From contig OZ024756.1 in assembly GCA_964016885.1 (NCBI GenBank), positions 34,224,001 to 34,288,000 on the forward strand: a stretch of DNA of 64,000 bases, read 5' to 3'. The notes beneath the pieces were generated by a model. That model was given only the letters and a program-made list of their open reading frames with translations. It was not told where the DNA came from and made no database searches. Position 1 is the stretch's first letter; each line of letters begins with the position of its first letter. A program made the position numbers and the translations under genes. Shown in pieces: positions 1 through 64,000 of this stretch. The stretch comes from Eledone cirrhosa (taxonomy: Eukaryota).

Positions 1-205
1 TAATTAAGCCACTGTGGAGTCGTCATTAACAAGTTAATTAGGTTTATGTGAGGGTCCTTCTCCATTCTTCACAGTACTTTACAAAACTGCTACACAGCAG
101 GATGTATCATGCTGGACATAAACAAACATCACCAATTGCTATTAAGCATTATCGATAAAAAAGGTGCATGTGGTAAATTGGCACATACACTTATGTATGT
201 ATGTA

Positions 206-243
<38 letters not shown>

Positions 244-325
244 CATGTATATATGTGTGTGAATGTATGTATGTGTATATATATATATACACATGTATGT
301 GTGTGTGTGTGTGAATGCATGTATG

Positions 326-359
<34 letters not shown>

Positions 360-704
360 CCTGCTGACTTTTTCTTACAATTTCCATTTGTCAGCCTAAG
401 GCAATAGTGGAAGACATTTGTAACAAGGAGCTGAGCAGTGGGCTGAGACTATGACGATGATGCTATATATACCCACAAAGATGTGTGTGTGTATGTGTGT
501 ATGTATTTATATATATATATATATATTTGTATATGTGTCTGTATATACACACACACACACATAGGGTTGCTCAATTCTTTCAGGACACATATTTTAATAG
601 CTCTAACTTTTTTCTAACTTGTTCTAATTATTATTTCTGTTCAGATAAAGTATGACAGACATCAAGCTAACTCAGCAAATGGAAAGGCAGCTGTAATCAC
701 CACC

Positions 705-933
705 TTAACCCTTTAGCATTTAAACCGGCCACATCCGGCCAGAATTCACTCACCTCTTTCTGTTCAAACCAGCCATAACTAGTCACTCATATTGATGTTA
801 AGGTATTGTTCTCAAAATAAATAATATCAAAATCTCATAGATTCGATATTATGTGAGATAATTATTTGAGGTAAAGGCTTTACTGTGGAAATATAATAGT
901 ATGTATAGAGTAATGTAAATACTAAAGGGTTAA
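705..933 (+). mobile_element. piggyBac-like MITE family A (TTAA-CCCTTTAGCATTTA...TAAATGCTAAAGGG-TTAA); partial second copy at 937-1096
   Basis: ~14-bp terminal inverted repeats with TTAA on both sides. Other copies lie at about 5318-5515, 15403-15605, 42143-42346, 52217-52445, 52621-52826, 53811-54093, 55803-56020 and 59022-59246. Confidence 0.8.
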
Positions 934-2349
934 CACCTTAGCATTTAAACTGGCCATATCCGACCAGAATTCTCTCACCTCTTTCTGTTCAAGCCGGTCA
1001 TAACTAGCCACTCATACTGATGTTAAGGTATTGTTCTCAAAATAAATAATATCAAAATCTCATAGATTCGATATTATGTGAGATAGAGCCTTTACCTTGC
1101 TCGGTTCCTGGAAGTTGCATGGTCATTTGTTGTCAAAATCCATAAAGAGCTAGAAGCTATTGACCGATTCCAAGGCACCAAACATAAAACTCCTGCTAAG
1201 TGTTCTTTATAGAACTAGAACACGGACATTTGTATGAAAGGTGCAGAAAGTCAATTAGAGTTCAAGGTTTTATCAACCCCGTAAGGATGAAAAGCAAAGC
1301 TAACCTTGGTGGGATTTGAACTCAAACTGTAAAGGGCTGTAATGCTGCAAAGCATGGTGGCCGACACTCTACCGATTCTGCCAACCCACTGCCCTTATAA
1401 TAATCGTTTCTGTTTTAGGCACAAGGCCAATAATTTGAGGGGAGGGGTAAGTCGATTAAATAGACCACAGTGCATGACTGGTACTTCATTTTATCAACCC
1501 TGTAAGGATGAAAGGCAAAGCTAACCCCAGTGGGATTCGAACTCAGAACTTAAAAGGCTATTCTGGTAATAATAATAATAATTATAATGGTTTCTGACTT
1601 AGGAACAAGGCCAACAATTTTTGGGGAGGGAAAGTCGATTAAATCAACCCCAGTGCGAGACTGGTACTTTATTTTATTGACTCCGTAAGGATGAAAGGCA
1701 AAGTTGATCTTGGTGGGATTTGAACTCAGAACATAGAAAGTTGTAACTAAATACTGTAAATGCTCTCTTGATATTGCCATGAAATTTGGTTTGGTGAGAT
1801 TTAGCATAAGTCAATGACATCAGCCCCAGTACATGACTGGTACAAGGTGAGAAAAAAAAAAAAAAGCACAACCATTTTCGCTCCTGAGTGATGAAATAAA
1901 ACTTCCTACAATTGTTAACTGTTGTTAGGCAGGGGTGTCTGCTACATTGTCGCCATGGAAACACATAAGGTGGAACCTCATTGTTGATTTGAAGTCATTC
2001 AGAAGCAATTCTTCAGTTCTGTAAGAATGTTGAAGACATTTCAATTAAAAGTTTTTATTGAATATTAAAACAATAACATAAATAGATAAATAAACAAACA
2101 ATTAATCATCATAAAACATTGAAAGTCATACCTTCAGCAGCAGCAGCAGCAGCTTCCATAGTCAATGTATTGAATACATTCAGAAAAATTGATTCATGTT
2201 TCATTATTATAGACCCGCTAAGTACCAGTAATGCACTGGGTAATTGCTGGCCTAGTGCCAAAAGTAGAAACAATTATTATAGACCTGCTAAGTACCAGTA
2301 ATGTACTGATAATTGCTGGCCTTGTGCCAAAAGTAGAAACATTATTATT

Positions 2350-2545
2350 ATGTGGTGGATTGGCAGTATCGGTAGAGGGTCGGACGCCATGCTTTGCAGC
2401 AAAGAGTTACGGCCCTTTATGATCTGAGTTCAAATCCCGCTGGGGTTAACTTTGCCTTTCATCCTTATGGGGTCGATAAAATAAAGTACCAATAATGCAC
2501 TGGGTAATTGCTGGCCTTGTGCCAAAAGTAGAAACAATTATTATT
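2350..2545 (+). mobile_element. tRNA-headed cephalopod SINE (family 1)
   Basis: A/B-box-like head GGTGGATTGGCAGTATCGGTAGAG...GAGTTCAAATCCCGC, body ACTTTGCCTTTCATCC, (ATT)n tail. Other copies lie at about 1270-1735, 9775-9910, 12187-12275, 16620-16810, 20135-20320, 27948-28160, 32148-32277, 45510-45615, 46350-46820 and 47166-47260. Confidence 0.75.
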
Positions 2546-3180
2546 ATTAGAGGGTCGAAAAAGAAGTTCTGCCTACCCAGTGTATTTGTTAGAAGGTGGG
2601 TGAATGTAGCAAGATAAGGCTACATGGTGGGTGAATGTAGCAAGATAAGGCTACATGGTGGGTGAATGTAGCAAGAATAGCCCTGAGTGAATGGGCCTAC
2701 TCTAATCAAGCTCCAGTAGGCTGGAAAGAACAAAAAGGAGAAGAGCACTTGTCTATAGTCCCCTTGGTGGTCAATATGGTCTCAGATGTCCAGAGTACCT
2801 TAACAGCTCTTCTTCTATGAAATAAAGTCACCCATTTTAAAGGTTTCCAATTTATATTAAAATCTTCCAACAATTTCATATAAGAATCTTACATTAAGTT
2901 AATATTTTAGTAATGAAATAAATAATTTTAGTAAATCTCTCAAACTTCTTCATTAATTAATTAAAATAGTGTATTTCATTAGAAAAGCAGTGATGAAAGG
3001 GTTACTTACTTCTGGGTGGTGCTATTTGAGTCTTCTGTTATTAATTTCTTACTTCATTACCTGTTTTTATGTCTATTAATTTTACGTAAATCTCTACTGT
3101 CCCCCGTTTATTTGTATTGTTCTTAATATTTTCAGCCCCTGACCAGTAAAGAAATTAAATTGGGAAAGAGTAAGCAGTTT

Positions 3181-3650
3181 TCATTTGCCTCTGGTGACCA
3201 TGGTGACCATGGTGAATGAGGTTGTGTGGAGGAGATGGTTGAAAGTGTTGAGGACAAACACTTCCCCTTTCCTCTTGAGCAAAGCCCTGATTAACTTTTT
3301 CAAGTTTCACTTGAAAAAGTTAATCAGAGTAGAGGGAGAAGTGCTGCTTCCCAGCCAGTTTGTCGAAAAGTGGAGGAGAGTGGCCAGCATGACCTGAGTG
3401 AACGAGCGTACTCAAAGTTATGCACCCGTAAATTAGAGGATGACAGCTTTGAGGGAATATTTGTCCTAGAAGTCAGGGTGGCCGTGGCTTTTTGTGGGTT
3501 TTTTTCACAAGTGACTCTCGGAAGGTTTTTCCTCTATTGAGGAATTTTCTTTTGTTTTACATGTTTATTTTACATGCTTGTTTTTTTTTCTGTTATCACA
3601 CTTTTTACATGAAAATAAAACCCATATTGTTTTGCTGTGTCATTCATCTT
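3181..3650 (+). mobile_element. Tx1/L1-like LINE 3' remnant
   Basis: EVVWRRWLK...ALINFFKFHLKKLIRVE..VL.PSQFVEKW, followed by a T-rich 3' UTR and AATAAA. Confidence 0.45.
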
Positions 3651-4189
3651 TAATGTTTTCTCTCATTTCAGCCATGTGTGTGTGTGTGTGACAGCTCACA
3701 CCTATGCAGGTTTAACTGGCCTCCTCAAAGGTATATCTTGTTGGAGGTGTCTTTACAGCTGAGTTAACTGGAGCAACATGAAATAAAGTGTCTTGCTCAA
3801 TGAAACAACACATCACCCGGTCCGAGAATTGAACTCACAACCTTTCGATTGAAAGCCCAATGCTCTAACCACTAAGCCATACACCTTCACATGTGTGGCT
3901 AACAAGGAAATCATTATTTATTTGTGTGTATTCAGTTTAGAATAGGTACACCATATTGCTGTGTGTCATAAAAGAAGAAAGGGGTTGGCACCAAGAAAGG
4001 CAACTTGTTGTAAAACATTGCTTAAAAAAGGACCCCATGATGAGTTTGAAACTTTTCATGGGGTCCACCAGGCTACATCTTCAGTTTGAGAATATCTCCT
4101 TCCTTTCCTGCCACTAATGTTGGGGACCCCCCAAAAAAGGACCATGGACACAGCTCTTTTCTTTTTGAATCATCATCATCACCATCATT

Positions 4190-4580
4190 GTCAATACATC
4201 CATTTTCCCATGCTTGCATGGTTTAGACAAATCCTCTTCAGTACAGCTTCCCTCCATGATTGTCTTTCCTCTGTCATCTGTTGTGAGGTTGAACATCTAA
4301 AGTCAGCTTTCATAATTTCAGCTGATATCTTCTTTGGTCTTCCTCTTTCATGATTTCCTTTCACATGCAACTCCTGGCCTTTCTTCACCCAACAATCATC
4401 CTCCATACACATTGTGTGTCCACCATACCTCTTGCACACTTCATCTGATTCTTCTTACACCCAGCCTTTTCTCTCACCTCATCTGTACTTTGTCATTCAT
4501 ATATACTAACATTACACATCCAATGAAGCATGCTTGATTTCTGTACTCTCTCCAGCCTTTCAATATTCTCTACATTCAAT
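4190..4580 (-). mobile_element. RTE LINE 3' end remnant
   Basis: GHTMCMEDDCWVKK...V.G..ERGRPKK, followed by the CCATGCAAGCATGG motif and a (GAT)n tail. Confidence 0.65.
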
Positions 4581-5992
4581 GCCCACATCACCCTTCCTTC
4601 AGCTCTTAACTCCAGATGACATCTTTACAATGCCATCATGATATACACTATGTTTCAAGTATTTTAAAAACAAGACAGAATCCATTCTGATGTCTCACTA
4701 CCACACTATCACACAGTAAACAGCAACAACAACAACCATATTGCCTCGTACCATGTTATCTGACCAATAACACGACCTAAGATATTCAGAGTTGGAGGAT
4801 GAGACAAACCCAAAGAAACTGATAAGACTGACTGGTCAGTTGATAAATAATGAAAGCCACAACTTCTTCTGAGTTAATATTTATTTATAGAAACTTCAAA
4901 TAAATAAATAAATAAATAAGAAAGAAAGGAAAAAAAAAACAACCAGACGAAGACAGAAAGAAAACCTTGAACATCTTTCAAATAAATGTTATTTCTTGTA
5001 CTTAGAAAGAGAAGGTAAGAATATGTTAGGGTAAATGTTAGGGTGCTTGTTAGGGTAATTGTTAAGGTGTTTGTTAGGGTTAGGGTAGTTATTAAGGTAT
5101 TTGTTAGAGTGCTTGTTGGGGTGCTTGGTAAGATAATTGTTAGGGTAATTGCTAAGGTACTTATTAAGGTATTTGTTAAGGTACTTGTTAGAGCAGATGT
5201 TAGGGTACATGTTAGGGTGCATGAGTATTCTTATAGTTATATGTACTCTTAATGAAATTCCCTGGTCAAATCAGCATGCCACAATAGTGGCTGAGTATTC
5301 CACAGACACATGTACTCTTAACTCTTTAACATTTACATTACTCTATATTTACTATAGTATTTTCACAGTAATATCGAATATAATATCGAATCTATGAGAT
5401 TTTGATATTATTCAGTTTGAGAATAATACCTTAACATAAGTATGAGGGGCCAGTTATGGCTGGTTTAAACAGAATAAGGTGAGAGAGTTCTGGCTGGATA
5501 TGGCAAGCTTGAATGTGTGTGTGTGTGCGCAGGGCATACATGTGTGAATGTGTGCAGGGAGTGTGTGTGTGTGCAGAATGTGTGTGTGTGATTGCAGGGC
5601 ATGTGTGTATGTGTGTGTGCAAAGGTATGTGTATGTGCATGGTGTGTGTGTGTGTGAAGGGTGTGTGTTGTATGTAAGCATGGCATGTGTGTGCGTGGTG
5701 TGTATGTGTGCAGGGTGTGTATGTGTGCAGAATGTGTGTGTGTGTGTGTGTTGCATGTGTGTGCAGGGTGTGTATGTGTGTGTATGTAAGGGTGGGCATG
5801 TGTGTAGAGAGGAGGAATACTTTCTTGAAAAATTCCCAGAAATGCCATACAAGGCAAATTTGGCAACGTTAAGAGATAAATAGATATAAATAAAATGATT
5901 TATACAGAGTGTGTGTTATTGTGGTAGTAGTAGTAGTAGTAGTAGTGGTGGTAGTAGTAGTAGCAGCAGCAGTTCCCCCAATCCCCCCTCCA

Positions 5993-6074
5993 TTACAGAC
6001 AGCGATCAGTTTGGAACGACATCAGCTGGAACTGCATCTGACATTTGAACTGGTTGAGTATCTCGTCAATCATC
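5993..6074 (-). CDS. EXOC2: EXOC2 last coding exon (stop TAA)
   Basis: [26 protein letters not shown]; CAG acceptor; resembles the vertebrate C-terminus [21 protein letters not shown]. Confidence 0.92.
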
Positions 6075-6106
6075 CTGCAAAGATGACATCACCATGTTGT
6101 TATACT

Positions 6107-6137
<31 letters not shown>

Positions 6138-6945
6138 TCCTCGCTGTTGCTGTTGTTGTTGTTGGCTGTGGCTGTAGTTACAACTACAACTTGGGAGGGG
6201 GTGGAGAATATAGTGTGTTATGGTGAGGAGGAGGGGGACAGTGAATGGAAAGAAGAAGAAAGAAGAAAGAAAGAAAGAGCAAAGGGAAGAAAAAAATAAG
6301 AAAAAGAAAAGAATAAAGAAGAAGAAGAAGGAAAGAAAGAAGAAGGAAAGAAAGAAGGAAAGAAAGAAGGAAAGAAAGAAGAAGGAAAGAAGGAACAAAA
6401 GATGAAAGAATGAAAGTAGAAGGAAAGAAAGAAGAGGGAAAGATGAAAAAAGAAAAAAAGAGAAAAGAAGAAGAAGAAGAAGGTGACGACGACCAAAAAT
6501 TTAAGGCAAAACAAGAAAAAAGGCGGGAAAAAAAGCAAGGCAACTTTGAAAGTCTTTGAAAGCCAACAGAAGCTTTAAAAAAAAAGCCAAAAACATAGCA
6601 TAAATAAAGGTTTGCTGGTGTAGTGCTGAGGTAGAAGAAATGGTAGCTAGAAATTTAATTGAGAGGCTTAAAGAATTACAGAACTACAGAATTTACCAAA
6701 GACTGGAACAAAAAATATGAACGGTTAGCAGACAGGAGATAAATAAATAAAGAAAATAAATAAAATAAGCAAATAAAAAAAATATAGAAGGAATAAATAT
6801 AAATAATACACCTTCCAAACCTCCTGGGCCTAAACCCTCCCACCACCCTGCTGTTGCTGTTCTAAAAAGTTTTGAATAGAAGGTGCAACTAATATTGGTA
6901 AATTTTATAGAATTACCTAACATTGACATGTACTCCATCACCTAC

Positions 6946-6993
<48 letters not shown>

Positions 6994-9438
6994 TCATCAA
7001 TTAACATCTATCTTCCAAGCTAGCATCATCATCATATATAGATATATACACAGCACTCTCTAGTCAGCCTTAAGTTCAACAAATTGTTTAACAGAAACAT
7101 TGTCAAGGGTAGTTACAACTGTATACAAAAATGTTGACAATATATAGGCAAACATTCAAATGCAACTCCCAAACCAAACCAGATCAAATCAGAAAAATAT
7201 TCAATGAAACAAGTTTAGCCTTGAAGTAAAAGTAAAATCTCAGGTGAGAAATCCTAGGTAGCTTTCAAGGAAACAAAACAAATCTTGTTTTGATATGAAC
7301 AAAGGCAGTATTAAAATGTCTTTCCTCCATAACAAATCTACTTACAGGAACAAAAACAAAACAAAAGTGTTACAGGGTTATCCAGTGTGTAATGGCAGCT
7401 GAAATTACATGTTGACCAGTTTGACCATTTGACTATAAACAGAATATCGTAATGCCTATTATGCATTGCAGAGAAATACCATAAATAAACTTATACTGTG
7501 AACAGAATGACAGAGAAAATGTCAAAATCATGTCACAAAAACAAAATTCTACCTAAAAAATGACAACTGTAAAATAGATTTCATTGATCAGCCAGATGTA
7601 AACAACAGAACTAAATGGAATTTGGTATCATTTCTGTCATGCAACAGTGAGTATCAATCAGTTAACATGTCAGTCATTTCTTTAATGTTAAACTGTCTGG
7701 TGTTTGTTTCATCAACAAGACACTTGTAGTAGATCAGCCATCTTTAACAGCAATACACATACACATGCATACACACATATATACAGATACATTATATGTT
7801 GGACCTCCATTGTTTCCAACGATTCAAAAAACAAACTACACAACAATGTGGTGCATATTTAGGTTGTAACATGTGGCATGTTTAGATTGTAATGTGGAGA
7901 ATGTTCAAGTCGTAACATGTGGCATGTTTAGGTTGTAACATGTGGTGTGTTCAAGTTGTAACATATGGAATATTTAAGTTGTAATGTGGTGTATGTATGT
8001 TCAAGTAGTAACATGTGGCATGTTTAGGTTGTAACGTGTGGCATATTTAGGTTGTAACATGTGGCGTGTTTAGGTTGTAACATGTGGTGTGTTCAAGTTG
8101 TAATATGTGGCATGTTTAGGCTGCAAAAATTTCAGAGTTCATTTGCATATGTTGTTGCTGTTTAACCCAATGTCATCTGTATATGTTCTTTAGCCCTAGG
8201 TCAACCCTAATTCAACAGACTTATGATCAAAAACATTCAAACAATGACCATCTTGCCTTATTTTTTTTTGGCAGCAGGGAGGCAGGGACAGGCTGAGGTT
8301 TGAAGGATATTTGGACATTTGGCTGCTATTTCCAGCAGGTTAAGTAGAGACCTCTTAAATAATTTGTCTATCACATGTGTATTATATCCCCAGATAATTC
8401 ACACCAGTATGTCTATAAAATGGTTTTTACCTAGATACCTGTACAATCTCCTGTACTCACATTGTGTCCTCAAGGCATGCTACATACATATATACACACA
8501 GATATACACACAAGAAAAAATATACAACATACAAGATAGAATGTATAATTCAATGAATTCTATAACAACATATATATGATTTGCATGGTTTTGTATAATT
8601 TCATATATTATATATTACTCCTTGTTACAATATAGGGAGATCAATATATCTATATATACATATATTATATATACACATATATATTTATGTATATATAATA
8701 TAATATATATGCGATATATATATATATGATATCTATAAATACATGAGATCTATAAATATATATATCATATCCATATATCCATATATATATATATATAATA
8801 TATGTGAGATCTATATATATGATATATATATATCATCATTTAACCTATATATATATATATATATTGTTATACTTTGGGAGGGTCATGTTGCCAATAAGAA
8901 ACACACGCACCAGTTGCTTTCACTTCAATTTAATTTATTATATATTTATAAATTTACGAATTTATAAATTTCTGGTTGGTTGGTTCCACAACCAGATAGT
9001 TGTTTATATATATATAGTCATAGTTCTTTCGTCACACACTCTGTGACCTCTTCAGTGACTGGGGATTTCTTTCTTCGTTTCTGTGCCTTTCCTTTCTTCT
9101 ATCCTACGCCATTCTATCCTACGCCAAAATGGCGTAGGATAGAAGAAAGGAAAGGCACAGAAACGAAGAAAGAAATCCCCAGTCACTGAAGAGGTCACAG
9201 AGTGTGTGACGAAAGAACTATGACTATATATATATAAACAACTATCTGGTTGTGGAACCAACCAACCAACCAGAAATTTATAAATTCGTAAATTTATAAA
9301 TATATAATAAATTAAATTGAAGTGAAAGCAACTGGTGCGTGTGTTTCTTATTGGCAACATGACCCTCCCAAAGTATAACAATATCGGTTTCAACACACGA
9401 TTTCAGATAAAGAATCTTGCTAAACAAATTCAGAAACG

Positions 9439-9476
<38 letters not shown>

Positions 9477-9679
9477 CAACTATGCTCACAATATCACTAC
9501 TAGTAGAATCATGACAATTTAACACTAGATTTTACTACGGACTAACAACTAAGTCTTTCTTTGATATCACTACAACTAAATAGTTTATATTCCTCCTGTT
9601 TTACTACAACAAAAGGTAAAACTGAAGCAGAAGTCAAGCAGCAATAACAACAACAACAATAAATAATAATAGCAACAAC

Positions 9680-9712
<33 letters not shown>

Positions 9713-10480
9713 GAGAACAACAATAATAACAACAACGATAATAATAAAAAGAAGAATAGCAATAGTAATAATAATTGTTTCTACTTTATGCACAAGGCCA
9801 GCAATTTTGGGAAAAGGGGAAAGTCGATTAAATTGACCCCAGTGCATTACTGCTACTTTATTTTATTGACCCTGTAAGGTTGAATGAAAGGCAAAGCTTA
9901 ACCTCGGCAATTTGAAGGGAAGGGAAAAGTCAACCAAATCGACCACAGTCCATTACTGGTACTGGGGTCAATTTGGTCGACTTTTCCCTTCCCTTCAAAT
10001 TGCTGGCCTTGTGCCAAATGTAGAAATAATTATAATAATAATAAACATGCATAGCTTGGCTAGTTTGATGAGGCAACAATCGATAAATATGAAATATAGT
10101 TTGTGACAATATGGCAGACAGATAGACTGGCAAGGTAATGGACAGACAGATGGAGAGAAATGACAGGCAGACGGTCATATGTATAGACAGATGGATGGAC
10201 AGACAGATGGATGGACAGACAGACAGACAAATATATAGACAGATGAACAGACAGACAGATAGATGGACAGACAGACAGACAGACAGACATATAAAAAGAC
10301 AAATGGACAGAGAGATGTGACGGTTTGCAAACCAAAACATTTCAAGAAATGTTGAGAAATGAGACAGATACATTCCATATTTCATGGCGCCATAACAGAG
10401 AAAACTTCATTTTAAAGAATTTCTTCAAATATTTTTAGTGTAAATGTAGGTGGGAGAAATATATGCAAATATAAATACAT

Positions 10481-10539
<59 letters not shown>

Positions 10540-11975
10540 TATATACATATCATCATCATCATCATCATGTAAAATGATGATGATGATGATATACACATAT
10601 ATATATATATATATATACATACAATCAGTCAGTTGGTTGGTTGGTCGGTTGGTTAGTTGGTTGGTAGGTCAGTCAGTTGCTAGGTTGGTTGGTTGGTAGA
10701 TCAGTCAGTTGCTAGGTTGGTTGGTTGGTTGGTTGGTAGGTCAGTCAGTTGCTAGGTTGGTTGGTTGGTAGATCAGTCAGTTGCTAGGTTGGTTGGTTGG
10801 TTGGTTGGTAGGTCAGTCAGTTGCTAGGTTGGTTGGTAGATCAGTCAGTTGCTAGGTTGGTTGGTTGGTTGGTTGGTTGGTAGGTCAGTCAGTTGCTAGG
10901 TTGGTTGGTTGGTTTGTCAGTCAGTTGCTAGGTTGGTTGGTTGGTAGGTCATTCAGTTGTTAGGTTGGTTAGTTGGTTGGTCAGTCAGTTGCTAGGTTGG
11001 TTGGTAGGTCAGTTGGTTGCTAGGTGATTCAGTTGCTAGGTTGGTTGGTTGGTAGGTCAGTTGGTTGCTAGGTCATTCAGTTGCTAGGTTGGTTGGTTGG
11101 TAGGTCAGTCAGTTGCTAGGTTGGTCGGTTGGTTGGTAGGTCAGTCGGTCAGTCAGTTACTAGGTTGGTTGGTAGGTCAGTCAGTTGCTAGGTTGGTTGG
11201 TTGGTCAGTCAGCTGGTAGGTTGGTCAGTCAGTCGGTAGGTCAGTCAATTGTTAGGCTGGTTGGTCGGTAGGTCAGTTGGTTAGTTGGTAGGTCATTCAG
11301 TTGCTAGGTTGGTCTGTTGATTGGTAGGTCAGTCAGTTGTGATAGTACTGTAATACTTAACTAAATATAATTAACATTAACTATTTACTGTATTAGTACT
11401 GTGTTACTTTAATAATTATAATAACTATTTACTGTGGTTGTATTGTGTTACTTAACTAAATATATATATAAGTATAAAGAGAGTGCTCAAGCGCAGAAAT
11501 ACTATAAAGATAGCTTATAAAATAGGGTGAAGACCCTTAAAAGACAGAAAAAGAAATTACCATCGGCTGTTATGAGGAATTGAACCCCATATCTTTGGAA
11601 GATAGCATTTCTGTGCTTGAGCACTTTCTTTATACTTATATATATAATTATATTTAACATTAACTAAGTACAATGGTAATACTGTATTACTTAACTAAAC
11701 ATAACTATAACAACTATTTACTGTGGCATTACTGTAATACTTAACTAAATATAACTATTTACAGTGATAGTACTATGTTACTTAACTAATTATACTTAAC
11801 ATTAACTATTTACAGTGATAGTATTGTGTTATGTTGCTACTTAAGACAGTCAAACAGACAGAAAAATATTTACTTACTTTTTACTGGAGCCAATCGGTGT
11901 TAAAATGGCCAAAGCTTCTTGGAAATGTTTTCTGAAATTTTAAGGAGAAATGAAGGATTCACTACTCTTCATGAC

Positions 11976-12045
<70 letters not shown>

Positions 12046-15000
12046 AGAAAGACTGAAATGTTTAAAGAAGTACTTACATGGTACCATCAGTTCGGTAAGC
12101 AGATACCGCATCTTGGAGGGCAATCAGCTCCAGACGGGCCTGAAAATTAAGCACTGTTCTCTTTATCAAATTACAAAAAAAAAAAAAGGGTGGTAAATTG
12201 GCAGAATCGGTAGAGCGCCAGACAAAATGTTTTGTGGCATTTAGTTACAGCTCTTTACATTCTGAGTTCAAATCTTGGGGATTGATATGGTTGTCTATAA
12301 CCTTTGCAAGAGATGCTGTATCATGGCCACAATACTGGGGATTGATATGATGTACTATAACCCTTGAATGCAGTGCTGTAGCATGGCCACAGTACTGAGG
12401 ATTGATATGATGTACTATAACCCCTGCAAGAGATGCTGTATCATGGCCACAGTACTGGGGATTGATATGATTGACTATAACCCTGGAAGGCAGTGCTGTA
12501 GCATGGCCACAGTACTGGGGATTGATATGATTGACTATAACCCTGGAAGGCAGTGCTGTAGCATGGCCACAGTACTGGGGATTGATATGATTGACTATAA
12601 CCCTGGAAGGCAGTGCTGTAGCATGGCCACAGTACTGGGGATTGATATGATTGACTATAACCCTGGAAGGCAGTGCTGTAGCATGGCCACAGTACTGGGG
12701 ATTGATATGATTGACTATAACCCTGGAAGGCAGTGCTGTAGCATGGCCACAGTACCGAGGATTGATACTACAAACCTCAAATGCAGTGCTGTAGCATGGC
12801 CACAGTCCAATGAGTTGTGGCCAAGTAAATGAAATAAGAGATAAGAGGTGAGAAGATTGCGATATGTTACAGCTTACCTGTAGGGCTCCATTGGAGTTGA
12901 AGCCAGTACTACACAACATCAACCGAGACAGTTCTTCAGCAACAGATTCAACAATCTTGCACATAACTCGGGGTACGAAAGACGGAAAGACTGCATACAC
13001 CTGAGGGGGAGTTGGAGGAGGTAGTGGTAGAAGAGGAGGTGGTGGTGGATGAAAGAAAATATAAGACATTGATATATGATATATAATACACAGAGCAAAT
13101 ATTATAATGAAAGAGTTAAAATAATTTTAAATAAAAAAAGAGCTCTATAATAAAGAAACCATCATCATCAGCATTTTTATGTCCACTCTTCTAGACTGGC
13201 ATGGGTCGGACAATGCTTTACAGGCATATGCCCTACCTGGTGCCAAACCTTTCTAGTCACCTTTTACGACACACAAGTATACAATGTACCTATTCTAAAA
13301 ACCGGGATGTTCAAAAAGCTGATGTATTCTTTGGTTATTATACAATTGTTAGTTCCACCATAAAGCCAGCCCTTCAGGTAAAGAAACTACAGCTGTAATG
13401 AGACCAATACTTAGTATGAGCATCATGGACATGGCTTATAGTCCTGCTAGGGACTTGCTATGGCCAGCAATACCATGCATTGCAAAAAATGTCACATATC
13501 AAGAGATGTCTGTGCTTGAAGCTTTTTTTAAGTGCAGAAAGGCTTTGCACGGGGCCAACCCCACTCTCTGAACATCGAATACATATATATATATATATAC
13601 ATATACAGATACCACTCTCAACACCCACAGTAACAGTAACAATAACAACATCAGTAGAGGTATTTACTTCAGCATGGACTTCAATCATTCCCATCAGGAC
13701 TTCCTTTAAGTAACTTCTCACAGCTGTAAAACAAGAGATACAATACAGAATAAATCAGTGTAGAGTTCAGTGGCGTCTAGTGTAGAGTAGAGTGGTGTTG
13801 CATGGAGTATAGTGGTGTGGTGTAGAGTAGAGTGGTGTTGCATAGAGTATAGTGGTGTTGCATAGAGTATAGTGGTGTGGTGTAGAGTAGAGTGGTGCTG
13901 CATAGAGTATAGTGGTGTGGTGTAGAGTAGAGTGGTGTTGCATAGAGTATAGTGGTGTGGTGTAGAGTAGAGTGGTGTTGCATAGAGTATAGTGGTGTGG
14001 TGTAGAGTATAGTGGTGTGGTGTAGAGTACAGTGGTGTGGTGTAGAGAAATACCCACAAAAATTAAAACAAAATGTATGGAGTTAAAAGTGAAAAGCTTC
14101 CACTCATGTATTTACAGTTACTTCCTCTCTTCCTTCTACTAGTCAGAGGCCCTGAAATGTGCCATTGGCACAGCTTCTCCCATCCACCAGTCATCAGGGC
14201 CCTGTAAAGAGCCCTAGACACTGTTCCTTTCTCCTTAGCAGTTTCAGTAGCCCTGTAAAGAGCCATAATCTCAACAATAAAAATGATACATACCAACAGG
14301 TTTGGTACAAGTATTCCAGTCAAAGCTACCACGATACATGTTCTGTTCCATGGCGCCAACTATTGGGTTGGACTTCTCTTCAATGTAAGCTTCAAACAAC
14401 TTATTATCTAATTCCAGATACTTCGCTTGAGATATCTGAAATAATAATAATGATGATTTCATTTATTGGCTACAAGGGCCAACATATAAGGGACAATACA
14501 AGTAATATTTTTCATTAGAAATAAGGTAAAGAATGTGTCAATAATGAAAAGTTAATTATTTTACTAAAATTCTTAATTATTTAAAAAATATCTTGAGAAT
14601 CATACGTAATATTTTTCATTAGAAATATGGTAAATGCAGAAAAAACAAAACAAGGAATAATAAAAGAAAAAGTGAGAAACTGTCTACCTGCAGGCCTTTA
14701 TCCATTTCAACATAACCATGTTTCTCTAAATTCTCCACAAGTCTTGGAATCACACGATTACAAATATGATTGCAATTACTCAACATGATAATTAACCGTT
14801 TATCCTGGAGAGAAAACAAAAATAAAAGAATAAATAAACAAACATTAATCCTTTTTTATATCAAACCGCTTGAAATCATCCATCGTTATATGATACAAAA
14901 CTATTTTATTTTAAAGTCTTTATATTTATCTAAAAACTTTCCATCATAATTTTATGTAAGCATCTTTATGTTCTAAATAAATAAATAAAGAGAACGTTAT

Positions 15001-18000
15001 TTAGAAAACCTCCCAACAATCTCAACCTAACTGAAAATACTAGGCGCTGCCTTTCATTAGAAATATGGTAATGAAAGGGCTAATCACAAATTGTCTTTAT
15101 TCTTTGATACTCTTAGAGTGTTTACTTACAAATGGCGGCAGAAGATCATCTTGTAAAGCATCGGTTATTGTTCTGGAAAATACACGAAAGTAAAGAAATA
15201 AAATATACCACATGAACATGTTTTAAGGCCATTTTCTTTGTTAAAGCCATTATATCATCATCACCATCACGATCAACGTCTGTTTAACCCTTCTGATAGA
15301 AATCCACCTAAAACCAACCCAATTTTATCATGACAAACCTCATTTTAAAGTATGTCTTATTTAAATCAAAAATAATGTTAGAGACAAATATTTTTATAAG
15401 TGTTTAGCATTTACATTACTCTATATTTACTATTATATTTTCATGGTAAAGGCTTCACCTCACATAATATCGTATCTATATTTTGATATTTATTTTAAGA
15501 ACAACACCTTAACATCAGTATGAATGGTCGGTTACAGCCGGTGTGAATAGAAAGAGGTGAGAAAATTCTGGCCGGGTATGACCAGTTTAAATGCTAAAGA
15601 GTTAAGCTTAATAATATGGCTATTTTACTAAATTCTTTGAAATTGTTCAGTATTTATAAAATAAACTTTAAAAAAACATATGTGGAGGTATTTCATTAGA
15701 AATATCGAAATGGTGATATAATGGTTGTGGAAACTAATTAAAAAAGACAAAAACTATAAGAGGAAAGTGAAAGATGTGTGAAAAAGAAGAAGACTAACTT
15801 ATTTGTATCTCCAATTGATTGAGGCTGTTGGAATGCTAGTTTGTGAAGACAAACACAGAATGCCTGGAGAAGTTTGGTACATAACTGCGTTGCTTCTTTC
15901 TGGGTTGTCTGTTGGCTGAAAATCTGAAAATAAACCAAAAATGTAAGAAATATTGTTCAAGGATTTTTATTTTTTTACAGTTTTATTTTAGAGGGAAGAG
16001 TATGGTATGGTCCTGAAACTCCTGAGAGAGTCGTAGGGACACCGTATATGGTGTTTCTTAGGCATTTTAAGTCTGGCGAGCCCATCCCTCTCCAGGTCTG
16101 AACACAGCAAATTTCTTACAGAGAAGGAAAGAAAGTGAGAGAGAGGAAATAAGAAAGAAATATAGAAGAATCGACCCCAGTACTGGACTGGTACTTTTTT
16201 ATCACCCTCGAAAGGATGAAAGTGTCAAGAATGGAACAACCTCTCCAGTGCTGGCATCATGATCAAATGCACCCAATACACCCTGTAAAGTGGTTGGCAT
16301 TAGGAAGAGCATCCTGCTGTAGAAATTATACCAAACAAAGGGTAGAAAACAGTCTTTAGGTATGTCAAGGACAAGACAACCTAACTAGTGCTGGTATCAT
16401 GATAAAATGTACTCAGTACATCCTGTATCCCATAAAGTGATTGGTGTTAGGAAGAGCATTCTGCATTAGAAACCATACCTAAATATGGAATACATATATG
16501 TACACAAGACACAGGCCCAGGCTCATATAATTTTGAAATCATTAATCTCAATTTGAAATAGCAAGGTCTCACTTTGAACTGATATGTGCTCCCTTACAAT
16601 TTCAAACACATTGTACTAATAATTGTTTCAATTTTGGCACAAGGCCAGCAATTATCCCAGTGTTTTACTGGTACTTTATTTTATCGATCCAGTAAGGATG
16701 AAAGGCAAAGTTAACCTCAGCGGGATTTGAACTCAGACCATAAAGGGTCGTAACTCTTCGCTGCAAAGCATGGCGTCAGACCCTCTACCGATACTGCCAA
16801 TCCGCCACCCTAGATATTGTACTAATAATACAATGTCATTTCTAAATTCACAATCTTCTGTCATTCACAGCACCATCACCCCAACAACAACAACAACAAC
16901 AACAACACCACTATTTACCTCATATTCACCAGTTCTGTTCTGGATAACAACTTCATGTAAATGTTGTATTGTTTCATTGACAATATTTTCAAACAGTGCT
17001 GGCTGGAATTGAAACAGGGAACAATGGATTAGTTTAGTCTCACTTAATAACTCTATAGCAATTCTACAACTCTACAATAACTCTACATCACCTCTACAGC
17101 AAGTCTACAACACCTCTACAGCAAGTCTACAACACCCCCACATCAACACTACAACATTTTTACAACAGCTCCACACCAACTCTACAGTACAACTCCCATG
17201 ACTTTCGGAAACATTTTTTCACGCTCAGAGTTGCTGAAGCATGGAACAAACTACCTGCATCAGTTATTAGCTGTCGAGACACTGCATCCTTTAAAAACTC
17301 CATGCTTCCTGAGATTCGCCAACACTACACATAATATTCCCCCTCCATACACACGGACACATGTATATCATGATTCATACACTATTCACTTCCCTGACAT
17401 TTGTATATTATTCTATGTACCATAGTACCATACGTGCACCTTTGATGAGTTGTAGTGCACCTGAGCACTATACACAATAATTTCATTATTATTATTATAC
17501 TAATATCTCAACACCAACTCTACAACCAACATCTCTAAAATAATTCTACAACAGTCCACTTACCAGCTGAGTTGTGCCACCATATTCATCATCAGCTTCG
17601 ACATTCCATGTTTCTTTCGTGTGGAGACATTCCACATCTGTAAAACAAAGATTTTCATCATCATCATCATGAACCTGTCCTTTCTAGCATGGGTTGGATG
17701 GGACATTTTGAGGCTATGTTTTACAGCCAGATACCCGTCCTAAAACTAACCATTTTAGTTGCTTCTTACAACATACATGGGATATGGTGTGCCTGTTCTA
17801 AACCTCTTACGACATACAGGGATACAGTGTACCTATTCTAAACCTTTTGTGACATACAGGGGTACAGTGTACCTATTCTAAACTGGATACACAATATTTT
17901 GTATGATATAATATATATCTATAAGGAAAAGCCTGCAATGATATCAAGAGGTGGATAGCAATAAAGATGGGGAATGGTAATAGACAGTGATGGATGTAAA

Positions 18001-18291
18001 GAACAAGTGGCTTATAATGTAAATATAATTTATATGATTTTACTAACCTGTTATGGCTTGTTTTAGTAAAGTAAACATACAATGGGTCCTCATATCAAAC
18101 GCCAATTCTTGGATGAGGTCTGTGGAGTCACTGGGAAGGTCAAGATTGGTCAATGATGACACACATGAGCTGGAAGGAGAATATATATATATCATCATCA
18201 TCTTCATCTTCATTTAATGTCCCTCTTCCATGCTAATATATAGAAATATACTAGGTGGTCAGGGATAGCACACATGAAGTGGACAGAGTGA

Positions 18292-18352
<61 letters not shown>

Positions 18353-18463
18353 ATCATCATCATCCCTGACATTTCTATATTAACAATTATTCTATGTACT
18401 ATACATGTACCTTTGATGAGTTGTAGTGCACCTGAGCACTGGACACAATAATTTCATTATTAT

Positions 18464-18506
<43 letters not shown>

Positions 18507-21500
18507 GATAACAGTCAATAAATTGTAATATTTACCGAACACATCTCACACAGTGTGGGAGCCAGGCAAAAGGTATTTCCTGTTTATTTTCAGGCCAAAT
18601 GCCATATTTTTCTCGTTCTTCCCGCGATAGATTTTCCAGAAATTCCGGCAAGAAAGCAGCCCGGACAAGATTCGCAAAGAATGTTATAACATCCGATACC
18701 ATTTGCTAGGAGAAAAATAATTACAGATTATTTAATTGTAGTGTTTAATTCAAATGTTTGTGGTATCTTTACCCATGAAAACATTGTTGTATGAAAATTT
18801 ACAGTAAACTAAAGATTTTAATTTTTAATGTGATGTAATTATAGTGTTGTTTTATACTTTTCAAGAATGTCTTGATGATGGAATTTCAATGTTTAGAGTA
18901 ACTTTACTAGTGGACAGATCTTTGTGATAATTTGCAGTAAACTAAAGACTTTAATATTTAATGTGATGCAGTAGTCACAGTGAGGAGATGTGAGAGGATA
19001 TGAGGGTGGTAGAAAGAGATATGAGGATACAGAAGAAGGGAGGGAGAGAAAGAGATGGAGAAAGAGAGGAGGGAGAGAGAGGAGGGAAAGGGAGATAGAG
19101 AGAGAGATGAGGCAGGTATATATATTTATATTTAAATGACATTTTTACCTTGAACTGTAAATATTTGTTTGAGTCAATTTTGAATGACCTGTCACCAGTC
19201 TAAAACAGAAATGGGAAATATTTCCATGAAATATTTGGATTATAAAGCATGAACTACGACCTCCACCACTACTACTACTACCACTACCAACACCACCAGT
19301 ACCACAGCCCCTGCTATTTTTACTACCACCACCACTACCACCACCCCTACTACAACTACTACTACTACCACCACCAGTACCACAACCCCTACTATAACTA
19401 CTACTACAACCAACACTACTACGACCACCACTACCTTTACAACAACCATCACCACCACCTTTACTACTACCTCCACCACCCCTACTATTACCAACACCAT
19501 GACCACAACCACCACCACCTCTACTATTACCACTACCTGCACCACTACTACCTCCATCACCCCAACTATTACCACACCACTACCACCTCTACTACTACCA
19601 CCACCTGCACTACTACTACTATGATGATGAACCAAATAACCAGACATTTTTCCCAAAGTAAGACAGGCAGAGTTATTCATGGATAAAGCTGATATATATA
19701 TATCTGGAATCATTAAAGATGGACCAAAACAGCTGAAATATTCCCCACCCAAAATAAGAAAATTAAATACTTACTTCTTTATGTATAAGACTCCCAGCAA
19801 AATAGGCCTGGCCCAGTTTCCAAAAATCAGGGAAGTTCTCAGTGACGATATCATTGAGTTCTTCAATAAATAAAACTTTCTGTGGTGTCTTGAAACGAGT
19901 GGTAGCTACAATTAAATTAAACTTTTTGATACCAAATTTCTTATGAAAGACATTGCTTATGGTCTTCAAATAATTTAGAAAATAAAAGAGAATTTGAAGC
20001 AATTTAGTAATATAACTAACTTTCTCATTATTAAACCTTTCATTACACTATTTCTAATGAAAGACACTGTTTGTGGTCTTCAAAACATTTTTTTTTAATA
20101 ATAGACAATTTGAAGGGATTTAGTAATATAAATAACTGTTTCTACTTTAGGCACAAGGCCAGCAATTACCCAGTGCATTACTGGTACTTTATTTTATCGA
20201 CCCCGTAAGGATGAAAGGCAAAGTCAACCTCGGCGGGATTTGAACTCAGATCGTAAAGGGACGTAACTATGCTGGAAAGCATGGCGTCCGACCCTCTACC
20301 GATACTGCCAATCCACCGCAATATAAATAACTTTCTCACTATTAAGTTGATGTTTCGAAAACAACTTAAAGGTTCTTTAACTTACTTGCTGCTTGATCTT
20401 GGACTGTTGCAAGGTTACTAGATTTATCTGGCAATAAAAAATAGAGAACAATTATATGAAATTATTGCCCAACTGTAAGCAGGTATAAAATGATGGTGAT
20501 AATGATATAGGAAATTATTGTGTACAGTGCTCAGGTGCACTACAACTCATCAAAGGTGCATGTACAGTACATAGAATAATGTACAAATGTCAGGAAAGTG
20601 AACAGTGTGCGAGTCATGATATACATGTGTGCGTGTGTATGGAGAGGAGGATATCAGATGTCAGCGAATTTCAGGAAGCATGAAGGTTTTAAAGGATGCA
20701 ATGTCCCAGCAGCTAACAACTGATGTAGGTAGTTTGTTCCATGCTTCAGCAACTCTGAGCGTGAAATAATGTTTCCGAAAGTCATGGAAGCTGTGCTGTT
20801 TTCTAACTTTGTAGGCATGCCCACGTGTGTTAGACATGAGAATTCAAAAAGGTGCTCAGGGTTGTTGTTGGCAAGATGGTTAATAATTTTGTGGGTGTTT
20901 ACCAAGTCAGTGACAATGATATAGGAATGATATAGGAGACCATAACAGGTGATAGGAAGGGCATCCAGATGAAATGTTACAGATAAATACAGATATAGAT
21001 GGAAATATAGAGACAGTAGTGTGGCAGACAGATCCAGATGTCAATATAAAAATGACACCAATGATGGTAAACGTAGAAGAGGAAGAAGAACAACAAAAGT
21101 GACAACTTACTTCGACCATAACCAGTTTGATGTGGAGACATTGGGGCTGTCTGCTTTCTCTCAATATTACATTCTTCTTTCTTCAGTTTTTTACCTTCGA
21201 AAAACAAACAAATTTATAATGGTTTCTGATTTAGGCACAAGGCCAGCAATTTTTGGGAGTGGGGAAAGTCGATTAACAGTTTAGCCATCAGTAGATAATG
21301 ATGGTAGTGGTGATGACAATGATGATGGTGGTGGTGATGTTGGTGGTGGTGAAGGCAATGATGGTGGTGGTGATGTTCGTAGCGGTAGTTTTGATATTGG
21401 TGATGGAGATGATGGTGGTAATGAGTAGTGATGGTATTGGTGATGATGATGTTGATGATGGTAGTGATGGTGGTGTCATGGTGATGAAGGTGTTAATGAT

Positions 21501-24500
21501 AATGATTGTAATAGTGTGATGGTGGTGGTGATAATAGGGATGGTGGTGGCGATGATGACAGTGATGGCAATACTGATGATAACACAAGGGAATGAAACAC
21601 AAGCATACCTTCTATAATATGTTCATTGCGACAGTGAGACAACATGGTCATCAACCAGTTCTGTTGGTTGTTAAGACATTCCCAAGCAGGTTCTCCTCCT
21701 GACTCAAGACTGACCAGATATCTAGAGAGAAAACACACACAGATTATGCTCAACTCAAGGCTCAAGACTGACCAGATATCTAGAAAGAAAACATACTAAT
21801 GTTACGCTCAAATCTTGATTCAAGACTGACCAGATATCTAGAGAGAAAACATGGAGATGAGGCTCAATCTAGACTCAAGACTGATAAGATATCTAGACAG
21901 AAAACATATGGAGATGAGGCTCAACTCTAGACTCACTAAGTATCTATATAGGAAACATTCACAGATTATCTATATAGAAAAGACAGAGATCAGGTTCAAC
22001 CCATGACTCAAAACTGTCCAGGTATCTGGAGTGAAAACTCACACAGATTATCAAGGTTGGAATATTCATAAGCAGGTTCAAGTCTAGATTCGAGAATCAC
22101 CAAGTATCTATATAGGAAATACACACAGGTTATCAAGGTTGAAATATTCCTAAGCAAATTCAATTCCAGGCTCAAGATAACAGTTCTTACCGTATTAGTT
22201 TCTTCTGCTCCTCCAAAGAGTTTGGAAGTTCTAGAAGCTTGTTATGTAACATCTTGCGGAATAAATTTATTTGTTCTTCAACTTCTTTATAGACTGTCAA
22301 GAAAAGAATTTTAGAGCTGGTTTCACACACAAATAACTTATAAACTTATAATAGTTCCCAGACTGGATACACCCATATATATATATATATTTATCATCAT
22401 CATCATCAAGGTTTTCATATATATATCATCATCAAGGTTGTCATCTTCTGAGACTAGACAGGTCAGATGACTGCGTCTGGTATATATATGTATGTAAAAG
22501 GTAAACAATATATATATAGTTTATCTGATTTAGAATAGGTTCACCACATCCCTACATGCCGTAAGAAGTGACTAAAAGGGCAGGAAGGGCATCTGGCTGT
22601 AAAACATTGCCTCAAAAAGTGTCCAACCCATACCAGCATGGAAAAGTCAAAATAAAAGAGATGATAATGATGATGATGATACATATCTGTTTAATACAAT
22701 AATATTTGTATATTATTTCTCAATATATATTAGCCATCTTGGAATGATATGATAGAAAGAAGTACAAAAATAAATACAAAACTAATCCGATATATAAAAT
22801 AAGAAGAGGGAAAATGAGAGAGTTTACCTTTTTTAAATATATGGACTTGTGTGTCGGCAAACAAAGACCTGGCTCGGACAAAATCATTAATTACTAAATT
22901 GTAGTCTCCCTGAAAAATAGATCATTACATTATATATATGGATAATAACATTATATCTATAATTACTTGATATAGTAAGTAAAGAGTATTAATGTTTCAG
23001 ATGCTAGTCCTTCATCGGAAAATAGAATGAGAAATCAAAGAAGAAATAGAAAGACAGAGGAGAGTGGGCAATGGCAAAAACGAAAAAGAATTTCTTAGAG
23101 TTGCCCTCTCTCTCTTTCTCTCTACCTACCTATATATATATATATATATACTCATACATACACATATGAATAGCTATGCAGCCACACACTTACCCTTTGT
23201 ATATTGCGTTCAATATTGAGAGGAAGGTAGAATAGGAATTTAAATCTATGTAAAACACTGAGAGCATTGCGTGTGGAGTCTGCCTTATCCTTGCGACCGA
23301 GAACTTCTTGGAACAAGCCATCAGCACATGACTTAGCCTCTGAAAACAAATTAATATATTTAGTTAGTTACTCATTAATTAGTCAGACAGACAAAGACAA
23401 ACAGATAGACAGACAGAGAGAGAAAGACAGAGAGACAAACAAATAGACAGAGAGAGACATAGACAGAGAGAGACATAGACAGAGAGAGACAAAGACAAAC
23501 AGAGACAGACACATAGAAACATAAATGAAAGCCAGTAAACTTACGCATCAAGAGAACAGCATATGAATTCATACAGTCGCCACGAATATCATCAGTAGCA
23601 AACATCCTGTTCATAGCTGCAAACAAACAAAAACTACATCAGTGACACTTATAAAAAATAATAACGATAATGGTTTCTGATTTAGTTAGACACAAGGCCA
23701 ACAATTTGGGCGAGGGGAAAGTTGATTAAATCGCCCCCATAAGGATGATTTTTGCTAGATTAGTAACAAAGGGGTTTATAATATGCTGTGTCATACCTGA
23801 TAAACTTGACAAGCAATCGATAGTTGAGGATAAATTGGACTTCATAAATGCGATTGGTCCCTCAGATCTTTGGGCTGCTTTCCGTTTCATGTAACCAAGA
23901 CCAGCTTTCAAGTCATCAAAACTAAAGAGAAAAAAATAGGGGTTTATGTGCATGTGTGTGTCATCATTATCATCATTTTAAGTCTGTTTTCCATGCTGGA
24001 TCTTTCCATCGAAACAGCAGTCGACTAAAGAAAAGAGGTAAGTGTAAAAGCCAAACTTGCTATATTTAATTCGGTGTTCATACCTACCCTTATCTATGGT
24101 CATGAGTCTTGGTTAATGACCGAAAGAATATGATAATTAATACATGCAGCTGAAATGGGGTTCCTCTGAAAGGTCTTTAGAGCAATGTCACTTGATAGGG
24201 TGCATAGCGCAGCGAGTTGCTCTAGGTAAAACCTGCAACATCATTACACTGAGAAACCACAGCTACAATACTACAGACATGTGGTTAGAATGAACTGATA
24301 GATAAAATTTATGGGCAAAACCAACTGGCAGGAGACACAGAGGTAGACCACAAGATGGTTGGATCATATCCTTGAATTCAGTTGGTCTTGCTTGGAGATC
24401 CATTCTGATTATTTGGAGACAGTTGCTTCTGATAGGACCCTCTGGAATGGATGTCTGACAACTTTGCCCTTACGGCCCTCTCAAGGATGAGGAAGAAGAG

Positions 24501-27500
24501 GAGGAGGATCTTTCTATTGTGGATGCAATATCTGCCAGTTGCAACTTGTGACAGTAGCATCACATCACCACTTTCCTGGCAGCAGGAGACAGGATTTGAA
24601 CTCAAAACCCACAGAGCCAAAATAGATATAAAAAAAAGTATTCTTTCCAAGACTCCAACAATTCTGCCATGCCAACCCACCATCCCATGGTCTGGTACTT
24701 CATTGACCACAGTGGGGTTTGAACTCAGACTGCAGAGGGCTAAAACAAATACCAAGGCAATTAATCTGATACCCTAACAACCCCCTATTCTATAGAAATG
24801 GCAAAAAATATTGCTTCTTACCTTGTGGAATGGTGGTTCTCCAAGAGATACCAAGCTGGGGAAAAATTCTCCAATGACATTTTACCAGATGCTAAACGAA
24901 GAAGTTGGAAGGAAAATATGAAGAAGGCAATGGAACAAATGACAATCATCATCATCGTCCTCATCACTATCATCATTACCACTATCATCATTCTCATTAC
25001 TATTATCACCACCTCTATTATCACCATTATCACCACTATCATCCTCCTACTCATTGCCACCACCATCACTATCATCATCATCATCCTCATTACTATTATC
25101 ACCACCACTATCATCACCATCACCATCCTCATGCCCACCATCACCATAATCATCATCATCATCATCATCACCACCACAATCACCATTACAACTATCATCA
25201 CCATCTTCATTACTTTCATCTTTCCTCAACATGACCCACCCATCTCCATTTTTCTTTACAACATTCCCCATAGGCTCTATTCATCTCACTCAGTCACTTT
25301 CATCCTTCCTTCTCAACACAAGACCCAACCATCTCATTCCATTTCTTTTCACAACAGATTGTGATTAGCACACGACTCAGTGAAATTTACTATCTTACCT
25401 TCTGGAAACATCTCAAGCAATTCGTCTTCTTTAAATTTTGGTCTGGAATAAATATATTATTATTAAATATATTATTGAGAGAAACCGGATTTTAAGCATC
25501 AATGTAGAAAGGTTAAAAAGGAAGAAAGAAGGGAAGGAAAAGGTAAAGTAAAGTATGTATAAACATGTTTTTAATTTATATCTTTAACACTATAATGAGT
25601 GGCAGTGGATGAAGGTTTAGCTAAATGGTTAGGAGATATAAAGAGACTGAAATTTTGGAGATTTCACACTCTTGTTACCATATTTTCAATAAAATACACC
25701 ATATTTCAATTAATGAAACATTTCAAGGGATTTATTAATATCATTAATTATTTCACTACTAAGGTAGTAACTTATCAAAACATTTTTATGTCAAATTATG
25801 TTACAAGGTTTTAATTTAAATAGGAACCCTTTAAAAAGGGTGGTTTTGTTTTATAAAACTACAGATGGTTGGGTTGGTATCAAAAGTGTTAATATGGTAT
25901 TTGTAATGTAACTTAAGAAACGGTTCTTATATTAAATAATGTTGGAAGATTTTACTTTAAATGGGAACACTTTAAAATGGATGATTTTTGTTTCATGAAA
26001 CCAGAAATGGTTTTAGTCAGGATGGTTTAATTTGTTAATTCAAACTTACTGTGTTCCTTCATCAGAAAGACCGAGAGGATCTTCATTGTCTTTTATTAAC
26101 ATTGGAGAAGAAGCTCGGCCACGACCAAGATTTGACAAAACTGTTTGAGATTCATCAATCCAGATTGCAGATTCTTGAAGTGGTCCTAAAGACAACAATA
26201 ATGAACAATGAAAGACATTACCTATTTTTTTTCAAATAATTTTAAACATAATCAAAAACTTGGAGTGATTTAATAATACAATTATTTCTCATTATTGGAA
26301 CATAACATAAAGGTTCTAAAATAAAAGTATGATGGAAGACTTTTAGATGAATATAAACACTTTAAAACGAGTTTTGTTGTTTTTAACCATTTCCTGGCCA
26401 TATTGATAATGAAAAACATTGCTTATGATTTTTGAATAATTACAAAATGAATCAAATGGAATGTAAATGGTAGTGCTGGTACCACAATAACATGCACTCA
26501 GTACTCTCTGTAAAGTGGTAGTGCAGATGCCATGATAAAACACATCCAGTATAGTGTGTTAAGTATAACTGATAGTGTTGGTGCCACAATAAACTGTACC
26601 CAGTACACTGTGTTAAGTGGTAGTGCTGGTGCCACAATAAAATGATCACTGTGATGAAAATACTGTGATGAAGATGTTAATGGTGTCTCCTGTAAGACAA
26701 GAGAAACATTTCTAGAGAATGGAACAAATAAAGGAAGATAGACATACCTATTTGAATGAAATAACCCCGGAAGCCAACAGTACAACTTCCAACACCTCCA
26801 GTTCTAGTGATTACAATGATGTCTCCCTTTCCCTTTCCTGGGCCAGTACGAGCCACAATTTTACCGGAGGTCTTCCATTCTGCAGATAACAGGCAGTCTA
26901 CACCACATATCTTTAAACCTGCAAAACATAAATGACAACGTGGGGTTCAGTTACCTAAACAGGTGTCAAAGAAAGCTAGCAATGGGGGAGGAGTGGGGCT
27001 TACATGGACAACTGTGTAGAGTGGTTCCCAAAGTGGGTTCTGCGGGACCCAAGAGTTCCACGGAACCCAACAGTTCTGCAAATGAGTATCTGGGGCTCCA
27101 TGAAAAAAGGTAGAGGAGTATATTTATATTAACAGTTTCTGAACCAAAAAGGGTTCCACATTTGGAAAAGTTTTGGAAACCCTGGTGTAGAGGGAGAGGG
27201 GCTGGCAAAGACAAATTCGTAACCTGTTTAGATGTCTTGCGGAGGGGGGGGGGGTGATGTAAGGGGGGGGGGGGGGCACAGTAACAACTATGGGTTAGGA
27301 GAGAGGGTGACAGAGACAGATTTGCTACCTGTTCAGGTGTCTTGGGGAGTTCTGATATGAAAGGGGGTGCAGTTACAGTGACAAATATGGGGGGAGGGGC
27401 ATGGCGTGTGAGAGGGAGAAATATAAGAAAGGTGTGTGAGACAGGGAACAATGAGGAAGGTGTGTGACATGCTAGAAGAATGAGAAATATAAGAGGGTTC

Positions 27501-27736
27501 TGAAAAGTTCTTAAAGCTATTGCACCAAACATTTCCTCCCAAAGATTCCATCATCAGAATATTCCAGTTCCCAGAATATCAAGTTAATAAGAAATAAATG
27601 AAAATGAAGATTTAATAACAACAATACCAATAAGGTCTTTGGCATCAAATCCGAGGTTTTCTCCTCTGATTGTGATCCGTGTTCCAGGGGGTCCCTCTTT
27701 CGGGGACACTCCAGTCACCAATGGAGGACTCGGCAT
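5993..27736 (-). CDS. EXOC2: Exocyst complex component 2 (Sec5), complete spliced CDS, 28 coding exons, 910 aa
   Basis: Hand-spliced exons give one in-phase ORF with GT-AG junctions. It begins with the IPT/TIG domain [29 protein letters not shown], contains [37 protein letters not shown], and ends NGALQARLEL...[12 protein letters not shown]. This matches metazoan EXOC2 as I recall it. Confidence 0.97.
7845..8122. repeat. ~23-bp minisatellite
   Basis: GTAACATGTGGCATGTTTAGGTT variants. Confidence 0.85.
9016..9060 (-). ncRNA. Identical hammerhead ribozyme motif on the minus strand (sense to EXOC2 pre-mRNA)
   Basis: Exact reverse complement of 9181-9225. Confidence 0.7.
9181..9225 (+). ncRNA. 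Small type-I hammerhead ribozyme motif (Penelope-associated variant)
   Basis: AGTCA-CTGAAGA-G-GTCAC-agagtgt-GTGAC-GAA-AG-aa-CT-A-TGACT: 5-bp stem I, core, 5-bp stem II, minimal stem III, CUA cleavage triplet. Confidence 0.7.
10625..11340. repeat. Compound (GGTT)n/CAGT minisatellite
   Basis: Recurrent GGTCAGTCAGTTGCTAGGTTGGTTGG. Confidence 0.9.
11461..11646. mobile_element. MITE / fold-back element with ~38-bp TIRs in TA context
   Basis: TATAAGTATAAAGAGAGTGCTCAAGCGCAGAAATACTA ... TAGCATTTCTGTGCTTGAGCACTTTCTTTATACTTATA (3 mismatches). Confidence 0.7.
11878..11931 (-). CDS. EXOC2: EXOC2 coding exon 27
   Basis: [17 protein letters not shown]. Confidence 0.9.
12078..12139 (-). CDS. EXOC2: EXOC2 coding exon 26
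   Basis: [20 protein letters not shown]. Confidence 0.94.
12278..12810. repeat. 60-bp minisatellite (~8-9 copies) derived from a SINE 3' segment
   Basis: Unit CCCTGGAAGGCAGTGCTGTAGCATGGCCACAGTACTGGGGATTGATATGATTGACTATAA; several copies identical. Confidence 0.95.
12878..13000 (-). CDS. EXOC2: EXOC2 coding exon 25
   Basis: [41 protein letters not shown]. Confidence 0.96.
13668..13723 (-). CDS. EXOC2: EXOC2 coding exon 24
   Basis: [18 protein letters not shown]. Confidence 0.95.
13755..14046. repeat. 20/40-bp minisatellite
   Basis: GTAGAGTAGAGTGGTGTTGCATAGAGTATAGTGGTGTGGT. Confidence 0.9.
14294..14435 (-). CDS. EXOC2: EXOC2 coding exon 23
   Basis: [47 protein letters not shown]. Confidence 0.96.
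14688..14804 (-). CDS. EXOC2: EXOC2 coding exon 22
   Basis: [39 protein letters not shown]. Confidence 0.95.
15130..15172 (-). CDS. EXOC2: EXOC2 coding exon 21
   Basis: [14 protein letters not shown]; needed to restore phase 2 to 0; CAG / GTAAGT. Confidence 0.85.
15799..15923 (-). CDS. EXOC2: EXOC2 coding exon 20
   Basis: [41 protein letters not shown]. Confidence 0.92.
16919..17002 (-). CDS. EXOC2: EXOC2 coding exon 19
   Basis: [28 protein letters not shown]. Confidence 0.93.
17195..17498 (+). mobile_element. CR1/L2-group LINE 3' end copy with (ATT)n tail
   Basis: High similarity to the reverse complement of 20510-20790. Confidence 0.7.
17564..17637 (-). CDS. EXOC2: EXOC2 coding exon 18
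   Basis: [24 protein letters not shown]. Confidence 0.93.
18048..18169 (-). CDS. EXOC2: EXOC2 coding exon 17
   Basis: [40 protein letters not shown]. Confidence 0.94.
18536..18705 (-). CDS. EXOC2: EXOC2 coding exon 16
   Basis: [23 protein letters not shown]...[23 protein letters not shown]. Confidence 0.94.
19149..19199 (-). CDS. EXOC2: EXOC2 coding exon 15
   Basis: [17 protein letters not shown]; TAG / GTAAA. Confidence 0.85.
19255..19630. repeat. Trinucleotide (CAC/TAC)n tract; similar tracts at 21290-21580, 24945-25215 and 43533-43708
   Basis: Seen directly. Confidence 0.9.
19775..19905 (-). CDS. EXOC2: EXOC2 coding exon 14
   Basis: [43 protein letters not shown]. Confidence 0.95.
20386..20427 (-). 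CDS. EXOC2: EXOC2 coding exon 13 (short, variable linker)
   Basis: [13 protein letters not shown]; CAG / GTAAGT; 42 nt, symmetric phase 1. Confidence 0.7.
20510..20905 (-). mobile_element. CR1/L2-group LINE 3' end
   Basis: [37 protein letters not shown] second copy lies at 17195-17498 (+) and a tail fragment at 18363-18465. Confidence 0.75.
21111..21194 (-). CDS. EXOC2: EXOC2 coding exon 12 (variable linker)
   Basis: [27 protein letters not shown]; AAG / GTAAG; 84 nt, symmetric phase 1. Confidence 0.75.
21609..21721 (-). CDS. EXOC2: EXOC2 coding exon 11
   Basis: [37 protein letters not shown]. Confidence 0.95.
21703..22180. repeat. ~55-58-bp tandem repeat made of the EXOC2 exon-11 acceptor junction
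   Basis: CTCAAGACTGACCAGATATCTAGAGAGAAAACA occurs four times (the last slightly diverged), then decays. Confidence 0.85.
22191..22293 (-). CDS. EXOC2: EXOC2 coding exon 10
   Basis: [33 protein letters not shown]. Confidence 0.95.
22828..22909 (-). CDS. EXOC2: EXOC2 coding exon 9
   Basis: [27 protein letters not shown]. Confidence 0.95.
23194..23339 (-). CDS. EXOC2: EXOC2 coding exon 8
   Basis: [48 protein letters not shown]. Confidence 0.97.
23545..23616 (-). CDS. EXOC2: EXOC2 coding exon 7
   Basis: [23 protein letters not shown]; CAG / GTAAG; in phase. Confidence 0.88.
23797..23921 (-). CDS. EXOC2: EXOC2 coding exon 6
   Basis: [41 protein letters not shown]. Confidence 0.94.
24060..24490 (+). 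mobile_element. RTE LINE 3' fragment
   Basis: [32 protein letters not shown] remnants; related fragment at 29380-29620. Confidence 0.7.
24822..24891 (-). CDS. EXOC2: EXOC2 coding exon 5
   Basis: [22 protein letters not shown]; TAG / GTAAG. Confidence 0.95.
25399..25442 (-). CDS. EXOC2: EXOC2 coding exon 4
   Basis: [14 protein letters not shown]; CAG / GTAAG; phase 2 to 1 fits both neighbours. Confidence 0.9.
26050..26185 (-). CDS. EXOC2: EXOC2 coding exon 3
   Basis: [15 protein letters not shown]...[10 protein letters not shown]; TAG / GTAAGT. Confidence 0.93.
26450..26650. repeat. Diverged 48-bp minisatellite (~4 copies)
   Basis: Unit ~TGGTAGTGCTGGTGCCACAATAAAATGCACCCAGTACACTCTGTAAAG. 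Confidence 0.75.
26748..26918 (-). CDS. EXOC2: EXOC2 coding exon 2
   Basis: [56 protein letters not shown]; CAG / GTATGT. Confidence 0.95.
27628..27736 (-). CDS. EXOC2: EXOC2 coding exon 1 (start codon; acceptor upstream, exon begins 27756)
   Basis: [36 protein letters not shown](G); donor GTATT. Confidence 0.95.
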
Positions 27737-27947
27737 TGCTGCAATTCTTTAAAAACCTGAAATATAAAAATTAACAGAGATTTTTTTTTTAAATTCCACC
27801 AGTGAATCCTACGAGATATTATTTTTGATTTCTTATTTCGAGATGTAACCCTAATGAATCCAAACCAACCCTCACTTAATTCTAGCTAACCCTGACCAAC
27901 AGTCACCAAGCGGCACATAACTTAATGGTTCTTACATAAAATTATAA

Positions 27948-28160
27948 TTGTTTCTATTTTTGACACAAGGCCAGTAATTTAGGGGGAGGGGAAAGTCGAT
28001 TAAATCGATCCCAGTGCGTGACTGGTACTTTATTTTATCGACCCCATAAGGATGAAAGGCAAAGTTAAGCTCGGCGGGATTTGAGCTCAGATCATAAAGA
28101 GCCGTAACTCTATGCTGCAAAGCATGGCGTCCGACCCTCTACCGATACCGCCAGCCCACC
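27948..28160 (-). mobile_element. tRNA-headed SINE family 1, near full-length copy in EXOC2 intron 1
   Basis: Reverse complement of the 2350-2545 element. Confidence 0.75.
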
Positions 28161-28344
28161 AATCTTACATAAAATTATAATTTTACATAAAATTATAATG
28201 AAATGTATTTAGACAAACATAAACAGCTTTGTATCATAAAATTAGGTTTGTTATCCAAAAGAGTTAAGAAATTAAGGGATTATCTATTCCAACAAGAAAA
28301 AAGAAGCGGAACGGTGGAGGGGGTATGTGATATTATAAACATCA

Positions 28345-28460
28345 ACATACCGGAAGATGGCGTAGCAGACGATAATATGTTGATGCTATTTTAATAGTTT
28401 AATAAAAGGAAGAAGGCAACGCCCATGACATTTCTGCCGCGTCTTTGTTACTGGTGGAAT
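28345..28460 (-). promoter_or_regulatory. Probable EXOC2 5' non-coding exon / proximal promoter with overlapping ETS (CCGGAAG) and YY1 (AAGATGGCG) motifs
   Basis: Plus strand reads CCGGAAGATGGCG at 28350-28362. Minus strand reads CGCCATCTTCCG|GTATGT, a canonical donor ~600 bp upstream of the acceptor at 27756. The 5' boundary is unknown. Confidence 0.55.
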
Positions 28461-28939
28461 GGAAGAAGGGGTGGGGGTGAGACAAAGTTGTCTCCAGACT
28501 AGGGACCTGACCCACGGGACAGGTGTGTGTGTAGGAGGGGGAGGGGGTGTCATATACCGAACAACATATTAAAGTCTACAGCCTAAAAACAAGAACGGTC
28601 TCTTCGATGGGCTTCAACCTGTTTTCCGTCTACCAAATTCCACTTGCCTAATGTGCAGAGCAGTGATACTGAATCCGAAACCACATAATTAAGGAGCGAA
28701 CTTGAGTAACTTCACTGATTAATTAACACACTTCTGCTTTTACGAGCCAACCGCTAAACATAGCAACCAAATTTTCCTCAAATCACACCCTGCAATCTTT
28801 AAAGAAATTAAAAGACGCATTGGATAATGTAATCCAGAAAATATAATTAAAATGGGATGGTCATGGTTGGAACACATTAGATCATACAAAGTAAGCCTAC
28901 TGTTTAACCAGGGGTTAAACAATATCAAACTACCATTGA

Positions 28940-29350
28940 TGTGTGCCTCTACATGGTCACTATATCAGCTAGAGATAGCAGGAAGCTAAACCACAACTAT
29001 AACACGAGCAACAAAATTGCCTCTACATGGTATCTAAATCAGCTAGAAACAGCAGGGAGCTAAACAACAGCAATAAGACTGCCTCTACATGGTATCTCAA
29101 TCTGCTAGAAATAGCAGGGGACTAAACAACAACAGCTATAGCACGACTAACAAGAGTGCCTCTACATGGTATCTCTATCAACTAGAAATAGCAGCTAAAC
29201 AACAACAGTTATAGCATGACTAACAAGAGTGCCTCTACATGGTATCTCAATCGGCTAGAAATAGCAGGGAACTAAACAACAAGAGCAATAACAACGTTAC
29301 TATCAACGAGGCGTGTCTCTACACGGTAGCTGGACTTGTTAGAAATAGCA
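28940..29350. repeat. ~60-70-bp tandem array from a dispersed repeat, upstream of EXOC2
   Basis: GCCTCTACATGGTATCTCAATCAGCTAGAAATAGCAG...AAACAACA; same family dispersed at ~8150-8360, 30165-30340, 53080-53800 and 60700-60990. Confidence 0.8.
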
Positions 29351-31119
29351 GCACTATTTCTCTGAATTGTGAGATCACAGCTCCGATATTATGGGCATGT
29401 GGTTAGAATGTCTCAGGAAAGAATCGCTGGATAAATTTTACGGGCACAACCAACCGGTAAGTGACCCAGAGCAAGATGGTTGGATAACATCTATGAGCTC
29501 AGCTGGTCACACTTGGGGATCCAGCCAGATCAGTTGGAGACGGTTGCTTCAGACAGGACTTGTTGGAAGGAGTGTTTGTGGACTCTTCCCCCAACAACCC
29601 TCTCAGGAATAAGTGGGCGAAGAAGTTCTAACGATTTTTACAACAATAACAATTACATTATTTATCCTTCATTAGTTAAAGTAAAATAGCTGTAATCACC
29701 ACAAGATAATTAGAGGTGTCAGATATATATAATTAATATCGATATATATGTTTACGTTTGTGTCTGTGTTTATGTCACGTAACTTAACGATTCGACAAAA
29801 AAAGAGTGAACATAAACGAAATAAATGCGGTGCCCCAGCATGGCCGCAGTCCAATGACTCAATCCAAAAGAATAAAAGAATATAATATACAGTCAGTCTT
29901 GGACAGAGAAGTGTCCGCACATACCTTGAGGAGAAGAAAGGCCTCAGTCATATACGTACACATATATACTCGAAGGTTTCCACACTAATTTGTGGGGGAG
30001 TGACAACAACTTTCGTATAGAAAGTGTCAAATCTCCCTCAGTGCTGCCAATTATTCACTTCCACTTCCGTTTTTTTCTATAGGAACTCTTTTGTGTTCCA
30101 CCTCTCCTCCGCCATGATTTCCAGGTTCGATAACTCTTGTCAACTACTGGAGTCAATGAGAGAGGGGTCTGGATGTGGTCGCTTGACCTGCTTGCTAGAA
30201 ATAGCAATTAAATCACACCCTACACTATGTATTGTTTTTAAACGTAAAGGAAGGATACATTAGCTAATGTAGGCGTAGACATGTTTTAAAATAAAGACCG
30301 TGATGGTCACGACTGGAACGCCTTTAATTATAGTCACCAACAATAACCATATAACTAGGAAAGGGACCTCTACGTGGTCACTCGAGTCACAAAAAATAAC
30401 AGCCAAATCTCCACGAATCACGCCTTTACATGATAAAAAGTTTGCCCAGAACTGACCTTTAGTTAAAACAACTAGGTGTGGCCTATAGAACTGATTCCTT
30501 CATGTTTAATCACAGGACAGTCCTGATCAAGCCGACCAACGTTCAAATATGTCCCAGCCATGACCATCTCGTCATTCTTTCTTAAGCATAATATATCTAA
30601 CTTTACATTATCTAATGAATAGGTATACTCATTTTTTTTTAAAGATAGTAAGACGTGATTTGAGTGACATTTCGCTGCTTTTTCTAACAATTCTGGTGGC
30701 CGCGTTGAAGCAACCTGGTTAGTTTGTTGGCTGTGTTTTTGTTTCGTTTCGCTAATCTTACCAATTACATGCCTATTCGTGTGGAAGACTCTTTTGCAGT
30801 TAATTAACTTGTTGGACTGTGTAAATGGTTGAATATGTGTGACGTCCGAACGAGTATCTTCCACTTTCAACTAACTTACCGTCTGCCTCTTGCTCTCAGA
30901 CGACAGGATGAAGAATACACTGCCTCGGAGGACGGCGAGAGAATTGTCCTGGAACAGACACTCCATCTCGCAAGGCTCGTACCTGCGGGCAGCCAACTCC
31001 ACTCTGATCGCAGTGATTGGAGATGGGGTTTGGGGGGTCAAGAACATCGGATGTCTCCACTGCTACAGGCTCTACCACTCTATCAGAGAACAGTCGATAC
31101 TTGAACAGTTTGCTCTCTT

Positions 31120-31370
31120 TTCTTCTCTAGAATGTTCTAGGTTCTTACCGTCTTCATGTCTTCCTTTGGCTGGTTGTCTGGCGGTGTCCCTGGCTCTGCC
31201 TAGCAATAATTCTCAAGTCACAAATCACTATTCTATATTCAGTGGTACAGTATACACTAGAGAAAGACTTAGACTTAGCGTTTATAACCATCTGTACATC
31301 CTGTTTCCCAGTGAGAAGAAAGTCAGTCCAGTGTGTTTGCCTGATTGGTATGTGATACGGATCTCTATAT
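31120..31370 (-). mobile_element. RTE LINE AP-endonuclease C-terminal remnant
   Basis: TDFLLTGKQDVQMVINAKS....CTTEYRIVICDLRI resembles the IDY/F...C.TDHRLV endonuclease end motif. Confidence 0.5.
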
Positions 31371-31619
31371 CCCACCACATACCTCACTCTATCTCCCTCT
31401 CTATATTCCACTACAATTTTTTTTTTACTTTGAAACAACAAATGTTCTCATCTTCAGTAGAGAACGACAAAGTTCTCCATCCCCTCCCCGACTTTTTGAA
31501 CCCCTGGGGTGTGGGAGAGATCTTTCTTTTTTTTTTTGGTAGTGTGCTTTTGTTGAATTATTTGACAGGAGTTTAAAATGTGGCTGAGGCCATGCTGGGG
31601 CACCACCCTTGTTGCAACA

Positions 31620-31960
31620 CGTTCTATCTTAATCGTGTGTTGGCTGGTGTAAGAGGGAGTTTGTTGCTGCTGCTCTTAGGTTACCTGCATACCGTGCTGT
31701 GGGATCATCTGGGATCCTGGTTAGCAGTGTTAAGATGTTTCTTGAAAACATCTACGTCCACTCCATGCAGATCTCTCAAATTTCTTTGCAGCTTGTTGAA
31801 GAGTTGAGGGCCTTTAAACCCCAGGCTATTGCAATAGCTGGTCCTTATTCTAGATGGGACCTTTGGCACCACACAGTGACGTCCTGTTCAGGTGTTGGTC
31901 CAGCTCTCAGTGCTAGTCCCTCCAGGATCTTTCATATGTATATCACTGCGTGATATACAT
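31620..31960 (-). mobile_element. CR1/Jockey-group LINE ORF2 C-terminal remnant
   Basis: KILEGL...TGRHCVVP...NSLGFKGPQLFNKL.RNLRDL.GVDVDVFKKHL...IPDDP. Confidence 0.65.
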
Positions 31961-32482
31961 GTAAATAAATAAATATATTCTATTACTGAGATTACTCTCT
32001 GTTGTTACTTTGAGTTTCATGGAGTTCCTGCTGATCAGACAATTCAGTAATATCTCTTTTACCTGTTCCAGCCATCCAGCTGTGTGTGTGTATCTATAGA
32101 AGTCCCAAATGCAGAAAATTGTAACCCCAATCAATTGCTATAAATAATGGTTTCTGATTTAGGCACAAGGCCAACAATTTTGGTGGAGGGGAAAGTCGAT
32201 TAAATTGACGCCAGTGCATTACTGGTACTTTATTTTATTGACCCTTTAAAGATGAAAGGCAAAGTGAACTTTGGCAGGAAAAAGGTGACCAGTAGCTGCT
32301 ATGAAGAATCAAACTCCGCACCTCTTTGATTCTTTAGAGTAACTACTGGTCCCTTTTCTTCCATCTTTAGGGACATTTTACCCGATTTCTTACGCTATTG
32401 TTTATAGCAATCGACTGTGATGTCATCTTCCGAGTTTGAGATTTCTACATTTTCCAAGAATTTCAATCTGATCAATGCATAG

Positions 32483-32515
<33 letters not shown>

Positions 32516-32691
32516 CATAAAAACACAAATAACTTCCATATTTGCTTGGTTCCTTCAGTTAATTGCTCTTTCTAACACCAACCCATTTACACACTGTACC
32601 TGATGTATTTTATCATGGAACCAGTATTAAAGGGAGACATCATATTTTTCCTGCACTTTCTTTGGCATTTTCTACAGTTGCATGGTTATAT

Positions 32692-32735
<44 letters not shown>

Positions 32736-33629
32736 GTGTGTGTGTGTGTGTAACCATATATAAAATATGTATGCATATACATATATATATATATAGATAG
32801 ATGTAAATATATATATATGTGTGTGTTTGTGTGTATATATTATGTCAGGTCGTTCTTCAGTGTTACTGGTAACATGTAAGCCAGTACAACCTGTGCATGG
32901 TAGAGTTGTCGGTGACTAAACCGTTAACCCCTCAAAGCTTGAATTTGGACACTTTGCAGGGTGAAAAACAAAACCAGTCAAAGGGTGGAGGAACTCAAGA
33001 GAGTCAACGGCCATCAAATAATTTTTTTTTTTTTTTTTTTGTGAAGCAAGAAACTCCTAGTCTTTATTAATACATCTCTCTAGGAGAAGGTCACTCTGAT
33101 ATAAAACCTGCAACTTTGTTTCCATCCAATGATGTAGACCAATTCTTCTTTTTTAGGCAAATGCATTCAATGTTCAGAATGGGATTGACCCAATGCAAAG
33201 CCTTTCCTCACTTAAAAAAGCTTCAAGCACAGGCATTGCTTGATATGCGACACTTTTTTAATGATGTATGGCATTGCTGGCCATGGGCAAGTCCCTAGCT
33301 GAACTAAAAAGCCACTTCATTGCTGCTCATACTTCAGTATCAAGTGATGGCATTACTCGAAATTGAGTTGCAGCCATGATATATATATGTTTATATAACC
33401 ATGTTTTGTAATTCACAATGTTTCAAAGATGAATATTTCATGATTTTATTTTATTAAAGATATTTCATTTTTTTCTCTCCAATGCAACAAATTCTGCCTC
33501 CAGTTATATTCAATGTCCATTGTTGTTGTTGGTGTTGCGGTGGTTGTTTTTATTTTTGCTTTTAATGATACCAGCGTCAAGGTGTCAAAACGAATAGCAC
33601 ACGACATCTTAACATTTATGTGAATAATC

Positions 33630-40953
<7,324 letters not shown>

Positions 40954-41194
40954 AGGAAAATGCATGACCCCGACGGCAGAGCTCAAGCCGTTTCAATGGC
41001 TATTTCTGGACAGAATATTTGAGTCCAGAAATACTCGTCGAAACAGCTTGAGCTCCGCCGTCGGGGTCATACATTTTCCTATCACCCCACTCTACTACCC
41101 TAAGTATTGACTACTCTGGTGCATTATGGTCCACTTGGTTCCTTACCACAAACTCATATATATATATATATAATATATATATATATACACATGC

Positions 41195-41230
<36 letters not shown>

Positions 41231-43261
41231 GTACATATATGTGTAGGAATCTATGTGTGTGTGCATGTGTGTACATATATATGGTATTATGTTTGCAAGT
41301 AGTGATGCAAACCAAATGAAAAATACTCATCATCAGGTGACAGTTTAGATAATCCTGTATATATGAAGCTGCCATGAGAGATTGTCAGACATCATCATCA
41401 CGTTTAATATATGTTTCCCTTGGTAGCAAGAGTTGAAAGTGTTGTCACAAACCAATGAGTCAGTCCTCAAGCAGAGCAACTGACCTCCATGTGGGCCTCG
41501 GACATTCATTCTAAATACATAGGTTCCTGTACTTTATCGATTGCTCCAACAGGCCAGGGTACTGACGTACTATACTGATGTACTCTACTGAGTACATTTT
41601 ACCATGCACCAACACTAAAGAAATTGTCGTGCCTTTGTTGCAGCTGAAGTGTGCTCTCGGCCCTTTGTTTAGCAGATTTTCTATGGCTGGATGCCTTTCC
41701 TATAACCAAATCACTTTTCAGAATGTACTGGATGTGTTTATCATGTAGATCACCAAAACAGGAAGATTCTTCTGTCTATAGTTCAACTGAAGAGTCCTCT
41801 GAAGTTGTCACAAGAGATTGTCATGATAATGTTGTATAAGTGAAGTTATGATAAGAGATTTCCACATATAATGCTGTATATGTCGAAGTTGTCATGATAA
41901 TGTTATGTGAAGTTATGATGATAATGTTGTATACATGAAATTGTCAAGATAATGTTGTAAATAATGTTTTATATGTGAAGTTGTCATGAGAATACCAGAA
42001 ATTATGAGCTGCTCATAGTGACTTTGACAGCTTTTTAGTCAATTGTTAAACTTTTCATTACCATATTTTTTAATGAAAGACACTGCCTATAGTTTCCAAA
42101 TAATTTTTAAAATAATCAAGAATTTGCTGAGTATTTGGAACATAACTCTTTAGCATTTAAACGGTAGTATCCAGCCAGAATTCTCTCATCTCTTTCTGTT
42201 CAAACTGGCTGTAACCGGCCTCATACTGATATTAAGGTCTTGTTCTCAAAATAAATAACATCAAAATCTCATAGATTCGATATTATGTAAGATAAAGCCT
42301 TTATCATGTAAATGCTATGTAAATAATGTAAATGCTAAAGGGTTAACAAAAGTTTTTATATAAAAGATAAATATAAATAAAATTTTGTATCATAGAAACA
42401 CGGGCAGTTTTAGGTGGGTTTGTCTTAAAAGATTTGTGATGGTAAAATGACAGTTACTACAGCAAAAGAGGATTAAATGGTTTACTATATTTGTTCAAGT
42501 TTCTATGCTCTGAGTTCAAATCCAGGTGAAGTCAAATTTACATTTAATCATTAAATATAGTGTGTATATGTGTTGCAATATCACTTGTGCCAAGCTGTAA
42601 TAGCCATTGCTTTTCCTGAAAGACAACATCATACATATAATGTATATACACTGAATATATAGAGAATATATAGTACATATATACTGTATATATAATGTGT
42701 ATATGCTGTATATACGGTGTGTATATGCTGTATATATGGTGTGTATATGCTGTATCATCATCATTTCATTTTACGTCCACTTTTTCCCTGCTTGCAAGGG
42801 TGGGACGGGAACTGATTCTGGCTTGATTTCTACAGCTGGATGCCCTTCCTAACACCAACCTCATTTACAGTGAGTGCTGGGTGCTTTTTTTGCTGTGGCA
42901 CCTCCACGACCACTTTGCAGTGGAATGATAGGGACTGATATTAAGGTCTTGTTCTCAAAATAAATAACATCAAAATCTCATAGATTCGATATTGATGATG
43001 ATGATAATGATGATGATGATAGTGATGCCAAGATCTACATCTCATTTTTACAGCTGAGTAAACTGGAGCAATGTGAAAATAAAGTGTCTTGCTCAAGGAA
43101 ACAACATCACCCGGTCTGAGAATTGAACTCACAACCTTTCAATTGCAAGGCCAATGCTATAACCACTAAGTCATGTGCCTCCATGTATATGTGGTGTTAT
43201 AATGTACATACACTGAATAAATAGAGAATATATAGTTATATATATGTAGTGTGTATATTGT

Positions 43262-43535
43262 GTGTATATAGAAAATAAATTCCGACTATGGAAACAAAAT
43301 TTAGAATCAAATGGCCTAAAAGTAAACTTAGCGAAAACTAAAGTGCTAGTGTGTAGGAGAGAAGATAGGACCCTGATCCCTTCAGGGAAGTGGCCCTGCT
43401 AAATATGTAGAATGGGAGTAGGCATAAACTCCATACAATGTACACAAAGTAAATCTTGGTTACACAAGAGATGTAGTGGATAACAAGTAAGCTAACAGGA
43501 AGGGAAGACTGTTTGTTGGTAGAGATTGTAGGGAT
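43262..43535 (+). mobile_element. RTE LINE fragment: RT thumb plus Cys-rich (PHD-like) insert
   Basis: WKQNLESNGLKVNLAKTKVLV...SGKWPC*ICRMGVGINSIQCTQ...WLHKRCSG; in-frame stop. Confidence 0.75.
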
Positions 43536-43887
43536 GGTGATGATGGTGGTGATGGTGATGGTAGTGGTGGTGGTGATGTTGATGGTAGTGTTGGCAGTGA
43601 TAATGATGATGGTGATGGCAGTGATAATGATGATGCCAATGATGATGGTTGTGGTGATGATAGTGATGATGGTGATGGCAACAGTGATGATGATGATGAT
43701 AGTGATGCCAAGATCTACAGAAACACTATACACATTATACATACATGATGGTGCCAAGGACTACAGAAACACTATACACCACATTATACATACATGAATC
43801 AACTCACACTATTTTTAGAAGTCCTGTCTATTATAAGCACAAAGTAAAAAAGAAACAAATATTTAAAACACACACACGGACATACAC

Positions 43888-43919
<32 letters not shown>

Positions 43920-44204
43920 TCACTGATACACACAGGCACACACACTCACAGATACACATGCACAGACACAGCTACATACATGCATATTCACACACACTCA
44001 CTCACTGTTAGATATACATGTGTATACACACACACACATGTACATGCACACACTCATTCACATGTACATACATGCACACACACACACACACATACAGATA
44101 CACTTACACATACAAAACAAAAGATTTCAACAACTTTTGTTTCTAAGACAATAAATATCATACAACAAATATCCTCATTGTAATTTCTAACTCTCGCCCA
44201 TTAT

Positions 44205-44496
44205 ATGCATGTATATATATACATTTTACATATATTTATATTATATATATTTATATATATATACATTTATATTATCTATTATATTTATATATTATATATA
44301 TTTATATATTATATATATATGTATATATATTATATATATATTCATATTATATATATATTCATATATATATATATTCATATATATATATATATTATATATA
44401 TATTTATATATTATATATATATATTATATATATATTCATATATATTCATATTATATATATATTCATATATATATATATTCATATATATATATATTC

Positions 44497-44529
<33 letters not shown>

Positions 44530-45863
44530 ATATATTATATATATATATTATATATATATTCATATATTATATATATATTCATATTATATATATATATTCA
44601 TATATATATATTCATATATATATATATATTTATATATTATATATATATATTCATATATATATATATATATTTATATATTATATATATATATTCATATTAT
44701 ATATATATATATTTATATATTATATATATATATTCATATTATATATATATTTATATATTATATATATATTTATATATTATATATATATATTCATATTATA
44801 TATATATTTATATATTATATATATATTTATATATTATATATATATATAATCATATTATATATATATTTATATATTATATATATATATATATTTATATAGT
44901 ATATATATATTATATATATATATATTTATATATTATATATATATTTATATATTATATATATATATTCATATATATATATATATATATTCATATATATATA
45001 TATATATATTCATATATATATATATATATTCATTCATATATATATATATATTCATTCATATATATATATATATATTCATATTATATATATATATATTCAT
45101 ATTATATATATATATATTCATATTATATATATATATATTCATATTATATATATATATATATATATTCATATTATATCATCATCATTTTACGTCCGCTTTT
45201 CCCTGCTTGCAAGGGTGGGACGGGAACTGATTCTGGCTTGATTTCTACAGCTGGATGCCCTTCCTAACACCAACCTCATACAGTGAGTGCTGGGTGCTTT
45301 ATATATATAAAGCACCCAGCACTCACTGTATATATTCATATTATATATATATATATTCATATATATTCATATTATATATATATCATCATTTTACGTCTGC
45401 TTTATATATATATATATATTCATATTATAAAGATATATATATATTCATATTATAAAGATATATATATATATATTCATGTTATAAAGATATATATATTCAT
45501 ACATATACATCCCGCCGAGGTTAACTTTGCCTTTCATCCTTACGGGGCTCGATAAAATAAAGTACCAGTAATATACTGTGATAATTGCTGGCCTTATGCC
45601 AAAAGTAGAAACAATTATATATATATATATATATTATATATATATATATATTATATATATTTATATTATATATATATTTATATTATATATATATTATATA
45701 TATATATATTATATATATTTATATTATATATATTTATATTATATATATTTATATTATATATATTTATATTATATATATTATATATATTATATATATTATA
45801 TATTATATATATTTATATTATATATATTTATATTATATATATTTATATTATATATATATATAT

Positions 45864-45895
<32 letters not shown>

Positions 45896-46215
45896 ATATA
45901 TTATATATATTTATATTATATATATATATATTATATATATATATATTATATATATATATATTATATATATATATATTATATATATATATATTATATATAT
46001 TTATATTATATATATATATATTATATATATTTATATTATATATATATATATTATATATATATATATTATATATATATATATTATATATATTTATATTATA
46101 TATATTATGATTATATATATTTATATTATATATATTATGATTATATATATTTATATTATATATATTTATATATATATTTATATTATATATATTATGATTA
46201 TATATATAATCATCA
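44205..46215. repeat. Long degenerate AT microsatellite blocks interrupted by SINE fragments
   Basis: (TA)n with TTA/TTCA interruptions. Confidence 0.95.
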
Positions 46216-46886
46216 TTTTGGTTGACACAGACCAAGTCAGCACTCAATCACAACCATTGTCACAGCTGATCCAGGAGAGGAGAGTTTATATCATACATTC
46301 CTACACTTTACAGAGTGTACTGGGTGCATTTTATCACAGCACCAGTGTATTACTGGTGCTTTATCGACCCCGTAAGGATGAAAAGTGAAGCTGACCTTGG
46401 CGGGAATTGAACTCAGAACGTAAAGGGCCGTAACTATGCCACAAAGCATGTTGTCCAGCACCCTACCGATCTTATACTAACAGTTTCTTATATAGGCACA
46501 AGGCCAGCAATTTTGGGAGGAAGGGAAAGTCGATTAAATAACCCCCAGTGTATTACTGGTACTTTATTTTATCGATGCCCGTAAGGATGAAAGGCAAATT
46601 TAACCTCAGCGGGATTTGAACTCTGATCATAAAGAGCTGTAACTCTAAGCTGCAAAACATGTCCGACACTACCGATCTTATATAATAATAATAATAATGG
46701 GTTCATTTATTGGCACAAGAGCCGAATAATAATAATTGTTTCTACTTTAGGCACAAGGCCAGCAATTACCCAGTGCATTACTGGTACTTTATTTTATCGA
46801 CCCCGTAAGGATGAAAGGTAAAAGCCGAATAATAAAGGCAAGAGCCGAATAATAATAATAATAATAATAAAGGTGGAAAGACTTAC

Positions 46887-47006
46887 TGGAGGATAATCAA
46901 AATCTTGTTGGCTAGCAATTTCTTGTATGTAGTTGACATGACACATTAAACTTGAGTCATCTAAGTCTACTGGTGGATTTAATGTACTCATAGCTCCAGT
47001 GATAGT
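46887..47006 (-). CDS. GNAS: Guanine nucleotide-binding protein G(s) subunit alpha, single internal exon (helical domain)
   Basis: [40 protein letters not shown], 120 nt, phase 0/0, TTTCAG / GTAAGT. Equivalent to human TIVAAMSNLVPPVEL...PDFDFPP and fly [13 protein letters not shown]...DFNYPP as I recall them. Confidence 0.9.
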
Positions 47007-47279
47007 CTGAAATAGATGGGAAATACACAAGATAAATATATATATATATATATATAGACAGAGGGAGAAAGTGAGAGGGATAGACATACAGACAGAAATA
47101 TACACAAAAATAGTTATATATGCAGCTCCTCATGGCTCCAGTGAGAGTGTGAGATAGACAAAATAATTGTTTCTACTTTTGGCACAAGGCCAGCAAGTAC
47201 CCAGTGCATTACTGGTACTTAATGTTATCGACCCCGTAAGGATGAAAGGCAAAGTTAACTTCCAAAATAATGGGATGTT

Positions 47280-48210
47280 TTGGGAGTCTTTCCTCATTCA
47301 TGTACACAACATGGCCTACTCAACACATTTGAGAGAATATGATGGCAGATTCAATGCTTGTGCATAAATCTATAAGGATTTATGTATCAGGTATTTTTTG
47401 TTGCCATTTGATGTTTAGGATTCATCTTAAACACTTTTGATTCAAGTGTTCAAGCAAATTAAGGTGTCTACATTGTACTGCTCACGTTTCCAAGGAGTAC
47501 AACAGAGCACTCAGAATGCAGGCCTTGTACACACTAATCTTGGTCTTAATATTGATGCCATGATACACCCACACTCTTTTCAAGTTTTCTAAAGGCTACA
47601 GAGGCTTTCTGAATGCGCAGGTGTATTTCAGCATCCAGTGAACCATCCCTTGATAATGTACTAGCCAGGTAAATAAACATGTCAACTACACCCAACCTAG
47701 TTCCATACACCATTGTATTTGGCTCAATATATACTTCTCCTGGTAATGGTGTAAACATTACTTTAGTCTTTTTCAGATTAATTTTAATAACAAAGCAAAA
47801 CAGCCCATGATGTGTTGCATGTCATCTTGAGAGTGAGCTAGAAAGTCAACATCTTCTGCATACAGGAGCTCTCTAATTAGTATTTGGAACACCTTGGACT
47901 TGAAATTGAACCTTCTTAGGTTAAAGATTCTCCCTATAGTTCTAACTTGCACAGCCTTGGAATGCAAGTGTCAGCATCACAGCAAAAAATATTGAAAACA
48001 GTGTGGGAGCCAGGATATCTCCCTGCTTCACGCTATTATCAACTGGGATTTCATTGGACAATTCTCCATTCAAGACAACTCAAGCCTTCATATTTCTGTG
48101 CATCCAGCATATGTGAGATTAATGCAGGTAACTATCCCCTTTATATGGCCAATATGTTTGACAATTTTTTTATTGTCAGGTCTGCATTGTAAGCAGCTTA
48201 TAACAAGCTA
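47280..48210 (-). mobile_element. Degenerate RTE-clade LINE reverse transcriptase fragment
   Basis: VKQGDILAPTLFSIFF, FNLRRF..K.KV...IRELLYAEDV, FIYLASTLSRDGSLDAEIHLRIQKASVAF; frameshifts present. Confidence 0.85.
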
Positions 48211-48286
48211 ACAATCTTTCAAAATTAAAATTTGCTCAACACTTCATAAAAATAGTTTTTTTTTATTTGTGTGTATGTGTACCAAC

Positions 48287-48335
<49 letters not shown>

Positions 48336-48384
48336 CTATGATAAAATTCACACGGTACATGTAAAATAGTAGTATACTGATGCC

Positions 48385-49505
48385 ATAAAATGCACCCCAT
48401 CCACTCTTGTAAAGTGGTAGTGCCAGTGTCATGATAAAATGCACCCAGTCCACTCAGTAAAGTGGTAGTGCAGGTGTCTTGATAAAATGCACCCAGTCCA
48501 CTCAGTAAAGTGGTAGTGCAGGTCTCTTGTTAAAATGCACCCAGTCCACTCAGTAAAGTGGTAGTGCAGGTGTCTTGATAAAATGCACCCAGTCCACTCA
48601 GTAAAATGGTAGTGCCGGTGTCTTGATAAAATGCACCCAGTCCACTCAGTAAAGTGGTAGTGCAGGTGTCTTGATAAAATGCACCCAGTCCACTCAGTAA
48701 AGTGGTAGTGCAGGTGTCTTGATAAAATGCACCCAGTCCACTCAGTAAAATGGTAGTGCCGGTGTCTTGATAAAATGCACCCAGTCCACTCAGTAAAGTG
48801 GTAGTGCAGGTGTCTTGATAAAATGCACCCAGTCCACTCAGTAAAGTGGTAGTGCAGGTCTCTTGTTAAAATGCACCCAGTCCACTCAGTAAAGTGGTAG
48901 TGCAGGTGTCTTGATAAAATGCACCCAGTCCACTCAGTAAAGTGGTAGTGCAGGTGTCTTGATAAAATGCACCCAGTCCACTCAGTAAAGTGGTAGTGCA
49001 GGTCTCTTGTTAAAATGCACCCAGTCCACTCAGTAAAGTGGTAGTGCCGGTGTCTTGATAAAATGCACCCAGTCCACTCAGTAAAATGGTAGTGCCGGTG
49101 TCTTGATAAAATGCACCCAGTCCACTCAGTAAAGTGGTAGTGCTGGTGTCATGATAAAATGCACCCAGTCCACTCAGTAAAGTGGTAGTACTGGTGTCAT
49201 GATAAAATGCACCCAGTCTACTCAGTAAAATGGTAGTGCTGGTGTCATGATAAAATGCACCCAGTCCACTCAGTAAAGTGGTAGTGCAGGCGTCATGATA
49301 AAATGCACCCAGTCCACTCAGTAAAGTGGTAGTGCAGGTGTCATGATAAAATGCACCCAGTCCACTCAGTAAAGTGGTAGTGCAGGCGTCATGATAAAAT
49401 GCACCCAGTCTACTCAGTAAAATGGTAGTGCTGGTGTCATGATAAAATGCACCCAGTCCACTCAGTAAAATGGTAGTGCTGGTGTCATGATAAAATGCAC
49501 CCAGT
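48385..49505. repeat. 48-bp minisatellite (~23 copies)
   Basis: Unit ATAAAATGCACCCAGTCCACTCAGTAAAGTGGTAGTGCAGGTGTCTTG. Confidence 0.95.
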
Positions 49506-50129
49506 AGACTATGAAAAGTGGTTAGGACCAGAAAGGGCATCCAGCTGTGGAAACCATGACAAAATTTAGCGTCAGACCATGACAACCCTTCCAACCCATC
49601 CAGCAGGGAAATCAGCCAGAGTGGTGTGGGGGTGATGTCAAAGATGATGATGATGATATATAAGTGTGATATATAAATATGTCATTATCATCATCATCAT
49701 CGGCATAATGATTTAACATTGTTTTCCGTGTTAGAAAGGGTTTAACAGTGGTTGTATGTATCTATATATACACACACATGTATGTTTGATGTATATATGT
49801 GTGTGTGTGTGTGTGTGTATATATATAGTAGTGTGTGGGATGTATATATATATATATATATATATACGCATTAGTACGTGTGTATATGTGTATATGTATG
49901 CATGCATGTATATATGTGAGCATGTGTGTATGTGTATGTATGTGTATATGTGTGTGGGTGTGTATATGTGTATTTATGCGTGTATACAAACATTTAAAAA
50001 AATATATATGTATGTGTACATGAATATACATATGTGTGTGTATGTGTATATATATGTACATATATATGTATGTATATGTTTGTGTATATATATATATATA
50101 TATATATCATTTCATTTTCATCATCATTT

Positions 50130-50455
50130 CATTTTACATCCGCTTTTTCCTGCTTGCAAGGGTCGGACGGGAACCGATTCTGGCTTGATTTCTACAGCTG
50201 GATGCCCTTCCTAACACCAACTTCATTTACAGTGAGTGCTGGGTGCTTTTTTGCCGTGGCGCCTCGACAACCACTTTGCAGTGGGATGATAGGGCCCCCG
50301 GTCCCTATCATCTCATTTCTACAGCTGAGTAAACTGGAGCAATGTGAAATAAAGTGTCTTGCTCAAGGAAACAACACACCACCTGGTCTGAGAATTGAAC
50401 TCACAACCTTTTGATTGCAAGGCCAATGCTCTAACCACTAAGCCATGTGCCTCCA
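50130..50455 (-). mobile_element. SINE family 2, near-identical inverted copy
   Basis: Reverse complement of 54970-55290 with few differences. Confidence 0.75.
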
Positions 50456-50747
50456 ACATATATATATATATATATATAAAAAAAGAGGCTAAACTGTAGA
50501 AACCAACAGAAACACTGCTAACCTTTACTGTACTCCAACAATGTTGAAATTATGTCCTGGCTGTTACTATTTATAGAATCATTCAAAGTTCACAGTTATT
50601 TCAGTGGTAACTAACAATGGTTGGCTTATTTAGCTTTCATATACACACATATACACATACATACACACACAACACAAATACATACATACATACTAACACA
50701 TAATACATAAACACACACACAACACTTTTTCTGTCCACACACACACA

Positions 50748-50785
<38 letters not shown>

Positions 50786-50899
50786 ATATTTATATATCTA
50801 TATCTATATATATATATGTGTGTATATATATATATGTATATATTCATATATATATATGCCCATACATGTAGATATGTGTGTGTGTGTGCATATGTATAT

Positions 50900-50937
<38 letters not shown>

Positions 50938-51174
50938 AGGTAGATAAATATATAATTATTTATTCATAGTTATGCGACATATGTGGAGACACAGCTGGTT
51001 GGGTCAATAGGATGTCACACACACACACACACACACTCCACGCCCAATCACACAAACACACTCCACGCACAATCACACACACACACACACACAATCACAC
51101 ACACACACACACCAGCCCAAAGTTTCTCTAAGCTCTAACTAAAGCTGTTGTGCTATATAGCATCCTGTTTAACA

Positions 51175-51872
51175 CTCAATATAACCTCAGTCCACTAGGC
51201 TGTAAAGAGGTACCACAGTGTGGAATAGGAGTACATGCCCACCACTACTTCACACTTCTCAATATAACCTCAGTCCACTTGGCTGTAAAGAGGTACCACA
51301 GTGTGGAATAGGGGTACATGCCCACCACTACTTCACACTTCTCAATATAACCTCAGTCCACTTGGTTGTAAAGAGGTACCACAGTGTGGAATAGGGGTAC
51401 ATGCCCACCACTACTTCACACTCTCAATATAACCTCAGTCCACTTGGCTGTAAAGAGGTACCACAGTGTGGAATAGGGGTACATGCCCACCACTACTTCA
51501 CTCTCAATATAACCTCAGTCCACTAGGCTGTAAAGAGGTACCACAGTGTGGAATAGGAGTACATGCCCACCACTACTTCACACTCTCAATATAACCTCAG
51601 TCCACTTGGCTGTAAGGAGGTACCACAGTGTGGAATAGGGGTACATGCCCACCACTACTTCACACTTCTCAATATAACCTCAGTCCACATGGTTGTAAAG
51701 AGGTACCACAGTGTGGAATAGGGGTACATGCCCACCACTACTTCACACTCTCAATATAACCTCAGTCCACTTGGCTGTAAAGAGGTACCACAGTGTGGAA
51801 TAGGGGTACATGCCCACCACTACTTCACACTCTCAATATAACCTCAGTCCACTAGGTTGTAAAGAGGTACCA
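51175..51872. repeat. 80-83-bp minisatellite (~8.5 copies)
   Basis: Units start at 51175, 51258, 51341, 51423, 51503, 51585, 51668, 51750 and 51832. Confidence 0.95.
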
Positions 51873-52133
51873 GTGGGGTGTGGAGGTACTGGCTTAATTC
51901 ATTGGTTAATTTATCACCACTACCTGGTCTTTGAGTGACTTTAGTGCACTCGAACTATGTCTCTGGTTTGATGAAACTTTCTTTTGTGTCTCCCTTATAA
52001 AACATCAGAAAAGAACCATGGGCATTGCCCATTACTCCCTAACTAAACAACAAAAACTACTGTAATTAACATAGGGAAAAAATATAGATGCAAGCTACTA
52101 CATCACACAGATGAAAGAGAAAATGGAATTAAT

Positions 52134-52572
52134 TTAACCCTTTTGATATCAAACACCTAAAACTGTATCTTTTAAAGTATTTATATTTATCTAAAAACCT
52201 TCCATCATAAAAGCCTTTAACCTTTTAGCATTTAAACTGGTCGTATCCAGCCAGAATTCTCTCACTTCTTTCTGTTCAAACAGGCTGTAACTGGCCACTC
52301 ATAATTATGTTAAGGTATTGTTCTCAAAATAAATAACATCGAAATCTCATAGATTCAATATTATGTGAGATAATTATGTAGGATAAAGCATTTACTGTGA
52401 AAATACAATAGTATATAGAGAGTAATATACATGCTAAAGGGTTAAAGTTATATTCCAAACAACGAGAAAGTTAGTTATATTACTAAATCGCTCTTTATTC
52501 TTGATTATTTTCAAAATGATTTGAGAGTCAGAAGGCAGTGTCTTATTAGAAATATAGTAATGAAAAGGTTAA
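52134..52572. mobile_element. Second TTAA-bounded non-autonomous element (family B) with nested MITE A at 52217-52445
   Basis: TTAACCCTTTTGATATC...GTAATGAAAAGGTTAA. Related fragments lie near 2780-3003, 14847-15082, 20033-20130, 42046-42430 and 56270-56420. Confidence 0.6.
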
Positions 52573-54929
52573 TCAAAATATTGACTGTTAAATAGACAAT
52601 ATTACTAGGAGTGTAAACACTAACTCTTTAGCATTTACACCAGCTGTTTCTGGCCAGAATTCTCTTACTTCTTTCTGTTAAAACTGGCTGTAACTTGCTA
52701 CTCATACTGATGTTAAAGTATTGTTCTCAAAATAAATAATATCAAAACCTCATAGATTTGATATTATGTGAGAAAGCCTTTAACACAAAAATACAATTGT
52801 ATATATAGAGTAATGTAAATGCTAAATGCCATATTTCTAATGAAAAGACAGCTTATCATTTTCAAATAATTTTGAAAACAACCAAGTATTTGGGAGGATT
52901 TAGAAAGATAACTAACTTTCTTATAATTAAGCTAGAATTTGGAACATAACTTAAAGGTTTTTACATAAAATTGTGATGAAAGGTTTTTATTTAGTTCATA
53001 TTTGGAACATAGATATAAATACTTTAAAATAAGCAACTTAGTATTGTAGAACCAGGGTCAGTTTTTTATGAAAAAGCTACTATATGGTAGCTCAGCTTGC
53101 TAGAAATAATAGCCAAATCTTCCTACCATCTTTAAAAAAAAAACACATTTGAAAATGTAAAGTTGAAATACTTTTGATCATTTCTGCTGCATCAGGGTTG
53201 ACCTGGGGCTAAACAACAAGGAAGGACACAGATATTATAGTCTGAGGTACACTGTCTGAATAAAAAAACAAGATAGTAAAAACTGGAATACTTTTGATTG
53301 GATCTGCTGGATCAGGGTTGACCTGGGTTTAAACAACAACCAGACAGTCCTATGCGAGCAAGACAATCACTCTTGCCTCAAGTGGGAAAACCCCCGTCCA
53401 AACCCATGCAAGCGTGGAACACGGACATTAAACGTTGATGATGATGATGATGAAGGAAGCGACATATTATAGTCCTAGATACACTGTCTGAATAAAAGAC
53501 AGGATAATCAACACTAGAATACTTTTGATTGGATCTGCTAGATCATGGTTGACCTGGAGTTAAACAACAACAAGGAAGTAGACATTAGATAATGTAGTCC
53601 TAGATACATTGATACAGGATGGTCACAGCTGGAAAACCTTTGATCAGTTCTGCTGGATGAAAGCTGAGAGGAATTAAACAACAACCACAAAGAAGAACAC
53701 ATTAGATAATGTAGTCCTAGAATGACTATGTCTGAATAAAAGACAGAATGGTCAACAGCTGGGAAACCTTTATCAGAACTGCTAGATCATGGCTGACCTG
53801 GGTGAAACGCTTAAGCATTTAAACCAACCATATCCGGCCAGAATTCTCTCACCTCTTTCTGTTCAAACTGGCCAAAACCAGCCACTCATACCAACGTTAA
53901 GGTGTTGTTCTCAAAATAAATATCAAAATCTCATAGATTCAATATTATGTGAGATAATTATGTGAGGTAATTATGTGAGATAATTATGTGAGGTAATTAT
54001 GTGAGATAATTATGTGAGGTAAAGCATTTACCTTGAAAATATAATAGTAAATATAGTAGTATATATAAAGTAATGTAAATGCTAAAGCGTTAAACAACAA
54101 CAACAAAGAAGAAGAGCACATTAGATAATGTTGTCCTAGATACTGTCTCAATAAAGAACAGGACGGTAGATTCTAGTAGATTCCATGTGACAGTTACCTT
54201 TGACAAAGTGTGTCAATGATGGATCTTTGAAATAAAGGGCAGAGCAGGTAGATTCTAGTAGATTCCATGTGACAATGGACCTTTGAAATACAAGTCCAGT
54301 CAATTCTGACAGGGTTTGTAAACAGTTTCCCCTCTACCTAGTTTTACTCACAAAGCTTCGGCAGGGTTGATCTGAGGCTATGGTAAAAGACACTTGTCCA
54401 AAATGCTAAACAGTGGGATCGAACCTGGATCCTTGTAATTGTTAAATGAAATTCTTAAGCACCGAGCCATGATACACCCACACACAAAAAATAAAATAAA
54501 ATAATACAGACAATCCTATTTATCACTTGAGAGATTCTGTTGAAAATGATACTGAAGTTCTGGATAAAACAGACACACACAGAGACAGACACACACATAC
54601 AGAGAGACACACACACCGAGACATATCCATACATACACACATCCAACAAACTCATACTTATCTACCTACACACACACACTCCCATTCACACAGACACGTG
54701 CACATTTTCAAGTCGACACGCACTTCCACACATCTGTACATACAGACACACACATCTTATAAACTCACATACATACACACAGATCTACTCACCCCCACAC
54801 ATACATATACACACCCTCACACATACACAACTGTGAAAAAAATTTGAAACTTCCAGGTAAGATAAGAGGTAAGTAAAAATATATTCACCTGAGAATATAA
54901 TATATGGTAAGAACTGTTGATATTGATAT

Positions 54930-54965
<36 letters not shown>

Positions 54966-54969
54966 ATAT

Positions 54970-55290
54970 ATGTGGAGGCACATGGCTTAGTGGTTAGAGC
55001 ATTGGCCTTGCAATCGAAAGGTTGTGAGTTCAATTCTCAGACCGGGTGATGTGTTGTTTCCTTGAGCAAGACACTTTATTTCACATTGCTCCAGTTTACT
55101 CAGCTGTAGAAATGAGATGATTCCACTGCAAAGTGGTCGTGGAGGTGCCACGGCAAAAAAGCACCCAGCACTCACTGTAAATGAGGTTGGTGTTAGGAAG
55201 GGCATCCAGCTGTAGAAATCAAGCCAGAATCAGTTCCCGTCCCACCCTTGCAAGCAGGGAAAAGTAAACGTAAAATGAAATGATGATGAA
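54970..55290 (+). mobile_element. tRNA-headed SINE family 2 with RTE-type 3' end and (GAT)n tail
   Basis: GGAGGCACATGGCTTAGTGGTTAGAGC...GTGAGTTCAATTCTC head and GTTAGGAAGGGCATCCAGCTGTAGAAA 3' part. Reverse copies lie at 50130-50455, 42770-43185, 45183-45300 and 3700-3890. Confidence 0.75.
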
Positions 55291-55344
55291 TGATGATATA
55301 TATGTGCGTGTGTGTGTATAAAAAATTATATACAATATATATAT

Positions 55345-55402
<58 letters not shown>

Positions 55403-55526
55403 GAGTGTGTGTGTGTGTATGTAAATATATATACACACACTCATATATATGAGTATATATATATATATATATACACACACACATATATATATGAGTGTAT
55501 ATATATATATATATATACACACACAT

Positions 55527-55569
<43 letters not shown>

Positions 55570-55802
55570 TGTATATATATATATATGTATGTATGTGTAT
55601 GTATAGGTGTGTGTAACATTAACTGGTGTTTGTATGGCTGAATCAGAAGAGGAGGGAGGTAGGTAGATGCTCCTTCTCAGACAGGTGTTAATGAAGCTTG
55701 AACATGGTTAAGTCGATGGGGTAGAACCAGGGTGGGGTGCCTGGGTATTTAGAACCTTCACCAACCTCACATTCTCCCAACTATGTGCTCCATTCTCCAA
55801 CA

Positions 55803-56020
55803 TTAACCCTTTAGCATTTACATTACTCTATATATACTATTGTATTTTCACGATAAAGACTTTATCTTACATAATATCTCGTATAATATTAAATCTACGA
55901 GATTTTGATGTAATTTATTTTGAGGACAATACCTTAACATCAGTATGAGCGGCGAGTTATGGCCAATTTGAACAGAAAGAGGTGCGAAAATTCTGGTCGG
56001 ATTAAATGCTAAAGGGTTAA
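55803..56020 (-). mobile_element. piggyBac-like MITE family A, full-length copy
   Basis: TTAACCCTTTAGCATTTA...TAAATGCTAAAGGGTTAA. Confidence 0.8.
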
Positions 56021-56741
56021 ATTATTTCAACTTGACAGTTTAGCAAGCTGACAAACCTAGTTTTTGACACTTCTTGATCTGACCGCATCAAGAAAATTTA
56101 CCAAGCCTCTATTTTCCACTACACAGTGCGCATTCACCTATGCCAAATCATATGACAAGTCATAATGCCATATGGCCCTCTCTACCTCTTTTGATATTTC
56201 CACAATGCTACTACGCGTCAAAGATGTTTAGTGATTTATTTATTGATCACAGGAAATTATTACGTATTTAACCTTTTCATTACAATATTTGCAATGAAAG
56301 ATATTGCTTATGGTTTTTAAATCATTTCAAAAATAATCAAGACTTTGGAGGGCTTTAGTGATATAACTAACTTTCTCATTATCAAGCTGATGTTTGGAAT
56401 ATAACTTAAAAGGTTCTGAAATAATTCTAGCCATATCCGGCCAGAATTATCTCACCTGTTCCTGTTCAAACAGGCTGTAATTGGATGCTCATACCGCTGT
56501 GAGAAAAAAAAAAAAACATTCTCAACATATATTGAGTGCCTCCTTTTTCCTTTGCTAAAAAAAAAGTCATGTATAAACATTTTATATCATCATCATCATC
56601 ATTTTATGTCCACTTTCCATGCTAGCATAGATTTGACAAGTTGTCATGGTCCAAAACAAGGCATGATCGAATAACCACATCTCGTTTATATGTTCCATAT
56701 TTTGGCAAGATTTCTACAGCTGGGCACCATCCTAAATGCCA

Positions 56742-57115
56742 ACCACTTTACAGAGTTTACTGAGCGCATTTTATTGTGGCACCAACACTACCAATTTACA
56801 GAGCCTACTGAATGCATTTTATTGTGGTACCAACACTACCACTTTACAGAGCATACTGAGTGCATTTTATTGCAGCACCAGCACTAATACTTTACAGAGC
56901 CTATTGGATGCATTTTATTGTGGTACCAGCAGTATCACTTTACAGTGTGTACTAAGTGCATTCTATCATGGCACCAGCACCACCACTTTACATATATTTA
57001 CTAGGTGCATTTTATTGTGGCACCAGTACTACCACTTTATAGTGGTGTACATCGGGTGCATTTTATTGTGGCACCAGCATTACCACTTTACAGTAGTGTA
57101 CATTGGGTGCATTCT
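56742..57115. repeat. Diverged 48-bp minisatellite (~8 copies)
   Basis: Unit ~CCACTTTACAGAG..TACTGAGTGCATTTTATTGTGGCACCAGCACTA. Confidence 0.85.
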
Positions 57116-57816
57116 ATGTTTAGTTGGGTGAAAGACATGACAACCTCACAAGGATTGATGCCTTGATTAAAATACATTTAAGTGAGATCAGTTCCTGGCC
57201 CATCTGTGAGATATTGGCTCAGATTAAGTACTGACTTGGTCTGTGAAGACCAGTGCTACCCTTGATCCCTTGATAGGTAAAATGGATGTTAACCGACGGT
57301 GATATGTATGCATTTGTGTATATATATCAATAAACTCTGTTTAGTCAACGGGAGAGAGAAAGAGAGAGTCAGACAGAGAGAAAGAGAGAGGGAGTCAGAC
57401 AGAGAGAGAGAGAGAGAGAGAGAGGGAGTCAGACAGAGAGAGAGAGAGAGAGAGAGAGAGGGAGTCAGACAGAGAGAGAGAGAGTCGTGAATACAACACC
57501 TAACCTAGGTCAAAGTGACCTTTCATTCCACTGAGATTGAAAAATATGGGTAGAAGAATGGGCAATATGCAGTCACTATATGCTGCACATATGTCAGTGT
57601 GCATGTACATGCATGTGTATGTGCATATTGATGGCTTAATGTTCACGTGTAAGTGTGTAATCATCATCACCATTTAATGTCTACTTATGTCAGTGTGTTT
57701 GTGTATGTGTGTATGTATGAATATGTAAATGTATGAATGTGTGAATGCATATGTGCATGTATGAGTGTGTGTATGTGTGTGTATACATGTGTTTGTGTAT
57801 GCATATGTGCATGCAT

Positions 57817-57861
<45 letters not shown>

Positions 57862-58175
57862 CATGTGTTTGTATATGCATATGTGCATGTATGAGTGTAT
57901 GTGTGCATGTGTGTGTAGACTTTGGTCATCAGGTTTTCTAAGAGCCAATCTATATATACGTGCGTCTGTCTAACTGATCACATGACCATTTAGCTGCTTG
58001 TTCGACTATTACACTAGCTGTCTCTCAGTCAATCAGGCTGGCCATCTATCTGCCTATCCATCCATCTTTCTATCTATCTGACTGTCCATCTATCTGTCAA
58101 CCGTGTCTAGCTATATGTGCATCGACCTATCTGTCTAGCTATATGTGCATCTTTATATTTATATATATATATATT

Positions 58176-58221
<46 letters not shown>

Positions 58222-58266
58222 TGTGTATGTATGCGTGTGTGTCTATGACAACTGTGTCTGTGGACC

Positions 58267-58306
<40 letters not shown>

Positions 58307-58704
58307 GCACCCCACTCTCACCAAGCGTAAAACTAGTAATATTTGTAACACTTACTCCTGTGTTTGTTTTCTGTTATTCCGAACTATAAGTGTGTGTATG
58401 TGTGCACCTGTTGACTATATATATCATCATCATCATCATTTTACGTCCGCTTTTCCCTGCTTGCAAGGGTTGGACGGGTCCTATTCAGCACAGCATCTCT
58501 CCACTTGTCACGGTCCTTCGCCATCTCCTCGGTGAGTTTCAGCGATCTGAGGTCTGCTCCACACACACACACACACACACACATGTATATCAGTATCTAT
58601 CAGTTGACTACATATATATATATATATATATATACATACATACACACACACATACAAACACACACGCAAACACAAATATATCAATGTCTGTCAGTTGACG
58701 ATAT

Positions 58705-58742
<38 letters not shown>

Positions 58743-59021
58743 TTCGGAAGGTAAACGATACATGGTTTCAATTGTGAACAACAATAGGGTGTGGCCTGGT
58801 GGTTAAGATCATAGGTTCAATTCCTGGACAGGGCAGTGCATTGTGTTCTTGAGTAAGACACTTCATTTCACATTACTTTTCACAATAGGACTAGGAGTCC
58901 CTATCATTAAAACATCTTATGGCATGCAACCTCATAAGGGACCTACAAAGCCTACATAATTTTGAGCTGTAACATGCATATATACATATGTGTATGTATG
59001 ATAGGACCAGGGGCCCTAGCA

Positions 59022-59246
59022 TTAACCCTTTAGCATTTAAACCGGCCGTATCTGGCCAGAATTCTTTCATCTCTTTCTGTTCAAACCAACTTATCAGCTA
59101 CTTATACTGATGTTAAGGTATTGTGCTCAAAATAAATATCAAAATCTCAGATTTGATATGTGAGAAATATGTGAGGTAAAGCCTTTACCATGAAAATATA
59201 ATAGTAAATTAGTAAATATAGAGTAATGTAAATGTTAAAGGGTTAA
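59022..59246 (+). mobile_element. piggyBac-like MITE family A, full-length copy
   Basis: TTAACCCTTTAGCATTTAAACCGGCC...AAAGGGTTAA. Confidence 0.8.
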
Positions 59247-60214
59247 TAAAAATCCAAGAAACCTTGTATGAGGTCAGCTAAATCAACTTTGGTATCAGGT
59301 GTAAACAATATGACTGAGGGGGAGCTCTATCATTAAAATTCCCCAAAACTTCTTATGACATGCAACCCTGTAGGTGGCCTGCAAAACTTACATTGGTGTG
59401 AGCTTTAACAACACAACAACATACATACATATATGTGTATGTGTTTGATAGGACTAGGGACCCAGTCATTAAAACACCAACGAATGCTCCTATGAAATGC
59501 AACCTGGTAAGAGGCCAACTAAACCTACACAGGTGTGAGCTATCATACACACACACACACAAGTGTGTGTGTGTGTGTGTGTGTGTGAGATAGGACTGAG
59601 GAACCCCTATCATTAAAACACCCAAGAAACTTCCTATAACTTGCAACCTCATAGGAAGTCTACTAAACCTACATTGGTGTGAACAGTAAATCTCTGTTTT
59701 TTTTTTTTGTTTTTTTTTCCCCCCAATAAGCTAACTGCAGTACATCCTGTAAATATTGCGTTAAAGTTCTGTCACATACCCCATAACTTTCAGCATCAAC
59801 ACACCTCATAGGAGGAGGGGGAAGGAGAAGAAAGAAAGAAAGCAGAAGAAAAAGAAGAAAGAAAGAAAGAATGAGAAGAATAAGGAGAAGGAGAAGAAGA
59901 AGGAGAAAAAGGAGAAAAAGAAGATATTTTGTAAAATGAAAAAAAAAAAATAAAAACTAGTAAGAAGAAAGAAAAATTAAGAAAAATAATTAAAACTTAG
60001 AAAGACATGATTGCCTCTTCTTGAGATAATGATTTAATTTCTATTAATTAGTGTAATCCACATTAAGCAGCAGAAAGGATCAATGTCAGGTTTATGAAAG
60101 AATTGCTGAATTGACGAAACATTTACATAAAACAGGTCGATTAGGATTAACGAAGATTATGATAGAAAATAGAGAAAGAGATCAATTAGTAATGACAAAA
60201 TGGGCTTTTAACCT

Positions 60215-60645
60215 CCGTTTACCAGATTTAAGCTCTGTCCTGGTTATCAAGGACTTACTAGTATAGTAGAATGTTGTGTTAGACCTCTGTCTACTAGATT
60301 TAAGCTCTGCCCTGGTTATCGAGGACTTACTAGTATAGTAGAATGTTATGTTAGACCTTTGTCTACCAGATTTAAGCTCTGTCCTATGGTGAACCTCCAT
60401 CTACCATACTTACAAATATTGTAGAATGTGGTGACCCTCAGTCAACTAGATTTAACCTCAATCTACCAGACTTAAGTTGAACTCTGGTTACCAAGGACCT
60501 ACTAGTATTGCAGAATGTGGTGTTAAACCTCAATCTACCAAATTTAAGCTCAACTTTGGTTATCAAGGACTTACTAATATTGCAGAATGTTATGGTAGAC
60601 TTCAATCTACCAGATTTAAGCTCAACTTTGGTTATCAAGGACCCA
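60215..60645. repeat. ~70-bp diverged tandem repeat
   Basis: CTACCAGATTTAAGCTC...GGTTATCAAGGACTTACTAGTAT..AGAATG. Confidence 0.8.
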
Positions 60646-62345
60646 TTCAATAATGTAGTCCTTGTTAGAGCCCTCCCAGACCCAAAACACATGAGGAATA
60701 GGATGGTCACAGCTGGAATGCCTTCGATCATAGATCTGCTCAACCATTAGCTGACCTGGGGCTAAACAACAACAAACCATAGGAGAAACCTGCACAGAGC
60801 TACTTGAATTACTAGAAATGTCAGTCAAATCTCCCTCAAATTAACACCCTACTGTCTTTGAAATAAGAAAATGGAAGGATACATTGGATAATCTAAGCTA
60901 CTATCTGAGAAAAAACAAAACAAAAAGGATGATCACATCTGGAACACGTTTGATCATAGGTCTGCCTGTGTCATCCAAGCTTACCTAGGGTTAACAACAA
61001 TTCTTTGTCTGCAACAGGTTGGTGAAATATATATATAGGAGTAGGTGAAGGTCATCCACAGGTTGGGATATATCTATATATGAGATTAGGTCAAGGTCAT
61101 CACTAGGCTGTTGATAAATATATCTTACAGTCGATTGACAAGATCCCAGACTGCATTCGCTTAATGAGTGGAGTGGAGCTCATCAAATTGGACCAAGGAA
61201 GCAATGTTTCCATTGGTCTTTTCAATTGCTAATACTATCTACTGGTCGCAAATCCAGGCAGAAGGAGCAACGTGAAATAAAGTGTCTTGCTGAAGGACAT
61301 AATGCATCACCCAGTCCAGGAATTAAACTCACAACCTGTAAGATTGAGAATTAAATTCTCTAACCACTCAGCCACGCGCTTTCACATTATATATTATATA
61401 TATATATATATATCATCATTTAACGTCCATCTTCCATGCTAGCATGGGTAGGATATATATATATATATATACTAGCATAGATATCCTCCAAAAATGACTA
61501 ACAAGGTCTATAGTAAAATAAAATGTTTCATTCAATGATTCTTTGACCTTCTTTCTTTAGTCACACCAAATATTATTATATTTCATTTTACATACTTTTT
61601 CTTCCATATTTTCTTTAATCATTATGAAACATATCCACCAAATTACAATCACTTCTACTTATGTATCTATAGGGATTCATATTTTGTTGTTTTTATTGTC
61701 CAAAGATAGATATATTGGTAAATATAAACATAAATAGCTATATGTAAACAGGTGGGTAGATACAGAGATAGATGGATAGACACTTAAGTAAATAGACAGA
61801 GATATATAGATAGATAGACAGACAAACAGTTAGACGAATAGGTAGGTGGGTGGATAGATAGATAGATGGATAGACAGATAGGTAGATAAATAGTTAGATA
61901 CATACAGTAGATGGATAGAGAGAGACAGATAGATGTTTGCATTGTCCAAAATAGATAGATATATAAGCAGATAGAAATAGATAGATACATAGATAGTTAT
62001 TCTATAGCGGACTAATTTGTCAACAGTGTGTGTGAGAAAGGTAGGGACAAAGATATCAAATTACCATTTCTTAAATAAATCTAACACAAAGTGATTCCAC
62101 ATGATTCATGGGTTTTTGGACAGATTTCCACAGCACAAATAAGAAAATGGCGATGCCACTACTGCTCTCTTTTGAACACATGTACGCATACATACACAAG
62201 CACACACACATGTACGCACACACACACACATGTACGCACACACACATGTACGCACACACACATGTACGCACACACACATGTACGCACACACATGTACGCA
62301 CACACACATGTACGCACACACACATGTACGCACACACACATGTAT

Positions 62346-62387
<42 letters not shown>

Positions 62388-62778
62388 TGAGATTTCAATC
62401 CCTAGGCAGAAATTGAACTCAGAATGCAAAGTACCAGAAAAGATACTGCAAGGTATCTTGTCCAACACACTGACAATTCTGCCAATCCATCCCAGTATGT
62501 GACTGGTACATTATTTTACTGACCCCCAAATGGATAGAATATTTTGTTAAAATTCTGTTGATGTTAACTTTGCTTCTATCAGATATCATCACCGTTTAAC
62601 ATCTACTTTTCCACGCTGGCATGGGTTAGATGAGTTATCCTGTTGTGAGCAATGCCAGGTCAGGTGACCATGTCTTGTTCATACAGAACTGATTCGAGCT
62701 AGGTTTCTACAGCTGGATGCCCTTCCTAATGCCAACCTCATTTACAGTGAGTATTGGGTGTTTTTTGTCGTAAAGCCT

Positions 62779-63628
62779 ACATGACCACTTTACAGTGTGG
62801 ACTGGAGGCTTTTTGCCAAGTAGACAGCATGACCACTTTACAGTGTGGACTGGAGGCTTCTTGCCAAGTAGACAGCATGACCACTTTACAGTGTGGGCTG
62901 GAGGCTTTTTGCCAAGTAGACATCATGACCACTTTACAGTGTGGACTGGAGGCTTTTTGCCAAGTAGACAGCATGACCACTTTACAGTGTGGACTGGAGG
63001 CTTTTTGCCAAGTAGACATCATGACCACTTTACAGTGTGGACTGGAGGCTTTTTGCCAAGTAGACATCATGACCACTTTAAAGTGTGGACTGGAGGCTTT
63101 TTGCCAAGTAGACATCATGACCACTTTACAGTGTGGACTGGAGGCTTTTTGCCAAGTAGACATCATGACCACTTTACAGTGTGGACTGGAGGCTTTTTGC
63201 CAAGTAGACATCATGACCACTTTACAGTGTGGACTGGAGGCCTTTTGCCAAGTAGACATCATGACCACTTTACAGTGTGGGCTGGAGGCTTTTTGCCAAG
63301 TAGACATCATGACCACTTTACAGTGTGGGCTGGAGGCTTTTTGCCAAGTAGACATCATGACCACTTTACAGTGTGGACTGGAGGCCTTTTGCCAAGTAGA
63401 CATCATGACCACTTTACAGTGTGGACTGGAGGCTTTTTGCCAAGTAGACATCATGACCACTTTACAGTGTGGGCTGGAGGCTTTTTGCCAAGTAGACATC
63501 ATGACCACTTTACAGTGTGGACTGGAGGCTTTTTGCCAAGTAGACATCATGACCACTTTACAGTGTGGGCTGGAGGCTTTTTGCCAAGTAGACATCATGA
63601 CCACTTTACAGTGTGGACTGGAGGCTTC
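62779..63628. repeat. 48-bp minisatellite (~17-18 copies)
   Basis: Unit CATGACCACTTTACAGTGTGGACTGGAGGCTTTTTGCCAAGTAGACAT. Confidence 0.95.
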
Positions 63629-64000
63629 ACTCGATGTATGCTTCAGACTGTCCTCATGGGAGATGTATGGGGGTGGGTGGGGTGGGCAATATAAAAAAAA
63701 AGGAAATAACTCTTCAGACCAATTCAACTATCAGTAATTTCTGTCATTTTATCAATGTGTGTGAGAGAGAGAGAAGGAGAGATAGTGAGTGTGAGAGGAA
63801 GCCAGCTCTTCAAATTACAGATACAGTGATCCACCAGTTTCTATACAGTTTCCATCTACCAAATTTGTCTGACAGAGAGTGAGGTTTGTGTCAAGGCCAT
63901 TGTAGAATAAAAACACTTGTCCAAGGTGTCGTGTACAGTTGAAATTGCATACTGGATCACAATCTTGTTACTAACTAAAGAGATAAGAGGGTGGGAGAGA

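Follow-up and report, generated by a model that had tools for sequence, protein, structure and literature searches.

Hammerhead ribozymes on opposite strands of Penelope-like elements (PLEs), in pairs 100-700 bp apart, have already been published; tested in vitro, a monomeric minimal hammerhead did not cleave and dimers were weak (PMC4209133). For the anole PLE PAc (Frangieh et al. 2024, PMC11167929) a dimer is predicted, the ribozyme requires the element's own protein and it is dispensable for insertion. The same study reports that a PLE protein cuts and extends both strands in vitro and that a tail lies between two reverse transcription (RT) start sites; it does not address the origin of inverted arms. 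In those parts of Craig et al. (2021, PMC8557442) that we draw on, the making of Penelope inverted ends is listed as an open question.

Here we describe a fold-back in an octopus, Eledone cirrhosa, that carries two mirror-image hammerheads within the gene EXOC2. It lies in a window of 64 kb, the whole stretch of DNA that was analysed. The fold-back is very probably a head-to-head Penelope-like insertion, truncated at the 5' end twice over, in (TA)n of EXOC2. It would have arisen when the element protein used both strands of the cut target to prime reverse transcription of one RNA, beginning at two sites that lie 57 nt from each other, and it is likely to lack any EXOC2-specific function.

A head-to-head insertion in the last EXOC2 intron

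EXOC2 is encoded on the minus strand; its exons extend from 27.7 kb to about 11,877. The host had been named as the last EXOC2 intron, which tblastn and the annotated isoforms confirmed: the insertion falls in the last intron of both annotated isoforms. Two alternative terminal exons, paralogous and in one phase, lie downstream; in two octopus species they serve the annotated isoforms X2 and X1. The features are as follows.

1925..2020, minus strand: EXOC2 distal alternative terminal exon, isoform X1 type (approximate limits)
5993..6077, minus strand: EXOC2 proximal alternative terminal exon, isoform X2 type (approximate limits)
8644..8860, no strand: (TA)n-rich left flank, the insertion target (TRF period 2 at 8644-8864; sequence)
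8861..9113, minus strand: short-end arm, 3' pseudo-LTR, ending 26 nt into the ORF start (reference 4546-4807)
9016..9060, minus strand: minimal type-I hammerhead in the EXOC2 sense, predicted cut between 9021 and 9020
9097..9126, plus strand: junction with 15-nt tandem duplication, a single genomic occurrence (for its putative mechanism, see below)
9125..9441, plus strand: long-end arm, 3' pseudo-LTR and tail (reference 4543-4864)
9126..9134, plus strand: motif that we take to be YY1-like, just inside the region where arm 5' ends cluster; the transcript may start here
9181..9225, plus strand: minimal type-I hammerhead, predicted cut after 9220 (descriptor scan, sequence)
9359..9441, plus strand: first 83 nt of the element ORF, whose frame stays open over hundreds of further codons in L038, a tandem copy
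9385..9441, plus strand: 57-nt tail found on this arm alone, spanning the interval between two putative RT start sites
9442..9474, no strand: (TA)n right flank (TRF)
11877..11930, minus strand: last shared EXOC2 exon, upstream of the intron (approximate limits, tblastn)

Alignment confirmed the two mirror arms of about 250 bp. Arm 8861-9113 matches the reverse complement of arm 9128-9384 exactly save for one 4-nt microsatellite unit; this indel is their single difference, with 0 substitutions between them. The limits first proposed, 8861..9384, stand at the left end and fall short at the right, where the element runs on to 9441. The full insertion (8861-9441) is asymmetric, its right arm being longer by 57 nt (9385-9441). 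On our coordinate reference, the natural element copy L036, the left arm stops at 4807, 26 nt inside the ORF start, and the right arm reaches 4864, which is window 9441. (TA)n adjoins the insertion on both sides, and a 15-nt tandem duplication (9097-9126) marks the fold-back centre.

This junction occurs only once in the genome assembly, a search with it yielded no parent locus, and comparison of the arms found no editing marks in either. To judge from the lack of substitutions between its arms, the copy is young. Its structure is far beyond chance, yet it is the insertion of a repeat family and not a unique feature.

Perfect inverted repeats are a known long-read artefact, and a chimeric read or misassembly could produce such a palindrome. 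The outer ends, however, fall exactly at the two defined ends of the family and only one arm has the tail. The 4-nt indel and the 15-nt junction duplication also speak against an artefact, as does the recurrence of this architecture in 38 of 41 pairs elsewhere, and we give that explanation almost no weight.

The window holds other repeats. Weaker inverted repeats in the same intron (9763-10036 and 11457-11650), made of a common short repeat and a degenerate pair, add duplex potential, and very long TA-rich arrays occupy 33632-40954 (7.3 kb) and 44212-46208 (2 kb).

The Penelope-like family and its hammerheads

We sampled the 72 loci behind the first 100 matches to an exact 35-mer, all in the first 23 Mb of one contig. 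Longer copies join the arm to ORFs for RT and then a C-terminal GIY-YIG domain, with motifs visible in translation, which bears out a Penelope pseudo-LTR origin. The ORFs of L036 and L037 match RVT_1 (E 2-3e-4) and GIY-YIG (E 3e-3 and 0.03), all below curated Pfam cut-offs. The element protein has 81 relatives at E<=1e-10, the closest named one being an Octopus RT protein. In L036 a C-X4-C-X2-C linker precedes GIY-YIG, and two C and two H follow in the EN core. The pseudo-LTR runs into the ORF start (the frame continues in L038), and a tail is present at one end in 38/41 pairs. On this sequence evidence, each window arm is the 3' pseudo-LTR of an RT and GIY-YIG Penelope-like element that inserts in (TA)n.

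Two other classes were considered and rejected. A MITE or DNA fold-back transposon does not match the asymmetric ends, the inner breakpoints that vary from 30 nt to 3 kb or the RT-bearing relatives. The head-to-tail tandem hammerhead units of a non-LTR retrozyme were not found at the window fold-back or the sampled loci.

The family is large. Exact patterns matched 22,183 arm ends, 12,083 tailed ends and 13,652 short ends running into TA genome-wide, with 0 matches for the reversed controls, which amounts to at least 13,000 insertions. Among the sampled loci, 40 of 72 contain a head-to-head pair (41 pairs in total), in keeping with the expectation that inverted terminal segments are common in Penelope insertions. 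Two complete mirror hammerheads are present in 15 of the 72 by hand count, which extrapolates to thousands of such pairs in the genome.

Other repeats were seen in the fetched loci. A second young, abundant Penelope-like family (L196 3690-4300 and L213-L219), with RT and GIY-YIG motifs recognised by eye, also forms head-to-head pairs. A SINE-like element of about 600 nt ending in (ATGT)n (L198 742-1307, 1445-1850 and 4883-5490) recurs in many loci and shares microsatellite targets with the Penelope family. At G000:C2, 340.93 Mb (L016/L017/L031), a whole fold-back is repeated 4.76 kb apart within long TA tracts.

The hammerhead of each window arm has an intact core and a CUA triplet; its stem I measures 5 bp, its stem II, preceded by an extra G, 6 bp, and its stem III, closed by a 2-nt loop, 2 bp. 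The predicted anatomy held except in stem II, which had been given as 5 bp. A minimal-hammerhead descriptor found only two sites in the 64-kb window, at exactly the positions foreseen (9181-9225 on the plus strand, cut after 9220, and 9016-9060 on the minus strand), whereas Rfam matched no hammerhead in the window and returned only hairpin-shaped microRNA models below cut-offs. Under the descriptor both sites show the features of PLE minimal hammerheads: intact core, extra nucleotide after A9, G10.1-C11.1, short helix I and long helix II. Folded in isolation, the motif forms stems I and II with a z of -0.96, the 2-nt loop III being beyond scoring.

Loop III is AA in the window and GA in 16 of 77 tabulated arms. 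Neither is self-complementary, and a palindromic helix III/loop 3 for dimer formation is absent. Unlike PLE minimal hammerheads (PMC4209133), the non-palindromic loop 3 would give a dimer with two mismatches, and in one subfamily here the predicted dimer has a tandem G-A mismatch. Exact hammerhead cores number 18,450 genome-wide (reversed-pattern control 0). The motif is no better conserved than its surroundings, with 3 polymorphic columns in 45 versus 5/50 and 0/72 in the flanks. The three common variants in the 77 arms sit in loop II, loop III and position 17, and no stem covariation is visible in the hammerheads of this young octopus family. Arm starts near the ribozyme cut site number 5 against 2.1 expected, which is not significant. 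A different minimal hammerhead, without the extra base and with helix I of 6 bp and helix II of 5 bp, occurs in L139 and L140; L139 carries it twice, 470 nt apart, and it may belong to a retrozyme or another Penelope family.

The original prediction held that the hairpin protects a housekeeping gene. Its premises were borne out: the antisense arm comes first in EXOC2 pre-mRNA, and the predicted hairpin is very stable (-457 kcal/mol) and should prevail over other folds. A selected safety catch against hammerhead cutting of EXOC2 pre-mRNA, tuned by ADAR, could draw further on sister fold-backs that are edited inside the duplex and on an insertion site upstream of the terminal-exon choice. But the antisense arm is first because geometry alone imposes that order on any outside read-through, and the same geometry, ribozyme and antisense arising from one insertion, recurs across the sampled pairs. 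The copy is also young, and its ribozymes are of a type inactive as monomers and weak as dimers (PMC4209133). With more than 22,000 exact arm ends, and with mirror pairs already in print, a protective role at EXOC2 is therefore not supported, and we regard it as highly improbable. Nothing points to selection at EXOC2, where the copy is ordinary. By analogy with its edited sisters, editing of the EXOC2 intron hairpin is plausible.

A-to-G scars and a parent/daughter pair

Two of the 72 sampled loci (L082 and L124) carry dense A-to-G changes in the element sense. Pattern and similarity searches extended this hyper-edited set to about 20 loci; in the last round of candidates 11/20 were hyper-edited and 9/20 not clearly so. 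No C-to-T or G-to-A clusters of comparable strength occurred among 259 aligned pieces. As a control, a three-site T-to-C pattern gave 0 matches and a looser T-to-C pattern found only the known L196 arm.

Across 10 insertions an upstream G is disfavoured, adenines after G being edited in 31/101 cases versus 191/391 (P 0.001), and a downstream G is favoured (44/78 edited, versus 84/218 for A). The changes were likely made by RNA editing before copying back into DNA. ADAR action on such hairpins, anticipated for the window copy, thus finds its support at the family level, in some 20 A-to-G hypermutated sister loci. A-to-G hypermutated retroviral proviruses were described in the 1990s literature. 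Our search, which largely covered papers outside subscription, found no report of genomic ADAR-scarred retro-copies.

One insertion can be compared with its source. A search with the junction of the edited fold-back L198 (L198/L205, G000:C19, ~14.489 Mb) found a second, unedited locus, L204 (G000:C2:106,390,772-106,391,548). Over 779 columns the two differ by 41 substitutions, 41/41 of them A-to-G and all within the hairpin: 41 of 120 adenines in the paired arms are edited, against 0/73 in the middle and tail, which are unpaired (P 2e-10). Editing after an upstream C (3/27) is lower in this pair than after G (4/17). Parent and daughter also have in common an upstream SINE-like element (5'-truncated; 405/406 identical) and the TA flanks, with an enrichment of G on the left side. 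The best reading of L198 is that a read-through RNA folded into a hairpin, was edited and then gave rise to a processed copy.

In both L196 and L198 the tailed arm shows A-to-G and the short arm T-to-C, amounting to A-to-G on one DNA strand throughout. Junction search found no parent of L196, whose spacer is another repeat. Within L196 (2377-5209), three arms with one-strand A-to-G surround a copy of the second repeat, possibly as one edited processed RNA.

The L204 to L198 transfer raises the thought that the window copy was likewise moved whole, as the processed copy of another fold-back carried in read-through RNA. One such pair is known in the family, but the window junction is single in the assembly and its arms are free of editing marks, which makes this route very unlikely for the EXOC2 copy.

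Probably one RNA, primed from two putative start sites

The two ends of the head-to-head pairs are unlike. A short end faces a tailed end in 38/41 pairs, two tailed ends meet in 3 (one complex, one with a 1.4-kb gap) and two short ends in 0 (P 1e-8), which points to priming on both target strands. Hand-counted 5' reach in these 38 pairs is greater for the short arm in 16, greater for the tailed arm in 14 and equal, to 15 nt or less, in 8. The two arms are thus truncated independently, which suits priming on the two target strands from two fixed starts, as seen in vitro for the anole element (PMC11167929). The 5' ends of arms concentrate at reference 4530-4548, where 14 of the 64 starts in the range 4440-4780 fall (scan P 0.0008), and in L109 and L134 both arms begin where the window arms begin. 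In some cases the partner arm is just the tail or about 30 nt long (L199, L200).

The edited pairs add a record of single molecules. In each of the 8 informative pairs that are hyper-edited on the sense strand, the arms have changed sites in common (28/28, 23/26, 8/11 and 95/95 in the first set; 18/29, 10/16, 51/57 and 32/32 in the second); L197 shares 2/2 and is too short to count. Compared between insertions, edited sites overlap at a Jaccard index of 0-0.46, and among the pairs compared none combined an edited arm with a clean one where the two overlap. Nor did a third copy with the L202 or L124 pattern appear among 40 candidates scored for each, the next best reaching 87%. Both arms of an insertion are thus likely to derive from one RNA molecule. 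At G000:C2, 324.75-324.76 Mb, the oppositely oriented short-end arms L226 and L227, separated by 10 kb, each carry 21 A-to-G changes over the same span, possibly through DNA-level inverted duplication.

Shared sites could also arise if the second arm were a DNA copy of the first cDNA by snap-back, or if gene conversion after insertion had equalised the arms. L202, a perfect palindrome without a loop whose arms are identical over 1,019 columns, suits both ideas, and in L082, L202, L223 and L229 one arm is contained in the other, as snap-back would have it. In the other four of the eight pairs (L124, L203, L222 and L231) sites are shared though neither arm contains the other, and simple snap-back is therefore excluded there. 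The 16 pairs whose short arm outreaches the tailed arm likewise argue against simple snap-back of one cDNA. As for conversion, the arms of L196 and L198 keep opposite patterns, so it is not general, and the arms of ordinary pairs diverge (164 of 6,521 columns, against 3.6% between insertions), contrary to strong conversion. We consider these routes unlikely overall as the origin of the second arm. Snap-back copying is possible in the remaining 4/8 pairs, as is early gene conversion between arms; a mixed route, priming at both ends followed by snap-back, is possible too and also needs one RNA.

Priming of one RNA on both target strands remains the reading we favour. Both strands of the target would be cut and primed, one at ORF +26 and the other at ORF +83. 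In the window both cDNAs would have halted at a common 5' hot spot, possibly the RNA 5' end, leaving near-equal arms and no spacer. That this common stop was the template end, perhaps the transcript start, has about an even chance; a pause site would look alike. The two cDNA ends would then have been joined through slippage at the template end and microhomology. As a side effect of the geometry, a read-through RNA would fold into a duplex of about 250 bp, burying the hammerhead and offering ADAR a substrate.

A known precedent is L1 twin priming, in which both target strands prime cDNA on one RNA and leave an inversion joined by microhomology. In L1 the second primer is extended along a distinct, more upstream portion of the RNA, whereas here both arms copy the same stretch from two fixed starts. 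Our literature search, largely of papers outside subscription, found no description of Penelope twin priming.

For the family as a whole, we think it probable that germ-line ADAR hyper-edits Penelope fold-back RNAs and that the edits are written back to the genome, often with the hammerhead core destroyed. The edits would then serve as single-molecule barcodes, indicating one RNA per inverted insertion and two fixed starts on opposite target strands, and whole fold-backs would also ride as edited passengers in read-through RNA. Shared A-to-G barcodes offer a genome-only test of how Penelope inverted ends arise, and they point to one RNA primed twice. The parent/daughter pair provides direct genomic evidence of octopus germ-line RNA editing fixed in DNA via reverse transcription. 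Part of the unusually abundant duplex RNA reported for octopus may stem from these fold-backs, of which there are thousands (more than 13,000 insertions, over half of those sampled being paired). The interest of the system rests on the family-level ADAR marks and the one-RNA inference, neither of which our literature search found described.

Several known systems resemble this one in part. Octopus RNA hyper-editing, in the portions of Porath et al. (2017, PMC5625713) used here, likewise shows dense one-strand A-to-G clusters in duplexes and depletion of upstream G, and octopus is exceptionally rich in near-perfect duplex loci. The same portions give downstream A as enriched in invertebrates, whereas downstream G is favoured here, and they concern editing in RNA, whereas these marks are fixed in genomic DNA copies. 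Non-LTR retrozymes, as far as covered by the parts consulted of PMC7229834 and bioRxiv 10.64898/2026.07.22.740005, also place type-I hammerheads in short non-coding PLE-related units; they are head-to-tail tandem arrays, whereas the window holds a head-to-head pair of truncated autonomous-element ends. Our literature search found no published octopus Penelope hammerheads; the supplements of PMC4209133, outside that search, may list mollusc ones.

The nearest relatives are PLEs. The anole PAc Poseidon element (Frangieh et al. 2024, PMC11167929) similarly has ends inside the ORF start, two ends that bracket a tail and an AT-rich target; its hammerhead overlaps the ATG, whereas here the hammerhead lies about 140 nt upstream. 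By motif likeness, the octopus element resembles the Neptune and Nematis PLEs, for which the portions of Craig et al. (2021, PMC8557442) drawn on describe RT with C-terminal GIY-YIG, CCHH and a CX2-5CxxC linker common to both. Those portions also describe pseudo-LTRs, an inverted 5'-truncated copy, a one-end tail, microsatellite targeting and a pseudo-LTR hammerhead. The tail is 57 nt here against 30-40 in the Neptune/Nematis type, and the near-strict pairing of short with tailed ends, counted here, is treated qualitatively in those portions. The octopus element is a new family of an already known Penelope type, and its EXOC2 copy an ordinary member.
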